Source: an uncultured Tenacibaculum sp.
Lineage (GTDB): Bacteria; Bacteroidota; Bacteroidia; Flavobacteriales; Flavobacteriaceae
Assembly: GCA_947501615.1 (NCBI GenBank)
Contig: CANMWK010000014.1
Location: forward strand, 52,120 to 116,119
Reading direction: 5' to 3'
Length of the DNA: 64,000 nucleotides
Shown here: positions 1 through 64,000 of the stretch, piece after piece
Layout: the number at the start of each line of letters is the position of its first letter
Position numbering within the stretch: position 1 is the stretch's first letter
Program-made: the position numbers and the translations under genes
The notes under the pieces: model-generated
What the model saw: only the letters and a program-made list of their open reading frames with translations
Told to the model about the DNA's origin: nothing
Databases searched by the model: none

Positions 1-801
1 GAAGCCTTTGCTGAAATTAAAAATGATACCAAAACTATCGACAATCTTAAAATATGGTTATTAAAAAACAAACAAGTTAACTCTTGGAAAACTACCAAGT
101 CTACTACCCAAGCTATTTATGCACTACTTTTTCAAGGTACTAACTGGTTATCTTCTTCGGAATTGGTAAATGTTACTGTTGGTGATACTACTATTGATCC
201 GTCAACATTAGAAGACACCAAAATTGAAGCTGGTACAGGTTATTATAAAACTTCTTGGAAAGGAAGTGATATTTCAAGTAATAAAGCTACAGTAACATTA
301 ACCAAAAATGATGCTGGAATTGCATGGGGTGGATTATACTGGCAATATTTTGAAGATTTAGATAAAATCACCCATGCTAAAACACCTTTGGCATTAACCA
401 AAAAGCTATTCAAAAAAACAAACTCAAATACTGGTAAACAACTTATCGAGGTTACAAATACAGATGTACAAGTTGGTGATTTAATTACTGTTCGAGTAAC
501 ATTAAAAGCTGATCGAGATATGGAGTTTATCCATATGAAAGATATGCGAGCTTCTGCCTTTGAACCTGCAGATGTATTATCACAATACAAATGGCAAGAT
601 GGTTTAGGGTATTATCAAAGTACCAAAGATGCAGCTACACACTTTTTCTTTGATCGTTTACCAAAAGGAGTGTATGTATTTGAATATGATGTGAGAGCTA
701 ATAACAAAGGAAATTTTAGTAACGGAATTACAACCATACAAAGTATGTATGCTCCAGAATTTTCGAGTCATTCTAAAGGAACTAGAATTCAAATTAAATA
801 A
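1..801 (+). CDS. alpha-2-macroglobulin family protein, C-terminal fragment (5' end upstream of window)
   Basis: Frame 1 is open from base 1 (EAFAEIKNDTKTIDNLKIWLLKNKQV...) into the listed ORF 163..801. The C-terminal segments WGGLYWQYFEDLDKI, DMEFIHMKDMRASAFEP and GVYVFEYDVRANNKGNF resemble the C-terminal domain of bacterial A2M-like proteins. Confidence 0.6.
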   Translation, partial: EAFAEIKNDTKTIDNLKIWLLKNKQVNSWKTTKSTTQAIYALLFQGTNWLSSSELVNVTVGDTTIDPSTLEDTKIEAGTGYYKTSWKGSDISSNKATVTLTKNDAGIAWGGLYWQYFEDLDKITHAKTPLALTKKLFKKTNSNTGKQLIEVTNTDVQVGDLITVRVTLKADRDMEFIHMKDMRASAFEPADVLSQYKWQDGLGYYQSTKDAATHFFFDRLPKGVYVFEYDVRANNKGNFSNGITTIQSMYAPEFSSHSKGTRIQIK

Positions 802-811
802 ATTTAAAAAG

Positions 812-1258
812 GTGAAATATTCTGTTCTTATTGTTCTGTTTTATATTTCGTTTAGTAGTTTCTCTCAACAAATAGATATAAAATCTCTTAAGTGGAAAAA
901 TAGAGTTATACTAATCATATCAGATACCAAAGACAATACGCTTTATAGAGAACAAATACATGAGTATATTAATCTGCCTGATGCTTTTAATGACCGAAAA
1001 TTAAAAATAATTGACATTCAACAAAACCGCTACAGAACAATATCGTATTTTAAAGATAAGACTGTAATAGGAACTTGGATAAGTAATACTTCATTATATA
1101 CAAAATATTCATCTAAACAAAGTAATTTCAAAGTAGTACTTCTTGGCCTTGATGGAGGTACTAAAAAAATCATACGAGATCAAGTTTTTTCTAGAACTCT
1201 ACTTTTTACTTTGATTGATGGAATGCCAATGCGAAAAGCGGAATTACGAAAAAACTAG
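812..1258 (+). CDS. DUF4174 domain-containing secreted protein
   Basis: Track ORF 749..1258 overlaps the upstream gene. An in-frame GTG at 812 gives MKYSVLIVLFYISFSSFSQQ, a signal peptide. WKNRVILI...LLGLDGGTK...IDGMPMR fits the DUF4174 pattern. Confidence 0.6.
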   Translation: MKYSVLIVLFYISFSSFSQQIDIKSLKWKNRVILIISDTKDNTLYREQIHEYINLPDAFNDRKLKIIDIQQNRYRTISYFKDKTVIGTWISNTSLYTKYSSKQSNFKVVLLGLDGGTKKIIRDQVFSRTLLFTLIDGMPMRKAELRKN

Positions 1259-1270
1259 TTATGTTAAGGT

Positions 1271-2146
1271 ATGAAACCAATTAAACAAATTAAATTCCAA
1301 AATAAAGAGGCTAACGATTACTATTTTGATTTTGTCAGTTTAGAAGATACCTTAAAGAAAAAACCTAAAGATCATAGTCAATTCGAGCATCATAAAATTC
1401 TATTTTATGTAATTGTTATTATTACGGATGGGATCGGTAACCACAATATCAATTATACTGATTACACCTATAAAAAAGGAACAGTTTTCACATTAAGAAA
1501 GAATAACACCCATAAGTTCTACAAAACAACTGCCAAAGGAAACTTTCTTGTTTTTACTGAAGATTTTATTATCAAATATTCTGATAATTTCGAAACCTTG
1601 AAATTATTCCAGCTTTTTAATGAAATGTTGAGTTCTCCTAAAATTCAGCTAAATGAGGATGATTTCCAAGAAGTACATCTATTAATTCATCAAATAAACA
1701 AAGAGTTTTTAGAACAAAACAATTCTTATTCTAATGCGATTATTAGAAGTTTAGTGCAAGTAATTATACTTAAGCTATTAAAAATTAAATCGAAAGAAAA
1801 TAAAAATTTTGAAAATAAAAACTATCATTTACAATTTATAAAACTCCAAGAACTCATTGAAAAAGAATGTTTTGAAAGCAAAAAAGTTACTTTCTATGCT
1901 ACAAAAATGGGAGTTAGCACCAAAACACTAAATAATATTACACAAAGTATTATTGGTAAACCTGCTAAATCATTTATAGACGAGATTTTAATTTTACAAA
2001 TTAAAAGGTTATTAATTAACTCTCAACTTTCTTTAACCGAAATCGCTTACCTTGTCGGTTTCGATTCACCTACTAATTTTTTTAAATACTTTAGAAAACG
2101 AACTCAACTTTCTCCTAAAGAATTTAAAAATCAAAACAAACACTAA
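1271..2146 (+). CDS. AraC family transcriptional regulator
   Basis: C-terminal dual HTH region (KVTFYATKMGVSTKTLNNITQ ... LSLTEIAYLVGFDSPTNFFKYFRKRTQLSPKEFK) is typical of AraC/XylS. The N-terminal region is a cupin-like ligand domain. Confidence 0.8.
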   Translation: MKPIKQIKFQNKEANDYYFDFVSLEDTLKKKPKDHSQFEHHKILFYVIVIITDGIGNHNINYTDYTYKKGTVFTLRKNNTHKFYKTTAKGNFLVFTEDFIIKYSDNFETLKLFQLFNEMLSSPKIQLNEDDFQEVHLLIHQINKEFLEQNNSYSNAIIRSLVQVIILKLLKIKSKENKNFENKNYHLQFIKLQELIEKECFESKKVTFYATKMGVSTKTLNNITQSIIGKPAKSFIDEILILQIKRLLINSQLSLTEIAYLVGFDSPTNFFKYFRKRTQLSPKEFKNQNKH

Positions 2147-2245
2147 ACTTTCCCATTTTTACCTTAAAAAAGTTTTTTTTCACCTAAACAACTTACAGCT
2201 TCACTATAGTTTTGTAATTGTCAATTTTTAAACCCAATTACAAAC

Positions 2246-2650
2246 ATGAATAACAAAGAAGCTATCACTAGTTTTTATGGAAAAGCTTTAACCGTAAACT
2301 CTGAAACTAGACCTACAGAAATTTTAACTCCCTTGTTAGAAAATGGTTACCAATCTTTTGGTTCCATAGACACTAAAAGTGCAAAACAACTAGTACAGCA
2401 ATTAGAATTCTTCTGGAAATTGATTCCTAATTTAACGTGGGAAATACAAGAAATTATTAATGAAGGAGATAAATATGTTGTTAGAAGTATTGCCACAGGT
2501 TCACCAAACGGAGACTTTATGGGGGTAGCTACAGATGGTTCTAAGTCTTTTAAAATTATGACTACCGATATCCATACTATTAAAAACGGAAAATTCATCG
2601 ATACCTTTCATCTAGAGGATTGGCCAACCGCTTTTAAACAATTACAATAA
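2246..2650 (+). CDS. SnoaL-like (ester cyclase / NTF2-fold) protein, cytoplasmic form
   Basis: 134 aa with the SnoaL-like pattern (FYGKALTVN...QLEFFWKLIPNLTWEIQEII..GDKYVVRS.ATG..NG.FMG). No signal peptide. Confidence 0.65.
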   Translation: MNNKEAITSFYGKALTVNSETRPTEILTPLLENGYQSFGSIDTKSAKQLVQQLEFFWKLIPNLTWEIQEIINEGDKYVVRSIATGSPNGDFMGVATDGSKSFKIMTTDIHTIKNGKFIDTFHLEDWPTAFKQLQ

Positions 2651-2665
2651 ACTTAAAACACAATA

Positions 2666-3577
2666 ATGAGAAAATTAATTTTATCGTTTACTACAATTCT
2701 AATTATTGTAGTAAACACAGCTTGTGATGCACAAAAAAGTAACCCTAATGAAATTGCTAAAAACAAAAAAGCAATAATGGACTTCTACAATAAAGCACTT
2801 ACTGTTAATAAGGATACTCGTCCTACAAAAGTATTAACACCTTTAATGGAAACTAATTATACTTCTACTAGTTCCTCTGGAACTAAAGATAGTAAGCAAC
2901 TAATGGGGCAATTAGAATTCTTTTGGAAACTTATACCAGATTTAAAATGGCAAACCCAACAAATTATCAATCAAGATGATATTTATGTTGTTAGAAGTAT
3001 AGCAACAGGAACCCCTAATGGAAATTTTATGGGGCTGGCTACTGATGGAGCTAAGTCTTTTAAAATTACAACCATTGACATTCATACGATGAAGAATGGA
3101 AAATTTGTAAACACACATCATGTAGAGGATTGGGCTACTGCAATGCAACAGTTAAAACCTAAAACAGAAAAAAATATAGATCAGACAATGAAAATTGCAA
3201 CGGATTTTATGGGTACTATGGGAAAAGGTGATATCGAGAAAATGAAGAGTCTAATGCATGAAGATATGGTTTGGCATAATGAAGGAGATAAAAAATTACC
3301 GTGGATTGGTCCTTGGAAAGGTAAAAAAGTAATTCTAGAAAAGTTTTTCCCGCTATTCGGTACAAATTTTAAAACTATAAAATGGGAACCTAATGATGCT
3401 TTATCGAAAGGAGACACAGCTGCATTTTTTGGAAAAATGATTGGTGAATTAACAAAATCAGGAAAAAAAACTAATGAATTCACTTACGCTTTACGTGTAA
3501 AAGTTAAAGATGGAAAAATTATTCTTTGGAACTGGTTCGAAGACAGTTATGAAGTATCTAAAGCCTATAGTAAATAA
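2666..3577 (+). CDS. lipoprotein with N-terminal SnoaL-like domain plus a second NTF2/SnoaL_2-like domain
   Basis: Signal peptide with lipobox Cys (IIVVNTAC). Residues about 30-165 are clearly paralogous to the preceding gene (QLEFFWKLIPDLKWQTQQII..DDIYVVRSIATGTPNGNFMG). The C-terminal half (MHEDMVWHNEGD...KDGKIILWNWFED) looks NTF2-like. Confidence 0.6.
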   Translation: MRKLILSFTTILIIVVNTACDAQKSNPNEIAKNKKAIMDFYNKALTVNKDTRPTKVLTPLMETNYTSTSSSGTKDSKQLMGQLEFFWKLIPDLKWQTQQIINQDDIYVVRSIATGTPNGNFMGLATDGAKSFKITTIDIHTMKNGKFVNTHHVEDWATAMQQLKPKTEKNIDQTMKIATDFMGTMGKGDIEKMKSLMHEDMVWHNEGDKKLPWIGPWKGKKVILEKFFPLFGTNFKTIKWEPNDALSKGDTAAFFGKMIGELTKSGKKTNEFTYALRVKVKDGKIILWNWFEDSYEVSKAYSK

Positions 3578-3600
3578 TTGTATAATTAAAAATTAAAAAA

Positions 3601-4200
3601 ATGAATTTCAAAAAATTAACAAGTATCTTTATTATTGTTATTACTTTCTTTTCATGTAATGACGATAAAAAAACAACACAATCTCCATTAGTAAATGGAA
3701 CAACAATTACATTACGAAATACATTAACCGATGGATTTCCTGAAACTCCTTATCCACAACTTCCTTTATTTGTAGATGGACTTTCAGAAGGTGATTTTGA
3801 TGAAGAAGCAACACTTTCAAACACATCAATAGAGTTTGCAACTGCTTTAAAACAAGATAATGTAAATTTTTCTCCTGTTCCAGGTACAGTACCTCCATTT
3901 ATTGTAAATATTAGTGGTTTATATAAAATAGATTTTACAGAAAATAGTATTAGTTTTGAGTTATTACCTGAAGAAAGTGATTCTTTTTGGGGACCTGCTG
4001 TTTTTAATGAAGGACCTTATGCTTCTGGAAAATTTGATAGGTATTATTTTACCTTATCAAAAGCGCATAATATTAAAGGATTTACAAGTAATAACCCGGC
4101 TGTAAATTTAAGATTAGATTCTGACACCAGTTTTGTAGTAGAACTTGGAGAAGGATATGAAATAAAACCAGGTTTATCTTTCACTGTTAATTTAAACTAA
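3601..4200 (+). CDS. hypothetical lipoprotein
   Basis: Signal peptide plus lipobox (ITFFSCNDDKK). No family recognised. Confidence 0.5.
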   Translation: MNFKKLTSIFIIVITFFSCNDDKKTTQSPLVNGTTITLRNTLTDGFPETPYPQLPLFVDGLSEGDFDEEATLSNTSIEFATALKQDNVNFSPVPGTVPPFIVNISGLYKIDFTENSISFELLPEESDSFWGPAVFNEGPYASGKFDRYYFTLSKAHNIKGFTSNNPAVNLRLDSDTSFVVELGEGYEIKPGLSFTVNLN

Positions 4201-4683
4201 GATCTGATTTAAATCATTTCACATTAAGATAAATAATAAAAACACACAGAAGTTTAACAGAAAATTTAAGGGTCTAAAAAGAAATGTTAAAATATAATTC
4301 TGAAAATCAATTACTACAAAAATTGAAAATGAGTTATTTTAATAAAAACATCTTTTTTAGACCTTTTACTTTGGGGTATAAATCATATCAATTCAAAGTG
4401 ATAATTTTAATTAACTCTAATAACTCTTCTTTTTTTAAACTTCCTTCATCGTTTAAAAACTTATCTGATTCAACTAATTCTACTATCATCTTCATATTAG
4501 CGCCTTTAAACTTCAACTTCTTTATTAAAACTGAATTTGTGATCATAACTAATAATTTTTAAGGGATTATTGTAACACAACTTAAAAATAATAATTAACC
4601 TAAAAAAATGATAACATTATAGATGAATGAACCTAAAGCGAAGATCATAGTTATTCTTGTAATGTTTAAGAGCAACAAAAAAA

Positions 4684-5565
4684 CTACACTCTTTTAATTT
4701 TCATCACATTGAACCAATTAAAAAGATATTTCCTTTGTACTAAAACAAATAATGGTAGTAAACCATGAGGTAAACGATACACTACCAAGTATAAATTCTG
4801 ATGTATTGATTGCAAAGGAAAATCCCAATAAAAGTTAGCAAAAATACGAGCCATAGCAGTAAGTAATCCCCAAATAACAGCATAAACTAAAGCATATACA
4901 TCTACTTTTGGAATAAAAATCAAAACTGCTAAAATAAAATCTAAAATACCTGCTACATATAAAAAACGTAAGGCAAAAGATTCAGAAACTCCTAAAATAT
5001 GAATCACCATATCTACAAATTTTCCAGGAACAGGATATGCCCCAAAAGCATACAATCCGTGTGAAAAAAAAGTAACCGCAATTAAAACTTTAAGTGCAAA
5101 AATTAATTTTGTTAGCTTAAAATTAGATGTAAAGGTGTAGAGCAATACAAAAGGTAAGCCGAATTGAATACTATGCTCAAAGAATTGTGCAAAATGATAG
5201 AACTTTTCTTTGGTTTGTAATACCGCTAAAATCACTAAACTCAATCCTCCGAGAAAGATAGGGATTTTTAAAAAAATCTTATTTCTTTTTGTTATCAGTA
5301 AACTACTTACTGCGGCAATACTATATAAAATCCCAGTACTAATAATTAGAGACTGCACAAATTTATCTGTATTTGGACTTGTAACATAAGTCATCCATGA
5401 AACATTAAACCATTCTTCTATTATCGGTTTTAAAAGTGTTTCATCCCAGAAAAATGATCGATAAGGAGCATCCCAAAATAAATGTTGCCATGCTCTACCC
5501 AAAAAAACAAAAAATACAGAAACTTTTAGGAGGTTGTATTTATTCATGTGCCAAATTACGCACAA
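4684..5565 (-). CDS. hypothetical polytopic membrane protein
   Basis: 293-aa ORF with about 8 hydrophobic segments. The start may instead be the second Met (MNKYNLL, base 5547). No family recognised. Confidence 0.55.
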   Translation of the reverse strand: MCVIWHMNKYNLLKVSVFFVFLGRAWQHLFWDAPYRSFFWDETLLKPIIEEWFNVSWMTYVTSPNTDKFVQSLIISTGILYSIAAVSSLLITKRNKIFLKIPIFLGGLSLVILAVLQTKEKFYHFAQFFEHSIQFGLPFVLLYTFTSNFKLTKLIFALKVLIAVTFFSHGLYAFGAYPVPGKFVDMVIHILGVSESFALRFLYVAGILDFILAVLIFIPKVDVYALVYAVIWGLLTAMARIFANFYWDFPLQSIHQNLYLVVYRLPHGLLPLFVLVQRKYLFNWFNVMKIKRV

Positions 5566-5715
5566 AGCTTGTTAACAATTAAAAGTTTAGATGTTAAATT
5601 TACTTGAACATATTGTTATCAATTTTAATTTTTAATTAAGAATTAAAATTGAAAGTAAAATATTTTCTAACTTTTTTACTTTCGCCAAATCTTAAACAAT
5701 TAACCTCACTTCATC

Positions 5716-7983
5716 ATGAAAAAACTTCTTTTTCTAGCATTCCTATTTTGCATTGGATTTAATGCTAACGCAAACACCGATAAATATCGACTTACTTTAA
5801 GAGATGATCCTGCAGCAACTATTGTTATTGGATGGAATCAAATTTCAGGTAGTAACCCCAGGGTTTATTATGGAACAACTGACCATGGAACGAATTATAC
5901 GAATTATACCTTTTCTATGGCACCAACAAAAGCGGTTTCATACAAAGGAATGAATAATAATTTTGCAAGATTAACAGGTTTACAGCCAAATACTGCTTAT
6001 TACTTTGTTATTAGAGATAGCCAAGGAACAAGTAGACGATTATGGTTTAAAACTGCTCCTGCTGATAATAGTAGATTGTCTTTTATTGCTGGTGGAGATT
6101 CTAGAAACAATAGAACTCCAAGAAGAAATGCAAACCTACTAGTTGCTAAACTAAAGCCTCATGCTGTTTTATTTGGTGGTGATATGACAGATAACGACAC
6201 AAATAGTCAATGGCGAACTTGGTTTGACGATTGGCAATTAACTATTGCTACTGACGGAAGAATGTTCCCAATTATTGCTGCTAGGGGTAATCATGAAGAT
6301 AGTAACAATAGTATTTATAATTTATTTGATGTTCCTTCAACCAGTGTATATTATGCTATTACTTTTGGGAACAACTTAGTAAGAACATACACTTTAAATA
6401 CGGAGATTTCAATTTCTGGAAATCAAACGACTTGGCTACGTAACGATTTAACCTCTACCAATACTATTTGGAAAATTGCACAATATCACAAACCAATGCG
6501 TCCTCATGTTCGTTTTAAGCGTGAAGGAAATAGTCAGTATGGCAATTGGGCTCGTTTATTCTACGATAACAATGTCAAATTAGTTGTAGAGTGTGATGCG
6601 CATACTGTAAAAACCACATGGCCTGTTCGTCCTTCTTCTTCTTCAGGTAATGATGAAGGATTTAAAAGAGACGATAATGGTACTACATATCTTGGAGAAG
6701 GATGTTGGGGAGCTCCATTACGTTCAAATGATGATAATAAAAACTGGACTCGTAATTCTGGAAGGTTTAATCAATTTAAATGGATTTTTGTTGACGAAAA
6801 TAAAATTGAAACTAGAACAATACGTGTAGATAATGCTACAAATGTTGGTTCGGTTTCAAACAGTAACTCTTTTCAAATTCCTTCTAATTTAGATGTTTGG
6901 AATCCTTCAAACGGTAGTGTGGTTACCATCAATAGAAATGCTTCTGGAGGTGGTGGAGATGCTGGAAATGGAACTCTAGAAGTAGCTATAGCAAATGGTA
7001 GTGATGATGTAGAGGAAAGAGAGAATGGTACTATTTATGCCAATAGTAGCGATTTAGAAATGGTGTATGATAGTTATGAAAATAATGGATTTCAAAAAGT
7101 AGGTTTACGTTTTAGAGGTGTAAATTTACCTAAGAATGCTACAATAACTAGTGCTTATCTTCAGTTTACAGCGGATGAAAGTAATAGTGCAACTACAGAA
7201 CTAGAAATTAGTTTACATGATAGTAGTAATTCTTCAGCATTTTCTGACTCTAATAATGTTTCCAATAGAACCACTTTTTCATCAAAAGTTACATGGAGAC
7301 CAAGTTCTTGGTCATCTAATCAAAGTGGAAGCGGACAACGAACTCCAAACTTAAAAAGTATGGTACAAAGCTTAGTCAATAAAAGTAATTGGGTATCTGG
7401 AAATAGTGTAAGTTTTCTTATTAAAGGAAAAGGTACTAGTTTAACAAGCACTTCTGCAAAACGTGTTGCAGATTCTTATGAAGGTGGAGCTAGTAAAGCT
7501 GCTCGTTTAGTAGTTTCTTATACCGTTGAAACTTCTTCAAATCCAGATATTTGTGCTGGTATTTCTGAATGGAGAAGCGGAGTAAGTTATTCGGCTGGAA
7601 CAAAAGTAGTTTATCAAGGTAACTTATTCGAAAGAACATCTAGTGGTTGGAATCGCTTAGGGGCTTGTGGAACTACAGCTAATAGATCTTCTGTACAAAA
7701 TACAATGAACCACCCTCCTATTTTCTCTGCTGAAAATTTTGACGTTAATCCAAATCCTTTTGTAAATAACATTACTATTTCTACAAAAAAGGTGTACTTT
7801 CGCGCGCCAATTGAAATCACTTTATTTGACATGAATGGTAAAGTTGTATTTCAAAAGAAACAAGTAATTGACGATAATGGAAGTCAAAAAATCACTCCGA
7901 ATGTAAAGACTACAGGAGTTTACATTTTACATGTTAAAGAAGGCAATGAAATTATCTACAAAAAGAAACTTATTAAAAAATAG
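5716..7983 (+). CDS. secreted purple-acid-phosphatase-like metallophosphoesterase with carbohydrate-binding-like domains and T9SS C-terminal sorting domain
   Basis: Signal peptide. PAP-type N-terminal beta domain (RVYYGTT...LTGLQPNTAYYFVI). Metallophosphoesterase motifs (GGDSRNN, GGDMTDND, ARGNHED, CDAHT). A central SDDVEE-type domain. A Cys-flanked W/Y-rich CBM5/12-like segment (CAGISEWRSGVSYSAGTKVVYQGNLFE...GACG). C-terminal approx 80 aa (NPNPFVNNITIS...GVYILHVKEGNEIIYKKKLIK) is typical of T9SS type A CTDs. Confidence 0.8.
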   Translation: MKKLLFLAFLFCIGFNANANTDKYRLTLRDDPAATIVIGWNQISGSNPRVYYGTTDHGTNYTNYTFSMAPTKAVSYKGMNNNFARLTGLQPNTAYYFVIRDSQGTSRRLWFKTAPADNSRLSFIAGGDSRNNRTPRRNANLLVAKLKPHAVLFGGDMTDNDTNSQWRTWFDDWQLTIATDGRMFPIIAARGNHEDSNNSIYNLFDVPSTSVYYAITFGNNLVRTYTLNTEISISGNQTTWLRNDLTSTNTIWKIAQYHKPMRPHVRFKREGNSQYGNWARLFYDNNVKLVVECDAHTVKTTWPVRPSSSSGNDEGFKRDDNGTTYLGEGCWGAPLRSNDDNKNWTRNSGRFNQFKWIFVDENKIETRTIRVDNATNVGSVSNSNSFQIPSNLDVWNPSNGSVVTINRNASGGGGDAGNGTLEVAIANGSDDVEERENGTIYANSSDLEMVYDSYENNGFQKVGLRFRGVNLPKNATITSAYLQFTADESNSATTELEISLHDSSNSSAFSDSNNVSNRTTFSSKVTWRPSSWSSNQSGSGQRTPNLKSMVQSLVNKSNWVSGNSVSFLIKGKGTSLTSTSAKRVADSYEGGASKAARLVVSYTVETSSNPDICAGISEWRSGVSYSAGTKVVYQGNLFERTSSGWNRLGACGTTANRSSVQNTMNHPPIFSAENFDVNPNPFVNNITISTKKVYFRAPIEITLFDMNGKVVFQKKQVIDDNGSQKITPNVKTTGVYILHVKEGNEIIYKKKLIKK

Positions 7984-8030
7984 ATAAATACATCAAGAAA
8001 AATCGGGAGAATTTTTTTTTGATCTTTATT

Positions 8031-8067
8031 CCGCTAGTTCTTTTAGAATTAGCGGATTTTTATTTTT
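8031..8067 (+). terminator. rho-independent terminator after the phosphoesterase gene
   Basis: CCGCTAGTTC (8031-8040) pairs with GAATTAGCGG (8046-8055). This is a 10-bp stem with one G-U, followed by ATTTTTATTTTT. Confidence 0.6.
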
Positions 8068-8072
8068 AGTGT

Positions 8073-8098
8073 TTTTTTGGAATAATTATTCCAAAAAA
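8073..8098. promoter_or_regulatory. perfect 26-bp palindrome, candidate TetR operator
   Basis: TTTTTTGGAATAATTATTCCAAAAAA is its own reverse complement. It ends 15 nt upstream of the TetR ATG at 8114. Confidence 0.55.
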
Positions 8099-8113
8099 TT
8101 ATACATTTGCATC

Positions 8114-8659
8114 ATGACAAAAAAAGATAGTATTGTTAAAGCCGCCTTAAGTTTACTTTCTAAGAACGGTATTCATGCCACTCCTATGTCTGCTATCGCT
8201 AAAGAAGCAGGTACTGGAATGGGAACTATCTATAATTATTTTCCAAATAAAGAGATTTTAATTAATCATATCTATCAATTTGTAAAATCTCAAGAACAAG
8301 ATATTTTTAAGCCTTTTCTTCCTGAAGAAAATATTAAAAGTCAGTTTTTCTCGTATTATATACTTGCTACAGAATTTTTCACTCAAAACACTGATTACTT
8401 TCAGTTTATGGAACAATTACACGCTTCCCCAATTATCACTGAAGAAAGTCGAAAATTTGGTCAAGATGCGGCTAAAGAAGTTCATAATTTGATTGAATCA
8501 GGAAAAGCAAACGGAATTATTAAAAATATACCGACCCAAGAATTACTTCAATTTATTGGAGGTTCTTTACTATCAACAATACGTTGGAATGTTCAACAGA
8601 ACAATCCAAATTATGTTGAAAGTCAGCTCAACTTAGTTTGGGACGCTGTAAAAGCATAA
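8114..8659 (+). CDS. TetR/AcrR family transcriptional regulator
   Basis: N-terminal HTH (GIHATPMSAIAKEAGTGMGTIYNYFPNKEIL). The start is moved from track 8069 to the ATG at 8114 (MTKKDSIV...), because the upstream extension lies over the palindrome. Confidence 0.85.
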   Translation: MTKKDSIVKAALSLLSKNGIHATPMSAIAKEAGTGMGTIYNYFPNKEILINHIYQFVKSQEQDIFKPFLPEENIKSQFFSYYILATEFFTQNTDYFQFMEQLHASPIITEESRKFGQDAAKEVHNLIESGKANGIIKNIPTQELLQFIGGSLLSTIRWNVQQNNPNYVESQLNLVWDAVKA

Positions 8660-8776
8660 AAAATTTAATCGCAGGGCGATAGCCAAGGGTTTAATTCCCC
8701 GATACTTGTATCGAAATATAAAAAGCTTTTTAACTAGATACCCCGCATGCTTGCAACGGGGCAGTTCATTTTAAAA

Positions 8777-8798
8777 TTGGAATGAATATTCAATCCAA
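8777..8798. promoter_or_regulatory. imperfect palindrome sharing the TTGGAAT half-site with the TetR operator
   Basis: TTGGAATGAATATTCAATCCAA has 20 of 22 positions symmetric. It lies 16 nt upstream of the SDR ATG at 8814. Confidence 0.4.
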
Positions 8799-8813
8799 AA
8801 AAAACAAATACTC

Positions 8814-9677
8814 ATGAAAAAAAACATTTTAATCACAGGGACATCAACCGGAGTTGGTTTTGAAGCAGCATTACTATTTGCTAAAAATAACTTTAAAGTT
8901 TACGCAACGATGCGTAACTTGAATAAAAGCGCAGCTTTACAAAAAGAAATTAAAGTTCGAAATTTATCTATAGAACTCCTTGAATTAGACGTAACTAAAA
9001 ACGATTCTATAGTAAACACTGTTGAAACTATTATCGATAAAGATGGTAAACTTGATATTTTGCTAAATAACGCTGGTGCAGGTTTTGCTAAAACTTTAGA
9101 ACATGCCTCGCAAGAAGAGATAGATTGGGTTACCGATGTTAATTATACTGGAGTAATTCGTACATCTAAAGCTGTTATTCCTCAAATGAGAAAACAACAA
9201 AGCGGACATATTATTAATATTACTTCTATTGGCGGTTTAGTTGGTCAACCCTTTAATGAATTGTATTGTGGGGCTAAATTTGCTGTTGAAGGTTTTACTG
9301 AAGCTTTGGCTAGTTATTTAACTCCTGCGTTTGGTATTCAATTTTCTTTAATTGAACCAGGAGGAATTGCTACAGAGTTTATGTCTAATGCTGTAGAAAA
9401 AACTCAAAATGAACAAGGTGAACTAGCTACAGGTGATTATGCTCCTATTTTTCAAAAATATATAAGCGGAGCGCAAAATAGAGCTGGTGATGGAGAAACA
9501 TCTCCTTATCAAACTGGAAAAGAAGTTGCAGAAGTTGTTTTAAAAGTAGCCTTATCAGAAAATCCACCAATTCGTATTCGTACTTCTGAATGGGCAGAAA
9601 AATTGGGACATTTAAAAACTGTAGGAGATCCTGACGGAACAAAAATGGTTAATCAGGTACAATCTTTTTTCTTGTAA
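8814..9677 (+). CDS. SDR family oxidoreductase
   Basis: Classical SDR motifs are present: TGTSTGVG (TGxxxGxG), NNAG, and the catalytic YCGAKFAVEG (YxxxK). Confidence 0.85.
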   Translation: MKKNILITGTSTGVGFEAALLFAKNNFKVYATMRNLNKSAALQKEIKVRNLSIELLELDVTKNDSIVNTVETIIDKDGKLDILLNNAGAGFAKTLEHASQEEIDWVTDVNYTGVIRTSKAVIPQMRKQQSGHIINITSIGGLVGQPFNELYCGAKFAVEGFTEALASYLTPAFGIQFSLIEPGGIATEFMSNAVEKTQNEQGELATGDYAPIFQKYISGAQNRAGDGETSPYQTGKEVAEVVLKVALSENPPIRIRTSEWAEKLGHLKTVGDPDGTKMVNQVQSFFL

Positions 9678-9678
9678 A

Positions 9679-10035
9679 ATGAATATGTTATATTGGATTA
9701 GCACTGTATTAATTTCTGGTTTCCTTTTACTTAGTTCATACAGTTATATTTTTAGTAGTACTACTATTGAAGGTATAAAATCTCTTGGATTTCCAGATTT
9801 TTTCAGAATACAATTAGCTATTTTAAAGACTATAGCTGCTTTTGTACTTATAATTCCTAACCTACCAATATTCCTTAAAGAATGGAGTTATGTAGGAACC
9901 GGATTATTCTTAATCACAGCATTCGTTGCTCACATAGCACATCGAGATTCAATATTTATAAGTTTATTACTTCTTATATTATTTTTAGTATTGGGGTTAT
10001 CATATATGACTTTTCATAAGATATTTTACATCTAA
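9679..10035 (+). CDS. DoxX-like family membrane protein
   Basis: 118 aa with 4 TM segments. It starts 2 nt after the SDR stop. The pattern is DoxX_2-like (LAILKTIAAFVLIIP...GLFLITAFVAHI). Confidence 0.7.
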   Translation: MNMLYWISTVLISGFLLLSSYSYIFSSTTIEGIKSLGFPDFFRIQLAILKTIAAFVLIIPNLPIFLKEWSYVGTGLFLITAFVAHIAHRDSIFISLLLLILFLVLGLSYMTFHKIFYI

Positions 10036-10050
10036 TTTTTCAATAAAAAA

Positions 10051-10076
10051 ACCTCAGTTTTCACACTGAGGTTTTA
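10051..10076. terminator. bidirectional terminator hairpin between convergent genes
   Basis: ACCTCAGT (10051-10058) pairs with ACTGAGGT (10065-10072). An A-run precedes it and TTTT follows. Confidence 0.65.
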
Positions 10077-10134
10077 CTATAATAAGCTAAGAAGCTAAAT
10101 AAATGAACAAGCTTTTAATTTAATTTCTAAAACA

Positions 10135-10968
10135 TTAATTAGCTCTATGTTTGAGCCATAATCTTGTCAACTCTTGTTTATAAAATTCGATATCTTCATC
10201 TTCAAGAATATCGGTAACTATGGTAATACTTTCTAAAACATCTTCTACAAACTCAGTTTTTGGTGCTTCTAAATAATTATAGTAATAATTGTTATGATAT
10301 AAACTATATGTAGTTTCTTCCACAAATAATGTTAAAAAAGTGGATTTATTCACAGATATATAATCTGTTAATCCTTCTTCTAAAAAAATTTCAAATTGTT
10401 CTTTTCCATGCTGACCACAGCAACTCATAAGTCTACCAACAGCTAGCTTACAGGTTTCTTTTTTCCATTTATAGCTTGTAATAATATTGCTAATATCTCC
10501 CCATTGAGATACTTCATGGTCTAGATCACAAGTTCGTAGAAAATCAATATAAGCATCAATGTATCTGATATCTTTTTCTACAAAATTTAATATCGCTGCA
10601 TTTCCTAAAGGTGTTTCACTGTCTTCCCATATTCTGTTATTATATCTTCCTTTGGCTGCTGTATTAATATAAGATATGGTTTCGTCAAAAAGTTCTTCAT
10701 GCTTTACTACTTCTTGAAATAATGCATATTCTCCCTCAATTACTTGCATTACCATTTCGTCATTATATACTATTTTTAATACATAATTGAATTCATAAAG
10801 TTCATCATTTTCTTTGAATGACGATAAAGTTGAATTAATTGAAGATAAAATTGTTTTTAAATCTTCAACTATTAAATCTTTATTCTGATTTGCCTTAACA
10901 ATTGTTATCTCTTCTGAATAAGAAGAATCTCCCTCACCTAAACAATTGACTTTTATAAAATAACTCAT
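10135..10968 (-). CDS. hypothetical acidic cytoplasmic protein
   Basis: 277-aa ORF with no signal peptide or TM segment and rich in D/E/Y. It is monocistronic, lying between a terminator and a long intergenic region. No family recognised. Confidence 0.5.
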   Translation of the reverse strand: MSYFIKVNCLGEGDSSYSEEITIVKANQNKDLIVEDLKTILSSINSTLSSFKENDELYEFNYVLKIVYNDEMVMQVIEGEYALFQEVVKHEELFDETISYINTAAKGRYNNRIWEDSETPLGNAAILNFVEKDIRYIDAYIDFLRTCDLDHEVSQWGDISNIITSYKWKKETCKLAVGRLMSCCGQHGKEQFEIFLEEGLTDYISVNKSTFLTLFVEETTYSLYHNNYYYNYLEAPKTEFVEDVLESITIVTDILEDEDIEFYKQELTRLWLKHRAN

Positions 10969-11449
10969 GAATTGACGTAGATTAAAATTTAATGCTACAA
11001 TGATAAACCAGAGTAGTTTAGTTTACTACCCTGTTTTCAGTGAAATCTAATTATGATGACAAAAGTTGTAAAATATAAACCCTTCAGAATCAATATTTAA
11101 TTTAAAACTGTGTTAATAATTTCAATTTCTTTTTTAATTTTTTTTAAAATTTATCGATGAATTAAAAAAAAAACTATATTTGATTTACCCATGGTAAAAT
11201 AAAATGTTAGGTTTTACTTGTTTCGTAAACAACTTTTTAAGGAAGATAAAAGGTTGTTTAGTGTTTGGGAAACACAACGAAAAAATTAAGGTTTCTTCCG
11301 AACTTATTTTAAACATACTTCAAAATCTTCGTTTACGAGGTGTGTATTTAGAGCTTATAGTTTAGTTACGCAATTTCAATTTTGGTTATATCAAATCAAG
11401 CTATTAGATAGCTAAAGGGTTTGTTGTCTATAATTTTAATTGAAATTAA

Positions 11450-12850
11450 ATGAATACTAAATATAAAGACTTAATTGAACAAACTTTTGACTTTCCTCAA
11501 GAGGAATTTCATACAAAACATGAAGAATTATTTTTTCATGACATTAATCTAATGGAGTTGATTAAACAATATGGAACTCCATTAAAATTCACGTATCTAC
11601 CTAAAATCTCAGAGAACATTATTAAAGCTCAAAAATGGTTTAATAATGCTTTTGAAAAACTTAATTATAAGGGCAGTTATAATTATTCGTATTGCACCAA
11701 AAGCTCACATTTTCGATATGTTTTAGAAGAAGCTTTGTTAAATGATATTCATATAGAAACTTCATCTGCTTTTGATATCGACATTGTTAAATCACTAAAA
11801 AAACAAGGAAAACTAAAAGATAGTGCCTTTGTTTTATGTAATGGCTTTAAAAGGGATCAATACATAGCTAATATTGTTAACCTCATCGAAGGAGGTCACA
11901 AAAACTGTATTCCTATCATTGATAATTATGAAGAATTGAATCTACTTTTAGATGAAACAAAAAGTAAATTAAATATAGGAATTAGAATTGCTTCTGAAGA
12001 AGAACCAAAATTCGAATTTTATACGAGTCGTTTGGGTATTGGTTATAAAAACATTGTTTCTTTTTATGAAAAAGAAATAGCTAACAACCCTCAAGTAGAG
12101 TTAAAAATGCTTCACTTTTTCATAAATACAGGAATAAAGGACAATTCATATTACTGGAATGAATTATTAAAATGTTTAAAAGTATATACACAATTAAAAA
12201 AAGTATGCCCTTCGCTAAACAGTTTAAATATTGGTGGAGGTTTTCCTATTAAGAATTCATTAGCCTTTGAGTACGATTACCAATATATGATTGAAGAAAT
12301 TATCAATCAAATTAAAACTGCTTGTGATGAAGAAGGCGTTGATACTCCTAACATTTTTACAGAATTTGGAAGCTTTACTGTTGGAGAAAGTGGTGGAGCA
12401 TTGTATGAAGTTTTATATCAAAAAAAACAAAATGATAGAGAAAAATGGAATATGATAAACTCTTCTTTCATTACAACTTTACCAGATAGTTGGGCAATTA
12501 ACAAACGTTTTATAATGCTACCTGTAAATAAATGGAATCATAAATACGAACGAGTATTATTAGGTGGGCTTACATGTGACAGCGATGATTATTATAATTC
12601 TGAACAACATGTAAATGCTATTTATTTACCAGAATACGAAAAAAACAATCCTTTATACATTGGCTTTTTCAATACTGGTGCTTATCAAGAATCTATTGGT
12701 GGATTTGGTGGTTTACAACACTGTTTAATTCCACACCCAAAACATATTTTGATAACTAAAAATCAAAATGGAGAAATTATAACTCAATTATTTAAAGAAC
12801 AACAAAAAAGTAAAGAATTACTATCAATTTTAGGATATGAAAACGAATAG
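11450..12850 (+). CDS. speA: arginine decarboxylase (PLP-dependent, Orn/DAP/Arg decarboxylase fold)
   Basis: Alanine-racemase-fold decarboxylase motifs are present: the PLP-Lys region YCTKSSH, GGGFPI, and GGLTCDSDDYY. It overlaps the downstream agmatinase gene by 14 nt. Confidence 0.8.
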   Translation: MNTKYKDLIEQTFDFPQEEFHTKHEELFFHDINLMELIKQYGTPLKFTYLPKISENIIKAQKWFNNAFEKLNYKGSYNYSYCTKSSHFRYVLEEALLNDIHIETSSAFDIDIVKSLKKQGKLKDSAFVLCNGFKRDQYIANIVNLIEGGHKNCIPIIDNYEELNLLLDETKSKLNIGIRIASEEEPKFEFYTSRLGIGYKNIVSFYEKEIANNPQVELKMLHFFINTGIKDNSYYWNELLKCLKVYTQLKKVCPSLNSLNIGGGFPIKNSLAFEYDYQYMIEEIINQIKTACDEEGVDTPNIFTEFGSFTVGESGGALYEVLYQKKQNDREKWNMINSSFITTLPDSWAINKRFIMLPVNKWNHKYERVLLGGLTCDSDDYYNSEQHVNAIYLPEYEKNNPLYIGFFNTGAYQESIGGFGGLQHCLIPHPKHILITKNQNGEIITQLFKEQQKSKELLSILGYENE

Positions 12851-13781
12851 AACTTACGCTGGTATTCCTGAAAAATATGGAAAATTAGAAACTGCTAAAA
12901 TAGTTTTAATACCTGTTCCTTACGACGGAACTAGTACATGGCAAAAAGGAGCCGATAAAGGTCCTGAAGCTTTTTTACAAGCTTCTGAGAATATGGAATT
13001 ATACGACATTGAAACCAATAGTGAAGTATATAAAGAAGGAATTTATTTAACTGAACCCATATTAGAAAATTCTTCTCCTGAAACTATGGTTGAAGAAGTA
13101 CACCAAATCACGAAAAAATATATAAATAAAAACAAATTTGTTACTCTTTTCGGAGGTGAACATTCAATTTCAATTGGTTCAATAAGAGCCTTTAGTGAAT
13201 GTTTCAATAATTTAACTGTATTGCATATAGATGCACATGCAGATTTACGCAAAGAATACGAAGGCAGTTCTTGTAATCATGCCTGTGCTGTTTATGAAGC
13301 AAATCAAAATACAAATTTAGTTCAAGTTGGAATCCGTAGTATGGACATTTCTGAAACACGAGTAATGAACAGAGATAAAGTCTTTTTTGCTCATGAAATG
13401 GCCACTAATGAATACTGGATGGATGATGTTTTAGAACAACTTACTGGAAATATTTTTATCACTTTTGATTTAGATGCTATAGATCCTTCAATCATGCCAA
13501 GCACTGGGACTCCTGAACCTGGAGGTTTATTTTGGTATGAAACTTTAGAATTTCTTCGTAAAGTATTCGAAGAAAAAAATGTCGTAGGGTTTGATATTGT
13601 TGAACTATGCCCTAATGAACAAGAGAAATCTTCTGATTTTTTAGCAGCTAAATTATACTACAAAATGTTGAGTTATAAATTTAAATCTACCGAAGAAGTA
13701 GAAGAGAATTATGACGAAGAAAATAACAACGGATCACCTTTTAACAAACTAACTAAATTTAAAGACAATGATGAATACTAA
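12837..13781 (+). CDS. speB: agmatinase (ureohydrolase family)
   Basis: Arginase-family Mn-binding motifs are present: GGEHSIS, HIDAHADL, FDLDAIDPS. It is translationally coupled to speA. Confidence 0.8.
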   Translation: MKTNRTYAGIPEKYGKLETAKIVLIPVPYDGTSTWQKGADKGPEAFLQASENMELYDIETNSEVYKEGIYLTEPILENSSPETMVEEVHQITKKYINKNKFVTLFGGEHSISIGSIRAFSECFNNLTVLHIDAHADLRKEYEGSSCNHACAVYEANQNTNLVQVGIRSMDISETRVMNRDKVFFAHEMATNEYWMDDVLEQLTGNIFITFDLDAIDPSIMPSTGTPEPGGLFWYETLEFLRKVFEEKNVVGFDIVELCPNEQEKSSDFLAAKLYYKMLSYKFKSTEEVEENYDEENNNGSPFNKLTKFKDNDEY

Positions 13782-14748
13782 TACACGCCCAGTATCTGAA
13801 TTCATAGAAAAACACTTTCTTCACTTCAACGCCGCAGCTCTAGTTGATGCTGCAAAAGCTTATGAAAAACAGTTAGAAGATGGCTCTAAAATGTTAGTCT
13901 CGTTGGCTGGAGCAATGAGTACAGCTGAATTAGGTAAAATCTTTGCAGAAATTATTCGCCAAGATAAAGTTCATATCATCTCTTGTACTGGTGCCAATCT
14001 TGAAGAAGACATTATGAATTTAGTTGCTCACTCACATTATAAACGTGTTCCCAATTATAGAGATTTAACACCACAAGATGAATGGGATTTATTGTTAAAA
14101 GGATTAAATCGTGTAACTGATACTTGTATTCCAGAAGAAGAAGCTTTTAGAAGATTACAAAAGCATATTTTCAAAATATGGAAAGAAGCAGAAGAAGAAG
14201 GTGAGCGGTATTTTCCTCACGAGTTCATGTATAAACTTTTACTCTCAGGAGTTTTAGAAGAACATTATGAAATAGATATAAAAGATTCGTGGATGTATGC
14301 AGCTGCTCAAAAAAATTTACCAATGGTAGTTCCTGGTTGGGAAGATTCAACTATGGGAAACATTTTTGCTTCATATGTGGTTAAAGGTGAACTTAAAGCT
14401 TCCACAATGAAATCTGGTATTGAATACATGACATTTTTAGCTGATTGGTACACAGAAAATTCAAAAAATGGAATAGGTTTTTTTCAAATAGGTGGAGGAA
14501 TTGCTGGTGACTTCCCTATTTGTGTAGTACCAATGCTTTATCAAGACTTAGAACGAGAAGACACACCTTTCTGGAGTTATTTCTGTCAAATTTCAGACTC
14601 CACTACAAGTTATGGTTCTTATTCTGGAGCTGTTCCTAATGAAAAAATCACTTGGGGAAAACTAGATATCGATACTCCTAAATTTATTATTGAAAGTGAC
14701 GCTACAATTGTAGCACCATTAATATTTGCTTATTTATTAAAAATGTAA
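13768..14748 (+). CDS. deoxyhypusine synthase family protein (likely homospermidine-forming)
   Basis: 326 aa with a DHS-like pattern (SLAGAMSTAELGK, SCTGANLEEDI, GGGIAGDFPI, VPNEKITWGK). It overlaps speB by 14 nt. Confidence 0.75.
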   Translation: MMNTNTRPVSEFIEKHFLHFNAAALVDAAKAYEKQLEDGSKMLVSLAGAMSTAELGKIFAEIIRQDKVHIISCTGANLEEDIMNLVAHSHYKRVPNYRDLTPQDEWDLLLKGLNRVTDTCIPEEEAFRRLQKHIFKIWKEAEEEGERYFPHEFMYKLLLSGVLEEHYEIDIKDSWMYAAAQKNLPMVVPGWEDSTMGNIFASYVVKGELKASTMKSGIEYMTFLADWYTENSKNGIGFFQIGGGIAGDFPICVVPMLYQDLEREDTPFWSYFCQISDSTTSYGSYSGAVPNEKITWGKLDIDTPKFIIESDATIVAPLIFAYLLKM

Positions 14749-14753
14749 TTTTT

Positions 14754-15026
14754 ATGAAACGAATAATAGTTGATTACGAAAAATTAACAGCGAATATATT
14801 AGACTTGTTAATAGAAAAATATCCCGACGGATATAATTATGATGACATTATTTCTTTTCAAAATTCGAAAGGAGATACCATTAGTGCTGTAGAAGTAAGA
14901 ACTGATGATACTATTTATTTAGTAAAAATTAGTAGAAAGCTTGAAAAAACTATGGATGATTACATGGAAGATGAAAATTCTTTTGATGAAAATAATCTTA
15001 ACGATTATACAGACAACAATTTCTAA
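14754..15026 (+). CDS. small acidic hypothetical protein
   Basis: 90 aa, very acidic C-terminus. It starts 5 nt after the DHS-like stop, so it is probably co-transcribed. Confidence 0.5.
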   Translation: MKRIIVDYEKLTANILDLLIEKYPDGYNYDDIISFQNSKGDTISAVEVRTDDTIYLVKISRKLEKTMDDYMEDENSFDENNLNDYTDNNF

Positions 15027-15041
15027 TTTAAAACTTTAATT

Positions 15042-15302
15042 ATGAATTATTACAGAGCAGAAAGAAGTATGCTTGTTACTGGTGTATACGCTGGTTACAA
15101 AAACGGTTACTATACTTTTGTACTACAAGATAATGACATTATTGATTTTGATGAAATTAACAAAATGATACTTGTAAAATTTGATTTAAAATCGAACGAA
15201 TGTAAAGGACGAAAATTTGAAATAATTTATAAAGAAATTATAGATGATCTTGATGATGAAGATTTCCTTATACTAAAACTCGAAGATTTAAAATTAATAT
15301 AA
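15042..15302 (+). CDS. small acidic hypothetical protein
   Basis: 86 aa, acidic. It is tightly packed in the operon. Confidence 0.5.
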   Translation: MNYYRAERSMLVTGVYAGYKNGYYTFVLQDNDIIDFDEINKMILVKFDLKSNECKGRKFEIIYKEIIDDLDDEDFLILKLEDLKLI

Positions 15303-15304
15303 TT

Positions 15305-15718
15305 ATGGATACATCTTTTCACATATCTCTTCCTTGTAAAAACATTGAAGAAACCATCAGTTATTATCGTGATCAATTGGATTTAAAAATAGGTAGAAAA
15401 ACTAACAATTGGGTAGATATTAATCTATTTAGTCATCAAGTTACATTTGTGCTAACAGAAAAGTTTGATTTTCAATTTCCTTTCTACTCTTTAGATAGTG
15501 AACAGTTACCTTCTTTTCATTTTGGAGTGGTTTTAGATAACGAAACTTGGGAAAACACTTATGATACAGTAAATAGACAATGGTCTTATGATACCATAAT
15601 TAAGAAAACTTTTTTCGAAGATCAAAACGGAGAACAGAATACATTCATAGTTAAAGATCCTAATGGTTATTACATCGAATTTAAAACCTTTAAAAGGTCT
15701 GATGAAATTTTTATGTAA
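15305..15718 (+). CDS. VOC (glyoxalase/bleomycin-resistance/dioxygenase fold) family protein
   Basis: 137 aa. The N-terminal FHISLPCKNIEETISYY and C-terminal FIVKDPNGYYIEF fit the beta-alpha-beta-beta-beta modules of VOC proteins. It starts 2 nt after the previous stop. Confidence 0.6.
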   Translation: MDTSFHISLPCKNIEETISYYRDQLDLKIGRKTNNWVDINLFSHQVTFVLTEKFDFQFPFYSLDSEQLPSFHFGVVLDNETWENTYDTVNRQWSYDTIIKKTFFEDQNGEQNTFIVKDPNGYYIEFKTFKRSDEIFM

Positions 15719-15844
15719 CTGTTAGTAAACTTATTTTAAATTAAAATCAGTTCATCTTTCTTACTGTTGAATTGATTTTAATTTTCTTCTAACATGAAAA
15801 CACATAAGTACTGAAATTTAAAATAAAAACTTTTTTTTCAATTC

Positions 15845-17269
15845 GTGATTAAACATACAGAAATTATAGAACCTCATACCTTTGAACCTGAAAATCATTG
15901 GTATGAAAAATCTCTTAATGCAACTATTCATCCTATGGTAAGTTATTTTTTAAACTTAACCAATGATAGAATAGTAAAACGTTATTGCCATTTAAATCCT
16001 AAAGTAAACAGTGATGATCTAAAAGAGATTTTAAACTACAAACCTAAATATTACCATTTATCTGGTGCAGATTTACTTCATGTAACTACTGAAAAAGGAA
16101 AAAGACAAATGGTGATTATAGAAAATAACTCTTGTCCTTCTGGACAAAAATCTATGCCACTTTTAAATGAATTTAAAGAACAAGGTGGTTATAGAAAATT
16201 CATGGAACATACTATAAAACCTTTATTAAAAAAGAAAATAAATAATGCTGTTGCTGTTATTTATGACAAGAACTATATGGAAGCTTCTGGTTACGCCCAC
16301 GCAATGGCTGACATGTTAAATAAGAAGGTTTACCTTGTTCCTTATTATAATGATTTAGACAAGAATCATATCGATATTTCTAATGATTATATACATTTAA
16401 AAGTTGGTGAGGAATGGATACAATTAGATTTAGTTTTTAGATACTTAACTCAAAAACCTTGGAACAGATTACCAATTTCTTCAAAAACTAAAATTATTAA
16501 TCCTACTATTGTTTGTTTAGCTGGTGGAAGAAATAAATTAATTGCCTCTAAAGCATATTCGTTTTACAATTCAGAATTACAACATAAAAACCTTAAAATT
16601 ATTACTCCGCATACGATTTGGGATGTTAATAAAAATGAAATACCATTATGGGTTGAGAATTTGGGCGGAAAAGCCGTTGTAAAAATACCGTATAGTAATG
16701 CAGGACAAGGTGTTTTTACTATAGTTAATGAACAAGAATTAGAAGATTTTATGAAAATGGATTTCGATTATAATAAATTCATTGTTCAAAGTTTAGTAGG
16801 TAATTACAATTGGAGTTCTACTACTTCTGAAGGAAAATATTATCACGTAGGAACAGTTCCTAATCAAAAAGGACAATCTTATGTTTTAGATTTTAGAATG
16901 ATGATTCACGCTACTAAAGAAGGTTATAAACCAATTTCTATTTACTCTAGACGAGCAAAAGCTCCTCTAAAAGACACTTTACAAGACGGTAAAGCATCAT
17001 GGGATATTTTAGGTACAAACTTATCTTTCAAAAAAGAAAATGGTGATTGGGGCTCAGATACTAACAGGCTCTTATTAATGGAAAGAAAAGAGTTTAATAA
17101 CTTAGGTATTGGCTTAGATGACTTAATAGAAGCCTATATTCAAACTGTATTAACATCAATAGCTATTGATAAAATGGCTATTCAATTATTAAATAAAAAA
17201 GGCACTTTTAAGCGTAAACTATTTAAATCGTTAAACGATGACGATTCATTAATTAAAGAAATTATATAA
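15845..17269 (+). CDS. ATP-grasp-like ligase (family not recognised)
   Basis: GTG start in the track. The central region has ATP-grasp-like elements: GGKAVVKIPYSNAGQGVF, FIVQSLV, YVLDFRMMIH. The stop overlaps the ATG of the next gene (ATAATG). Confidence 0.5.
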   Translation: MIKHTEIIEPHTFEPENHWYEKSLNATIHPMVSYFLNLTNDRIVKRYCHLNPKVNSDDLKEILNYKPKYYHLSGADLLHVTTEKGKRQMVIIENNSCPSGQKSMPLLNEFKEQGGYRKFMEHTIKPLLKKKINNAVAVIYDKNYMEASGYAHAMADMLNKKVYLVPYYNDLDKNHIDISNDYIHLKVGEEWIQLDLVFRYLTQKPWNRLPISSKTKIINPTIVCLAGGRNKLIASKAYSFYNSELQHKNLKIITPHTIWDVNKNEIPLWVENLGGKAVVKIPYSNAGQGVFTIVNEQELEDFMKMDFDYNKFIVQSLVGNYNWSSTTSEGKYYHVGTVPNQKGQSYVLDFRMMIHATKEGYKPISIYSRRAKAPLKDTLQDGKASWDILGTNLSFKKENGDWGSDTNRLLLMERKEFNNLGIGLDDLIEAYIQTVLTSIAIDKMAIQLLNKKGTFKRKLFKSLNDDDSLIKEII

Positions 17270-18237
17270 TGGCTAAATTCCAGAAGGTTTCAATTATTAA
17301 AAGGATTAAATTAGACCAGTACGAAAATAACTCGTTATCCTATCGATGGATACATTTAGTTTCGAATGGTATTGCTCAGCCAATTTATGTTCCTGTAATT
17401 ATTGGTAAAGGAATAAAAGACGGACCTGTTTTAGGTATTACAGCTGTAGTTCATGGCAATGAATTAAATGGAATGTCTGTAATTCAACGATTATTTAACT
17501 CTATTGATTTAGAAAAACTTTCTGGAACAATAATCGGTATTCCTGTAGTAAATGTTCCTTCTATTTTAACCAATGAAAGAAGATTTGTTGATGGAGTTGA
17601 TTTAAATAGAATAATGCCTGGTGATAAAGACGGTAATAGAAGTAAAGTTTATGCCAACAGGATAATTAATCGAATAGTTAAAAATTTTGATTACTTACTA
17701 GATCTCCATACTGCTAGTTTTGGTAGAGTAAATTCTTATTATATAAGAGCAGATTTATCTTCTAAAATTGCGAAACAATTAGCTATAATGCAAAACCCGC
17801 AAATAATTCTTAACGCTCCTCCAAAAGATGGAACTCTTAGAGGTGCCGCTGCCGATTTAGGTATTGATGCAATTACTGTTGAAGTTGGTGACCCTGATAA
17901 GTTCCAAAAAGGAATGATACGTTCTAGCTTAACTGGTGTATATAATACACTTTCTTTTTTAAATATGTATGATGAACCTGTAGATAAAGCAGATCAAAAA
18001 GCAGTTATCTGTAAAAAGTCATACTGGATTTACAGCCAAGTTGGTGGAATAATTCAAGTTCATTGTGATTTAACACAACATTTAAAGAAAGGAGACTTAA
18101 TTGCAACAGTAAGAGATGTTTTTGGAACAGTTTTAAAAGAGTATGTTGCCCCAGAAGCTGGAATTGTTATAGGTAAAAGTACTAATCCAATCGGGCAAAC
18201 CGGTAGTAGAATTATTCATTTAGGTATAGTTAAATAA
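17269..18237 (+). CDS. succinylglutamate desuccinylase/aspartoacylase (AstE/AspA, M14-like) family protein
   Basis: Zn-binding signature ITAVVHGNELNG, plus LLDLHTAS and the family-typical C-terminal beta domain. Confidence 0.75.
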   Translation: MAKFQKVSIIKRIKLDQYENNSLSYRWIHLVSNGIAQPIYVPVIIGKGIKDGPVLGITAVVHGNELNGMSVIQRLFNSIDLEKLSGTIIGIPVVNVPSILTNERRFVDGVDLNRIMPGDKDGNRSKVYANRIINRIVKNFDYLLDLHTASFGRVNSYYIRADLSSKIAKQLAIMQNPQIILNAPPKDGTLRGAAADLGIDAITVEVGDPDKFQKGMIRSSLTGVYNTLSFLNMYDEPVDKADQKAVICKKSYWIYSQVGGIIQVHCDLTQHLKKGDLIATVRDVFGTVLKEYVAPEAGIVIGKSTNPIGQTGSRIIHLGIVK

Positions 18238-18260
18238 TACTACTTCATTTTTTTAAATAA

Positions 18261-18298
18261 AAAACACCTTTTCAAATACTATTGAAAAGGTGTTTTAT
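18261..18298. terminator. bidirectional terminator shared by the polyamine-operon 3' end and ssrA
   Basis: ACACCTTTTCAA (18264-18275) pairs with TTGAAAAGGTGT (18282-18293). It is flanked by an A-run and a T-run. Confidence 0.65.
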
Positions 18299-18301
18299 TT
18301 G

Positions 18302-18696
18302 TGGAGACGCCGAGAATCGAACTCGGGTCCAAACAAGTAGCTCAAGAGCTTTCTACATACTTAGTTTTTATTTAATTTTCGACTAAAAGCTGACTAAAAA
18401 CGATCCACTTTTAGCTTATCTTCTTTAATTTCGAAAACCTATCGAAGTTCTAAATTTTCTATGTTTACTTTTATGATGCCCAAAAGTGAAACGCCGTAAA
18501 CCAGGGCTTTCCGTGGACATTTAGCTTGCACACCTTGTGTGCCTAGGCTTGAATCTTACTATAATTCAGATTATTAAGCAGCTAAAGCGTAATTATTTTC
18601 GCCATTTAAATTGTTGAAATAAGTTTAACGAGCATCATTTCAGTCCTCGGTATGCTTACAATTTTACTAATCTTGCTGTCAAAACCAGTCGTCCCC
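18302..18696 (-). ncRNA. ssrA: tmRNA (transfer-messenger RNA)
   Basis: The minus strand reads 5'-GGGGACGACTGGTTTTGACAGC...GGACCCGAGTTCGATTCTCGGCGTCTCCA-3'. The acceptor stem GGGGACG/CGTCTCC carries the G3:U alanine identity pair. A T-arm GAGTTCGATTCTC is present. The tag reading frame at 18574-18603 is GGC GAA AAT AAT TAC GCT TTA GCT GCT TAA, giving GENNYALAA. CCA is not fully encoded. Confidence 0.93.
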
Positions 18697-18929
18697 AATA
18701 TGTCAAAGAATTTAGAATAATATCCACAAAAGATGTACCAATAACTAAGCACAGACTTTTTGACATTTTTAAAACACATTCTTTAAAAATAATAATTGTC
18801 TCAAAAAATGCGGATGGCAAAGATAAAAAAATACTACTTGTACAGTATATCTAAATCAAGTATTTTCGCATAAACCTGTTGTAATTTTCAACAAATACCA
18901 CACTAATTGTTTAAATTTTATAGACATAC

Positions 18930-20138
18930 ATGAAATTCGGAATTATAAAAGAACGTAAAAACCCACCTGATAAAAGAGTAGTATTCGCACCAAATAAACT
19001 TAAAGAGTTCAAACAACAGTTTCCACAAGCTGAAATCGTTGTTGAAAGTTCAGATATTAGAGTGTTTTCAGATCAACAATATAAAGATGCTGGATTTGAA
19101 ATAGTTTCAGATTTATCTGACTGTGATGTTTTATTGGGGGTAAAAGAAGTTCCAGTAGAGAACTTAATTCCGAATAAAAAATATTTCTTTTTTAGCCATA
19201 CTATCAAAAAACAGCCTTACAACAGAAAATTGTTGCAAGCTATGCTAGAAAAGAATATCGAAATGTTCGATCATGAAACTATTATTAAAGCAAACGGAGC
19301 TCGTTTAATCGGTTTTGGTAGATACGCAGGTTTAGTTGGTGCTTACAATGGTTTTAGAGCTATTGGTTTAAAAGAAAATTCTTTTGAATTACCAAAAGTT
19401 GAATCTTTAGCTGATTTAGATGAAGTTAAAAGAGAATTAGCTAAAATTAAACTTCCTAATATTAAAATTTTACTTTCTGGAACTGGAAAAGTAGCGCATG
19501 GTGCTAAAGAAATTTTAGATCATTTAGGTATTAAAGAAGTAAGTGATGCGTTATATTTAACGTCTAAATTTACAGAACCTGTGTATTGCATGGTAGATGT
19601 AATGGAGTACGCTAAAAGAACTGACGGAAAAGTTGGTGATCGATTTGAGTTCTATAAAGATCCATCAGGTTATGAAAGTAATTTTATGCCATATGCTAAA
19701 GAAACAGACTTTTTTATAGCTGGACATTTCTACGGTGATGGCGCTCCGTATTTATTTACTCGTGATAATGTAAAATCTGAAGATTTTAATATTAAATATG
19801 TAGCTGATATTTCTTGTGATGTTGATGGCCCAGTAGCAACTACATTAAGAGCTTCTACAATTGCTGATCCTATTTATGGGTATGATGCAGCTTCTGAATC
19901 TGAAATTGACTATAAAGATGATAATGCTATTGTAGTTATGGCTGTTGATAATTTACCTTGCGAACTTCCAAAAGACGCAAGTGAAGGATTTGGAGACATG
20001 TTTTTAAATCATGTTATTCCTGCATTTTACAACGATGATAAAGATGGAATATTAGCTCGTGCTAAAATGACGAATAGTAAAGGGGAATTAACTGAACGTT
20101 ATCGTTATTTACAAGATTATGTTGATGGCAAAGAATAA
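18930..20138 (+). CDS. alanine dehydrogenase/PNT-domain NAD(P)-dependent oxidoreductase (saccharopine-dehydrogenase-like)
   Basis: N-terminal KERKNPPDKRVVFAP...DCDVLLGVKE is typical of the AlaDH/PNT N-domain. A Rossmann segment ILLSGTGKVAHGA follows. Confidence 0.7.
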   Translation: MKFGIIKERKNPPDKRVVFAPNKLKEFKQQFPQAEIVVESSDIRVFSDQQYKDAGFEIVSDLSDCDVLLGVKEVPVENLIPNKKYFFFSHTIKKQPYNRKLLQAMLEKNIEMFDHETIIKANGARLIGFGRYAGLVGAYNGFRAIGLKENSFELPKVESLADLDEVKRELAKIKLPNIKILLSGTGKVAHGAKEILDHLGIKEVSDALYLTSKFTEPVYCMVDVMEYAKRTDGKVGDRFEFYKDPSGYESNFMPYAKETDFFIAGHFYGDGAPYLFTRDNVKSEDFNIKYVADISCDVDGPVATTLRASTIADPIYGYDAASESEIDYKDDNAIVVMAVDNLPCELPKDASEGFGDMFLNHVIPAFYNDDKDGILARAKMTNSKGELTERYRYLQDYVDGKE

Positions 20139-20783
20139 ATGAAATTTATAAAAAAAATACTGAAATATATAGGATACTCCTTTTTGGTTATCCTTTTATA
20201 TCTTGGTATTGCTATTCTTATAAGTTACATTACAGTTAATGAAGAACACCTCGAAAATCAAGATAAATTTGTCTATTTAAGTTCTAATGGGATTCACTTA
20301 AGTGTCATTATTCCAAAAGATAATTTATCGCCAAATTTAACTAATGATTTAGCTATAAATTATACTACTAATTTTATTCGTTTCGGATGGGGTGATGAAA
20401 ATTTTTACATGAATACTCCTACTTGGAATGATTTTAAATTTTCATATGCTTTTGGTGCTCTTTTTTTGAATAATCCGACATTAATTGAAGTTTCTAAACA
20501 TCGATACAAACAAAAAAAGTGGACTAAAGTTCCTGTGAATAACGAACAGCTTTTAAAATTAAATGCATTTATAGAAAACACTTTTCTATTGAATCAGAAT
20601 AAAGAAAAGATTATTATTCAACAAACTATGTATCCAAAATCACAATTATTTAAAGCCAATGGTTCTTATTCTCCTGTAAAAACCTGCAATACTTGGGTTA
20701 ACGATGGATTTAAAGAAAGCGGAATTAAAGCATCGTATTGGACTTTATTTGATTTTGGATTGCTTAATAAATATCAACAATAA
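20139..20783 (+). CDS. TIGR02117/DUF2459 family protein
   Basis: N-terminal TM anchor. SNGIHLSVIIP...FGWGDENFY...CNTWVN fits the DUF2459 pattern. The ATG directly follows the previous stop. Confidence 0.6.
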   Translation: MKFIKKILKYIGYSFLVILLYLGIAILISYITVNEEHLENQDKFVYLSSNGIHLSVIIPKDNLSPNLTNDLAINYTTNFIRFGWGDENFYMNTPTWNDFKFSYAFGALFLNNPTLIEVSKHRYKQKKWTKVPVNNEQLLKLNAFIENTFLLNQNKEKIIIQQTMYPKSQLFKANGSYSPVKTCNTWVNDGFKESGIKASYWTLFDFGLLNKYQQ

Positions 20784-20786
20784 TAC

Positions 20787-21008
20787 ATGACTCCAGATAA
20801 ACAGTTTTTAGTAGATACTGCTCATATGAAAATGCCTTTTGGAAAATATAAAGGAACTTTCTTAATTGATATTCCTGAATATTACATGGTTTGGTATAAA
20901 AACAAAGGCTTTCCTAAAGGAAAACTTGGTCAAATGATGGGTTTAGTATATGAACTAAAACTAAACGGACTAGAAGATATTTTAAGAAAAATAAGACATA
21001 CCAATTAA
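20787..21008 (+). CDS. DUF3820 family protein
   Basis: 73 aa. MPFGKYKGTFLIDIPEYYMVWYKNKGFPKGKLGQMM matches the DUF3820 signature. Confidence 0.65.
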   Translation: MTPDKQFLVDTAHMKMPFGKYKGTFLIDIPEYYMVWYKNKGFPKGKLGQMMGLVYELKLNGLEDILRKIRHTN

Positions 21009-21049
21009 CATGAAATACTTTGTGTTATTATGAATTTAACCTGTAATAA

Positions 21050-22030
21050 TCACCCTTGATTTCCTGCTATATCATTAATAGTATCTTCAACCTCAACTGA
21101 TGGATAAATCAATAACAAGACATAGCAAATACATGAAATAAACAATGTTAATCCTATTAATTTATTTAGTAAAAAAATAATGAAAATACTTTCAGCAAAA
21201 AGTATTAAATACGTGCACCCCATAATGAGAACTCCAAATAGCATAGATAAAAATATCAGAAACGGAGATTTCCCCATATTAACAAGTCGTTTTACAATAA
21301 TATAGATATGAATTATCGTTATTACTAAAGAAAATATACTTAAAAGGATACTTAAAAACTTTCCAATGTTACGAACGTTAGTTGTAAATACATAAAAAAT
21401 AAAAATTCCTGTAACTACCCAAGAAGATAATTGTAACTTTAAGACACTTCTAGAAAATTTACCTCTACTAAAACCTGAACCACTTCCTAAATCTGAAAAC
21501 GTAACTGAAGTTTTAGAATTTAACATCGACTTAAAAAATAAAATCCCACCTATAGTCGCTAGCGTAAAAACAAAAATTTTAAACCATAATACGTCATTTT
21601 CTATATCGCCATAAAATTGTGTACTGTAAAAATCTTTAATTTTTAAAAAAAAGAAGGGTAACAGAGGTAGTATATTAAAAAAAATAAAGAACAGAAAACC
21701 TATACCTACTGTTTTAATTCTTATTTTATTTTCTATGTTGTACAATTTATAAGCTAAAGCTATAGATAAAACTAAAATTACAAATGACCAAGGAATATAT
21801 GTTGGGAAAGCTACACTTGAAAAGCTGGAAAAAATACTATAACCACCTAAAAATTCATTTCCTTTCATTTTCAGCGCGTAAACATTAACTAAAACTTGTT
21901 GTAAAAAATTTACGATTGCAAAACTTCCTATTACCCAAAAAACACTAATAATTGTCACATAATCTCTTTGAGACAGAGCTTGATCTTTATCAAAAAAAAT
22001 TTTCTTTACATAGGTATAAGCTTCTCTCAT
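21050..22030 (-). CDS. hypothetical polytopic membrane protein
   Basis: 326 aa with about 8 hydrophobic segments. No family recognised. Confidence 0.5.
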   Translation of the reverse strand: MREAYTYVKKIFFDKDQALSQRDYVTIISVFWVIGSFAIVNFLQQVLVNVYALKMKGNEFLGGYSIFSSFSSVAFPTYIPWSFVILVLSIALAYKLYNIENKIRIKTVGIGFLFFIFFNILPLLPFFFLKIKDFYSTQFYGDIENDVLWFKIFVFTLATIGGILFFKSMLNSKTSVTFSDLGSGSGFSRGKFSRSVLKLQLSSWVVTGIFIFYVFTTNVRNIGKFLSILLSIFSLVITIIHIYIIVKRLVNMGKSPFLIFLSMLFGVLIMGCTYLILFAESIFIIFLLNKLIGLTLFISCICYVLLLIYPSVEVEDTINDIAGNQG

Positions 22031-22060
22031 TAAAACTGTTTTTATAGTTCTGCTTCAAAT

Positions 22061-22696
22061 TTAATGCTTTGTTTCATATAAACTTGAATAAAAAGTAATT
22101 ACTAGCCATATAAACATTCCAAAACCAATAGTAAAGCTCCATACTTCAGCCTGTTGGATGGTTTGAATACTTCTTTTTACTAATGAAATAGGAGAAGTGA
22201 TAATATCCCAAGAATTAAATCGTAAAAATCTTCCTAAATACACACCAAAGCCACATAAAAAGCAAATCAAAGGTATTAGAAAACCAGCTTTTATACGCCA
22301 CGCTGCAATAGCTGTATGTTTAATATTAATTATGGTTAACACTGTTAATAAGAGTCCTGTAGTGGCACAACAAAACAACAACAATAAATCATACCATGCC
22401 ATAGGACTCTTTGTATTTAAATGAATCAAATCTGTAATCATATAAGGTGCGTTGGGTAAAAACAATACACATAACACTATAGTTACTGCAGTTTTAATTT
22501 TAATATACCGCTTCATTTTATATAACTTTAAGTATTCAGAAATTACATAAGGAATTATAGCTAAGAAAAGATTCCATAACATAAATGAAAAAATTAAACT
22601 TTGCGTTATTTGTACTCTTAATAGTACTAAAAACGAAGACATAATGATTAACATTAATACTGCGTTTTGTTGTTTTGTCATTTTTTTTGTGATCAT
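22061..22696 (-). CDS. DUF1361 domain-containing membrane protein
   Basis: WNLFLAIIPYVISEYL, NAPYMITDLIHL and GVYLGRFLRFNSWDI are DUF1361-like. The start is trimmed from track 22735 to the Met at 22696 (or 22681) to remove the overlap with the upstream gene. Confidence 0.65.
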   Translation of the reverse strand: MITKKMTKQQNAVLMLIIMSSFLVLLRVQITQSLIFSFMLWNLFLAIIPYVISEYLKLYKMKRYIKIKTAVTIVLCVLFLPNAPYMITDLIHLNTKSPMAWYDLLLLFCCATTGLLLTVLTIINIKHTAIAAWRIKAGFLIPLICFLCGFGVYLGRFLRFNSWDIITSPISLVKRSIQTIQQAEVWSFTIGFGMFIWLVITFYSSLYETKH

Positions 22697-22709
22697 ATTG
22701 CTATTTTTT

Positions 22710-23159
22710 TTAAGATGTATATTGAAATACATCAACTACCCTATTTTCTTTAAATTTAATACATAAAATATCTGGATCGATGTTAAACAAACCTGGGACA
22801 TGTCCTAAATAATATTCCATTAAATTATTTTTAATGTACACCTCTTTTTTTCCTAATAATTCAACTACCTCCTCTTTTGTTTTCCCAATTAATAAATTAC
22901 GCTGTATAATATCTTCAGACATCTTATACCGTACATGAATTTTTGAATTCCATTTTTTTGAATTAAAACTATTATTGGGATAGTATAAATAAGTTGCTAC
23001 AGATACTACTGGAATTAATAATGCTATGATTATACTACATATTGCAACAAAAATTATTTTTCTCATATTCGTTTTGAAACGAATCAGTTTTGAAAGTTTA
23101 CTAGCACCTAAAGCCCCAACACCCAATAAAATTAAAACAAGTATAATTATATATATCAT
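22710..23159 (-). CDS. hypothetical membrane-anchored protein (C-terminal SmpA/OmlA-like segment possible)
   Basis: Two N-terminal TM segments. C-terminal LIGKTKEEVVELLGKKE...YYLG...ILCIKFKENRVVDV resembles small BamE/SmpA-like domains. Confidence 0.5.
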   Translation of the reverse strand: MIYIIILVLILLGVGALGASKLSKLIRFKTNMRKIIFVAICSIIIALLIPVVSVATYLYYPNNSFNSKKWNSKIHVRYKMSEDIIQRNLLIGKTKEEVVELLGKKEVYIKNNLMEYYLGHVPGLFNIDPDILCIKFKENRVVDVFQYTS

Positions 23160-23250
23160 AGGATTTCTTTATAAAAATTTATGAAACATGTTTGCTTAAT
23201 GTTTCTGGAGTTATATTGATGTAAAATGAAACGATCTGTTTATCATGATT

Positions 23251-23952
23251 TTATAATTGTAACATTTTTCTAATTTTTAATTTGCCTACAAACATTGAAT
23301 AAAAAAAACTAAACCATAAAAGGACACCTAATACAGACATAAACATTCCTTCATAAACACTAAGTATAAGAACGAATAAAGTAATTACTAGTTGAAATCC
23401 ATACCAGTAACTAAAATTTTTAAAACTTAAAGTATAATCTTTTATTGAAACTCCTGTTTTAAATTTTAAGAATAAACCAATTATATTCAATAGAAAATAT
23501 AGCAATAACCATATTGAAAATATTCCAAGGTAAAACATTGGTATTGCTATTGTATCTGCCCAATATGGGAAAGATTCTCGACTAAAATCTATAAATAAAT
23601 GTACATACATTGCGCAAACTTCCACTAAGAAACTTATTAATCCTAATAGAAAAATTGAGCTTTTCTTACTATACGTTTTTAAACCTCTATTCTTTGTAAC
23701 TGTAAACAACAAAAACAATGAAAGTACCACAGCAGTCATTCCATAATCAAAAAGATAATATTTAACTGTTAGATATTCTTCTCTTAATTCAAAAAACAAT
23801 GTTGTCTTATTTGGATTTAAAGATGATCCAAGTTTTATATATTCTTTTTGAAATAATTCATAATCTTTAAATGGTTTTAAGAATAATGAAAAAACTACTG
23901 TAGATATCCCAATAATTACAATTGTTAGTAAACTTTTTTCAAGCAACTTCAT
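23251..23952 (-). CDS. hypothetical polytopic membrane protein
   Basis: 233 aa with about 6 TM segments. No family recognised. Confidence 0.5.
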   Translation of the reverse strand: MKLLEKSLLTIVIIGISTVVFSLFLKPFKDYELFQKEYIKLGSSLNPNKTTLFFELREEYLTVKYYLFDYGMTAVVLSLFLLFTVTKNRGLKTYSKKSSIFLLGLISFLVEVCAMYVHLFIDFSRESFPYWADTIAIPMFYLGIFSIWLLLYFLLNIIGLFLKFKTGVSIKDYTLSFKNFSYWYGFQLVITLFVLILSVYEGMFMSVLGVLLWFSFFYSMFVGKLKIRKMLQL

Positions 23953-23962
23953 TTAAAATAAC

Positions 23963-24349
23963 TTAAATTTTAAGTGATTTTTTCTTGTATGTTTCAATAC
24001 AATAAACTGTAATAACACCTAACGTATATGCTATCAAATCTCCAAAAGAAAAAGTACTTCCTATCACGATTCTCATTAATTTATTGTCTTGTAAACCTAG
24101 CATAGTAACCAGTTCAAAATATTGTAATATTTCAACAGTAAAAGAAAAACATAAAACTCCAATAGCAATCTTTTTAGGTGAAAGATTTACAAATGATTTC
24201 ACCAAATAATATAACAAAATAACCACTAGAAAATCACCAAAAGTGTGTCTGATAAAACCTCTTGTTTTTGCTATTAAGATTTCTACTAAAAATAATAGTA
24301 TAAAAATGATGAAACTTTTACTATCGAAACGAAATACTTTTTTATCCAT
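23963..24349 (-). CDS. DUF2809 domain-containing membrane protein
   Basis: 128 aa. IRHTFGDFLVVILLYYL and GSTFSFGDLIAYTLG fit DUF2809. Its 5' end overlaps the creD 3' end by 8 nt. Confidence 0.6.
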   Translation of the reverse strand: MDKKVFRFDSKSFIIFILLFLVEILIAKTRGFIRHTFGDFLVVILLYYLVKSFVNLSPKKIAIGVLCFSFTVEILQYFELVTMLGLQDNKLMRIVIGSTFSFGDLIAYTLGVITVYCIETYKKKSLKI

Positions 24350-25748
24350 TTTGCCAATCTATTTTTCTTGATGCATACATTACAGAAGCTAATATTACGA
24401 ATAACCCAACACTTCCTACTAACAAAGCATAACTTTCTAACTGAATAATTACAAAAATAAATGTGTATAACACCAATAGTGAGACTCCTACAAAAACAGG
24501 AAATTTAATTCCACTTAATATAGATTTTGAATATAATGATATTAAAATCACAACAGCAAATGAAGCTATGAGATATGCATTAAAAAAATTACTATGCTCA
24601 GAAATAGAAATTAATAACGTGTAAAACATTACCAATGCAATACCTATCATTAAATATTGAAATGGATGAATTAAAATTTTACTCATTGTTTGTATCAAAA
24701 AGAATACTAGAAACGTTAATCCGATAACCAAAAAACCATATTTAGTGGTACGCTCACTTTTTTGATATTGATCTACAGGAATCATGAAGTTTACACCAAA
24801 TGCATAATCTTTTAAATTTGGAATAGCATTAAATGATTGTTGCGGAAAAGGTCTATTAATATCTAAAACTTTCCACTTAGCATCAAAACCATTATCGTTA
24901 ATTTTATCAGGATTATATGGAAGATAACCTCCTAAAAAATTAGCTGTCTTCCAATTAGAAACAACACGAACATTGGTCTCTTTTCCTACAGGAATAAAAC
25001 GAATTTGCTTACTTCCGTTTACATTCATTTTTAAAGTAAAGTTCACATTAGCATCAATAGGTAAGTCTGCTTTTTTAATTGATTTACTTTCCAATTTATG
25101 TAAGTTAACATAAGTGTAAGTGTCAACATCATGCGTATATGGTTTTCCTCCAGAAACTGCATTTCCACCATCATATTTAGATTCAAATGCGTATTTATTT
25201 TTATGAAAATCTATTGCTACCAAGCTACTTACTCCTTTTAAGTTAGACGTTTCAATTATTAGTCTAGACTTTTCCCATAAAATATCTTTCTCTTTAATAT
25301 CTACTTCACTAAAATCAGGCTTAGTAAAACTTCCCTGCAAGTTAATTTCACTTCCATAAACTGCAGTTTCATAAATTCCTCTTTTCTTTGGTTGTGGATT
25401 TACAGTAGTTTCAATATCCAATTCTTTAGGAAAAAAATATCCATATTTCACCTTTGTAATCACTTCTTCTTGGTATGTTTTTGTCTGTGAATTGTATATC
25501 TTTTTTATGTCATAGGTTTTATAGGGTACTTTTAACATAGGACCATATAACAACACTTCTCCACCCCATTTCTGGTTAATTTCTCCTATGACTTCCTTTT
25601 GCCGATATTTACGTTCTCTAATTAAATCTTTTACATAAGATAACGGTATTAACAAAATCAATATCAATACCCCTATAGTTAGCATTCTTGCTGAAATAGA
25701 CTGTTTTAACCACTTCCCTAACCTTTTTTCTTGTTGAACTTTTTCCAT
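24342..25748 (-). CDS. creD: cell envelope integrity protein CreD
   Basis: 468 aa. It has an N-terminal TM, then LIPLSYVKDLIRERKYRQKEV, a large periplasmic domain and a C-terminal bundle of about 5 TM segments. This is the CreD architecture. Confidence 0.75.
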   Translation of the reverse strand: MEKVQQEKRLGKWLKQSISARMLTIGVLILILLIPLSYVKDLIRERKYRQKEVIGEINQKWGGEVLLYGPMLKVPYKTYDIKKIYNSQTKTYQEEVITKVKYGYFFPKELDIETTVNPQPKKRGIYETAVYGSEINLQGSFTKPDFSEVDIKEKDILWEKSRLIIETSNLKGVSSLVAIDFHKNKYAFESKYDGGNAVSGGKPYTHDVDTYTYVNLHKLESKSIKKADLPIDANVNFTLKMNVNGSKQIRFIPVGKETNVRVVSNWKTANFLGGYLPYNPDKINDNGFDAKWKVLDINRPFPQQSFNAIPNLKDYAFGVNFMIPVDQYQKSERTTKYGFLVIGLTFLVFFLIQTMSKILIHPFQYLMIGIALVMFYTLLISISEHSNFFNAYLIASFAVVILISLYSKSILSGIKFPVFVGVSLLVLYTFIFVIIQLESYALLVGSVGLFVILASVMYASRKIDWQNG

Positions 25749-25861
25749 TTTGTATGTTCTTTTTATTAATAATTTATTTTTTCTGTTTAAAAACTACCCT
25801 GCTATAGTATAATAGCTGGGTAGTTTATAGCAATCTCCCCTTTAAACGAAACATGTAAAGT

Positions 25862-25878
25862 ACTTTGAAATTCAAAGT
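25862..25878. promoter_or_regulatory. palindromic operator candidate upstream of creD
   Basis: ACTTTGAAATTCAAAGT is a perfect 8-1-8 inverted repeat, embedded in TAAAGTACTTTGAAATTCAAAGT. The same 23-mer, with one substitution, recurs at 26819-26841. Confidence 0.5.
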
Positions 25879-25895
25879 TTAAATTCAAAAAAATT

Positions 25896-26192
25896 TTAGG
25901 TGCCTTTTATCAATTTTTCTAAAGCCTCTACATGTTTTTTAAACTCTTCTTTTCCTAATGGTGTTGCATAGTATTTTGTATTGGGTTTTCTACCAATAAA
26001 TTGTTTTTCTACTCTAATAAAACCTACTTTTTCTAAAGCCTTAGAATGACTTGCTAAGTTTCCGTCTGTTGCACCCAACAACTCTTTTAATGATTTAAAA
26101 TCTGCATACTCATTTACCACCAAAATCGACATAATCCCTAATCGTATTCGGTGATCAAAAGCTTTATTTATATTGTTGAGTAAGTTCTTCAA
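25896..26192 (-). CDS. winged-helix (ArsR/PadR-like) transcriptional regulator
   Basis: 98 aa. HRIRLGIMSILVVNEYADFKSLKELLGATDGNLASHSKALEKVGFIRVEKQFIGRKPNTKY is a wHTH. Confidence 0.75.
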   Translation of the reverse strand: MKNLLNNINKAFDHRIRLGIMSILVVNEYADFKSLKELLGATDGNLASHSKALEKVGFIRVEKQFIGRKPNTKYYATPLGKEEFKKHVEALEKLIKGT

Positions 26193-26207
26193 AAATGCAG
26201 ATTTATA

Positions 26208-26816
26208 TTATTTTCTTTCGTATTTCACATACATTAAAATACCGTAAACGATATGCATTACACCAAAGCCTAATACCCAAAACCAAAATCCATATCCAGG
26301 GAAAACAGCGCATAACAACCCTAATACAATTTGTGTATAACCTAAGTATTTTATATACCCCAAAGTATATTTAGAAGCATTGATTAATGCTAAGCCATAA
26401 AATAATAACATTAATGCCCCGGTCTGTCCGTAACGATGCTGTTTTAAAATAATAATTATGTATATACCTCCTGCAATTAACGGCACTAGAAAACTTGTTA
26501 AAAGTCGTTTAGTCGTTGCATCCCATATGCGCTCACCATTCTTCTTAGCTTTTAAGGTCGTCAAATAAATAGCTGAGACAACACTCGCAAACAATACTAA
26601 AATCATATCTAACAAAACCAATTTGAAAATTTTGCCATCTAAAATTAAATACCCTCTATAACTAGATGTTACTAAAAAATAAGCATAAGCTGCACCAATT
26701 AATGCATAAGTACCTGCTAATATTCCTGACAAACCACTTAATGAAATAAATCGTGATGATTTACTCATTAAATTTTTAATTTCTGTGATATCTTTTAAGT
26801 ATTCTTCTGAACTCAT
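26208..26816 (-). CDS. hypothetical 5-6 TM membrane protein (first gene of the wHTH operon)
   Basis: 202 aa, hydrophobic. It ends 15 nt before the wHTH start. Confidence 0.55.
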   Translation of the reverse strand: MSSEEYLKDITEIKNLMSKSSRFISLSGLSGILAGTYALIGAAYAYFLVTSSYRGYLILDGKIFKLVLLDMILVLFASVVSAIYLTTLKAKKNGERIWDATTKRLLTSFLVPLIAGGIYIIIILKQHRYGQTGALMLLFYGLALINASKYTLGYIKYLGYTQIVLGLLCAVFPGYGFWFWVLGFGVMHIVYGILMYVKYERK

Positions 26817-26824
26817 GATAAAGT

Positions 26825-26841
26825 ACTTTGAAATACAAAGT
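26825..26841. promoter_or_regulatory. second copy of the operator candidate, upstream of the membrane-protein/wHTH operon
   Basis: ACTTTGAAATACAAAGT (6-5-6 inverted repeat) lies within TAAAGTACTTTGAAATACAAAGT, starting 9 nt upstream of the start codon at 26816. Confidence 0.5.
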
Positions 26842-26886
26842 AAAAATAAAAAAACTAGTTATGCAAAAAATTTATACTTTTAATTT

Positions 26887-27258
26887 ATGAGACCTGCAGA
26901 AGCCTATATATTATCTCAAGAAGAACCTTTTAAATCTATGCTACTTCATCTTCAAATGGTTATTGAACAAAATTTTCCTGAAGTTGTCTTAGAGTTCAAA
27001 TGGAAAATTCCTTTTTACTATTTAGATGGGAATCCGTTTTGTTTTCTGAATCCTTCCAAAAAAAAGAAATATGTAGATGTTGGTTTTTATGGCGTGAACG
27101 GCTTAGAAGAATATCAAAATATCATAATTTCTGAAGGCAGAAAAAAAGTAAGATCACTTCGTTATAGCAGTATAGAAGAAATTAATAACGATATCTTAAT
27201 TCAGGTATTAACTTTAGCAAATAAGAACAAAGAACAAGGCTTTTGGCGTAAAAAATAG
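26887..27258 (+). CDS. DUF1801 (YdhG-like) domain-containing protein
   Basis: 123 aa. The KWKIPFYYLDGNPFCFL pattern is typical of DUF1801. Confidence 0.65.
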   Translation: MRPAEAYILSQEEPFKSMLLHLQMVIEQNFPEVVLEFKWKIPFYYLDGNPFCFLNPSKKKKYVDVGFYGVNGLEEYQNIIISEGRKKVRSLRYSSIEEINNDILIQVLTLANKNKEQGFWRKK

Positions 27259-27266
27259 ACTTTCAC

Positions 27267-28226
27267 CTACTCTACTTTTACTGTGTATTCCAGTGTAAGT
27301 TCATTATCAATATAAATCTGTAAAGTTGTATTATTTTTAGGCTTCTTTAAATAGTAATTACTATACCCAATTTTATTAGTAACTTTTGGAATTCTAATAA
27401 CTTTTTCACTACCTAATACATACAATAAAGATTGCATCTGTTTCACTCCTTTGATTTTAAACTTGATAAAACTTTTATTTTTTGCCTCTATAACTCCATT
27501 TTTAGGTTCAATAACATCTATTTTATGTTTAAAATATGCATTTGTAACTACTGGATCTTTACAAAAATCATCAAGACTTTTTAGTTTTAAAAAATACCTC
27601 CATTTAATTTCCGATGGGAAATGTGTCTTATTAAGAACCTCAGGTTGAACGTCAAAAAAAGTATTATTAAACTTCCTATACCAAATTTTTTGAGATACAT
27701 AACCAGCTCCATAAGTAGCGTCTATCATCATCCAACGATCTTTTATCTTTACCGCATTCCAAACATGATTTTTTGTTTTTGGAATAAACCCAATATAATC
27801 TCCTGATGTTTTGGTATAACCATACACCAATTCATTTTCTATATGCATTAAATCACATATCCTCTTAAATAGCAAAGCATAACCTTCACAAACACCTTGA
27901 CGATTGTTGAATGTATTTAATATTTTCTTTTCTGTTTTTGCCATTAAAGCTTTTTCCACATCTTCTTCACTATAGTAAACCAAAAATTCTGGAGCAGTAA
28001 GCATCCTAGAATATTTTTCACGATACATGATATTGTGTGTTAACCAAATATAAACAGCTCTAACCTTTTCTATATCAGTTTTAAAATCATAATCGATATG
28101 TTCTGCTAAGTCGGTAATGGTTGTTACTCTTTTGTAAGCTGATCTTGTCACATTATCGACCATAGTAAAATCTTGTGCAAAAATTAAAAAAGGGAATAGC
28201 AATACTATTAGTGTATACTTTTTCAT
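27267..28226 (-). CDS. transglutaminase-like (cysteine-protease fold) secreted protein
   Basis: Signal peptide. Cys-His-Asp core: GVCEGYALLF, NHVWNAVKI, MMIDATYGAG. Confidence 0.75.
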   Translation of the reverse strand: MKKYTLIVLLFPFLIFAQDFTMVDNVTRSAYKRVTTITDLAEHIDYDFKTDIEKVRAVYIWLTHNIMYREKYSRMLTAPEFLVYYSEEDVEKALMAKTEKKILNTFNNRQGVCEGYALLFKRICDLMHIENELVYGYTKTSGDYIGFIPKTKNHVWNAVKIKDRWMMIDATYGAGYVSQKIWYRKFNNTFFDVQPEVLNKTHFPSEIKWRYFLKLKSLDDFCKDPVVTNAYFKHKIDVIEPKNGVIEAKNKSFIKFKIKGVKQMQSLLYVLGSEKVIRIPKVTNKIGYSNYYLKKPKNNTTLQIYIDNELTLEYTVKVE

Positions 28227-28423
28227 TTAAAATAGCTTTAAAGGAGAAAATTAAACATTTGATCACTGATTTACAAATTTTATTAAAATCATCATTAGAT
28301 AATGGTAACTCACGAGACTTTTAAACCATTTGATACAATAACTACAAAATTTTAAGAATAAAATGTAACATTTTATATTTTTATTCTTCTTATTGAAATA
28401 ACAATCTCATAACATCAAATACA

Positions 28424-29161
28424 ATGAAAAAACTAAAAACTTTAGCCATTGCTTTAACACTTATATTCTCTGTAAGTAGTTATGCGCAAACTGCAGATGA
28501 AATTATCAATAATTACATTGAAAATATTGGAGGAAAAGAAAAGCTAGAAAAGCTTAAAGGAGTTCAAATGATTGGAAATATGAAAATGCAAGGCATGGAA
28601 ATTCCTTTCGAACAATTATCTACAAAAGACGGAAAACAATTAGTTTCTATAGAATTACAAGGAAACAAAATGGTATGGTCTGCTTTTGACGGAGAAGTTT
28701 CTTGGCAAAGAAATCAAATGACAATGGAAGCTGAAAAAAGTGATAATGAAGCTACTCAAAATTTAAAAAACGAATTAGCGCAATTTCCAGATCCATTTTT
28801 AAACTATAAAGAAAAAGGATATACTGTAGAATTAATCGGAAAAGAAACTATTGACGGAGCAGAAACATTCAAAATTAAATTGACTAAAAAACCTGTTCTA
28901 GTAAATGGTGAATCTTTACCAAACATTACACACTACTACTTTGACACTGAAAATTTTGTTCCTATCGTTGTTGAAAGCACAGTAAACCAAGGACCAATGA
29001 AAGGACAAACGATAAAGTCTACACTTAGTGATTATCAAGAAGTTGATGGGGTTTATTTTCCTTTTAGTATGGGGAGCAAGTTCCAAACAATGGAATTTAA
29101 AGAGATTAAGTTAAATCCAGAAGTTAAAGCTGAATCTTTTGCTTTACCCGTTAAAAAATAA
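28424..29161 (+). CDS. LolA-like outer-membrane lipoprotein-sorting family protein
   Basis: Signal peptide. ADEIINNYIENIGGKEKLEKLKG...ETIDGAETFKIKL... is the pattern seen in Bacteroidota LolA-fold proteins. The call is tentative. Confidence 0.55.
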   Translation: MKKLKTLAIALTLIFSVSSYAQTADEIINNYIENIGGKEKLEKLKGVQMIGNMKMQGMEIPFEQLSTKDGKQLVSIELQGNKMVWSAFDGEVSWQRNQMTMEAEKSDNEATQNLKNELAQFPDPFLNYKEKGYTVELIGKETIDGAETFKIKLTKKPVLVNGESLPNITHYYFDTENFVPIVVESTVNQGPMKGQTIKSTLSDYQEVDGVYFPFSMGSKFQTMEFKEIKLNPEVKAESFALPVKK

Positions 29162-29228
29162 TTTCTCTTACTAACCAACTTTAAATATAAATCCAGTATT
29201 GCTTTCAGTACTGGATACTCTACATAGT

Positions 29229-32200
29229 ATGAACAAGATATTTAAATTCATAATTTGTGGTTCTCTTGTGGTATCTACAAGTGTTACTGCACAAGACATT
29301 GTTCTAAAAGGGAAACAACTTTTTGGAGATTTAAAAGCAAGACACATTGGTCCGGCTTTAATGAGTGGTCGAATTATCGACTTAGAAAATCACCCTACAA
29401 ATCCTAAAATTATCTATACTGGAACAGCTGGTGGTGGTGTTTGGAAATCTGAAAATGCTGGAGCTACTTTTACTCCTATTTTCGATGAATATGCACAATC
29501 TATTGGTGCAGTTGCTTTAGATCCAAGCGATCCTGATAATACTGTTTGGGTAGGAACTGGAGAAATTTGGACTAGAAACAGTGTTTCTTTAGGTGACGGA
29601 CTTTATAAATCTAAAGACGGTGGTGCTAACTGGAAAAAAATTGGGTTTGAAAAATCTGAAAGAATCAGTAGCATCAAAATCAATCCAAATAATTCTAATG
29701 AAGTATATGTTGCTGTTCTAGGAGCATTATGGAGCGATAGTGATGAACGTGGAATTTACAAAACATTAGACGGTGGTAAAACATGGGAAAGAATTCTTTA
29801 TGTTGATGAAAAGACTGGTGCTAGTGATTTAATTATGGATCCTAAAGATCCTAACACACTGTATGCTTCTATGTGGGAATTTAGAAGAACAGGCTGGGGA
29901 TTCAATTCTGGAGGTCCAGGTAGTGCTTTATACAAATCTACTGATGCAGGAAAAACTTGGAATAAAATTCATAATGGTTTTCCTAAAGGAGATTTAGGGC
30001 GTTTCGCTATTGCAATAGCACCTTCACAACCAAATACTGTGTTTGCTGTGGTAGAAAGCAAAAAAGATAAAGGTTTATACCGTTCTGATGACGCTGGAAA
30101 AAACTGGAAACTTTTAAATAGTGATTTCGGTTTAGTTGTTCGTCCTTTTTACTTTTCACGATTAGTTGTTCACCCTACAAATCCAGATATTTTAGTAAAA
30201 GGTGGATTAAATGGTTCTATTTCTAGAGATGGTGGTAAGACATTTAAAAATCTAGGTCAAATGCATTCTGATATTCATGATATTGTATTTGACATCAAAA
30301 ATCCTGATGCCATGTTCGTAGGAACAGATGGTGGTGTTTACAGAAGCTGGGATGGTGGAGCTACTTTAGATATGGTAGATAATCTTCCGCTTTCTCAATT
30401 TTATCAAATTAGTGTTGATAATGAAGAGCCATATAACATTTATGGAGGATTACAAGATAATGGTTCTTGGTACGGTCCTTCTTCTTCTCCTGGTGGTATT
30501 GAAGCTAGAGACTGGAAACGTGTTGGTGTTGGAGACGGATTTAGAGTATTAAAACATCCTACTAAGAATATTATTTATTCTGAAATGCAAGGTGCACAAC
30601 AAGTTTGGAGATATGATGTTGATAAAAATTATAACAGAAATATTCAACCATTACCAATTAAAGGTGAAGCTGATTTACGTTTTAACTGGAACGCTCCAAT
30701 GGCTGTAAGTGCTCATCAACCAGATCGTTTTTACATGGGAAGTCAATTTTTACATGTTAGTGAAGATATGGGAGATAATTGGACTAAAATTTCTCCAGAT
30801 TTAACTACAAACGATCCTAAGAAACAAGATAAAGAATCAGGTGGAATTTCTGTTGACAAGTCGGGTGCAGAAACGCATACGACTATTTTTACCATTGCTG
30901 AATCTCCTTTAGATGAAAAAGTAATTTGGGTAGGTACCGATGATGGAAATGTTCAAATTACAAAAGACGGTGGTAAAACTTGGGAAAACACAGTGGCAAA
31001 TATTTCTGGTTTACCTAAAAACACTTGGGTGTATCATATAGAAGCGAGTTCTCATGATAAAGGTACTGCTTACGCTGTTTTTGACGGACATACTTCTGGT
31101 GACATGAATACGTATGTATACAAGACAACTGACTTTGGTAAATCTTGGAAATCTATTGTTACTAAAGATATTGTTGGATTCGCTAGAAACATTCAAGAAG
31201 ATTACGTAAACAAAGATTTATTATTCTTGGGGACTGAATTTGGTTTATTCATTACTATTGATGGTGGTAAAAACTGGTCTCGTTTTACAAACAATATGCC
31301 TGCTACTGCTGTACATTTCATTGATCTTCAAAAGCAAACAAACGATTTAGTTTTAGGAACACATGGTCGTGGGGTTATTATTATTGATGATATTTCTCCT
31401 TTACGTGAAGTGAATCAGCAAATGTTAGCCAAAAATGTACATTTCTTCAACTCAAAACCTGCAATTATTAAAGAACAAGGTGGTTTTGGCGGCGGAAGTA
31501 CAGAATTACAGTTTGTTGGTAATAATCCGAGTACTACTGCAAAAATTATGTACTACTTGAAAAAGCGTCATACATTCGGAAAAATGACGTTAACTATAAA
31601 AGATGAGAATGATAAAGAATTAATTACATTAACTCCAGGGAAATCTAAAGGTATAAATGTTGTAAACTGGGGATTCAGACAGAAAAACCCAAAGGTTGCC
31701 GCTGGTAAAAGTTTTACTTTTGGTGGTTTTACAGCACCTCGTGTTTCAGCTGGAACTTATAAAGTTGTACTCAAAAAAGGTAAAAAAGAGTATGTTAATA
31801 CAATTGAAGTGGTGAACGATCCTAAATCTTTGATTTCTAATGAAGATAGAATTGCTCAAAGAAAGACTACTTTAGAATTGTATGATGATATGGAAGATTT
31901 AGCGTATTTGGTATATCAAATTGATACACATATTAAAGACGCTAAAGCAGCCATGAAAGCTGATGCTAAATTAAAGAAAAGTGCAACCAAAGTAATTCAG
32001 CTATTACAACCGTTAAAAGAAACTTTAGTAGTGACTACAGGTGATAACTATGTTGGCGAAGCTGAACCAGAATTAAGAGAAAAACTTTCAGACCTATATG
32101 CTGAAGTTGCGAATCAGTTTGAAAAACCTTCATTTTCTCAACTTGAGAATAAAGAGGTATTAGAAACTCGATTACAAAAAGCTAAAAAAGATTTTGAAAA

Positions 32201-32303
32201 AATCAAAAACAAAGAGATTTCAAAATTCGAAAAGCGTAAACTGAAAGCTGACAAAAAGCAAATTAAATTACTTAGTAAAGAAGATTTTATTGCTAAAAAA
32301 TAA
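29229..32303 (+). CDS. BNR/Sortilin-VPS10-type repeat beta-propeller protein (often annotated glycosyl hydrolase)
   Basis: Many S-x-D-x-G-x-T-W type repeats are present (SENAGATF, SKDGGANW, TLDGGKTW, STDAGKTW, SDDAGKNW, SRDGGKTF, TKDGGKTW, TIDGGKNW). The start is moved to the ATG at 29229, which gives a signal peptide (MNKIFKFIICGSLVVSTSVTAQD). Confidence 0.75.
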   Translation: MNKIFKFIICGSLVVSTSVTAQDIVLKGKQLFGDLKARHIGPALMSGRIIDLENHPTNPKIIYTGTAGGGVWKSENAGATFTPIFDEYAQSIGAVALDPSDPDNTVWVGTGEIWTRNSVSLGDGLYKSKDGGANWKKIGFEKSERISSIKINPNNSNEVYVAVLGALWSDSDERGIYKTLDGGKTWERILYVDEKTGASDLIMDPKDPNTLYASMWEFRRTGWGFNSGGPGSALYKSTDAGKTWNKIHNGFPKGDLGRFAIAIAPSQPNTVFAVVESKKDKGLYRSDDAGKNWKLLNSDFGLVVRPFYFSRLVVHPTNPDILVKGGLNGSISRDGGKTFKNLGQMHSDIHDIVFDIKNPDAMFVGTDGGVYRSWDGGATLDMVDNLPLSQFYQISVDNEEPYNIYGGLQDNGSWYGPSSSPGGIEARDWKRVGVGDGFRVLKHPTKNIIYSEMQGAQQVWRYDVDKNYNRNIQPLPIKGEADLRFNWNAPMAVSAHQPDRFYMGSQFLHVSEDMGDNWTKISPDLTTNDPKKQDKESGGISVDKSGAETHTTIFTIAESPLDEKVIWVGTDDGNVQITKDGGKTWENTVANISGLPKNTWVYHIEASSHDKGTAYAVFDGHTSGDMNTYVYKTTDFGKSWKSIVTKDIVGFARNIQEDYVNKDLLFLGTEFGLFITIDGGKNWSRFTNNMPATAVHFIDLQKQTNDLVLGTHGRGVIIIDDISPLREVNQQMLAKNVHFFNSKPAIIKEQGGFGGGSTELQFVGNNPSTTAKIMYYLKKRHTFGKMTLTIKDENDKELITLTPGKSKGINVVNWGFRQKNPKVAAGKSFTFGGFTAPRVSAGTYKVVLKKGKKEYVNTIEVVNDPKSLISNEDRIAQRKTTLELYDDMEDLAYLVYQIDTHIKDAKAAMKADAKLKKSATKVIQLLQPLKETLVVTTGDNYVGEAEPELREKLSDLYAEVANQFEKPSFSQLENKEVLETRLQKAKKDFEKIKNKEISKFEKRKLKADKKQIKLLSKEDFIAKK

Positions 32304-32307
32304 GAAC

Positions 32308-32340
32308 AAAAATCCCCTTGACGATTTCAAGGGGATTTTT
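32308..32340. terminator. bidirectional terminator between convergent genes
   Basis: AAAAATCCCCTTGA pairs with TCAAGGGGATTTTT. This is a perfect 14-bp stem with a 5-nt loop. Confidence 0.7.
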
Positions 32341-32341
32341 A

Positions 32342-33301
32342 TTAATCTATTAAAAATTCTATTGCTACTTCTCTATCCATTAATAAGAAGCATTGTTTTA
32401 CGCCTGGAGGTGGAACGAATCGGACTGTAGTTGTTGATTTACCGACAATTTTCTCAGGTTTTACAGCTCTGCTACTTCCTAAAAAACCAACAAAAAACTC
32501 TTTCTGCTTAGCATTTCTTAATTTTATTGTTACAACATTTCCTTTTCCTCTTTTTAAAATTCCAGAGTTAGGCGATTTTAAAGTTACATTAGATTGTAAA
32601 AAACTATTACTGTAAATAGGCTGATTGTAATATTGTTCTTTTGTTATTCTACCTACTCTTAATCTCCATATACTTTCTTCTGGTAAGTGAGTTTTAAAAT
32701 ATTTCTTCTTTGGTATGTTATAATAATACGGATTGAATTTTTTAATCCACCTTCCATTAATTTCTGCGCCTGCTCCCCAAGTTGCATCTATATACATCCA
32801 TTTTCCCTTAAGCTTAACAGCATTCCATGCATGATTTGCAGTTAATGATGAGTTTCCTATAACCTGAGCAGAATTTCTAACATGACCAGTAACGACTTCA
32901 TTTTCGATATTTAAAAGTGAACATACTTCAGCAAATGTTCTTGCATAACCTTCACAAACTGCTTTACGGGTTCGTAAAGTTTTCTTAATTATCTTGTCAT
33001 TAATTGCTTTAATTTTTTGTTGCTTCTCTTCTTCTGTTCGATATCTGAATGAAGTTCGTGTTTGTCTATTCGGATTATAAAACTCTTTTAAATCATAACG
33101 AATATTTTTCGTTAACCAGAAATACAATGCTTTTACTTGATGTTCTTTTTTAGGAAAATCTTTTTGTATTCTATTTGCCAACTTATGAACGGTAATAATA
33201 CCTGGGTATCCATTCACTTCTTCATCTACCGATGAAAAATCTTGTGCTGTGGATACTAAAACTGTGAAAAAAATCAGTGTAAATAATCTCATACGCATCA
33301 T
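32342..33301 (-). CDS. transglutaminase-like secreted protein (paralog of 27267..28226)
   Basis: Same length (319 aa) and same core: AVCEGYARTF, NHAWNAVKL, MYIDATWGAG. Signal peptide present. Confidence 0.75.
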   Translation of the reverse strand: MMRMRLFTLIFFTVLVSTAQDFSSVDEEVNGYPGIITVHKLANRIQKDFPKKEHQVKALYFWLTKNIRYDLKEFYNPNRQTRTSFRYRTEEEKQQKIKAINDKIIKKTLRTRKAVCEGYARTFAEVCSLLNIENEVVTGHVRNSAQVIGNSSLTANHAWNAVKLKGKWMYIDATWGAGAEINGRWIKKFNPYYYNIPKKKYFKTHLPEESIWRLRVGRITKEQYYNQPIYSNSFLQSNVTLKSPNSGILKRGKGNVVTIKLRNAKQKEFFVGFLGSSRAVKPEKIVGKSTTTVRFVPPPGVKQCFLLMDREVAIEFLID

Positions 33302-33423
33302 TTATCAATAACTATACCTTAAATTTTAAAAATGAATAACATCAAATACAAGTATACAAAGTATCTAATTAAACACTATTTGATACAAGCAAATCTATTT
33401 TATTCTTTACTATCGTTCTTAGA

Positions 33424-34764
33424 TTAAAAAACTAGCGAGAAAACTGTTCCTTCTTCTATAACACTTTTTACCTGTATACTTCCTTTATGCAGCAGCATGA
33501 TCTGTTTGCACAAACTTAAACCAATTCCGCTGCCTGTTTCTTTACTTGTAAAAAAGGGAACAAAAATGTTTTCTTGTAGATCTTCTGGAATTCCGATTCC
33601 ATTATCATATACCTTAATTACTATATTTCGGTTAATATTTTCTATTGCTTCAACTCGAATATGTGCCTCTTCTTTTTCTTTACAAGCATCAACAGCATTC
33701 AACAATAAATTGATTAATACTTGTTCAATTAGGTGAACATCTATCTGTAATGATAAACGATCATTTATATTTAAAAAGTCTATTTGAATTCCTTTTGCTT
33801 TTATAGAAGGTTCCATTAGTAACTGAATATTGGTAAATAATTCTGTTACTCTTATTTTTTGCAAATTAAGATGGGTTACTTTGTTAAGACTTCGGTAAGT
33901 TTTTGCAAATTTCAACAAGCCTTCACTCCTGTTTTTTATGGTTTTAATTCCTGCATTTAAATCTATCAACTCAGAAGCTTCATCATTTTCAGAAATTAAT
34001 CCATCTAAATTTCTTTCTAAAGTATTAGCTAATGATGCAATGGGAGTTATTGAATTCATGATTTCATGAGTCATTACACTTAATAACTTCTTCCAAGATT
34101 CTGATTCATTTTTATTTAATGTATTATCTATATTCTGAATCACTAACAATTTGAACGTATCTTCTTCAACCTCAAAAATGGTATCAGAAACTAACGTTTT
34201 TATTTTTTCATTTTCTAAGTTTATTACTACTGAATCTCCTTCTCTATGAAAAGTTTCAAAAATAGTTGTGAATAACTCTGGCTTTCGTCGCTCTATGAAA
34301 CTGATATTTTTAAACGAAGGAACATCTAGAATCTTTAGAAAAGAATCATTACTCCATAACACGCTTCCGGTTTCTAAATTATATGCGATAATACCTATAT
34401 CTACCATTTCTAAAATCTTTTGTAGATAAACATATTGTGCATGATTTTGCGTATTAATCTCTTTAATTGTTTGATGAATTTGATTAAATCCTTTATACAA
34501 GAAACGAATATCTTTCGCTGCTACGTTTTCGGAAAAACCTCTGGAGAAATCACGATATTTAACTGCATTAAAAAAATCTTCAATAACTAAGAAACGACGT
34601 TTTACAAAAGTGTATGTGTTATATACAATAAGAAATAATACAATACCTAAAAGAATCGCATAAGTAAACTCATTTGTGTATGAGAAATACACAATAGCTA
34701 GAATTACACTTACCATAAGTATAACTCTAATACATATTTTTAAAATGAAACTCTTATAATTCAT
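33424..34764 (-). CDS. sensor histidine kinase
   Basis: Two N-terminal TM segments. H-box [15 protein letters not shown]-box LLNAVDA, G-boxes DNGIGI and GSGIGLS. Confidence 0.85.
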
Positions 34765-36106
34765 ATTTAGCTAATCGTCTGTACAATGCTGCTCTAGTAA
34801 TTCCTAATTCTTTTGCTGATTTTGAAATATTACCTTGGTGTTTTTCTAAAACCGTAAGAATAGCTTTCTTTTCTACCTCTTCTAAATTCAAGCTTTCATT
34901 TTTACTTGTTTTTGGTGTTACAGATCGCTCTATTGAAGAAAACACCAAATCTTCAGCTTTTAAAACCGATCCATCTGTCATAATCACAGCTCGCTCTAGA
35001 ACATATTGTAATTCTCTAACATTCCCGGGAAAATCATGGTTTTTAAGTTTAATTATAAACCCTGTATCAAAAGTAAAGTTACTCTTATTGTATTTTTCAG
35101 CATAATGTGCCACAAAATGTTTAGACAACATCGTAATATCTGTTTCTCGACTTCTTAAAGGCGGCACAATAATGTCTACTGTATTAATTCGATAAATTAA
35201 ATCTTTTCTGAATTTTCCTTCGTCTGCCAACTCTTCAGGAGTTACGTTTGTTGCACAAAGTAATCGAATATCAATCGGAACTTCTTTATTAGAACCTAAT
35301 GGAGTGATAAATCTGTTTTGTAAAACAGTTAATAATCGTACTTGCTGACCTAATGAAATATTACCAATTTCATCTAAAAATAAAGTTCCTCCATTCGCTG
35401 CTTCAAAACGACCAATTCGATCTTCATTTGCTCCTGTAAAAGCTCCTTTTTTATAACCAAACAATTCACTTTCAAACAATGTCGTTGTTAAAGCTCCTAC
35501 ATCAACTTTTATAAATGGTTTATCTTTTCTATGAGAATTATCGTGTATTGCTCTTGCTATTAAATCTTTTCCGGTTCCGTTTTCTCCAAGAATTAAAACA
35601 TTAGCATCAGTTGGGGCAACTTTTTTAAGTTTGGTAAAAACATCTTGCATAACTTCACTTTCACCAATAATAGTTGCACTGCCTGTTTGTAAAGTATTTG
35701 TCTTTTTAGCTTCTGTTTTTTTCTTATTTAAGATAGTGTTAATAGCATCTAGTAACTTTTCATTTTTCCATGGTTTCATTAAAAAATCAGATGCTCCTTC
35801 TTTTAAACCTCTTATTGCTAAATCAATATCTGCATAAGCTGTCATAAGAACAACAGCTGTTTCTGGTTGATATTCCTTAATTTTTCGTAACCAAAAAATT
35901 CCTTCATTTCCAGTATTTACCAAACCATTAAAATTCATATCAAGAATTACAATGTCGTAAGTAGCTTTTTCTATTTGAGAAATTATATTGCTAGGATTTT
36001 TTTCTGTTACAATAGCTTTTACCAAAGGTTTAAGTAACAAACGTATAGCAGTAAGTACATCTGCATCGTCATCAATAACTAAAACTGTAGCTTTTTTTAA
36101 TACCAT
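34754..36106 (-). CDS. sigma-54-dependent Fis-family response regulator (NtrC type)
   Basis: Receiver domain (VLVIDDD...ILDMNF...KPW). AAA+ domain with Walker A GENGTGKD, the GAFTGA motif and ESELFG. C-terminal Fis HTH (ISKSAKELGITRAALYRRL). It overlaps the kinase gene by 11 nt. Confidence 0.9.
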   Translation of the reverse strand: MVLKKATVLVIDDDADVLTAIRLLLKPLVKAIVTEKNPSNIISQIEKATYDIVILDMNFNGLVNTGNEGIFWLRKIKEYQPETAVVLMTAYADIDLAIRGLKEGASDFLMKPWKNEKLLDAINTILNKKKTEAKKTNTLQTGSATIIGESEVMQDVFTKLKKVAPTDANVLILGENGTGKDLIARAIHDNSHRKDKPFIKVDVGALTTTLFESELFGYKKGAFTGANEDRIGRFEAANGGTLFLDEIGNISLGQQVRLLTVLQNRFITPLGSNKEVPIDIRLLCATNVTPEELADEGKFRKDLIYRINTVDIIVPPLRSRETDITMLSKHFVAHYAEKYNKSNFTFDTGFIIKLKNHDFPGNVRELQYVLERAVIMTDGSVLKAEDLVFSSIERSVTPKTSKNESLNLEEVEKKAILTVLEKHQGNISKSAKELGITRAALYRRLAKYEL

Positions 36107-36313
36107 TACTACAATATTACGACTTTATACCTAGGTTTTAAAAATTAGAAAACTAAAAAACATAACACTAATAAAAGTGTACATTTTTGAACATTAAGTG
36201 TATCAAAACCGAACACTTTAAAAATGTAACAAAAACTTAAAAATCTGTTAATCAGCAATTTAATCTTTTGGCATTATATTGAATATGAATGAAGTAACGT
36301 AAAAATTATTACA

Positions 36314-37564
36314 ATGGATATTCAATTACAAAAGAAAAGGTTTTCAAATCAACGTATCGTTATTATCGTTGGTGTTTTATTATTTGTTGTATTGCTAGTA
36401 TACATAGTTACAGAGTCATCTGGAAACACAAAACTGAATGTTAAAAAAGAGCGTATTGCTGTGAGTACTATTGTAAATGACGTATTTCAAGAAAATATTC
36501 CAATTAATGGAATTGTATTACCAATCACAACTATTTATTTAGATGCTTTAGAGGGTGGTAATGTTGTAGAAAAATATGTTGAAGATGGTGCTACATTAAA
36601 AAAAGGACAACCTATTTTAAAATTATCTAATACAGATTTAGAATTAAACTTAATCAATCAAGAAACATCTGTGTATAATTTATTAACGCAAATGCAAATT
36701 TCTCAAAATGCAGCTCGCCAGAATACTATCAATAGAAAAAATAGATATACTGATGTAGAAAGTACTCATATTGAAGCGACTCGAGAGTATAAATTGAACA
36801 AGAAATTGTATGAAAAAGGAGTAATTTCTCGTCAAGATTTTGAATCTTCTCAAAACAATTATAACTATCAAAAAGAACGATTAAAACTGGCAAAACAGGT
36901 TTTATCTGAAGATTCTATTGCTTCAAATTTAGAAATTAATAAAGCTAAAAGTTCCTATAGAAGAACTCAAAATGCTCTAGAATTAATGCGTAAAAAAGTA
37001 GGTGATTTAATTGTTCGTTCACCAATAGATGGGCAACTCACTTCTTTTGATACAGAAATCGGACAGTCAATTAATAAAGGAACTCGTTTGGGTCAGGTTG
37101 ATGTTACTTCTGATTATAAAGTTAGACTTGCCATGGATGAACATTATATCTCTAGAATTTACCCTGGTCAAACAGGAAGTGTAACACTTCAAAACAAAAA
37201 ATATACTTTAGTCATTAAAAAGGTTTTTACTCAAGTGAATAATGGGAAATTTCAAGTCGACATGAAATTTAAAGATGAAGTTCCGAAAGGAATTCGAAGA
37301 GGACAAAACCTTCAAATTAAAGTAGCTTTAAGCGCTGAAAAACAAGCTTTACTTGTTCCTAAAGGAAGTTTTTATCAGCAAACAAATGGAAATTGGATTT
37401 TTAAAGTTAGTGAAGATGGCAAAAGAGCATATCGTGTTGCTACTAGACTTGGAAGTCAAAACTCCAGTTTTTACGAAATTTTAGACGGATTAACTTCTGG
37501 TGATAAAGTGATTACCTCTAGTTATGACGCATATAAAGACATAGAAGAATTGATATTACAATAA
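36314..37564 (+). CDS. efflux transporter periplasmic adaptor subunit (HlyD/MFP family)
   Basis: N-terminal TM, a long coiled-coil region and a C-terminal beta-barrel (GDKVITSS). It sits immediately upstream of the ABC ATPase and permease genes. Confidence 0.8.
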   Translation: MDIQLQKKRFSNQRIVIIVGVLLFVVLLVYIVTESSGNTKLNVKKERIAVSTIVNDVFQENIPINGIVLPITTIYLDALEGGNVVEKYVEDGATLKKGQPILKLSNTDLELNLINQETSVYNLLTQMQISQNAARQNTINRKNRYTDVESTHIEATREYKLNKKLYEKGVISRQDFESSQNNYNYQKERLKLAKQVLSEDSIASNLEINKAKSSYRRTQNALELMRKKVGDLIVRSPIDGQLTSFDTEIGQSINKGTRLGQVDVTSDYKVRLAMDEHYISRIYPGQTGSVTLQNKKYTLVIKKVFTQVNNGKFQVDMKFKDEVPKGIRRGQNLQIKVALSAEKQALLVPKGSFYQQTNGNWIFKVSEDGKRAYRVATRLGSQNSSFYEILDGLTSGDKVITSSYDAYKDIEELILQ

Positions 37565-37584
37565 AAAAATAAATAGAAAGTACT

Positions 37585-38262
37585 ATGATACAGATTACTG
37601 ACTTACAAAAATTTTACAAAACAGAAGAAGTACAAACCATTGCTTTAAACAAATTATCTTTTGAAGTTAAAAAAGGAGAATTTGTAGCAATAATGGGACC
37701 ATCGGGATGTGGAAAATCTACCTTACTTAACATTCTTGGTTTATTAGACGATCCTGATGGAGGAAGCTTTAAATTCAATGGAATTGAAGTTTCTAATTAC
37801 AACGAGCGTAAACGAGCAAACTTAAGAAAACACAATATTGGTTTTGTTTTCCAGAGTTTTAACCTAATCGATGAACTTACTGTTTTTGAAAACGTTGAAC
37901 TTCCTTTAATCTACACTGGAGTAAAATCAAGCGAACGTAAAAAGAGAGTTGAAGAAGTTTTAGAAAAAATGCAAATCATGCATCGTAGAAATCATCTTCC
38001 TCAACAATTATCTGGTGGACAACAACAACGTGTTGCCGTTGCTAGAGCTGTTGTTAATAATCCGAAATTAATTTTAGCAGACGAACCTACAGGAAATCTT
38101 GATAGTAGTAACGGAAATGAAGTTATGGATTTACTTATTGATTTAAATGAATCTGGAACTACAGTTGTTATGGTGACGCATAGTGAACACGACGCTAAAT
38201 ATAGTCATCGAATTATTCGAATGTTAGACGGACAAAAAGTTACTGAAAACATTTTAGCTTAA
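37585..38262 (+). CDS. ABC transporter ATP-binding protein (MacB/LolD type)
   Basis: Walker A GPSGCGKST, signature LSGGQQQRV, Walker B LILADEPT, H-loop VTHS. Confidence 0.9.
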   Translation: MIQITDLQKFYKTEEVQTIALNKLSFEVKKGEFVAIMGPSGCGKSTLLNILGLLDDPDGGSFKFNGIEVSNYNERKRANLRKHNIGFVFQSFNLIDELTVFENVELPLIYTGVKSSERKKRVEEVLEKMQIMHRRNHLPQQLSGGQQQRVAVARAVVNNPKLILADEPTGNLDSSNGNEVMDLLIDLNESGTTVVMVTHSEHDAKYSHRIIRMLDGQKVTENILA

Positions 38263-38293
38263 TTATTAACCTTTAAAAACAAAGCCTTACGTT

Positions 38294-40747
38294 ATGCTTA
38301 AAAATTATTTCAAAATAGCATGGAGAAACATCATGAAACACAAAGTGTTTTCTTTAATAAATGTTATTGGACTTACCATAGGTTTAAGCGCCTCTTTTAT
38401 TATAGGCTTAATGATTTACTATGATTTTACTTTTGATAATTTTCATAAAGATAATGACCGAATTTTTAGGGTGGTTACTAACTTTAGTAGCCCAGATGGA
38501 AAATCTTTTAATGCTGGTGTAAGCCTTGCTTTAGAAGATGCTATTAAAGACAATACAAACTTTGAAGTTGTTAATAGTATTATTATTGAAACACCTTCAA
38601 TTGTAGAAAATAAAGAAGAAAACATTGTTAAGAAATGGCCGAAATATGTAATTTACACTACTCCAGAATACTTCGATATTTTTGAATATAACTTTTTAGC
38701 TGGAAATAAAAATGAAGCTTTAAAAAATCCTAATCAGGTAATTTTAACGGATACAAGAGCCAAAGAATATTTTCCAAAATTACATCCAGCTGAAATTATA
38801 GGTAAAACTTTAGTTTATAATGATTCTCTACAGATAAAAGTAACTGGTGTAATAGAAAACCTAAAAGGAAGAACAGAATTTATTTTTCAAGAACTTATTT
38901 CTTATCCTACACTTCTTAGTACCCGATTAAGGAGAGATATTCTTAACAAAGATTGGAATATGACAAACTCTGCAAATCAGTTATTTGTTAAAGTAAACGC
39001 CAATGCAAATTTCGATCAGATAAAAAAAGAGTTTAATTATTTAGCTACAACGTATTTAGATGAATATTCTCGTAAACACAATCACTCAAAAGAATTTGCA
39101 TTACAACCTTTAAATGATATCCATTTAAATACGAAATATGAAATTTACGACTGGGAAAAAAGTCGAACTAGTATGACTTTACTCAAAAGCTTAGGTCTAG
39201 TTGTTGTTGTTTTATTGTTACTAGGTTGTATAAATTTCATCAACTTAAATACAGCACAAGCTACACAGCGCTCTAAAGAAATTGGAATTCGAAAAGCCTT
39301 AGGAAGCTCTAGAGAACAATTGATCATCCAATTTATGGGAGAAACTTTTTTATTAGTTTTAATATCAGGTATCTTTTCTTTACTATTATCTAAATGGTTG
39401 TTGCTAGCACTCTCTGATTTTGTACAACAAGGTATAACTATCTCCTTATTTGCAAATCCTATTATGATTATAAGTATAATTCTCTTGTTAGTATTAGTCA
39501 CTTTTTTATCAGGATTTTACCCTGCATTAGTACTCTCTAAAATGAACACAATTTCGGTTCTAAAAAACAGTGTGAGCACAGGTGATAAAAAAGTATTTCT
39601 TAGAAAGTTTTTAACCATATTCCAATTTACCATTGCCCAAATATTTATTATAGCAACGTTACTTGTAGGAAAACAAATTAATTTTTTATTGAGTAAAGAT
39701 ATGGGGTTCAAAACAGAAGCTATTGCTACTATTATTAGCCCTAGAGATGAAAATGAACTAGCAAAAAAAGAATTATTTATACAAAAATTAAAGGCTATTC
39801 CTCAAATTAAAAACGCATGTTTAGGAAATACCACTCCAGCATCTAATACATCTAGCCTGACTACTGCTACACATACCAATAGTAAAGGAGTAATAGCACA
39901 ATCTGATCTTCGAATTATATCAGGAGATGTAAACTATGCTAATCTATTCGATTTAAAACTACTTGCAGGGAAAATATTTAAAAATGATACCATACATGAA
40001 CTTGTAATTAATGAGGCAGCTCGAAAAGTATTTGGTTTTAAGACTCCTGAAGAAGCTATTGGAAAAACTTTAGATTTTGGTGGTGATAAAGTACCGATTG
40101 TTGGCGTCATGTCAGATTTTATTCAAGGTTCACTTCATTATGATATTGTACCTATGGCTCTAAACGGTGATTGGTCTAGACATTATTTCAGAAGCCGATT
40201 TTCACGAACATTTATTGCCTTCGAAAATTTATCTCCAAATGATTTTCGAAATACCTTAGATACCGTTGAGCGTATTTATGGCGAAGTATATACTGAAAGT
40301 CAAGACTATCGTATTAAATTTATGGATGATACCATTAACGAATTTTATAGTAAAGAATATAAAATTTCTAAATTATTAAAGTGGGCAACTGGACTTTCAA
40401 TTTTAATTAGTTGTTTAGGTTTATGGGGGCTTGTTATTTATACCACCAACAGACGTGTAAAAGAAATTGGAATGCGAAAAGTTCTTGGAGCTTCAGTTTT
40501 ACAAATAAACAAATTATTGTGTAAAGAGTTTTTAATTTTAGTAGGTATTGCTTTTATGTTGGCTACTCCAATTGCTTGGTATTTTATTTATAAATGGCTA
40601 CAAGATTTTTCTTATCGAACTGATATTAGTTTTATGACTTTTCTCATAAGTGGTTTTATAATGATTGTTTTTGCTTTAATTGTAATAAGTATTAAAACTA
40701 TTCAAGCTGCAAGTTCTAACCCCGTAAATTCCTTACGTTCAGAATAA
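38294..40747 (+). CDS. ABC transporter permease, duplicated FtsX/MacB-type
   Basis: 817 aa with two MacB_PCD-like periplasmic domains and two FtsX modules (EIGIRKALGSS..., EIGMRKVLGAS...). Confidence 0.85.
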   Translation: MLKNYFKIAWRNIMKHKVFSLINVIGLTIGLSASFIIGLMIYYDFTFDNFHKDNDRIFRVVTNFSSPDGKSFNAGVSLALEDAIKDNTNFEVVNSIIIETPSIVENKEENIVKKWPKYVIYTTPEYFDIFEYNFLAGNKNEALKNPNQVILTDTRAKEYFPKLHPAEIIGKTLVYNDSLQIKVTGVIENLKGRTEFIFQELISYPTLLSTRLRRDILNKDWNMTNSANQLFVKVNANANFDQIKKEFNYLATTYLDEYSRKHNHSKEFALQPLNDIHLNTKYEIYDWEKSRTSMTLLKSLGLVVVVLLLLGCINFINLNTAQATQRSKEIGIRKALGSSREQLIIQFMGETFLLVLISGIFSLLLSKWLLLALSDFVQQGITISLFANPIMIISIILLLVLVTFLSGFYPALVLSKMNTISVLKNSVSTGDKKVFLRKFLTIFQFTIAQIFIIATLLVGKQINFLLSKDMGFKTEAIATIISPRDENELAKKELFIQKLKAIPQIKNACLGNTTPASNTSSLTTATHTNSKGVIAQSDLRIISGDVNYANLFDLKLLAGKIFKNDTIHELVINEAARKVFGFKTPEEAIGKTLDFGGDKVPIVGVMSDFIQGSLHYDIVPMALNGDWSRHYFRSRFSRTFIAFENLSPNDFRNTLDTVERIYGEVYTESQDYRIKFMDDTINEFYSKEYKISKLLKWATGLSILISCLGLWGLVIYTTNRRVKEIGMRKVLGASVLQINKLLCKEFLILVGIAFMLATPIAWYFIYKWLQDFSYRTDISFMTFLISGFIMIVFALIVISIKTIQAASSNPVNSLRSE

Positions 40748-40841
40748 AAACAATAATACACCAACTAATTCGTACCAATCTCAAAACTCTTTCTTTTGGG
40801 ATTGGTACAATGATATTATATAAAATGAGTTATATGTATTA

Positions 40842-41007
40842 AACCCGCATTATGCATTAGAAAATCTATTATGCCTGTAATCTACTTCAAATACTATCGT
40901 AAACTGTGTTTTTTGATTTAATCATAACGATGGCTGAAATCAAAAAAACACTAGTATTTATTGTATATCACAGCCTCATGACGAAGTTCTAATGCATAAT
41001 TCGGGTT
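40842..41007. repeat. nested inverted-repeat element (MITE-like or structured RNA)
   Basis: Outer arms AACCCGCATTATGCATTAGAA (40842-40862) and TTCTAATGCATAATTCGGGTT (40987-41007) are complementary at 20 of 21 positions. The inner hairpin pairs GTGTTTTTTGATTT (40906-40919) with AAATCAAAAAAACAC (40937-40951). Confidence 0.5.
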
Positions 41008-41046
41008 AAAATACTTATCTTAACTTTTGAAAGTTATTAGCATACT

Positions 41047-41922
41047 ATGAAAAAAACTCTTCTTATAATACTTGCAGCTCTGGCTGTTCTTTTTCTTATC
41101 ATGAGAATGAATCCTAAAGGAAAACAGTATACCAATCAAATTGAATCTTTAATTTCATCACCAAAAGAAAATCTAATAAACAAAGAAGGAAATACGATTA
41201 AATCTCGTGTAAAACCACCTAAAGGTTACAAAAGAAACACAATTAAAAACAATTCTTTTCAGCAATATTTAAGAAATTACAAATTAAAAAAACATGGTTC
41301 TCCAATTATTAACTATGATGGTTCTAAATATTTTGCTCAGCATTGGCATGATGCTATTTTAGAAGTTCCTGTACCTAAAAACGGTTTACAACAGTGCGCA
41401 GATGCTTTAATGCGAATTAGAGCTGAGTATTTATGGGATCAAAATCGTAAAAACGAAATCGGATTCAAATTTACTTCAGGTCATTACTGCTCATGGAAAA
41501 AATATGCTGCTGGTTATAGGCCTAAAATTAAAGGTAACAAAGTAAGTTTTCATAAAACAGCCAAACCAGACAACTCTAAATCAAATTTTTACAAATACTT
41601 AAATTTAATTTATACTTATGCAGGAACTGCATCTTTACACAGCGAACTTAAAAAAGTAAACATCAAAAACTTGAAAATTGGAGATATGTTAGTTCAACCT
41701 GGTTTCCCTGGACATATAGAAATTATTGTTGATAGCGCAATTAATGAAAAAGGAGAGCAGCTTTTTTTACTAGCTCAAGGTAATACTCCAGCACAAAGTG
41801 TTTGTTTACTTAGAAATTTTGAAAATGAAAACATTAGCCCTTGGTATAACTTTACTAAAAATTCTACTGTTTATACGCCTAGTTATTATTTTGAAAATCC
41901 TGTTTTTGTTAGATTTAAATAA
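41047..41922 (+). CDS. DUF4846 domain-containing protein
   Basis: N-terminal anchor. The pattern (FQQYLRNYKLK...CADALMRIRAEYLW...PGFPGHIEIIVD) recalls DUF4846. Confidence 0.55.
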   Translation: MKKTLLIILAALAVLFLIMRMNPKGKQYTNQIESLISSPKENLINKEGNTIKSRVKPPKGYKRNTIKNNSFQQYLRNYKLKKHGSPIINYDGSKYFAQHWHDAILEVPVPKNGLQQCADALMRIRAEYLWDQNRKNEIGFKFTSGHYCSWKKYAAGYRPKIKGNKVSFHKTAKPDNSKSNFYKYLNLIYTYAGTASLHSELKKVNIKNLKIGDMLVQPGFPGHIEIIVDSAINEKGEQLFLLAQGNTPAQSVCLLRNFENENISPWYNFTKNSTVYTPSYYFENPVFVRFK

Positions 41923-41943
41923 ACCCTTGTTAGAAATAGTAAC

Positions 41944-42561
41944 ATGAAGCCTTTATTTTACGTAATTTTAGTACTCTTTTGTTATTGTTGTAAAAATTCG
42001 CCAACTACAAAGGTTAATTTACTACATTATAAAAAGATAGATTCTATTTTAAGAACTCGAAATTTCAATCCAAATACTACATATAAACCTTTAAGTCTAC
42101 ATTATAAAGGAAAATCATTTTTAAGCCCAAATCAAACAACCAATACTTTAAAAAATACATTTTCTTACAGACCAGATCCTAATGGTGAATTCTCTCATGA
42201 TTTTAATTACGTAAAAGACTATCTTAGTATAGACGACAATCTTTCAATTAATTTAACTCAAGGCTCTGTAAATGGAATTCTTTTTTTCTCTTCTGATCAA
42301 AAGTACAATCGTATATTTAGTATCTCTGGCTATTGGACTATCGACTCTAAGCTGATAAAAGACAATCCTTCAGAAATAATTACGCAAATTTCAAAACAAC
42401 TTTTCCCTGTGCTAAAAGGTAAATTCGAACTTAAAAAAAATTGGAATTACCAGCATAAAAAAGACAACTATATCGAACATTTTTCTATAGAAACTCCTGA
42501 TGAAAATAGTCTTTTTTGGAATTTACATTATAAAATACATTTCCTTAAAGAACAATCTTAA
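41944..42561 (+). CDS. hypothetical lipoprotein
   Basis: Signal and lipobox-like N-terminus (VLFCYCCKNS). No family recognised. Confidence 0.45.
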   Translation: MKPLFYVILVLFCYCCKNSPTTKVNLLHYKKIDSILRTRNFNPNTTYKPLSLHYKGKSFLSPNQTTNTLKNTFSYRPDPNGEFSHDFNYVKDYLSIDDNLSINLTQGSVNGILFFSSDQKYNRIFSISGYWTIDSKLIKDNPSEIITQISKQLFPVLKGKFELKKNWNYQHKKDNYIEHFSIETPDENSLFWNLHYKIHFLKEQS

Positions 42562-42592
42562 AAATATAATTTCAACGTAAATAATATTATTT

Positions 42593-43411
42593 TTACAATG
42601 TATTCACTACTTTTCTAATTGCAACCAAATTAGAAAGTAATTGTTCTAAATAATCTAAATGTAGCATATTTGCGCCATCTGATTTTGCATTTGCAGGATC
42701 AAAATGTGTCTCAATAAATAAACCATCTACATTGTTTACAACTCCTGCCCTAGCTATTGTTTCAATCATATCTGGTCTTCCACCTGTAACACCAGAACTT
42801 TGGTTAGGCTGTTGTAACGAGTGTGTTACATCTAAAACTGTAGGTGCATATTTTCTCATCGTAGGAATTCCACGAAAATCTACTAACAAATCTTGATAAC
42901 CAAACATAGTACCTCGTTCAGTAATCCAAGCTTGTTCGTTTCCTGAGTCTTTTACCTTTCTCACTGCATGTTCCATAGCTTCCGGACTCATAAACTGTCC
43001 TTTTTTCAAGTTCACAACTTTTCCAGTTTTTGCCGCTGCAACTACTAAGTCAGTTTGACGAACTAAAAACGCAGGTATTTGTAAAACATCAACATACTCC
43101 GCAGCTTTTTCAGCATCAGCTATTTCATGAATATCAGTAACTGTAGGTACATTAAATGTTTCAGAAACTTTTTTTAAAATTTTCAAAGCTTTTTCATCAC
43201 CAATACCTGTAAAACTATCAATTCTACTTCTATTTGCTTTTTTAAAACTTCCTTTAAAAATATATGGAATTTCTAATTTATCTGTAATTGCTACAACTTT
43301 TTCAGCAATTCGTAAAGCCATATCTTCTCCTTCAATAGCGCAAGGGCCAGAAAGTAAAAAGAAATTATTAGTATCTGTATGTTTTATTTTAGGTATACGA
43401 TGTAAATCCAT
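42593..43411 (-). CDS. kdsA: 3-deoxy-8-phosphooctulonate (KDO8P) synthase
   Basis: 272 aa with conserved segments LLSGPCAIE, YIFKGSFKKANRSS-like, VTDIHE, LQIPAFLVRQTDL and VTHSLQQP. Confidence 0.9.
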   Translation of the reverse strand: MDLHRIPKIKHTDTNNFFLLSGPCAIEGEDMALRIAEKVVAITDKLEIPYIFKGSFKKANRSRIDSFTGIGDEKALKILKKVSETFNVPTVTDIHEIADAEKAAEYVDVLQIPAFLVRQTDLVVAAAKTGKVVNLKKGQFMSPEAMEHAVRKVKDSGNEQAWITERGTMFGYQDLLVDFRGIPTMRKYAPTVLDVTHSLQQPNQSSGVTGGRPDMIETIARAGVVNNVDGLFIETHFDPANAKSDGANMLHLDYLEQLLSNLVAIRKVVNTL

Positions 43412-43475
43412 TATAAAAATTTTGACAAATTTAAGGAATAAAAATAGCTATCTTTAGCTTTTAATTTAATTACTT

Positions 43476-44567
43476 ATGAAAACTCTTCTTTACTATTTTT
43501 TATGTTTAGTTTCCCTTTTTTTTACAAGTAGTTGTGCTATTAACACAAATGGTGGTAATGGACAACCTGGTAAACCTGGAATAAACGGAAAAAAAGGTGA
43601 AGATGGGGAAAAAGGTAAGGATGGAAAGGACTTTCACCTCATATCTACAGGTAAAAAGTCTAACAATCATAAAAAATTAACTTCAAAAGACAACACACTT
43701 ACTATTGATACTAGTTTAGTTAGAACGCATTTATACACTTTAGCTTCTGATGAAATGCAAGGTAGAGCAACAGGAACGCCTGGAATAGAAAAAGCAGCAC
43801 AATATATAGAAGGTGAATTTGAAAAAATTGGATTAAAAACTTTTCAAAATTCAGAAACGTATCGACAAAACTTTGTTCAACAAGACATAAAAATGTTTAA
43901 TATTATTGGTGTTTTAGAAGGAAAAAGTAAAAAAGATGAATTTGTAGTAATATCAGCACATTATGATCATATTGGTATGAAAAAAAGCGGTGAAGGAGAT
44001 CGAATTTATAATGGTGCAAATGATGATGCTTCAGGCGTAGTTGGTGTATTAACCTTAGCTAAATACTTTGCTGAACATGCAGATAACGAAAGAAGTATTG
44101 TTTTTGTATGTTTTACAGCTGAAGAAATAGGATTAGTAGGTTCTAAATATTTTGGAAAACAAATTGACCCTAAACAATACATTGCAGGAATAAATTTAGA
44201 AATGATTGGAAAAGAACCTAAAACTGGACCAAAAACAGCTTGGCTAACAGGATTTAATCGTTCTAATTTTGGGAAAATAATTCAAAAAAACCTACAAGGA
44301 AGTGATTATAAAGTTTATCCAGATCCTTATAAGAAGTTTGGTTTATTTTTTAGATCAGATAATGCACCTTTAGCTCGATTAGGCATTCCTTCTCATACTT
44401 TCTCTACAACTCAAATAGATACCGATACCGATTATCACAAAGTTACAGACGAAGCCGAAACTTTAAATGTGTCTGTATTATCTGAAACTATTAAAGCAGT
44501 GTGGATAAGTACAAGATCTATTATAAATGGAAAAGACACACCTACAAGAGTTATACTCGACAAATAA
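43476..44567 (+). CDS. M28 family metallopeptidase lipoprotein with N-terminal collagen-like Gly-X-Y stretch
   Basis: Lipobox FFTSSC. Nine consecutive G-X-Y triplets at 43551-43631 (GGN GQP GKP GIN GKK GED GEK GKD GKD). M28 motifs SAHYDH, GANDDASGV, FTAEEIGLVGS. Confidence 0.8.
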   Translation: MKTLLYYFLCLVSLFFTSSCAINTNGGNGQPGKPGINGKKGEDGEKGKDGKDFHLISTGKKSNNHKKLTSKDNTLTIDTSLVRTHLYTLASDEMQGRATGTPGIEKAAQYIEGEFEKIGLKTFQNSETYRQNFVQQDIKMFNIIGVLEGKSKKDEFVVISAHYDHIGMKKSGEGDRIYNGANDDASGVVGVLTLAKYFAEHADNERSIVFVCFTAEEIGLVGSKYFGKQIDPKQYIAGINLEMIGKEPKTGPKTAWLTGFNRSNFGKIIQKNLQGSDYKVYPDPYKKFGLFFRSDNAPLARLGIPSHTFSTTQIDTDTDYHKVTDEAETLNVSVLSETIKAVWISTRSIINGKDTPTRVILDK

Positions 44568-44893
44568 ATAGTATGTTCTTAATAGAAACACTTATTAAAA
44601 AATCTAAAAGGTAATAATCATCGTCAAGTTGTTTTATTTCAGTTTCTCATAACATTATCAAAATAATGAAATTCGGAATGACGCTATCGTATGTTTTTCA
44701 AATCTCTTTTTATTGAAATTATTTTTTATCCACAAAACGATTCTTATTTGTAATAAACAACAATTAAAAAATATTCTTTTGCATACGTTTTTATCAAAAA
44801 AACAAAAAAAACATTAAAAAATACATATATGATAAATTTTTAATCTTTTTTTTAATATATTCGTGTCAACAAATTAAAAAACCCTTCAAAAGA

Positions 44894-46390
44894 ATGAAAA
44901 AATTACTACTTACCCTAGCGGTGGCTGGGGCTATTGTGTCGTGTTCTAAAAACGATGAAGTTATTGATCAGCCAACACTTGAAACTCAATCGGAACTTCT
45001 TTCAAAAAGTAAAATCAATTTGATAATTCAAGAATCTCTAGAGATGAATGGAGATTTTGATTGGATGAGTACCAATGCGCAAACAATATGGAGTGCAGTT
45101 AAACATGGAAATAATATATTAACCATTGGATATGGTAGTGACCCTAGCCAATTTCAAAGAAGTGCAGCTTCAAATTCTATAAAGGACAAACTTATAGGTT
45201 TAGTTAGATCTATAGAAAATAAAGATAATGCTACAGCCTCTAGAGCTACTGATGACCTGTATGTTGATGAAAACATTAATGTTATAGACATTAAGGTCGA
45301 AAATATTGCTACTATAGAAGCTTTATTGAAAGATACTACTGTTCGTTATTTAGAACCAGCATCGTATAGTTTTCAAGAAGCAGATGGTGTTAGTGCTAGG
45401 TCTGGTGAAGGATTTGGTTGTGGTTTCAGATCTCAAAATATAGCTTCTGCCGATTTTAGAACTGTATCACCTGCTGCAAGAGTGCCTTGGAATTTTGATA
45501 TCCATAACATCCCTGCTGCATGGAATTATAGTACTGGTAGAGGGGTAACAGTTGCTGTTATTGACTCTGGATTATCTCCTGGACAGCGATTTATGAATCA
45601 AAATTTTAATACTGGGCAGTCTTCAGGAAGGTCAGTTCAAAAATTTGGAACGTACATAGATTCTATTTGGCCTTGGTCGAATAATTACGATGGTGTAAAC
45701 GATAAATGTGGACATGGTACTAATATGGCGGCAGTGGCTACTGCTCCTAGAAATGGAAATAATTTACCTGTTGGTGTGGCTTATAATGCTAATTTAGTTA
45801 CCTACAGAGCAGTTCAAAATGTATTAATAGATGATTATCATGAAAAAAGAGGTGTTTCTGAAGCATTAACAGCCCTTGGAAATAGAAGTGATGTTAAAAT
45901 TATTTCAATGTCAATTGGCTCTCCTTTTGGTATTTCAAGAGTTAGAGATGCTATTAAATATGCCTACAATAGAGGAAAAATGATTATTGCTGCTGGTGGA
46001 ACTTCTACTTCATTTACAACTTGGTTTGGAGTTATTTTCCCTGCAAACATGAATGAAACTGTTGCTGTAACTGGATTAAAAGAAGGTAGGTATGTGAGAT
46101 GTAGTAACTGTCACTCTGGCTCAAAAATAGATTTCACTATAGAAATGGAAAGAAATTCAGGTAGTCTTGTTCCTGTTTTAAGTTCTAATAATGGTGCTGC
46201 TAGATATGTTGGTGGATCTTCTGTTGCAACGGCAACCACTGCAGGAATTGCTGCTTTAGTGTGGTCTAAAAACCCAACATGGACACGTGCTCAAGTATTA
46301 GATAAAATGAAAAGAGCTGGTGAATTTTATCCTAATAAAAACTCTAGCTTTGGGTATGGTAATATTGATGCTTTAAAAGCTGTTAGATAA
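44894..46390 (+). CDS. S8 family (subtilisin-like) serine peptidase lipoprotein
   Basis: Lipobox AIVSC. Catalytic triad context VAVIDSGL (Asp), CGHGTNMA (His), GGSSVATATTAG (Ser). Confidence 0.8.
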   Translation: MKKLLLTLAVAGAIVSCSKNDEVIDQPTLETQSELLSKSKINLIIQESLEMNGDFDWMSTNAQTIWSAVKHGNNILTIGYGSDPSQFQRSAASNSIKDKLIGLVRSIENKDNATASRATDDLYVDENINVIDIKVENIATIEALLKDTTVRYLEPASYSFQEADGVSARSGEGFGCGFRSQNIASADFRTVSPAARVPWNFDIHNIPAAWNYSTGRGVTVAVIDSGLSPGQRFMNQNFNTGQSSGRSVQKFGTYIDSIWPWSNNYDGVNDKCGHGTNMAAVATAPRNGNNLPVGVAYNANLVTYRAVQNVLIDDYHEKRGVSEALTALGNRSDVKIISMSIGSPFGISRVRDAIKYAYNRGKMIIAAGGTSTSFTTWFGVIFPANMNETVAVTGLKEGRYVRCSNCHSGSKIDFTIEMERNSGSLVPVLSSNNGAARYVGGSSVATATTAGIAALVWSKNPTWTRAQVLDKMKRAGEFYPNKNSSFGYGNIDALKAVR

Positions 46391-46414
46391 AAAACAAATT
46401 TAATTATAGAATGC

Positions 46415-46443
46415 AAACCTCACTTAATCAGTGAGGTTTTTTT
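46415..46443 (+). terminator. rho-independent terminator after the S8 peptidase gene
   Basis: AAACCTCACT pairs with AGTGAGGTTT (10-bp stem, loop TAATC), followed by a T-run. Confidence 0.7.
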
Positions 46444-46549
46444 GTATTTATTTTTTAGTTTGGCATGATGTTAGTTATTATTTTTGTATATCAAAAAAAA
46501 AATGATATATTAAAAATATCATACATTTGTAGAACAAAATTAATTCCCA

Positions 46550-46945
46550 ATGAAGAAAATTACTTTAATTATCTGTTTACTTTTTATTTCGACAACCATT
46601 TTCTGTCAAGATAGAGAAGGTTCTCTTTTTTACTCTTTTGTTGAAAAAACTGATACTGAATATAAAATTAATATAGATATTTATGAGCCTGGTAGAGTTG
46701 AATTTATTAAAATAGAACTTGTTGATGAAAATAAAAATGAACTAACAGTAGAAACTGCTGAGTTAGCTAGAAGACAAGGAAAATACTATTTAAAATTTAA
46801 TAATGAAGAAAAAGTAGTCGCTCATCAAGATATTAATTTGATTATTAAAAACGAGTACAAAGACACTAAGTATCCTCAAATTAACATAAAGTTACTGGAT
46901 AACTTACTTAGAGTTATTGATTACTCTCAAAAAATATTTTATTAA
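46550..46945 (+). CDS. hypothetical secreted protein
   Basis: 131 aa with a signal peptide (LLFISTTIFCQ). No family recognised. Confidence 0.5.
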   Translation: MKKITLIICLLFISTTIFCQDREGSLFYSFVEKTDTEYKINIDIYEPGRVEFIKIELVDENKNELTVETAELARRQGKYYLKFNNEEKVVAHQDINLIIKNEYKDTKYPQINIKLLDNLLRVIDYSQKIFY

Positions 46946-46949
46946 ACAG

Positions 46950-46982
46950 AAAATCCTGAGAAGCAATTTCTCAGGATTTTTT
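46950..46982. terminator. bidirectional terminator between convergent genes
   Basis: AAATCCTGAGAA (46951-46962) pairs with TTCTCAGGATTT (46968-46979). It is flanked by A- and T-runs. Confidence 0.7.
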
Positions 46983-47003
46983 ATTTTATTGATATATTAC
47001 CAA

Positions 47004-47840
47004 TTAGTATAAGAAACGTAATGCGGTAATGTCATTAGGACCAAACTCTCCATCATCACTTGCACTAAAACAAGCAATCATAACAGAAGTAGGATCGTAA
47101 CCTGCAGGAGTACCTGGAACTGCATTAGCACCTACACCAGCAGTACCTTCATTTGTGTTTTGTCCACAACTTTGTCTTGTTTGATAATCTGTGTGACGGA
47201 AACCTACAGAGTGACCTATCTCATGAGTAATCACATGCTCATTTACATTAGTTGAGAAACCTTCTAATCCGAAAATTTGAACAAATTTAAAAGGATTTCC
47301 GTTAGTAGGAAAACCAGCAGATCCACCAGACCCACTCTCATTTGGATTGTTGTATACAACCATATCCTGTGGTTGGTAATTTGTACCAAATGTTAAATTA
47401 AATCTAATTGTTAAATTTAATCTATTGTAGTTGTTAACTGCCCATTGTAAAGCTGTTTGAGCTTTACTCGACAATCCGAAACCTCCACCACCAGTGAATC
47501 CGATGATGTTAATTACAGTGTTTTGAGCTACTAAATTATTAGTGTAGTAGTTTCTTCCTGATAACTCTTGTAAATTAGGCAAACTGTTTATTTCTGCTTC
47601 AGTCATATGAATGTCACCTTCAATTTGATACATAGGAGTAAACTCACCGTTTGGTAATACATAGTCTACTTTTTTAGCACCGTCAGGGTTCATATCAAAA
47701 TTTGCTAATTTAGCAACGATTTCAGTAGAGACTCCATTTTCAGCCACAGCTTCAGGCTGATTGTTGTCTTCTGATTGACATGCGAAAAAACTCGCACCTA
47801 CTAATAATAATGCAACTCGGGAGAATTTCATTTTTTTCAT
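47004..47840 (-). CDS. M57-like (HEIGH) zinc metalloprotease lipoprotein
   Basis: Lipobox GASFFAC. Zinc motif HVITHEIGHSVGFRHTD. Confidence 0.75.
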   Translation of the reverse strand: MKKMKFSRVALLLVGASFFACQSEDNNQPEAVAENGVSTEIVAKLANFDMNPDGAKKVDYVLPNGEFTPMYQIEGDIHMTEAEINSLPNLQELSGRNYYTNNLVAQNTVINIIGFTGGGGFGLSSKAQTALQWAVNNYNRLNLTIRFNLTFGTNYQPQDMVVYNNPNESGSGGSAGFPTNGNPFKFVQIFGLEGFSTNVNEHVITHEIGHSVGFRHTDYQTRQSCGQNTNEGTAGVGANAVPGTPAGYDPTSVMIACFSASDDGEFGPNDITALRFLY

Positions 47841-47950
47841 CTTTAAATGATTTTTTAATGGTTATTAATTAAATTTTTAACGAAATTATGACTTTTTATT
47901 AATGGTTTTAACATTTATTAAGAATTTTAACAACATAAATATTACAAATC

Positions 47951-47986
47951 ATAAAAAAGACAAATGTTACAAAAATTAAACATTTG
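47951..47986 (-). terminator. strand-specific terminator-like hairpin between the repeat region and the M57 gene
   Basis: CAAATGTT (47961-47968) pairs with AACATTTG (47979-47986). On the minus strand the hairpin is followed by TCTTTTTTAT. There is no T-run on the plus strand. Confidence 0.4.
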
Positions 47987-48365
47987 CAACTAAAAAAAAA
48001 CAATTTGTTAATTTTAAGTAAAATATAAGTTAAGTTCTATAGTAAATAGAAAAACATGTTAAAGCAAATTAGTAATCTAAAAAATAGTAATTAATGTAAT
48101 TTCTATGATATAAATCATGATGAAAATCAAATGTTTGTCAAGTTGAACATTATCAAATTCAAAAAATACTTTAAATGAAGATAGCTTATGAAGTAAGTCG
48201 AGACTATATTATTATTAGTAAAAACCACTTCTCGACTGCACTCTAAGTTACATTTACTAGTGGGATTATTTTTAAGTGTTTTATTTTTAATGCATTATGT
48301 TTTTCCTTAAGTCGAACTCACATTAATTAGATTTTGGGGATCATTAATACTATTATAATAAAAAA

Positions 48366-49905
48366 GACTTCAGTATAAACTGAAGTCCTTTTTGTCTAAC
48401 CAAACTTAGTATAAAAACTAACTACTACTATTTTTAACTACTTATTAATTATAAGTCTAGGGATTATAAACTATAATTGGGGATTATTATAATGTCTTTC
48501 TAATGAACTTATTTAAACAACTATGTTACTGTTCATTATTTAAGACACTATTTTTTTCAATTAGTCACAATATTTCATAAAAAAAAGACTTCAGTATAAA
48601 CTGAAGTCCTTTTTGTCTAACCAAACTTAGTATAAAAACTAACTACTACTATTTTTAACTACTTATTAATTATAAGTCTAGGGATTATAAACTATAATTG
48701 GGGATTATTATAATATCTTTCTAATGAACTTTTTTAAACAACTATGTTGCTGTTCATTATTTAAGACACATTTTTTTTTAATTAGTCACAATACTTCATA
48801 AAAAAAGACTTCAATATAGAACTGAAGCCCTTTTTGTCTAACCAAACTTAGTATAAAAACTAACTACTACTATTTTTAACTACTTATTAATTATAAGTCT
48901 AGGGATTATAAACTATAATTGAGGATTATTATAATGTCTTATGAACGTTTTAAACAACTATGTTGCTGTTCATTATTTAAGACACATTTTTTTTTAATTA
49001 GTCACAATATTTCATAAAAAAAGACTTCAATATAAAACTGAAGTCCTTTTTGTCTAACCAAACTTAGTATAAAAACTAACTACTACTATTTTTAACTATT
49101 TATATTTTTATAGTTCAGGGATTATAAACTATAATTGAGGATTACTATAATGTCTTATGAACGTTTTAAAAACTATGTTGCTATTCATTATTTAAGACAC
49201 TAATTTTTTCAATTAGTCACAATATTTTATAAAAAAAGACTTCAATATAAACTGAAGTCCTTTTTGTCTAACCAAACTTAGTATAAAAACTAACTACTAC
49301 TATTTTTAACTATTTATATATTTTATAGTTCAGGGATTATAAACTATAACTGAGGATTATTATAATGTCTTTCTAATGAACGTTTTTAAATAACTATATT
49401 ACTATTCATTATTTAAGACACTAATTTTTTCAACTAGTCACAATATTTCATAAAAAAAGACTTCAATATAAAACTGAAGTCCTTTTTGTCTAACCAAACT
49501 TAGTATAAAAACTAACTACTACTATTTTTAACTATTTATAAACTACTTTTTAAAGCAATTATTTTGGGATTATAAATATAATTTTGGGAATTATTATTGT
49601 CTTAATGAACGTTTTAATTACAACAGTTGTACTGTTACGTTATATAAGACACATAAAATTTATAGTGGTCACAATATTTCATAAAAAAAGACTTCAATAT
49701 AAAACTGAAGTCTTTTTTATCTAACCAAACTTTAGTATAAAAACTAACTACTACTATTTTTAATTATTTATAAACTACTTTTAAAAGCGGTTATTTTGGG
49801 ATTATAAATATAATTTTGGGAATTATTATATGTCTTAATGAACGTTTTAATTACAACAGTTGTACTGCTACGTTATATAAGACACATAAAATTTATAGTG
49901 GTCAC
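48366..49905. repeat. tandem array of seven 215-231 bp non-coding units, each with a terminator-type hairpin
   Basis: The hairpin GACTTCA(G/A)T..ACTGAAGTC starts at 48366, 48587, 48807, 49023, 49238, 49459 and 49690, giving periods of 221, 220, 216, 215, 221 and 231. Each hairpin is preceded by A7-8 and followed by C?T5. It is then followed by the near-invariant block GTCTAACCAAACTTAGTATAAAAACTAACTACTACTATTTTTAA. No ORF of 60 aa or more occurs in any frame between 47841 and 49937. Confidence 0.9.
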
Positions 49906-49906
49906 T

Positions 49907-49939
49907 AAAAAAAGAAAAACTCAATAATTATTGAGTTTT
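49907..49939 (-). terminator. terminator of the tpiA-prmA-clpS operon
   Basis: AAAACTCAATAATTATTGAGTTTT (49916-49939) is a perfect 24-nt palindrome overlapping the stop codon of the last ORF. A T-rich tract follows on the minus strand. Confidence 0.55.
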
Positions 49940-50219
49940 AATGAAGATATTTTCTTAAAATTATTCTATGTTCTGGAATAGACTTATCATAATTCAGAGC
50001 TAACAACTCTAGTATTTCAGGAGGGTGAACACCTATTGATTTTTTATTTAAAAATTTAGAGACATATAAATTGTACCCTTCTAATGTTTTTTCAAAAATT
50101 AAAAAATGTTGACTATTAAGTTCTGTGTATGCTATTGGGTTACCGGAAAATGACTCGGACTGATCTTTAAAAAAATCGGAAAAGTCATAATACTTGAATA
50201 CATTATCCATATTAAACAA
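49938..50219 (-). CDS. hypothetical protein
   Basis: 93-aa ORF overlapping the clpS stop by 8 nt. No family recognised. Confidence 0.45.
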   Translation of the reverse strand: MFNMDNVFKYYDFSDFFKDQSESFSGNPIAYTELNSQHFLIFEKTLEGYNLYVSKFLNKKSIGVHPPEILELLALNYDKSIPEHRIILRKYLH

Positions 50220-50493
50220 TCTCAGCAGACAAACCTAATTCTAGTAACCTTGAACATCTTGGCTCTAAGTCTTTATATTCACCTGTTTTTACAGCACACT
50301 TTCCTTTATAATGTACTAATATTGTACATTGTTCAGCTTGCTCTAATGTATGATCACAAACATCAATTAAGCTATCAATCACAAAATCAAATGTATTTAC
50401 ATCATCATTATATAAAATAATTTCATGTTTACTAGTTTCTTGAACCAATACATCTAAATCTTCTTGTATTTTTTCTATCGTACTCACCCTCAT
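50212..50493 (-). CDS. clpS: ATP-dependent Clp protease adaptor ClpS
   Basis: ILYNDDVNTFDFVIDSLIDVCDHTLEQAEQCTILVHYKGKCAVKTG is the ClpS core. The start is moved to the Met at 50493 (MRVSTIE...), which removes the overlap with prmA. Confidence 0.85.
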   Translation of the reverse strand: MRVSTIEKIQEDLDVLVQETSKHEIILYNDDVNTFDFVIDSLIDVCDHTLEQAEQCTILVHYKGKCAVKTGEYKDLEPRCSRLLELGLSAEIV

Positions 50494-50495
50494 AG

Positions 50496-51329
50496 TTACT
50501 TTACATATTTTAATGCTACCCAATTATTTCTATCAATAACATGATCTAAAGTCATACCATATTTCGAAACTTCAGCATCAATTATAGGTATATCTTCTTT
50601 ATAAAAACCACTTAAAAGTAATACTCCTTCGTCATTTATGCAATTTATATAGACATTCATATCATTAATCAGAATATTTCTGTTGATATTTGCTATAATA
50701 ATATCGTAACTTTTATTAATCAATAGACTTGCATCCCCTTCTAAAACTGTAATATTTTCACAAGAATTTCGCTCAACATTTTCTAAAGCATTCACATAAC
50801 ACCAATTGTCTATATCAATCGCATCTATAGGATTAGCACCTTTCATCTCAGCAAAAATTGCTAACACCCCTGTACCACAGCCCATATCTAGCACTTTTTT
50901 TCCTTTCACATCAATATTTATGAGATGTTGAATCATCATAAACGTTGTTTCATGATGACCTGTTCCAAAACTCATTTTTGGTTCTATGACTATATCATAT
51001 TCTAAATTTGGATTTTCATGAAATGGCGCTCTTATACTTACTTTATCTTCTACCTGAATGGGATTAAAGTGTTTTTCCCACTCTTCATTCCAATTTGTTT
51101 GTGCTACTTCTTTAAAGGAATATGAAATACTAAATTCAGGAGACCCTAAAATAAAAACCCCATCTAAAATATTTTCAGTCCAATCTTTCTTTTGAATATA
51201 AGCCAACAAGCCTGCTTCATTCTCAACAAAACTCTCAAAATTTCGCTCACCTAATTCGGCTATTAAAATTTCTATAGCCGGTTGTTTAGATGCAACTTCA
51301 AAAGCATATTCTATATATATATTATCCAA
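50496..51329 (-). CDS. prmA: ribosomal protein L11 methyltransferase
   Basis: 277 aa. SAM-binding VLDMGCGTGVLAI, FGTGHHETT and IIANI motifs. Confidence 0.9.
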   Translation of the reverse strand: MDNIYIEYAFEVASKQPAIEILIAELGERNFESFVENEAGLLAYIQKKDWTENILDGVFILGSPEFSISYSFKEVAQTNWNEEWEKHFNPIQVEDKVSIRAPFHENPNLEYDIVIEPKMSFGTGHHETTFMMIQHLINIDVKGKKVLDMGCGTGVLAIFAEMKGANPIDAIDIDNWCYVNALENVERNSCENITVLEGDASLLINKSYDIIIANINRNILINDMNVYINCINDEGVLLLSGFYKEDIPIIDAEVSKYGMTLDHVIDRNNWVALKYVK

Positions 51330-52088
51330 TTAAATCGATTTTACGATAGCTGAGAAGTCTTTAGCTTTTAAAGACGCTCCGCCAATTAAACCTCCATCAA
51401 CATCTGGTTTAGAAAAAATTTCTTCAGCATTATTCGGTTTTACACTACCTCCATATAGAATTGAGACACTATTCGCTAATTTTTCATCATAGTTTTTTGC
51501 CAAAATGCTTCTAATAAACTTATGCATTTCTTGAGCTTGATCTGCTGTTGCCGTTTGACCTGTTCCTATTGCCCAAACAGGTTCGTAAGCTAATATAATG
51601 TTCTTATATGCTTCTGATGATAATGCAAAAAGAGCTTCTTTCAACTGACTTTCCACTATTTCAAAATGTTTTTCATTTTGTCTATCTTCTAACTGTTCTC
51701 CAAAACAAAAGATCACATCTAGTCCACTACCAATTGCTGTATTCACTTTTTGCGCTAAAGCTTCATCTGTTTCATTAAAATAAGCTCTTCTTTCCGAATG
51801 TCCTAAAATAACAGTATTTACACCTATATCTAATAACATATCTACTGAAATCTCACCTGTAAAAGCTCCGTTAGTTGCTTGGTGTAAATTTTGAGCAGAC
51901 ACCTCTATGATACTATTTTCTGTTTTCTTTACAGTATGTTGTAAATTAACAAATGAAGGAGCAATGATAACTCTGGTATCAACTAACTTTAACCCTTTTA
52001 GTTCTTTTTTCAGTGACTTTAATAACTTTTTTGTCTCTCCAAGAGTGTTATTCATTTTCCAATTACCTGCTACAACTTTTTGTCTCAT
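51330..52088 (-). CDS. tpiA: triose-phosphate isomerase
   Basis: AGNWKMN, ILGHSERR, AYEPVWAIGTG, GGSV and GGASL motifs. Confidence 0.95.
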   Translation of the reverse strand: MRQKVVAGNWKMNNTLGETKKLLKSLKKELKGLKLVDTRVIIAPSFVNLQHTVKKTENSIIEVSAQNLHQATNGAFTGEISVDMLLDIGVNTVILGHSERRAYFNETDEALAQKVNTAIGSGLDVIFCFGEQLEDRQNEKHFEIVESQLKEALFALSSEAYKNIILAYEPVWAIGTGQTATADQAQEMHKFIRSILAKNYDEKLANSVSILYGGSVKPNNAEEIFSKPDVDGGLIGGASLKAKDFSAIVKSI

Positions 52089-52456
52089 TGTTTTATTCTA
52101 AAATACTTCATCAAGGAAGTTAGGTTACACTTATTTTATTGATTTCATGATTCATTAATACTATTAATAGAATCCTCACAAAATTACTTTTTTAATGACT
52201 AAGTTTAAAAGTTATTACTTTATTTTTTTACGAAATCGTAATATATATTTTAATACTAATAATGTGTATGTTATCTGTCTTTTTACTGAAATTCTATATC
52301 AATTTTAATAAACAGCCATGAGTTTGTAGTACAATAATTCTTTCTATTTTTAAAAGTCGTCTTTTTACTATTAGATTTTATCATTGCCTGTTAACTTAAA
52401 AAATCAATAACTAAATTAGAAATAGCATTTAAAATATTAGCGGAGAATAATAAACA

Positions 52457-52918
52457 TCATTTTAATTGATCGGAAACCTTGGATGTTTTAAATACTTCAA
52501 TGTTCCCATTTTCATCAATTTTCATAAATCTAGGAATGCCTTTTAATTTTAAAAACTTACCTAAACTACCTTCTCCTTTTTCAGGAATATAATAGAACTG
52601 ACCTTTAGGTTTAATATATTCTAATCCCCTTTTCCAATCATAATAAGAATGATCTACTGATAAAAACAAAAAACTAAATTCAGGATTTTCCTTTTGAAAC
52701 TGCAAGACATCGTCAAAACTATCTTGACTTACTGGACAATAACTAGCAAAAATTTGAGCAAAAATCTTTTTCCCTTTGTTTTTCTCTAACACTTGTTTTA
52801 ATGTTATAGAATCTCTATCCAATGTTAATAGGTTTTCATTCAAAGCAGCCTCAGTGAATAATTTTGGTGATGCACAACTTGACAGTGCTACAATTAGAAT
52901 TATGTAAAAAAACTTCAT
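52457..52918 (-). CDS. thioredoxin-fold (TlpA-like) lipoprotein
   Basis: Lipobox ALSSC. The thioredoxin-like region has a CPVS (CxxS) motif in IFASYCPVS, and GIPRF is near the C-terminus. Confidence 0.6.
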   Translation of the reverse strand: MKFFYIILIVALSSCASPKLFTEAALNENLLTLDRDSITLKQVLEKNKGKKIFAQIFASYCPVSQDSFDDVLQFQKENPEFSFLFLSVDHSYYDWKRGLEYIKPKGQFYYIPEKGEGSLGKFLKLKGIPRFMKIDENGNIEVFKTSKVSDQLK

Positions 52919-52919
52919 T

Positions 52920-53996
52920 TTAATTCAATTTTACTCTTGGGTCTAACCAAACATAAATTACATCAACAATAATATTAATAACAATAAAGATACTTGAAAT
53001 TATCAATACACTTCCCATAATTACGGGTAAATCTAAAGTATCTAAAGCATTAACAATTTCTTTACCTAAACCATTCCAATTAAAAATATACTCTATAAAT
53101 ACAGCGCCAGTTAACATAGAGGCAAACCATCCTGAAATAGCAGTCACTACAGGGTTTAATGAGTTTTTTAATGCATGTTTTTTTATTACCTTATATGTAG
53201 ACAATCCTTTAGCTCTAGCTGTTCTTATATAATCTTGATTTAAAGTTTCTAGTAACGAATTTCTCATTAATTGCGTAACTACTGCTAAAGGCCTTATTCC
53301 TAAAACCACTGCGGGTAACAGTAAATTTTTCCATTGTATGTAAACTCCTTCTCCAAAATCATCTACTTTATATAAACTTCCTGTCATTTCTAACCCTGTA
53401 TACTCATGAAGTACAAAGCCAAAAAGCCAGGCGACCAAAATAGCAGAAAAGAATGACGGTAAACTCATCCCCAACGTACTTATTACCGCAATCAATTTGT
53501 CAATTAACTTATTTTTGAAAATAGCAGAGAAAACTCCAAGAATAATCCCCAAAATTATAGCCAAAACAATTGCAAAAACAGCTAATACAATAGTATTCGG
53601 AAGTGTTTCTCGAATAACATTAGATACTTGTTTTCCATTCTTCTGAAAAGACTCTCTTAAATATGGATACTTTATAGCTATTTCATAATTAAATACAGAA
53701 AATAAGAGTGTTGCATTATATTTCCCAGAAAGTAAACTTGTATAATTCGTATCATTTTTACTGTGAAAAGATAATGGAGATAAATCATTTAAATAATACA
53801 AATACTGCGTAGTAACAGATTCATTGAATCCATATTTTTTCCTAATCACTTCTAACTGCTCACTATCTTCTCTTTGTCCCATCAACATTCTTGCTGGATC
53901 CCCAGGTAATACATTAAAAAGGAAAAAGACTACAGTTATAACACCAAAAAGTGTCGTAAAACCATATAATATTTTAGTTGTTATATACTGAAACAT
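52920..53996 (-). CDS. ABC transporter permease (DppB/OppB-like)
   Basis: N-terminal LPGDPARMLMG and the EAA-like loop YIRTARAKGLS...KHALKN. It has 6 TM segments. Confidence 0.8.
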   Translation of the reverse strand: MFQYITTKILYGFTTLFGVITVVFFLFNVLPGDPARMLMGQREDSEQLEVIRKKYGFNESVTTQYLYYLNDLSPLSFHSKNDTNYTSLLSGKYNATLLFSVFNYEIAIKYPYLRESFQKNGKQVSNVIRETLPNTIVLAVFAIVLAIILGIILGVFSAIFKNKLIDKLIAVISTLGMSLPSFFSAILVAWLFGFVLHEYTGLEMTGSLYKVDDFGEGVYIQWKNLLLPAVVLGIRPLAVVTQLMRNSLLETLNQDYIRTARAKGLSTYKVIKKHALKNSLNPVVTAISGWFASMLTGAVFIEYIFNWNGLGKEIVNALDTLDLPVIMGSVLIISSIFIVINIIVDVIYVWLDPRVKLN

Positions 53997-54060
53997 TTCA
54001 AAACAAAGATAACAGAAACTTTAAAATAGTTACTTTTGCGTAACTTTTTAAGACCAAAAA

Positions 54061-54879
54061 ATGACCACAAAACAATTAGTCGCTGAAATACAAGCAAAAA
54101 AATCGTTTTTATGCATTGGTTTAGATGTAGATTTATCAAAAGTTCCTAAACATCTATTAACTACCGAAGATCCTATTTTCGAATTTAACAAAGCAATTAT
54201 TGATGCTACTCATCATCTTTGCGTTGCATATAAACCTAACACTGCTTTTTATGAAGCTTATGGTATTAAAGGATGGAAATCATTAGAAAAGACTATCAAT
54301 TACTTAAATGAAAAGCACCCCAATATCTTCACTATAGCAGACGCTAAAAGAGGTGATATTGGTAATACTTCTAGCATGTATGCTAAAGCTTTTTTTGAAG
54401 ATCTATCTTTTGATTCTGTTACTGTTGCTCCTTACATGGGAAAAGATTCTGTTGAACCTTTTTTAGCATTTGAAGATAAACACACTATTGTATTGGCATT
54501 AACTTCCAATATGGGTGCTTTTGACTTTCAGACTCAAAAGATTGACACTAAAGAAGTTTATAAGCATGTTTTGGAAACTTCAAAAACATGGCAAAATGCT
54601 CATAATTTGATGTATGTTGTTGGAGCTACAAAGGCAGAGTATCTGAAAGATATTAGAAAAATTATTCCTAATAGCTTTTTACTAGTCCCTGGTGTAGGAG
54701 CACAAGGAGGAAATCTTCAAGAAGTTTGTAAATATGGAATGAACGATTCTATTGGCCTTTTAATAAACTCCTCAAGAGGAATTATCTATGCTGGAAAAGA
54801 TGAGAACTTTGCTGAAGCGGCAACTCTTAAGGCTCTAGAACTTCAACAACAAATGGAAAAAATCATCACGAATCTTTAA
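54061..54879 (+). CDS. pyrF: orotidine-5'-phosphate decarboxylase (type 2)
   Basis: 272 aa. [19 protein letters not shown] and VPGVGAQGG motifs. Confidence 0.9.
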
Positions 54880-54888
54880 CAAAAAAAA

Positions 54889-54920
54889 GTCAAGGTTAAC
54901 AAAGCCTTGACTCATTTATT
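54889..54920 (+). terminator. terminator hairpin after pyrF
   Basis: AGTCAAGG (54889-54896) pairs with CCTTGACT (54905-54912), followed by a T-rich sequence. Confidence 0.5.
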
Positions 54921-55052
54921 TGATTGATTAATTCAAACAACTATACTTTAAACTAGTTGTTTCCTCAAAAATATACATATAAAAGTATCTTAGTTCAATT
55001 TTGATGTGGGTTACTTAATTTTTGAAGTAAACATAATGAAATCTATCTATCA

Positions 55053-55090
55053 TAAAAAAACGAGAAGTTTTACTAAGTAAAACTTCTCGT
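55053..55090 (-). terminator. rho-independent terminator of the susC-susD operon
   Basis: ACGAGAAGTTTTAC (55060-55073) pairs with GTAAAACTTCTCGT (55077-55090), a perfect 14-bp stem. A T7 run follows on the minus strand. Confidence 0.7.
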
Positions 55091-55117
55091 CATAATTACA
55101 ATTATAAAATTGTAGTT

Positions 55118-56755
55118 TTAGTTCTGATCTGCAGGTGTTATATCTGGATTTGCATCAATTTCAGCCTGAGGAATTTTAAATATCCAAGCGTTATTAATTG
55201 ACGGTCTATCAATTTGATAAGCATTTTGATATAATACTTGAGAAGCTCCAGAACCACCATTTGCAGCATGATCTATTCCTTCGTCCCAACGTATTTTATC
55301 TGTATATCCAAATCCTTCACCCCAAAGCTCTAAACGTCTTTGAAATTTAATATGATCCATTAAACTTGCCTGACTATTGTATACAGTAACATCATAAGCA
55401 CTATCTCTCTCTTCCCCTAAAGGTCTTAAAGCTGTTTGTGCTCCAGCGATGTCGTTTAACATTGCTTTAGCTTCTGCCTCTATTAAATACATTTCAGAAG
55501 ATCTCATATAAATTACATCATCTGGATCAATACTTCCCGGATTCTTATTTTTCATCTTAAAATGCATATAAGGATGCTGATTAAAAGCATTTGTAATCCC
55601 ATAAGTAGTATTAATTTCTGCCCTTTTAGCATCAAATGCTGCCTGACTAGTATAATTAGGATCATTACCAAAGCCTCCTTCACCATTTGCCGCAGAGCTG
55701 TTGGTATTTGGTGCATCTATAATAAACACATCCTTTCTGTAGTCTGTAGCAGGAATAGCATCTACCAATCTTCTATCTGCAATCTTTGGATTATTTCTAA
55801 TTTGTGATCCATTAAATGTGTTACTCATTAAATAAAAATACGAGCGGAAGAAAGTAGTCTCTGTTGCAATAACATTACTACCCCAAATTACTTCTGATAA
55901 ATTATTAGAGTTAAATCCAGACTTCCAATCTGCTTCATTCATTATAGGGAACCCTTGTCTAGCTAATACTGCTTCTGAAGCCGCAGTTGCCCAATCTCCT
56001 TTAGATAATGCCCAACGAGCCTTTAACCCATGAGCTACATTAACATTTAACTGCGACTTATCTTTTGCATTACCTGAAGGTCTTGGTGTAGCGCTGCCAA
56101 AAGCAGCTATTGCCGCATCTAAATCATTACCTATTTGGTTATAAATTTCTTCAACAGTAGCTCTTGGTCCTGTGGTTTGTGGAATCAATATTAAAGGTAC
56201 ACCTTTATCTGATGCAGGATTACCTATTAAATATCCTTTAGCATAATGCTGTATCAAAGATAAGTATGAGTATGCTCTATACGTATAGGCTTGTCCTTCT
56301 ATAGCTTTTAAATCAGGTGAATTAACTATAGTACCTTCATTAATTTTCTCAATGATAGAATTCGCATGTAGAATTGTATTATATCTATGATTCCATAAAA
56401 TTCTATTCGTCAAAGAAGTTGGAATCGTATGAGAATTCCACTGCATTTCGTCTCTCCACCCTAAGTTATTTGCATTTGCAGAATGAATTAAGTGCCCTGC
56501 TAAATTATCTCCTAAAGGTATCCAATAATGGTTTCCTGCTCTTTGTGTACCTGACCCAGGAAATATATTAACTAATTGCGAAAATAAACTTCTGTGTACT
56601 CCATTTAAAACTTTCTGCATATCTTCTACTGAAGATAAAGCTATTGTTGGTGTTACAGCATCAGTAGGTGTAGTTTCTAAAAAATCATCATCACATGATA
56701 TTACAATTAGAGACAAAACCACAACCTGCAACAATATTTTTGTTTTTTTAAACAT
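55118..56755 (-). CDS. susD: RagB/SusD family nutrient-uptake outer membrane lipoprotein
   Basis: Lipobox VISCDDDF. TPR-like SusD pattern (RAYSYLSLIQHYAKGY, MRSSEMYLIEAEA, ERRLELWGEGF-like). It sits directly downstream of susC. Confidence 0.85.
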   Translation of the reverse strand: MFKKTKILLQVVVLSLIVISCDDDFLETTPTDAVTPTIALSSVEDMQKVLNGVHRSLFSQLVNIFPGSGTQRAGNHYWIPLGDNLAGHLIHSANANNLGWRDEMQWNSHTIPTSLTNRILWNHRYNTILHANSIIEKINEGTIVNSPDLKAIEGQAYTYRAYSYLSLIQHYAKGYLIGNPASDKGVPLILIPQTTGPRATVEEIYNQIGNDLDAAIAAFGSATPRPSGNAKDKSQLNVNVAHGLKARWALSKGDWATAASEAVLARQGFPIMNEADWKSGFNSNNLSEVIWGSNVIATETTFFRSYFYLMSNTFNGSQIRNNPKIADRRLVDAIPATDYRKDVFIIDAPNTNSSAANGEGGFGNDPNYTSQAAFDAKRAEINTTYGITNAFNQHPYMHFKMKNKNPGSIDPDDVIYMRSSEMYLIEAEAKAMLNDIAGAQTALRPLGEERDSAYDVTVYNSQASLMDHIKFQRRLELWGEGFGYTDKIRWDEGIDHAANGGSGASQVLYQNAYQIDRPSINNAWIFKIPQAEIDANPDITPADQN

Positions 56756-56770
56756 AATCTTGTTATTTAA

Positions 56771-59700
56771 TTAAAATGAAACATTTAGACCTAATGAAAT
56801 TGTTTTTGCTGTTGCAAAATCATTTCCTTGAGGTGTACCTGCAAAATTAAACTGAGGATTAAAACCTCTTCTTTTGCTATTCAAGTATAAATTCTCTCCT
56901 GTTAGAGATAATCTAAGTGCGTCAATACTGTATTTCTTTAATAATTCTCTATCGAATGTATAACTAATATTTACGTTTCTTAATGCCCAAAAAGAAGCAT
57001 CGGTTAAAAATCTATCTGTATTAGGTGGTACTAAATTTGGATTTCCATTTTCTAACCTTGGTACATTAGTAATGTCTCCAGGCTGTTTCCACGCATTAAG
57101 TATATCTGGATGAAATGCGTCACCATAAGCCCCACTATGCATTAAAGTTGCATATCCTCCATCCAAAGCAGTACCTCCAACACCATAATTGATTAAGAAA
57201 CCTAATGATATACCTTTATACGAAAAAGTATTAGCAACAGACCCTACTAAATCAGGAACAGAAGTATCTCCCGTATACACTCTTTCTGTATCTGTCCAAT
57301 CGTTAGTTGTTTCAATATTTCCATTTGCATCCAATACAGGTACACTTTCTCCGTTAGCATCTAATTCGTATTTATAGAATAATTGATCTCCATTTGCGGG
57401 GTCTACTCCTGCAGTTTTAAACAAATAAAAATCAAATCTTGACCTTCCTTCTGCCCAACGTTTTGTCACATTTATAAATGGATCCGGTATAGATGTGATC
57501 TCATTTCTATTGGTAGAAGCCTGTAAAGTAATGTCCCAATTGAAATTTCTATTCTTAAAAATATGACCTGTTAATGACATCTCTAAACCTGAATTAACCA
57601 TATCAGCTATATTCTCTGGACGAACATTAATACCAATACTAGGAGCAATTGGAAGTTCAAATAATAAATCTGTTGAATTACGTTTGTAGTATTCAAAAGA
57701 ACCTTCAATTGTATTATTGAATAATGCAAACTCTAAAGCAACATCAAAATTTTCTATAGTTTCCCATTTCAAATCTCTATTCCCTAAGTTAGACAAAACA
57801 AATCCTCCGTCACCTGCATTAGGAATGATTCCAAATCGAGCTTGATATATAAACCAATCATTTATTCTTGGATCTCCTCCATCGCCTAAAGCATCATTTC
57901 CAACTTCCCCCCACGAAGACCTTAGTTTTAGTACATCTAAAAACGATAAATTTTTCATAAAGTTTTCTTTATGAATATTCCATGAAGCACCTACAGAATA
58001 AAAGTTACCCCATCTTGATTCTGAAGAAAATACCGAAGAAGCATCTCTTCTATATGAACCGCTCAAAAAATATTTGTTATCAAAATTATAATTCAATCTT
58101 GAAAAATAACCTTCAATCGTTTTCTGTGCAGTAAAACCTCCAAGTGATACTATATTAGAAAAATTAGCAAACTCAAAAATACCTGCTGTAGTTTGTACTG
58201 TAGCAGTACCACTATTCTCAGAATAATTATCTTTAAAACTTTCATGTCCTAAAGTAACTTCAAAATTATGGTCTGCAAAACTTTTCTTATATGTTAAAAT
58301 CTGATTAAAAGTTTGAGTATTCCTTCTTAATCTTTCTTCACTATAACGACCATCAGGTTGTGCATCTCCAATAATATTATTTTCGTATTGCTTTTGTAAA
58401 TCTTCAGTAACATCGCTACCATAAGTTAACCTTAAATTAAGACCATCAATCACCTCATAATCTGTAAATACTCTAAAACCATAAGTATTATCCTTATTCC
58501 TCTCATCATTTAATAATAACTCTTGTAATGCATGACGTCCTTGGTTACGAGGTCTAGATCCAATATTATACTGTGGAAAACCTTCTCCAGAATCAAATAC
58601 AGGATTACCTTCATTATCTAAAACTAAATTCCCTTTTCTATCATTTACAAATACAGGGTAAATCGAACCGATTCTATTAGCAAAAGCAAAAGGATTCACA
58701 ATACTGTTTGCTCCAGCTGAACTAGGCCCAACAGCTTCAGTTATTGCAAGGTTAGCCGACCCTCCTATTTTAATTCTTTTACTAACATCAAAACTACCAT
58801 TTAAACGAGCAGTTAATCTATCAAACTTTGTTTTCAACACATAACCTTCCTCATCTAAATATGAAGCTGAAAAAAATACTTGATGGTTTTCACCTCCACC
58901 AGATACATTCATACTATAGTTTTGTCTAAACCCAACTCTTTCCATAAAATCAACCCAATCTAATGAGTTATAGATTACTCGTGCATTAGGATTAATTTTA
59001 CCATCAGTTCCTACAATCTGATCATTTGGTACGTTAAAAGGATTATAACCTAATTGATTGTATATGTTTGCACTTGCAAATGCTGGGTCTCCTCCACCTG
59101 CTGAAGAATTTTTTAATGCTTCCCACATTGTTTCATAGTATTGTTCTGGCGATACTTGATCATATAATGGATTGGCTCTAGACACAACACCACTTTGTAC
59201 AGATGCACTAACTTTAATCTCTCCCTTGGTACCACTCTTAGTAGTAATAATTACTACCCCATTTGCAGCTCTTGCTCCATATAACGACGTTGAAGCTGCA
59301 TCCTTTAAAACTGTAAAAGATTTTATATCATCCTGATTTATAGCAGCTATAGAACCTTCATATTGAACTCCATCAACAATAAATAAAGGAGTAGTACTAC
59401 CATTTAAAGTTCCAACACCTCTAATTACAAGATTTGGTGTAGAACCAGGTTGACCATTAGTAGATGTAAACTGTACACCAGTTACCCTACCTTCAACTGC
59501 CGCTAATGGAGAAGTAACATTTCTTAATTCAAGATCTTCTGCACCTACAATGTTAACAGAACCTGTAAGAGCTTCTTTTGTCGTAGTACCATAAGCTACC
59601 ACCACCACTTCATCAAGAACACTATCACTTTCCATAGTTAAATCAATAGTATTAGAAATTCCTACTATTTTTTCAACTGTTTTCATACCTACAAAACTAA

Positions 59701-59917
59701 ACACCAGTACATCACCTTGTTTAACTTTGATAGTATACTTTCCTTCGGCATCAGTTTCTGTACCTCTAGAAGTATTTTTTACAATTACATTGACCCCCGG
59801 TAAAGGACCAATATCATCTGATACAACTCCCTTTACTGTCACTTCTTGCGCATTCATTTCGAATATTGCGCTCAAAAACAACAACAAATACATTGCAATT
59901 TTAAAACGAAATTTCAT
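56771..59917 (-). CDS. susC: SusC/RagA family TonB-linked outer membrane protein
   Basis: Signal peptide. CarboxypepD_reg-like domain (VKGVVSDDIGPLPGVNVIVKNTSRGTETDAEGKYTI). Plug domain (LNGSTTPLFIVDGV), a large beta-barrel and a terminal aromatic residue (NVSF). Confidence 0.9.
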   Translation of the reverse strand: MKFRFKIAMYLLLFLSAIFEMNAQEVTVKGVVSDDIGPLPGVNVIVKNTSRGTETDAEGKYTIKVKQGDVLVFSFVGMKTVEKIVGISNTIDLTMESDSVLDEVVVVAYGTTTKEALTGSVNIVGAEDLELRNVTSPLAAVEGRVTGVQFTSTNGQPGSTPNLVIRGVGTLNGSTTPLFIVDGVQYEGSIAAINQDDIKSFTVLKDAASTSLYGARAANGVVIITTKSGTKGEIKVSASVQSGVVSRANPLYDQVSPEQYYETMWEALKNSSAGGGDPAFASANIYNQLGYNPFNVPNDQIVGTDGKINPNARVIYNSLDWVDFMERVGFRQNYSMNVSGGGENHQVFFSASYLDEEGYVLKTKFDRLTARLNGSFDVSKRIKIGGSANLAITEAVGPSSAGANSIVNPFAFANRIGSIYPVFVNDRKGNLVLDNEGNPVFDSGEGFPQYNIGSRPRNQGRHALQELLLNDERNKDNTYGFRVFTDYEVIDGLNLRLTYGSDVTEDLQKQYENNIIGDAQPDGRYSEERLRRNTQTFNQILTYKKSFADHNFEVTLGHESFKDNYSENSGTATVQTTAGIFEFANFSNIVSLGGFTAQKTIEGYFSRLNYNFDNKYFLSGSYRRDASSVFSSESRWGNFYSVGASWNIHKENFMKNLSFLDVLKLRSSWGEVGNDALGDGGDPRINDWFIYQARFGIIPNAGDGGFVLSNLGNRDLKWETIENFDVALEFALFNNTIEGSFEYYKRNSTDLLFELPIAPSIGINVRPENIADMVNSGLEMSLTGHIFKNRNFNWDITLQASTNRNEITSIPDPFINVTKRWAEGRSRFDFYLFKTAGVDPANGDQLFYKYELDANGESVPVLDANGNIETTNDWTDTERVYTGDTSVPDLVGSVANTFSYKGISLGFLINYGVGGTALDGGYATLMHSGAYGDAFHPDILNAWKQPGDITNVPRLENGNPNLVPPNTDRFLTDASFWALRNVNISYTFDRELLKKYSIDALRLSLTGENLYLNSKRRGFNPQFNFAGTPQGNDFATAKTISLGLNVSF

Positions 59918-59981
59918 AAAATTATTTAATTTAATTGATTAAGTATGTAAATTTATCTCCTATGCTACTTCGTCTAAGGGG

Positions 59982-60011
59982 TTTTGATGTAAACAGTCTT
60001 ATTTTTGATGT
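59982..60011. promoter_or_regulatory. direct repeats with 21-bp phasing, candidate LytTR binding site
   Basis: TTTTGATGT(A/G)A occurs at 59982 and 60003, i.e. 9-bp repeats separated by 12 bp. It lies in the divergent region between susC (start 59917) and the LytTR regulator (start 60170). Confidence 0.45.
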
Positions 60012-60169
60012 GAGTGATCTTTTTTTAACATATTAAAAAACATTTTCGAATTACGAACAGAATGTTAAAATCTAGTTATTTTGTTGTTAAAGAATATACC
60101 ATTTTATTAAAAAAAGCTAATAATTTAATACTTTCGTTAAGTAATCAACTCAATAAATATAAAATCAAC

Positions 60170-60943
60170 ATGAACATTACGTATATTATAGTTGATAATC
60201 AAAAAATTGCCAGAACTAGAGTAGAAAAATTGCTTGATAATTTCAATTCTTTTCAAAATTTAGGTAGTTTGTCAAATGGTAAAGAAGCCATAGAACATAT
60301 CAATTATTTAAAACCCGATGTGGTATTCCTAGAAATAGCACTAGAAGACATTACAGGTTTTGAACTTATCGATAGTATTTCTAAGGATATCAACCCTCTA
60401 TACATTTTCATTACTAAAAATGATGAATTTGCGCATAAAGCTTTTGATTACCTTGCTTTTGATTATCTTTTAAAACCATTTAGTACGAATAGGTTTTATC
60501 AATGTGTAAATAATATTATTACGCACAAGAAAAAAGATGATTTGTTAAACATACAATCAAACATTGCCGATATACTATCTATAATTCAGCAAAAAGAAAC
60601 TACAGATCGTAAAAAAATTAGTATTAAAACTGGTAACAAAATACAATTTATTGAAATAGATACTATTAAACATATTTCGGCTTCAGGGTATTATGTTGAA
60701 ATCTTTACTACTGATAATAAAATGCACTTGTTACGAGAATCTTTATCAAGTTTAATGCGTCGACTTAATTCTCCTAAGTTTATGAGAATACATAGATCTA
60801 CGATAATTAACTCAGAATTCATAGAAGAGATCATCGTATCAAATTATAGTGAAACTGATGTTAAAATTGAAGATGTAAAAGCGACATTTAGAGTAAGTAA
60901 GGGGTACAAAAAAGAATTCCAGGAATTAATGGGAATCAAATAA
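60170..60943 (+). CDS. LytR/AlgR (LytTR) family response regulator with atypical receiver domain
   Basis: The start is moved to the ATG at 60170 (MNITYIIVDNQ...). The C-terminal LytTR domain is clear (ISIKTGNKIQFIEIDTIKHISASGYYVEIFT...FMRIHRSTIIN). In the receiver domain, Glu replaces the expected phospho-acceptor Asp (VVFLEIAL) and DN replaces the DD/DE pair. Confidence 0.85.
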   Translation: MNITYIIVDNQKIARTRVEKLLDNFNSFQNLGSLSNGKEAIEHINYLKPDVVFLEIALEDITGFELIDSISKDINPLYIFITKNDEFAHKAFDYLAFDYLLKPFSTNRFYQCVNNIITHKKKDDLLNIQSNIADILSIIQQKETTDRKKISIKTGNKIQFIEIDTIKHISASGYYVEIFTTDNKMHLLRESLSSLMRRLNSPKFMRIHRSTIINSEFIEEIIVSNYSETDVKIEDVKATFRVSKGYKKEFQELMGIK

Positions 60944-60972
60944 CCCAATAGTATCATACTAATTTCGAAAGG

Positions 60973-61773
60973 ATGAACATAAACGTTAAAGATCAGCTTA
61001 ATCGATTAATCACTTTAGATAAAGTACCTAAGCGAATCATTTCTTTAGTCCCTAGTCAAACAGAACTCTTATGCGATTTAGGTTTAGAAGATAACATTGT
61101 TGGTATCACTAAGTTTTGTGTTCATCCATTCTATTTAAAACAAACAAAAACAATAGTAGGTGGTACTAAAAATGTCAAAATAGAAAAAATAAAGGCATTA
61201 CATCCTGATATTATATTATGTAACAAAGAAGAGAACACTAAAGAAATAGTGAACGCTTGTACTGAAATCTGCCCTGTTCATGTTTCCGATATTTTCACAT
61301 TAAATGATGCTATTGAATTAATAGAACAATATGGCAAACTGTTCTCTTGTAGATTAGAGTCTCAAAAAATTATTCAAAAACTACAATTTAAAATTTCTGA
61401 TTTTAAAGCATACACTAAAGATATAGAACCCAAAAAAGTAGCTTATTTTATTTGGAGAAATCCATGGATGACTGCAGCTAATAATACCTTTATCAACCAT
61501 CTCATAGAGTTAAATAAATTTGAGAACATCTATAAAAACAAAGAGCGATATCCTGAGATAGAGTTAAAAAAAATACGTCTTGAAGGTGATCCTGACTTGG
61601 TTTTACTATCTTCAGAGCCTTACCCATTCAAAGAAGAACATGCTTTCGAAGTTGGAAGACATACTCACCATGCTAAAACTGTTTTTGTTGATGGGGAAAT
61701 GTTTTCTTGGTATGGAAGTAGACTCTTAAAATCATTCGATTATTTTAAAAAACTACATCAAAGAATTATCTAA
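60973..61773 (+). CDS. periplasmic-binding-protein fold (BtuF/helical-backbone metal receptor-like) protein
   Basis: KRIISLVPSQTELLCDLGLEDNIVGITKFC...PDIILCNKEEN is typical of cluster A/class III substrate-binding proteins. There is no obvious signal peptide and no adjacent permease or ATPase. Confidence 0.7.
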   Translation: MNINVKDQLNRLITLDKVPKRIISLVPSQTELLCDLGLEDNIVGITKFCVHPFYLKQTKTIVGGTKNVKIEKIKALHPDIILCNKEENTKEIVNACTEICPVHVSDIFTLNDAIELIEQYGKLFSCRLESQKIIQKLQFKISDFKAYTKDIEPKKVAYFIWRNPWMTAANNTFINHLIELNKFENIYKNKERYPEIELKKIRLEGDPDLVLLSSEPYPFKEEHAFEVGRHTHHAKTVFVDGEMFSWYGSRLLKSFDYFKKLHQRII

Positions 61774-61938
61774 ATATTTTATTTTGCTGATTTTCTCTAG
61801 AAGTTTCATTGCCTTATAAGAAGCAAGATCACTTTTAACCTCATCAACATATTTATAATCATTAGAACGTTCAACTAGTTTTTCATATCGATCTTCAAGA
61901 TGTCTTCTATACTTAATAAGTTGTTGTAATCGAGACAT
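61753..61938 (-). CDS. small helical hypothetical protein
   Basis: 61 aa, charged and helical. Its 3' end overlaps the convergent upstream gene by 21 nt. The call is weak. Confidence 0.4.
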   Translation of the reverse strand: MSRLQQLIKYRRHLEDRYEKLVERSNDYKYVDEVKSDLASYKAMKLLEKISKIKYLDNSLM

Positions 61939-62021
61939 AATTATTGAATTTCAGTTAAATATAACAAATAAAAAACTGAAATTCAATAATTTAAAAACAA
62001 AACACATATTAATCAAACAAT

Positions 62022-63272
62022 CTATTTATTTGTTTTTTTAATAAAATTATGTGTGATAGATTCATCTATTGGTAATATTAACTGATAATCATATCCTTCA
62101 ATTACTTTCTTTAATGCATGGAAGTCTCCATTTGTTGGTAATTTTATTTTGCCTAATTTTAAATCTTCTCTAATTTCTTTTAGATTAATAATACACCACT
62201 CATTCTTTTTAGCAAATTGAGTAAATAGAGATAGTCTTCCGTAATATTTCTTATATTTTTTTAAATTATTATCTATAGAATCTCCATTTTTAACATACGC
62301 TCTCCATGAATTAATGCTACTACTTATAGTTTTGTTTTTAATTGCCAATTCTTCTGTAAAATTACCTATATCATAAGCTCCATTAGATATAATTTTTGAT
62401 GCATGAAAACTACCTGTTTTTATAAAAATTTTAGAGGTTCTATTTTTTTCTAAAATAGTTGATAGGTTATTTCTCATATAACTAATTCTATCTACATGAG
62501 AATCATTTCTCCACCTAATATAAATATCCCAACTTAATTTTAAATCGTTAATTATTTTTATTGCTTTTTTATCAGTTTTATCAAATTGATTAAAAAAGGT
62601 AAGCACATCATTATCTTTTATTACTTCTCCTAAAGCATTTTTAATTTTGTTTTCTTTCCTTGCTTTAAAGTAATTATATATTTTCGTTTCTGCTTTTTCT
62701 TTTAATGTTATAATTTCAGGATAGTTCGTTTTATTTTTTGCTTCAGCAAGTAATTCATCTAAAAAAAACAATACTGAATAATAATATTCTTGATCTATTC
62801 CATGAATTTTCATTTTATGTTTTTTTATTGCTGAAAGAAATTCAGCATCTTCAATTCCAGCAAAAAAAGGTATAGGATCAGCATTCTCTCCTAGTTCTAC
62901 TTTTTTATATTTTGTATTGAACTCTCTAAGTTTATCAACAGTTTCAGCTTCATTTTTTGATAGTTCGTCTAATTTAATTGCTGAATTTGGACCTATTTCA
63001 GCAACAAATTCGGTGTAAGAAGATTTTGCTAGTAAAGGAATTAAAGCTTTGGTTAATATTGAAGTTTGTTTAGAATTATGATTTTCTCCAAAAACAATAA
63101 ACTGAGATTCTTTAATCATTTTTGCAATCATTTTTTTTCCTTCTCCTTCAATTTTATTGTTTCTAACTTTAAAGTTGAGAAGTTTACTTTTTACATAATC
63201 TTTATCAATTTCTTTTTCTTGTCCACAAAGTGTAAAAACAATAAAATAAAAAATTAGTGTATATTTTTTCAT
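62022..63272 (-). CDS. hypothetical secreted protein (possible ChaN/Tiki-like fold)
   Basis: Signal peptide. FIVFGENHNSKQ resembles the GxxH motif of ChaN/erythromycin-esterase/Tiki superfamily proteins. Support is weak. Confidence 0.5.
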   Translation of the reverse strand: MKKYTLIFYFIVFTLCGQEKEIDKDYVKSKLLNFKVRNNKIEGEGKKMIAKMIKESQFIVFGENHNSKQTSILTKALIPLLAKSSYTEFVAEIGPNSAIKLDELSKNEAETVDKLREFNTKYKKVELGENADPIPFFAGIEDAEFLSAIKKHKMKIHGIDQEYYYSVLFFLDELLAEAKNKTNYPEIITLKEKAETKIYNYFKARKENKIKNALGEVIKDNDVLTFFNQFDKTDKKAIKIINDLKLSWDIYIRWRNDSHVDRISYMRNNLSTILEKNRTSKIFIKTGSFHASKIISNGAYDIGNFTEELAIKNKTISSSINSWRAYVKNGDSIDNNLKKYKKYYGRLSLFTQFAKKNEWCIINLKEIREDLKLGKIKLPTNGDFHALKKVIEGYDYQLILPIDESITHNFIKKTNK

Positions 63273-63452
63273 CTTGTATTATTTAAATTTGACAACAAGA
63301 TTACTTGTAAACCACCTTATTTTTTAAAAAATTACACCAACTACATTTTTCACTACATAAAGACCTATTTTATATGTTTATGAGTTTTCGTTGTATGAAA
63401 CTATGAGTTTATATAAAGAATCTGTTTTATATTAGTCGTGTATTTTTTTACA

Positions 63453-63498
63453 TAAAAAAAGAACTTTTATAGGCAAAACGCCTTTAAAAGTTCTTTTC
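63453..63498 (-). terminator. terminator after the DUF4197 gene
   Basis: A long hairpin pairs AAAAGAACTTTTATAGGC with GCCTTTAAAAGTTCTTTT. A T-run follows on the minus strand. Confidence 0.6.
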
Positions 63499-63521
63499 AT
63501 TTATTATATAAAATAACTTTC

Positions 63522-64000
63522 TTACTTCCTATCTTGTAAAGCAAATACTTTCTTTAACAAATCGGTATTTCGTAAACCGATTTTATTTCTAATTCCTTTT
63601 TCTTCTACTCCGATCATAGTGAATACACCTTTCAATGCTTGATTGGTTACATAATCTGTTAAATCAGGGTTTACTTTGTTTACGAAAGGAATTGAATTAT
63701 ACCTAGAAATTAAGTTCGTCCATATTTTATCTGCACCAACTTTACCAAAAGACCTCTTTATAACTGGATTAAACTTAGTATATAATACACTATTTGTTTT
63801 TCCTTGTAAATAGCTTGTCGCCGCATTATCATTTCCTAATAAAATATTTTTAGCATCATTGAATGTAATATCTTTCACTGCGGAAACAAAAATAGGTGTA
63901 GCTGTTTTCACTGCATCTTCTGCTGCTCTATTCAATGCTTTTATACCTTCGTCTGCTAATTTACTTAATCCAATTTTTCGTAAACCATCGTCTACAGCTT
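63522..64000 (-). CDS. DUF4197 domain-containing protein (5' end beyond window)
   Basis: The reading frame stays open to base 64000. NILLGNDNAATSYLQ...LTDYVTNQALKGVFTMIGVEEKGIR is DUF4197-like. Confidence 0.7.
   Translation of the reverse strand, partial: AVDDGLRKIGLSKLADEGIKALNRAAEDAVKTATPIFVSAVKDITFNDAKNILLGNDNAATSYLQGKTNSVLYTKFNPVIKRSFGKVGADKIWTNLISRYNSIPFVNKVNPDLTDYVTNQALKGVFTMIGVEEKGIRNKIGLRNTDLLKKVFALQDRK

Follow-up and report, generated by a model that had tools for sequence, protein, structure and literature searches.

What is encoded in a region that is devoid of long open reading frames and instead harbors the same ~220-bp unit seven times in a row? This question is raised by the interval between the tpiA-prmA-clpS-hyp93 operon and an M57 metallopeptidase gene in the 64,000-nt stretch of DNA from an uncultured Tenacibaculum sp. 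that was analyzed here (“the window”). An initial annotation had proposed a multi-copy small-RNA array belonging to no described family. The proposal fits all of the comparative evidence, but the annotation had left the strand open, and the anatomy that it outlined is supported for neither strand. Based on sequence comparison, we conclude with moderate confidence that the array represents seven paralogous (“sibling”) genes for trans-acting small RNAs, which are located on the minus strand and constitute an undescribed family. Read on this strand, each unit begins with a two-block box, which is followed by a variable body of ~120 nt carrying small hairpins and CCC loops, an invariant block of 33-38 nt and finally a hairpin with a run of six to eight T. 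It is because of this succession of parts that we read the units as minus-strand genes. The features of the region are as follows, in minus-strand order:

49941..50210, minus strand: hyp93, a conserved protein of 89-93 aa without family assignment; it closes the operon and is the constant neighbour on the upstream side of the cassette.
49916..49939, minus strand: terminator of the tpiA-prmA-clpS-hyp93 operon; the cassette starts directly after it in nearly all species.
49683..49905, minus strand: unit 7, first putative gene after the clpS operon, predicted RNA of ~190 nt; two-block box 49881-49905, invariant core 49719-49756 (with a 1-nt insertion), terminator hairpin 49690-49712, T-run 49683-49689.
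49452..49672, minus strand: unit 6; box 49648-49672, core 49488-49524, hairpin 49459-49481, T-run 49452-49458.
49231..49441, minus strand: unit 5; box 49417-49441, core 49266-49302, hairpin 49238-49259, T-run 49231-49237.
49016..49220, minus strand: unit 4; box 49196-49220, core 49052-49088, hairpin 49023-49045, T-run 49016-49022.
48800..49005, minus strand: unit 3; box 48981-49005, core 48836-48872, hairpin 48807-48829, T-run 48800-48806.
48579..48789, minus strand: unit 2; box 48765-48789, core 48615-48651, hairpin 48587-48608, T-run 48579-48586.
48360..48568, minus strand: unit 1, last putative gene; box GTGAC-N15-GTGTC 48544-48568, body with 5' stem UAAUGAAC/GUUCAUUA, AAUCCCCA loop and second AAUCCC, core 48394-48430 (TAGTAGTAGTTAGTTTTTATACTAAGTTTGGTTAGAC), hairpin 48366-48387, T-run 48360-48365.
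47987..48359, minus strand: spacer between array and M57 gene; short unit-like motifs without significant similarity to a unit.
47961..47986, minus strand: terminator-like hairpin followed by T6, read from the sequence, upstream of the M57 promoter region.
47004..47840, minus strand: M57 metallopeptidase gene, downstream neighbour with a conserved 5' region of its own.

Tandem Repeats Finder reported a single array, at 48360-49771 (period 221, 6.4 copies, 90% matches, score 2010). Alignment of the units extended the seventh, which is slightly longer, to 49912, giving seven head-to-tail units of ~220 bp and a total of ~1.5 kb (48360-49912). The hairpin starts previously assigned to positions 48366, 48587, 48807, 49023, 49238, 49459 and 49690 were reproduced exactly, and no ORF of at least 60 aa is present within 47841-49937, as had been claimed. 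A 29-nt part of the near-invariant block occurred six times without mismatch as compared to 0.00 occurrences expected, while unit 7 carries a 1-nt insertion. The division into three subtypes also held, with identities of 94-96% within units 1-3, 94% for units 4-5 and 96% for units 6-7, as compared to 80-93% between groups, and the small palindromes specific for each subtype were found in front of GGGATTATAAA. Outside the array, nhmmer detected no further unit copies in the 64-kb window. Degenerate relics had been suggested at 48190-48360. The motifs AATAATCCC and TCGACTTA are visible there, but an HMM of the seven units yielded no match at E <= 10 (nhmmer); the spacer 47987..48359 may be a decayed eighth unit. 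Of note, metagenome assemblies are broken by the repeat, as exemplified by contig L001, which stops within the array.

One indication of the orientation of the units is the hairpin at their end. In the alignment of homologues, 98% of cells in the minus-strand stem were paired and all ten of ten pairs were changed on both sides, a level that was reached by none of 500 shuffles; slid controls were paired to 17-60%. At least five T follow the stem on the minus strand in 93 of 113 homologues, but on the plus strand only in 21 of 113, and of the two runs the one on the minus strand is the longer in 97 homologues and the shorter in 2, which extends the earlier observation of longer minus-strand T-tracts beyond the window. 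On the minus strand the element has the features of an intrinsic (Rho-independent) terminator, and the units in the window carry T6-8. Folding of the unit 1 RNA gave z = -3.4 for the minus strand versus -2.1 for the plus strand, while MFE z-scores of the body were nearly equal between strands (-1.49 versus -1.27). In the 5' hairpin region, covariation was assessed by inspection only: a first body hairpin (SL1) is preserved with altered sequence (AACAGT/ACTGTT, TAATAAC/GTTATTA, AACAAC/GTTGTT), and a second one (SL2), xxCTTCTC/GAGAAGxx, exhibits covarying outer pairs. RNAalifold returned no consensus structure for the MAFFT alignment of this region because the stem arms are out of register.

A likely promoter, judged from sequence, is the two-block box, which had been noted earlier as a motif ..TAAGACAC...GTCACAATATTTCAT and reads GTGAC-N15-GTGTCTTA on the minus strand. 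The box GTGAC-N15-GTGTC was found in front of 112 of the 122 cores; of the ten remaining ones, most are located at the edge of a locus. The spacing is identical in 109 of the 112 cases, and the blocks are invariant. Positions G20 and A27 are invariant, although neither was demanded by the search. In the window, all seven matches lie on the minus strand within the array, as compared to 0.08 expected. Some array members of other species lack the box (L017, L053), and conversely it is also found upstream of coding genes, i.e. a PID-CTERM ORF in Polaribacter and a DUF4197 lipoprotein gene in L029. The geometry of the box equals that of the ECF-type SM6 promoters of F. psychrophilum, GTAAC-N16-CGTATAA, which were mapped by their transcription start sites (PMC9723704). 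In classic ECF promoters, two conserved blocks (-35 ..AAC, -10 ..CGT..) are separated by a fixed distance of ~16-17 nt; the letters of the box are unlike these, with GAC rather than AAC and TGTC rather than CGT. The geometry suggests recognition by an ECF-type alternative sigma factor; alternatively, a regulator could bind the box as a direct repeat. Inspection of the mid-size ORFs in the window revealed no recognizable sigma or anti-sigma gene, and no TAnnTTTG box is present upstream of the units. A perfect TAAGTTTG box, which had been put forward as minus-strand promoter, lies within the conserved 3' block, at a distance of 20 nt from the terminator. As a -7 box it would yield a terminator-only RNA of ~45 nt, and there is no -33 partner; it was discarded.

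The invariant block (UAGUAGUAGUUAGUUUUUAUACUAAGUUUGGUUAGAC) is located directly before the terminator, at the 3' end of the predicted RNA. Its 33-nt core is free of mismatches in 108 of the 122 sites, which come from more than 70 species, while TpiA in the same set of species is only 60-86% identical to TpiA of the window, which argues for purifying selection. Within diverged copies, AAGTTTGGTTAGA is the piece that lasts longest. The core alone is predicted to be unstructured (-2.7 kcal/mol, z = +0.7), and as an invariant and accessible stretch it resembles the conserved seed of a trans-acting sRNA. However, complementarity to potential targets was no better than chance and not conserved when k-mers and duplex energies were analyzed in the window, in the syntenic loci and in the 5' regions of the M57, S8 and M28 genes. 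An 11-mer in tmRNA and a 12-mer antisense to a permease gene at 52941 were scattered, non-conserved matches and were dismissed as chance. A dif or recombination site was set aside by argument: direct repeats of such a site are expected to be unstable, the core lacks palindromic symmetry, and there is a second locus (L032). By sequence, the units resemble independent non-coding transcription units, as they are intergenic, carry a box and a terminator, and lack a conserved ORF; a plus-strand ORF of 25 aa (MNLFKQL...) is conserved neither between units nor between species.

More than 70 genomes of Tenacibaculum and Polaribacter were found to carry the cassette directly 3' of tpiA-prmA-clpS-hyp93. 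At nearly every locus reaching hyp93 it follows immediately after the operon and on the same strand. There is a single syntenic locus per genome with one exception, Tenacibaculum sp. M341, which has a complete unit at an unrelated locus. A metagenome scan for distant relatives mainly returned Tenacibaculum and Polaribacter (63-78% hyp93 identity). No element was detected at 48 of 120 distinct hyp93 loci, indicating that it is dispensable in many relatives. The ORF-less form occurs at ~58 distinct loci and conserves the body motifs GTTCATT and AATCCC as well as the CTTCTC hairpin. Among element-bearing species the copy number per locus ranges from 1 to 7, with one copy in most of them. Arrays adjoin M57, S8 and M28 peptidase genes. 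An M57 gene is adjacent at 8 of 11 multi-copy loci versus 2 of 37 single-copy loci (those with enough flanking sequence), and species with a neighbouring M57 peptidase gene carry two to seven copies.

This association leads to the alternative that survives best, which we nevertheless regard as unlikely: the array could be part of one long minus-strand transcript, originating from clpS read-through or representing the M57 leader, in which the repeats control M57 as cis-acting attenuators, processing sites or protein platforms. The clpS operon on its upstream side and the M57 gene on its downstream side indeed have the same direction as the array, array expansion correlates with an adjacent M57 gene, and array members without box exist in other species. 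However, every unit of the window has its own box and a strong T6-8 terminator, an M57 gene is missing from the vicinity of most of the 37 single-copy loci, and the additional unit of strain M341 is complete at its unrelated locus. Moreover, the conserved 5' region of M57 measures ~100 nt, and the extra terminator-like hairpin lies between M57 and the array.

The Polaribacter loci bear on a second alternative. Many Polaribacter have an ORF for a PID-CTERM mini-protein of ~65 aa (NCBIfam NF046080, Pfam PF28310) that is framed by the same box, core and terminator and is recognized by a signal peptide, a proline run, a GLP(I/V)DG motif, a TM helix and a basic tail. This ORF reads on the strand of the cassette into the core, within which its stop codon is located, so the 3' module is, as far as the sequence tells, also the 3' end of an mRNA in Polaribacter. 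In the window, no unit contains a PID-CTERM ORF, and the frame ending in the core is closed 8 codons upstream. The units might be regarded as decayed mini-protein genes, i.e. functionless pseudogenes with a retained promoter and terminator. Box, 3' block and terminator are identical to those around the Polaribacter ORF, and the distant metagenomic relatives L149 and L120 keep the ORF while the core is decaying, suggesting that the ORF form is old. We consider decay very unlikely nonetheless: the ~58 distinct ORF-less loci share the invariant core, conserved body motifs and compensatory stem changes, no trace of the ORF frame can be discerned in the ORF-less form, and 33 nt that remain unchanged while TpiA falls to 60% identity are unexpected of pseudogenes.

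The Tenacibaculum genes rather look like the ORF-less, amplified form of the cassette. A joint reading of both forms is possible, albeit tentative. Invariant block and terminator would represent a portable regulatory RNA module of an ECF-type envelope regulon in marine Flavobacteriia, which provides the 3' end of the PID-CTERM mRNA in Polaribacter. Similar to CpxQ, the 3' block is possibly released from there as a 3'-UTR-derived sRNA. In Tenacibaculum, a non-coding body bearing CCC loops would have taken the place of the coding part, and the cassette would have been amplified up to sevenfold beside secreted-protease genes.

Small-RNA genes on the plus strand, in which the invariant block would act as promoter (TTAG-N19-TATTTTTA) followed by a body of ~170 nt and the hairpin with a C-T5 terminator, are highly improbable. 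Runs flank the hairpin on both sides, so termination is possible both ways, a plus-strand scan rates three of the seven hairpins as terminator-like, and the plus-strand fold beats shuffles (z = -2.1). However, the invariant nucleotides turned out to separate the proposed -33 and -7 boxes, and the -7-like TATTTTTA is a variable edge in other species, reading TATCTTTA, TATTATTT or TATTGTAT. The plus-strand tail comprises only 1-3 T in many homologues (two or fewer in 36 of 113), the plus strand is antisense to the conserved ORF in Polaribacter, and the GTGAC-N15-GTGTC box is left without a role. We give hardly any credence to the idea that the repeat acts as DNA, i.e. as an iteron-like array, an array of regulator or recombinase sites or a locally expanded mobile miniature element. 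GTGAC and GTGTC do form a direct repeat 20 bp apart as for some dimeric regulators and the copy number does vary from 1 to 7 between species, but terminal inverted repeats and target duplications are absent, the unit is not dispersed in the manner of a MITE or REP element (no other copies in the window, a single syntenic locus per genome with one exception), plasmid and phage searches gave no match, the stem covariation is expected of an RNA or terminator and not of a protein-binding DNA site, and the block belongs to an mRNA in Polaribacter.

Comparison with known families and systems is consistent with an undescribed small-RNA family. In Rfam 15, only tmRNA (window) and tRNA (loci) reached the gathering score, in agreement with the initial annotation, which had recognized no known RNA family. 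The best match of the array, HrrF, scored 32 bits versus a gathering score of 77; this match and Thr_leader, both obtained at permissive thresholds, are driven by the terminator and were rejected. CRISPR arrays consist of identical repeats of 24-48 bp with unique spacers of similar size, whereas the array has a period of 221 bp, with entire units recurring at 80-96% identity. No description of the element was found in the literature searched.

A working analogy is provided by Rfp18, a 97-nt sRNA of F. psychrophilum that is needed for normal levels of metalloprotease mRNAs (Guerin et al. 2021, PMC9723704). Rfp18 and, by prediction, the units are free-standing sRNAs in Flavobacteriaceae, both have a CCC-containing 5' hairpin and a long conserved U/G-rich stretch just before the terminator, and both are found near secreted metalloprotease genes (fpp2-fpp1 and M57, respectively). 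The centre of the stretch in the units, UUUGGUUAG, is identical to that in the Rfp18 homologues of F. gilvum and F. crassostreae; the proposed seed of Rfp18 is GGUUGG. However, Rfp18 has a sigma-A (SM1) promoter, lies at the hppD locus, is half as long, is present in single copy and folds into a 97-nt architecture of four stem-loops, whereas the units have the GTGAC-N15-GTGTC box and a predicted RNA of ~180 nt. Only the 9-mer TTTGGTTAG is common, and local alignments of the seven units with four Rfp18 homologues scored like shuffles (z -0.5 to 1.9, p 0.06-0.77). Homology, attractive in view of metalloprotease regulation and the shared UUUGGUUAG, has no statistical support and was rejected.

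If the putative promoter is of the ECF type, as its geometry suggests, the units would resemble the envelope-stress sRNAs of Enterobacteria in this respect. These include the sigma-E-dependent MicA, RybB and MicL as well as CpxQ, which is cut from the 3' UTR of the cpxP mRNA. The conserved RNA element of the units resides at the 3' end beside the terminator, as in 3'-UTR-derived sRNAs, and the cassette represents a small envelope protein in one genus and, by prediction, an RNA-only gene in another. The enterobacterial sRNAs differ in belonging to another phylum and have no sequence relation to the units. To our knowledge, Bacteroidota possess neither Hfq nor ProQ. Arrays of tandem or sibling sRNAs are known from Nostoc, where NsiR1 is present in ~12 tandem copies with a promoter each, from Listeria (LhrC1-5) and from Vibrio (Qrr1-5). 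The units share with them head-to-tail copies with, as predicted here, a promoter and a terminator each, a conserved, putative interaction region next to a divergent remainder and a copy number that varies between relatives, but no relation in sequence or structure. No such array was found described for Bacteroidota in the literature searched.

For the seven putative minus-strand genes, we infer transcription, sigma factor, 5' ends, mode of action and targets as follows. Each unit would be transcribed separately from the two-block promoter GTGAC-N15-G(t)GTC(a/t)tA, presumably by an ECF-type sigma factor, and termination at the hairpin plus U6-8 would generate an RNA of ~175-190 nt. The 5' two-thirds of this RNA would vary between paralogues and species but retain a GUUCAUU box, the motif AAUCCC in one or two copies (often displayed in a hairpin loop) and, besides a 5' stem-loop, a second hairpin. 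The core would be the working surface, either as a protein-binding site or as an extended seed for pairing with A/C-rich stretches of mRNA, e.g. CUAACCAAAC. Seven copies would raise the dose of the common 3' module, while the 5' domains are free to differ.

Post-transcriptional control in Bacteroidota, which mostly lack Shine-Dalgarno-led initiation, is poorly known, and only a handful of their sRNAs have been studied. The array would add an RNA family not described so far, in which an exceptionally long stretch of 33-38 nt is invariant across two genera, and its predicted non-sigma-A promoter motif is recognizable and could define an alternative-sigma regulon. Natural variation in copy number from 0 to 7 and an orthologous protein-coding version are further features that lend themselves to direct tests. 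If the reading as a portable module is true, the locus would document interconversion of an mRNA and a free-standing sRNA gene at one orthologous position and represent the first sigma-factor-linked array of sibling sRNAs in Bacteroidota. Tenacibaculum includes important fish pathogens, for which secreted proteases are virulence candidates, and the location of the arrays beside peptidase genes lends practical interest to the family in its host genera.

A tandem array occupies 48360-49912 of the window (Tandem Repeats Finder: period 221, 6.4 copies, 90% matches, score 2010), and alignment resolves it into seven units (u1-u7), of which the final one is a little longer. The seven-copy array of ~220-bp units proposed in the initial annotation was thus borne out, as was the absence of any ORF of at least 60 aa from the gap between the following genes:

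47004-47840, minus strand: M57 peptidase gene, downstream neighbour of the array
49941-50210 (49938-50219 at widest), minus strand: hyp93, a small gene bounding the ORF-free gap

The hairpin starts reported earlier match exactly in all units, and the three subtypes are mirrored by identities of 94-96% inside the groups u1-3, u4-5 and u6-7 and of 80-93% across groups. Degenerate relics, which had been described to the left of 48360, were statistically undetectable, and no unit copies were found elsewhere within the 64-kb window. Copy number in this genome is the highest among the loci examined. A window-identical metagenome contig (L001, ENA ERZ6863697, 4990-5659) stops inside the array after 2.5 units, indicating that the repeat breaks short-read assemblies.

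Four independent observations agree in pointing to the minus strand as the strand of the units. First, of 113 distinct homologues, 93 have a run of at least five T behind the hairpin on this strand and 21 have one on the opposite strand; the run is longer on the minus strand in 97 homologues and shorter in 2. Second, in many Polaribacter a conserved ~65-aa ORF on the cassette's strand enters the invariant 3' core and stops at the core TAG. Third, a conserved two-block box forms the upstream end of the unit when read on the minus strand. Fourth, the upstream operon and the downstream gene both lie on that strand. The full-length fold of the unit-1 RNA gave z = -3.4 for the minus strand versus -2.1 for the plus strand. 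The plus-strand promoter considered in the initial annotation fails, because its invariant bases correspond to the spacer while the -7-like box differs between species.

Read on the minus strand, each unit opens with a box of consensus GTGAC-N15-G(t)GTC(a/t)tA. Of 122 core sites, 112 have this box upstream, and most of the remaining ten are at a locus edge; its spacing is identical in 109 of the 112, and its positions 20 (G) and 27 (A) never vary, though the search did not demand this. The window contains seven matches, all within the array, where 0.08 were expected. The box has the same geometry as SM6, the ECF-type promoters of Flavobacterium psychrophilum mapped by TSS sequencing (GTAAC-N16-CGTATAA; PMC9723704). 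It also precedes the Polaribacter ORF, and in Polaribacter porphyrae (L029, 882-1646, plus strand) GTGAC-N15-GGGTC is located ~55 nt ahead of the gene for a DUF4197 lipoprotein (Pfam E = 1e-76), which may be a further member of the same regulon. On these grounds, we infer that the box is probably a promoter for an alternative sigma factor of the ECF type. In two loci (L133, L153), a diverged copy ~40-210 nt after hyp93 has both box halves altered together (GTGGC...GTGCC) and a degraded core, TAGTAGTTGATTTTTTATTATAAGATTGGTTTAAC; this is either a gene in decay or a box that changed in step with its sigma factor. Short array members of ~140 bp (L017, 4126-4291; L053, 430-735) have core and terminator but no GTGAC-N15-GTGTC box; their transcription may rely on read-through or another promoter.

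The body begins with a stem-loop whose arms differ between species with complementarity retained, often followed by AAGTTCATTG, and carries one or two AATCCC motifs, frequently within hairpin loops. About half of the homologues have a hairpin xxCTTCTC...GAGAAGxx with covarying outer pairs. In the window units this is reduced to three alternative 5-6-bp palindromes, which are the subtype-specific palindromes noticed initially. The 33-nt core GTAGTAGTTAGTTTTTATACTAAGTTTGGTTAG is matched perfectly at 108 of 122 detected sites, in species whose TpiA shares 60-86% identity with the window TpiA. For the core TAGTAGTAGTTAGTTTTTATACTAAGTTTGGTTAGAC on its own, folding predicts essentially no structure (-2.7 kcal/mol, z = +0.7). 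Its variants differ in the number of TAG repeats and in the TTAGT-ACTAA interval (TTTTAT, TTTAT, TTTTA, TTTTTAAA, TTTTTTAAA). Since both arms are kept and AAGTTTGGTTAGA persists longest in diverged copies, the pattern is consistent with a tiny hairpin and then an exposed GUUUGGUUAG immediately 5' of the terminator. The 10 pairs of the terminator stem are 98% paired in a 30-sequence alignment and show both-sided changes in 10/10 pairs, matched by 0/500 shuffles; slid controls were just 17-60% paired.

To assess distribution, a 23-mer of the invariant block was searched against one genome per species. It matched 73 DNA stretches, nearly all Tenacibaculum or Polaribacter, two being records labelled just Flavobacteriaceae and Bacteroidia. 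The initial annotation had asked whether the unit is unique, dispersed or variable in number. It is syntenic in both genera and not dispersed in the window, but Tenacibaculum sp. M341 has one complete extra, non-syntenic unit (box, body, core, terminator; L032, 4417-4600, plus strand) flanked by rpmA-rplU and a gene for an HD-domain hydrolase; an insulinase-like ORF follows ~1.3 kb downstream. Just 5' of the extra unit (~4310-4375) are AATAATCCCCAAT / AATCCCCTAG motifs and a terminator without core. In nearly every locus reaching far enough, the element lies directly 3' of tpiA-prmA-clpS-hyp93 on the same strand, corresponding to the window minus strand. Hyp93 (89-93 aa, MENVF(K/R)YYEFSDF...YDKSIPEHR..) has no Pfam or NCBIfam family, shows 25 invariant columns among 18 sequences and is always last in this operon of Tenacibaculum and Polaribacter.

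Metagenome loci were obtained via hyp93. Distinct loci extending 450 nt or more past hyp93 numbered 120, genomes and metagenomes combined; of these, 58 carry an ORF-less unit with core, 13 the ORF form (2 of these with decayed core) and 48 no element. An opposite-strand tRNA gene lies immediately 3' of the cassette in L010 (5521-5594, minus), L021 (1044-1117, plus) and several metagenome loci; in loci that lack the cassette, it immediately follows hyp93. In metagenome locus L099 the cassette position (~0-420 nt after hyp93) holds another tandem repeat instead, with ~125-bp units that each end in AACCCACAAC..GTTGCGGGTTCGAAT, a stretch resembling a tRNA T-arm plus acceptor end; L094 has another repeated unit, GTGACCTCCACTGTTGACTCTTC....

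Most species have one copy of the element. Among loci with enough flank, an M57 gene lies within 1.5 kb in 8 of 11 multi-copy loci and in 2 of the 37 with a single copy (Fisher p = 1.7e-5, no phylogenetic correction). The M57 protein of the homologous locus L008 is 92% identical to that of the window, whose organism belongs to Tenacibaculum as judged by its closest similarity. The 100 nt 5' of M57 genes are strongly conserved across species (window 47841-47940, minus; L007, L008, L017, L022, L025, L026 and others), following the pattern ..TGTTAAAA..TTATAnTTTCGTTAAAAATTnAATTAWWAACCATTAAAAA..ATG. TAACCA in this region is partly complementary to core UGGUUA, a pairing too short to call.

The Polaribacter ORF, present between the same box and core in nine genome loci, encodes a signal-peptide-like N-terminus, (I/V)VPPPxPPPPPPGLP(I/V)DG, a TM helix and KKI.K(D/N)SSS*. 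It scores 26.5 bits against NCBIfam PID_CTERM (cut-off 26), and its relatives in the database are annotated as PID-CTERM protein-sorting domain proteins, the named ones all being from Polaribacter. The ORF-less form also occurs in some Polaribacter (L029, L046). Polaribacter with and without the ORF share the 3' block, which is therefore preserved at the nucleotide level, translated or not.

Taken together, these findings make it rather probable that the array consists of seven sibling sRNA genes on the minus strand, in line with the multi-copy small-RNA array favoured from the start: the T-run bias, a core that stays invariant in copies lacking the ORF, and a box and terminator in each unit argue for it. 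That the region is one long leader acting in cis on M57, which follows on the same strand, is unlikely. Decayed PID-CTERM genes, suggested by the shared box and core, are still less probable, and sRNA genes on the plus strand or a repeat acting at the DNA level are slightly less probable again; each of these readings leaves unexplained at least one of strand asymmetry, invariant ORF-less core and per-unit box plus terminator.

The initial annotation had also considered a match to a known Rfam family, but none reached threshold for the array unit in the window and loci searched; the only family above threshold in the window is a tmRNA gene (18299-18696, minus; 150 bits, ARAGORN tag peptide GENNYALAA). 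No plasmid or phage matches to the unit were obtained, and no description of the element was found in the searched literature. The nearest described RNA is Rfp18, a 97-nt sRNA of F. psychrophilum without which two metalloprotease mRNAs do not reach normal levels; its proposed seed GGUUGG is part of an extended, conserved U/G-rich segment preceding the terminator (PMC9723704). Although TTTGGTTAG is common to the array core and two Rfp18 homologues, alignment scores were no better than shuffles and promoter type, length and locus all differ; membership in an Rfp18 family was set aside, leaving a functional analogy only. Given this precedent and the adjacent M57, S8 and M28 peptidase genes, secreted-protease or envelope mRNAs are plausible putative targets; conserved target complementarity was not found in the 64 kb and syntenic loci searched.

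As judged from sequence conservation, the element is a real, conserved and previously undescribed family of putative RNA genes with an unusual orthologous coding counterpart. In the sibling sRNA model, a single alternative sigma factor would turn on all seven genes together, every sRNA would present the same exposed 3' interaction block behind differing 5' domains, and gene amplification would raise sRNA dose.
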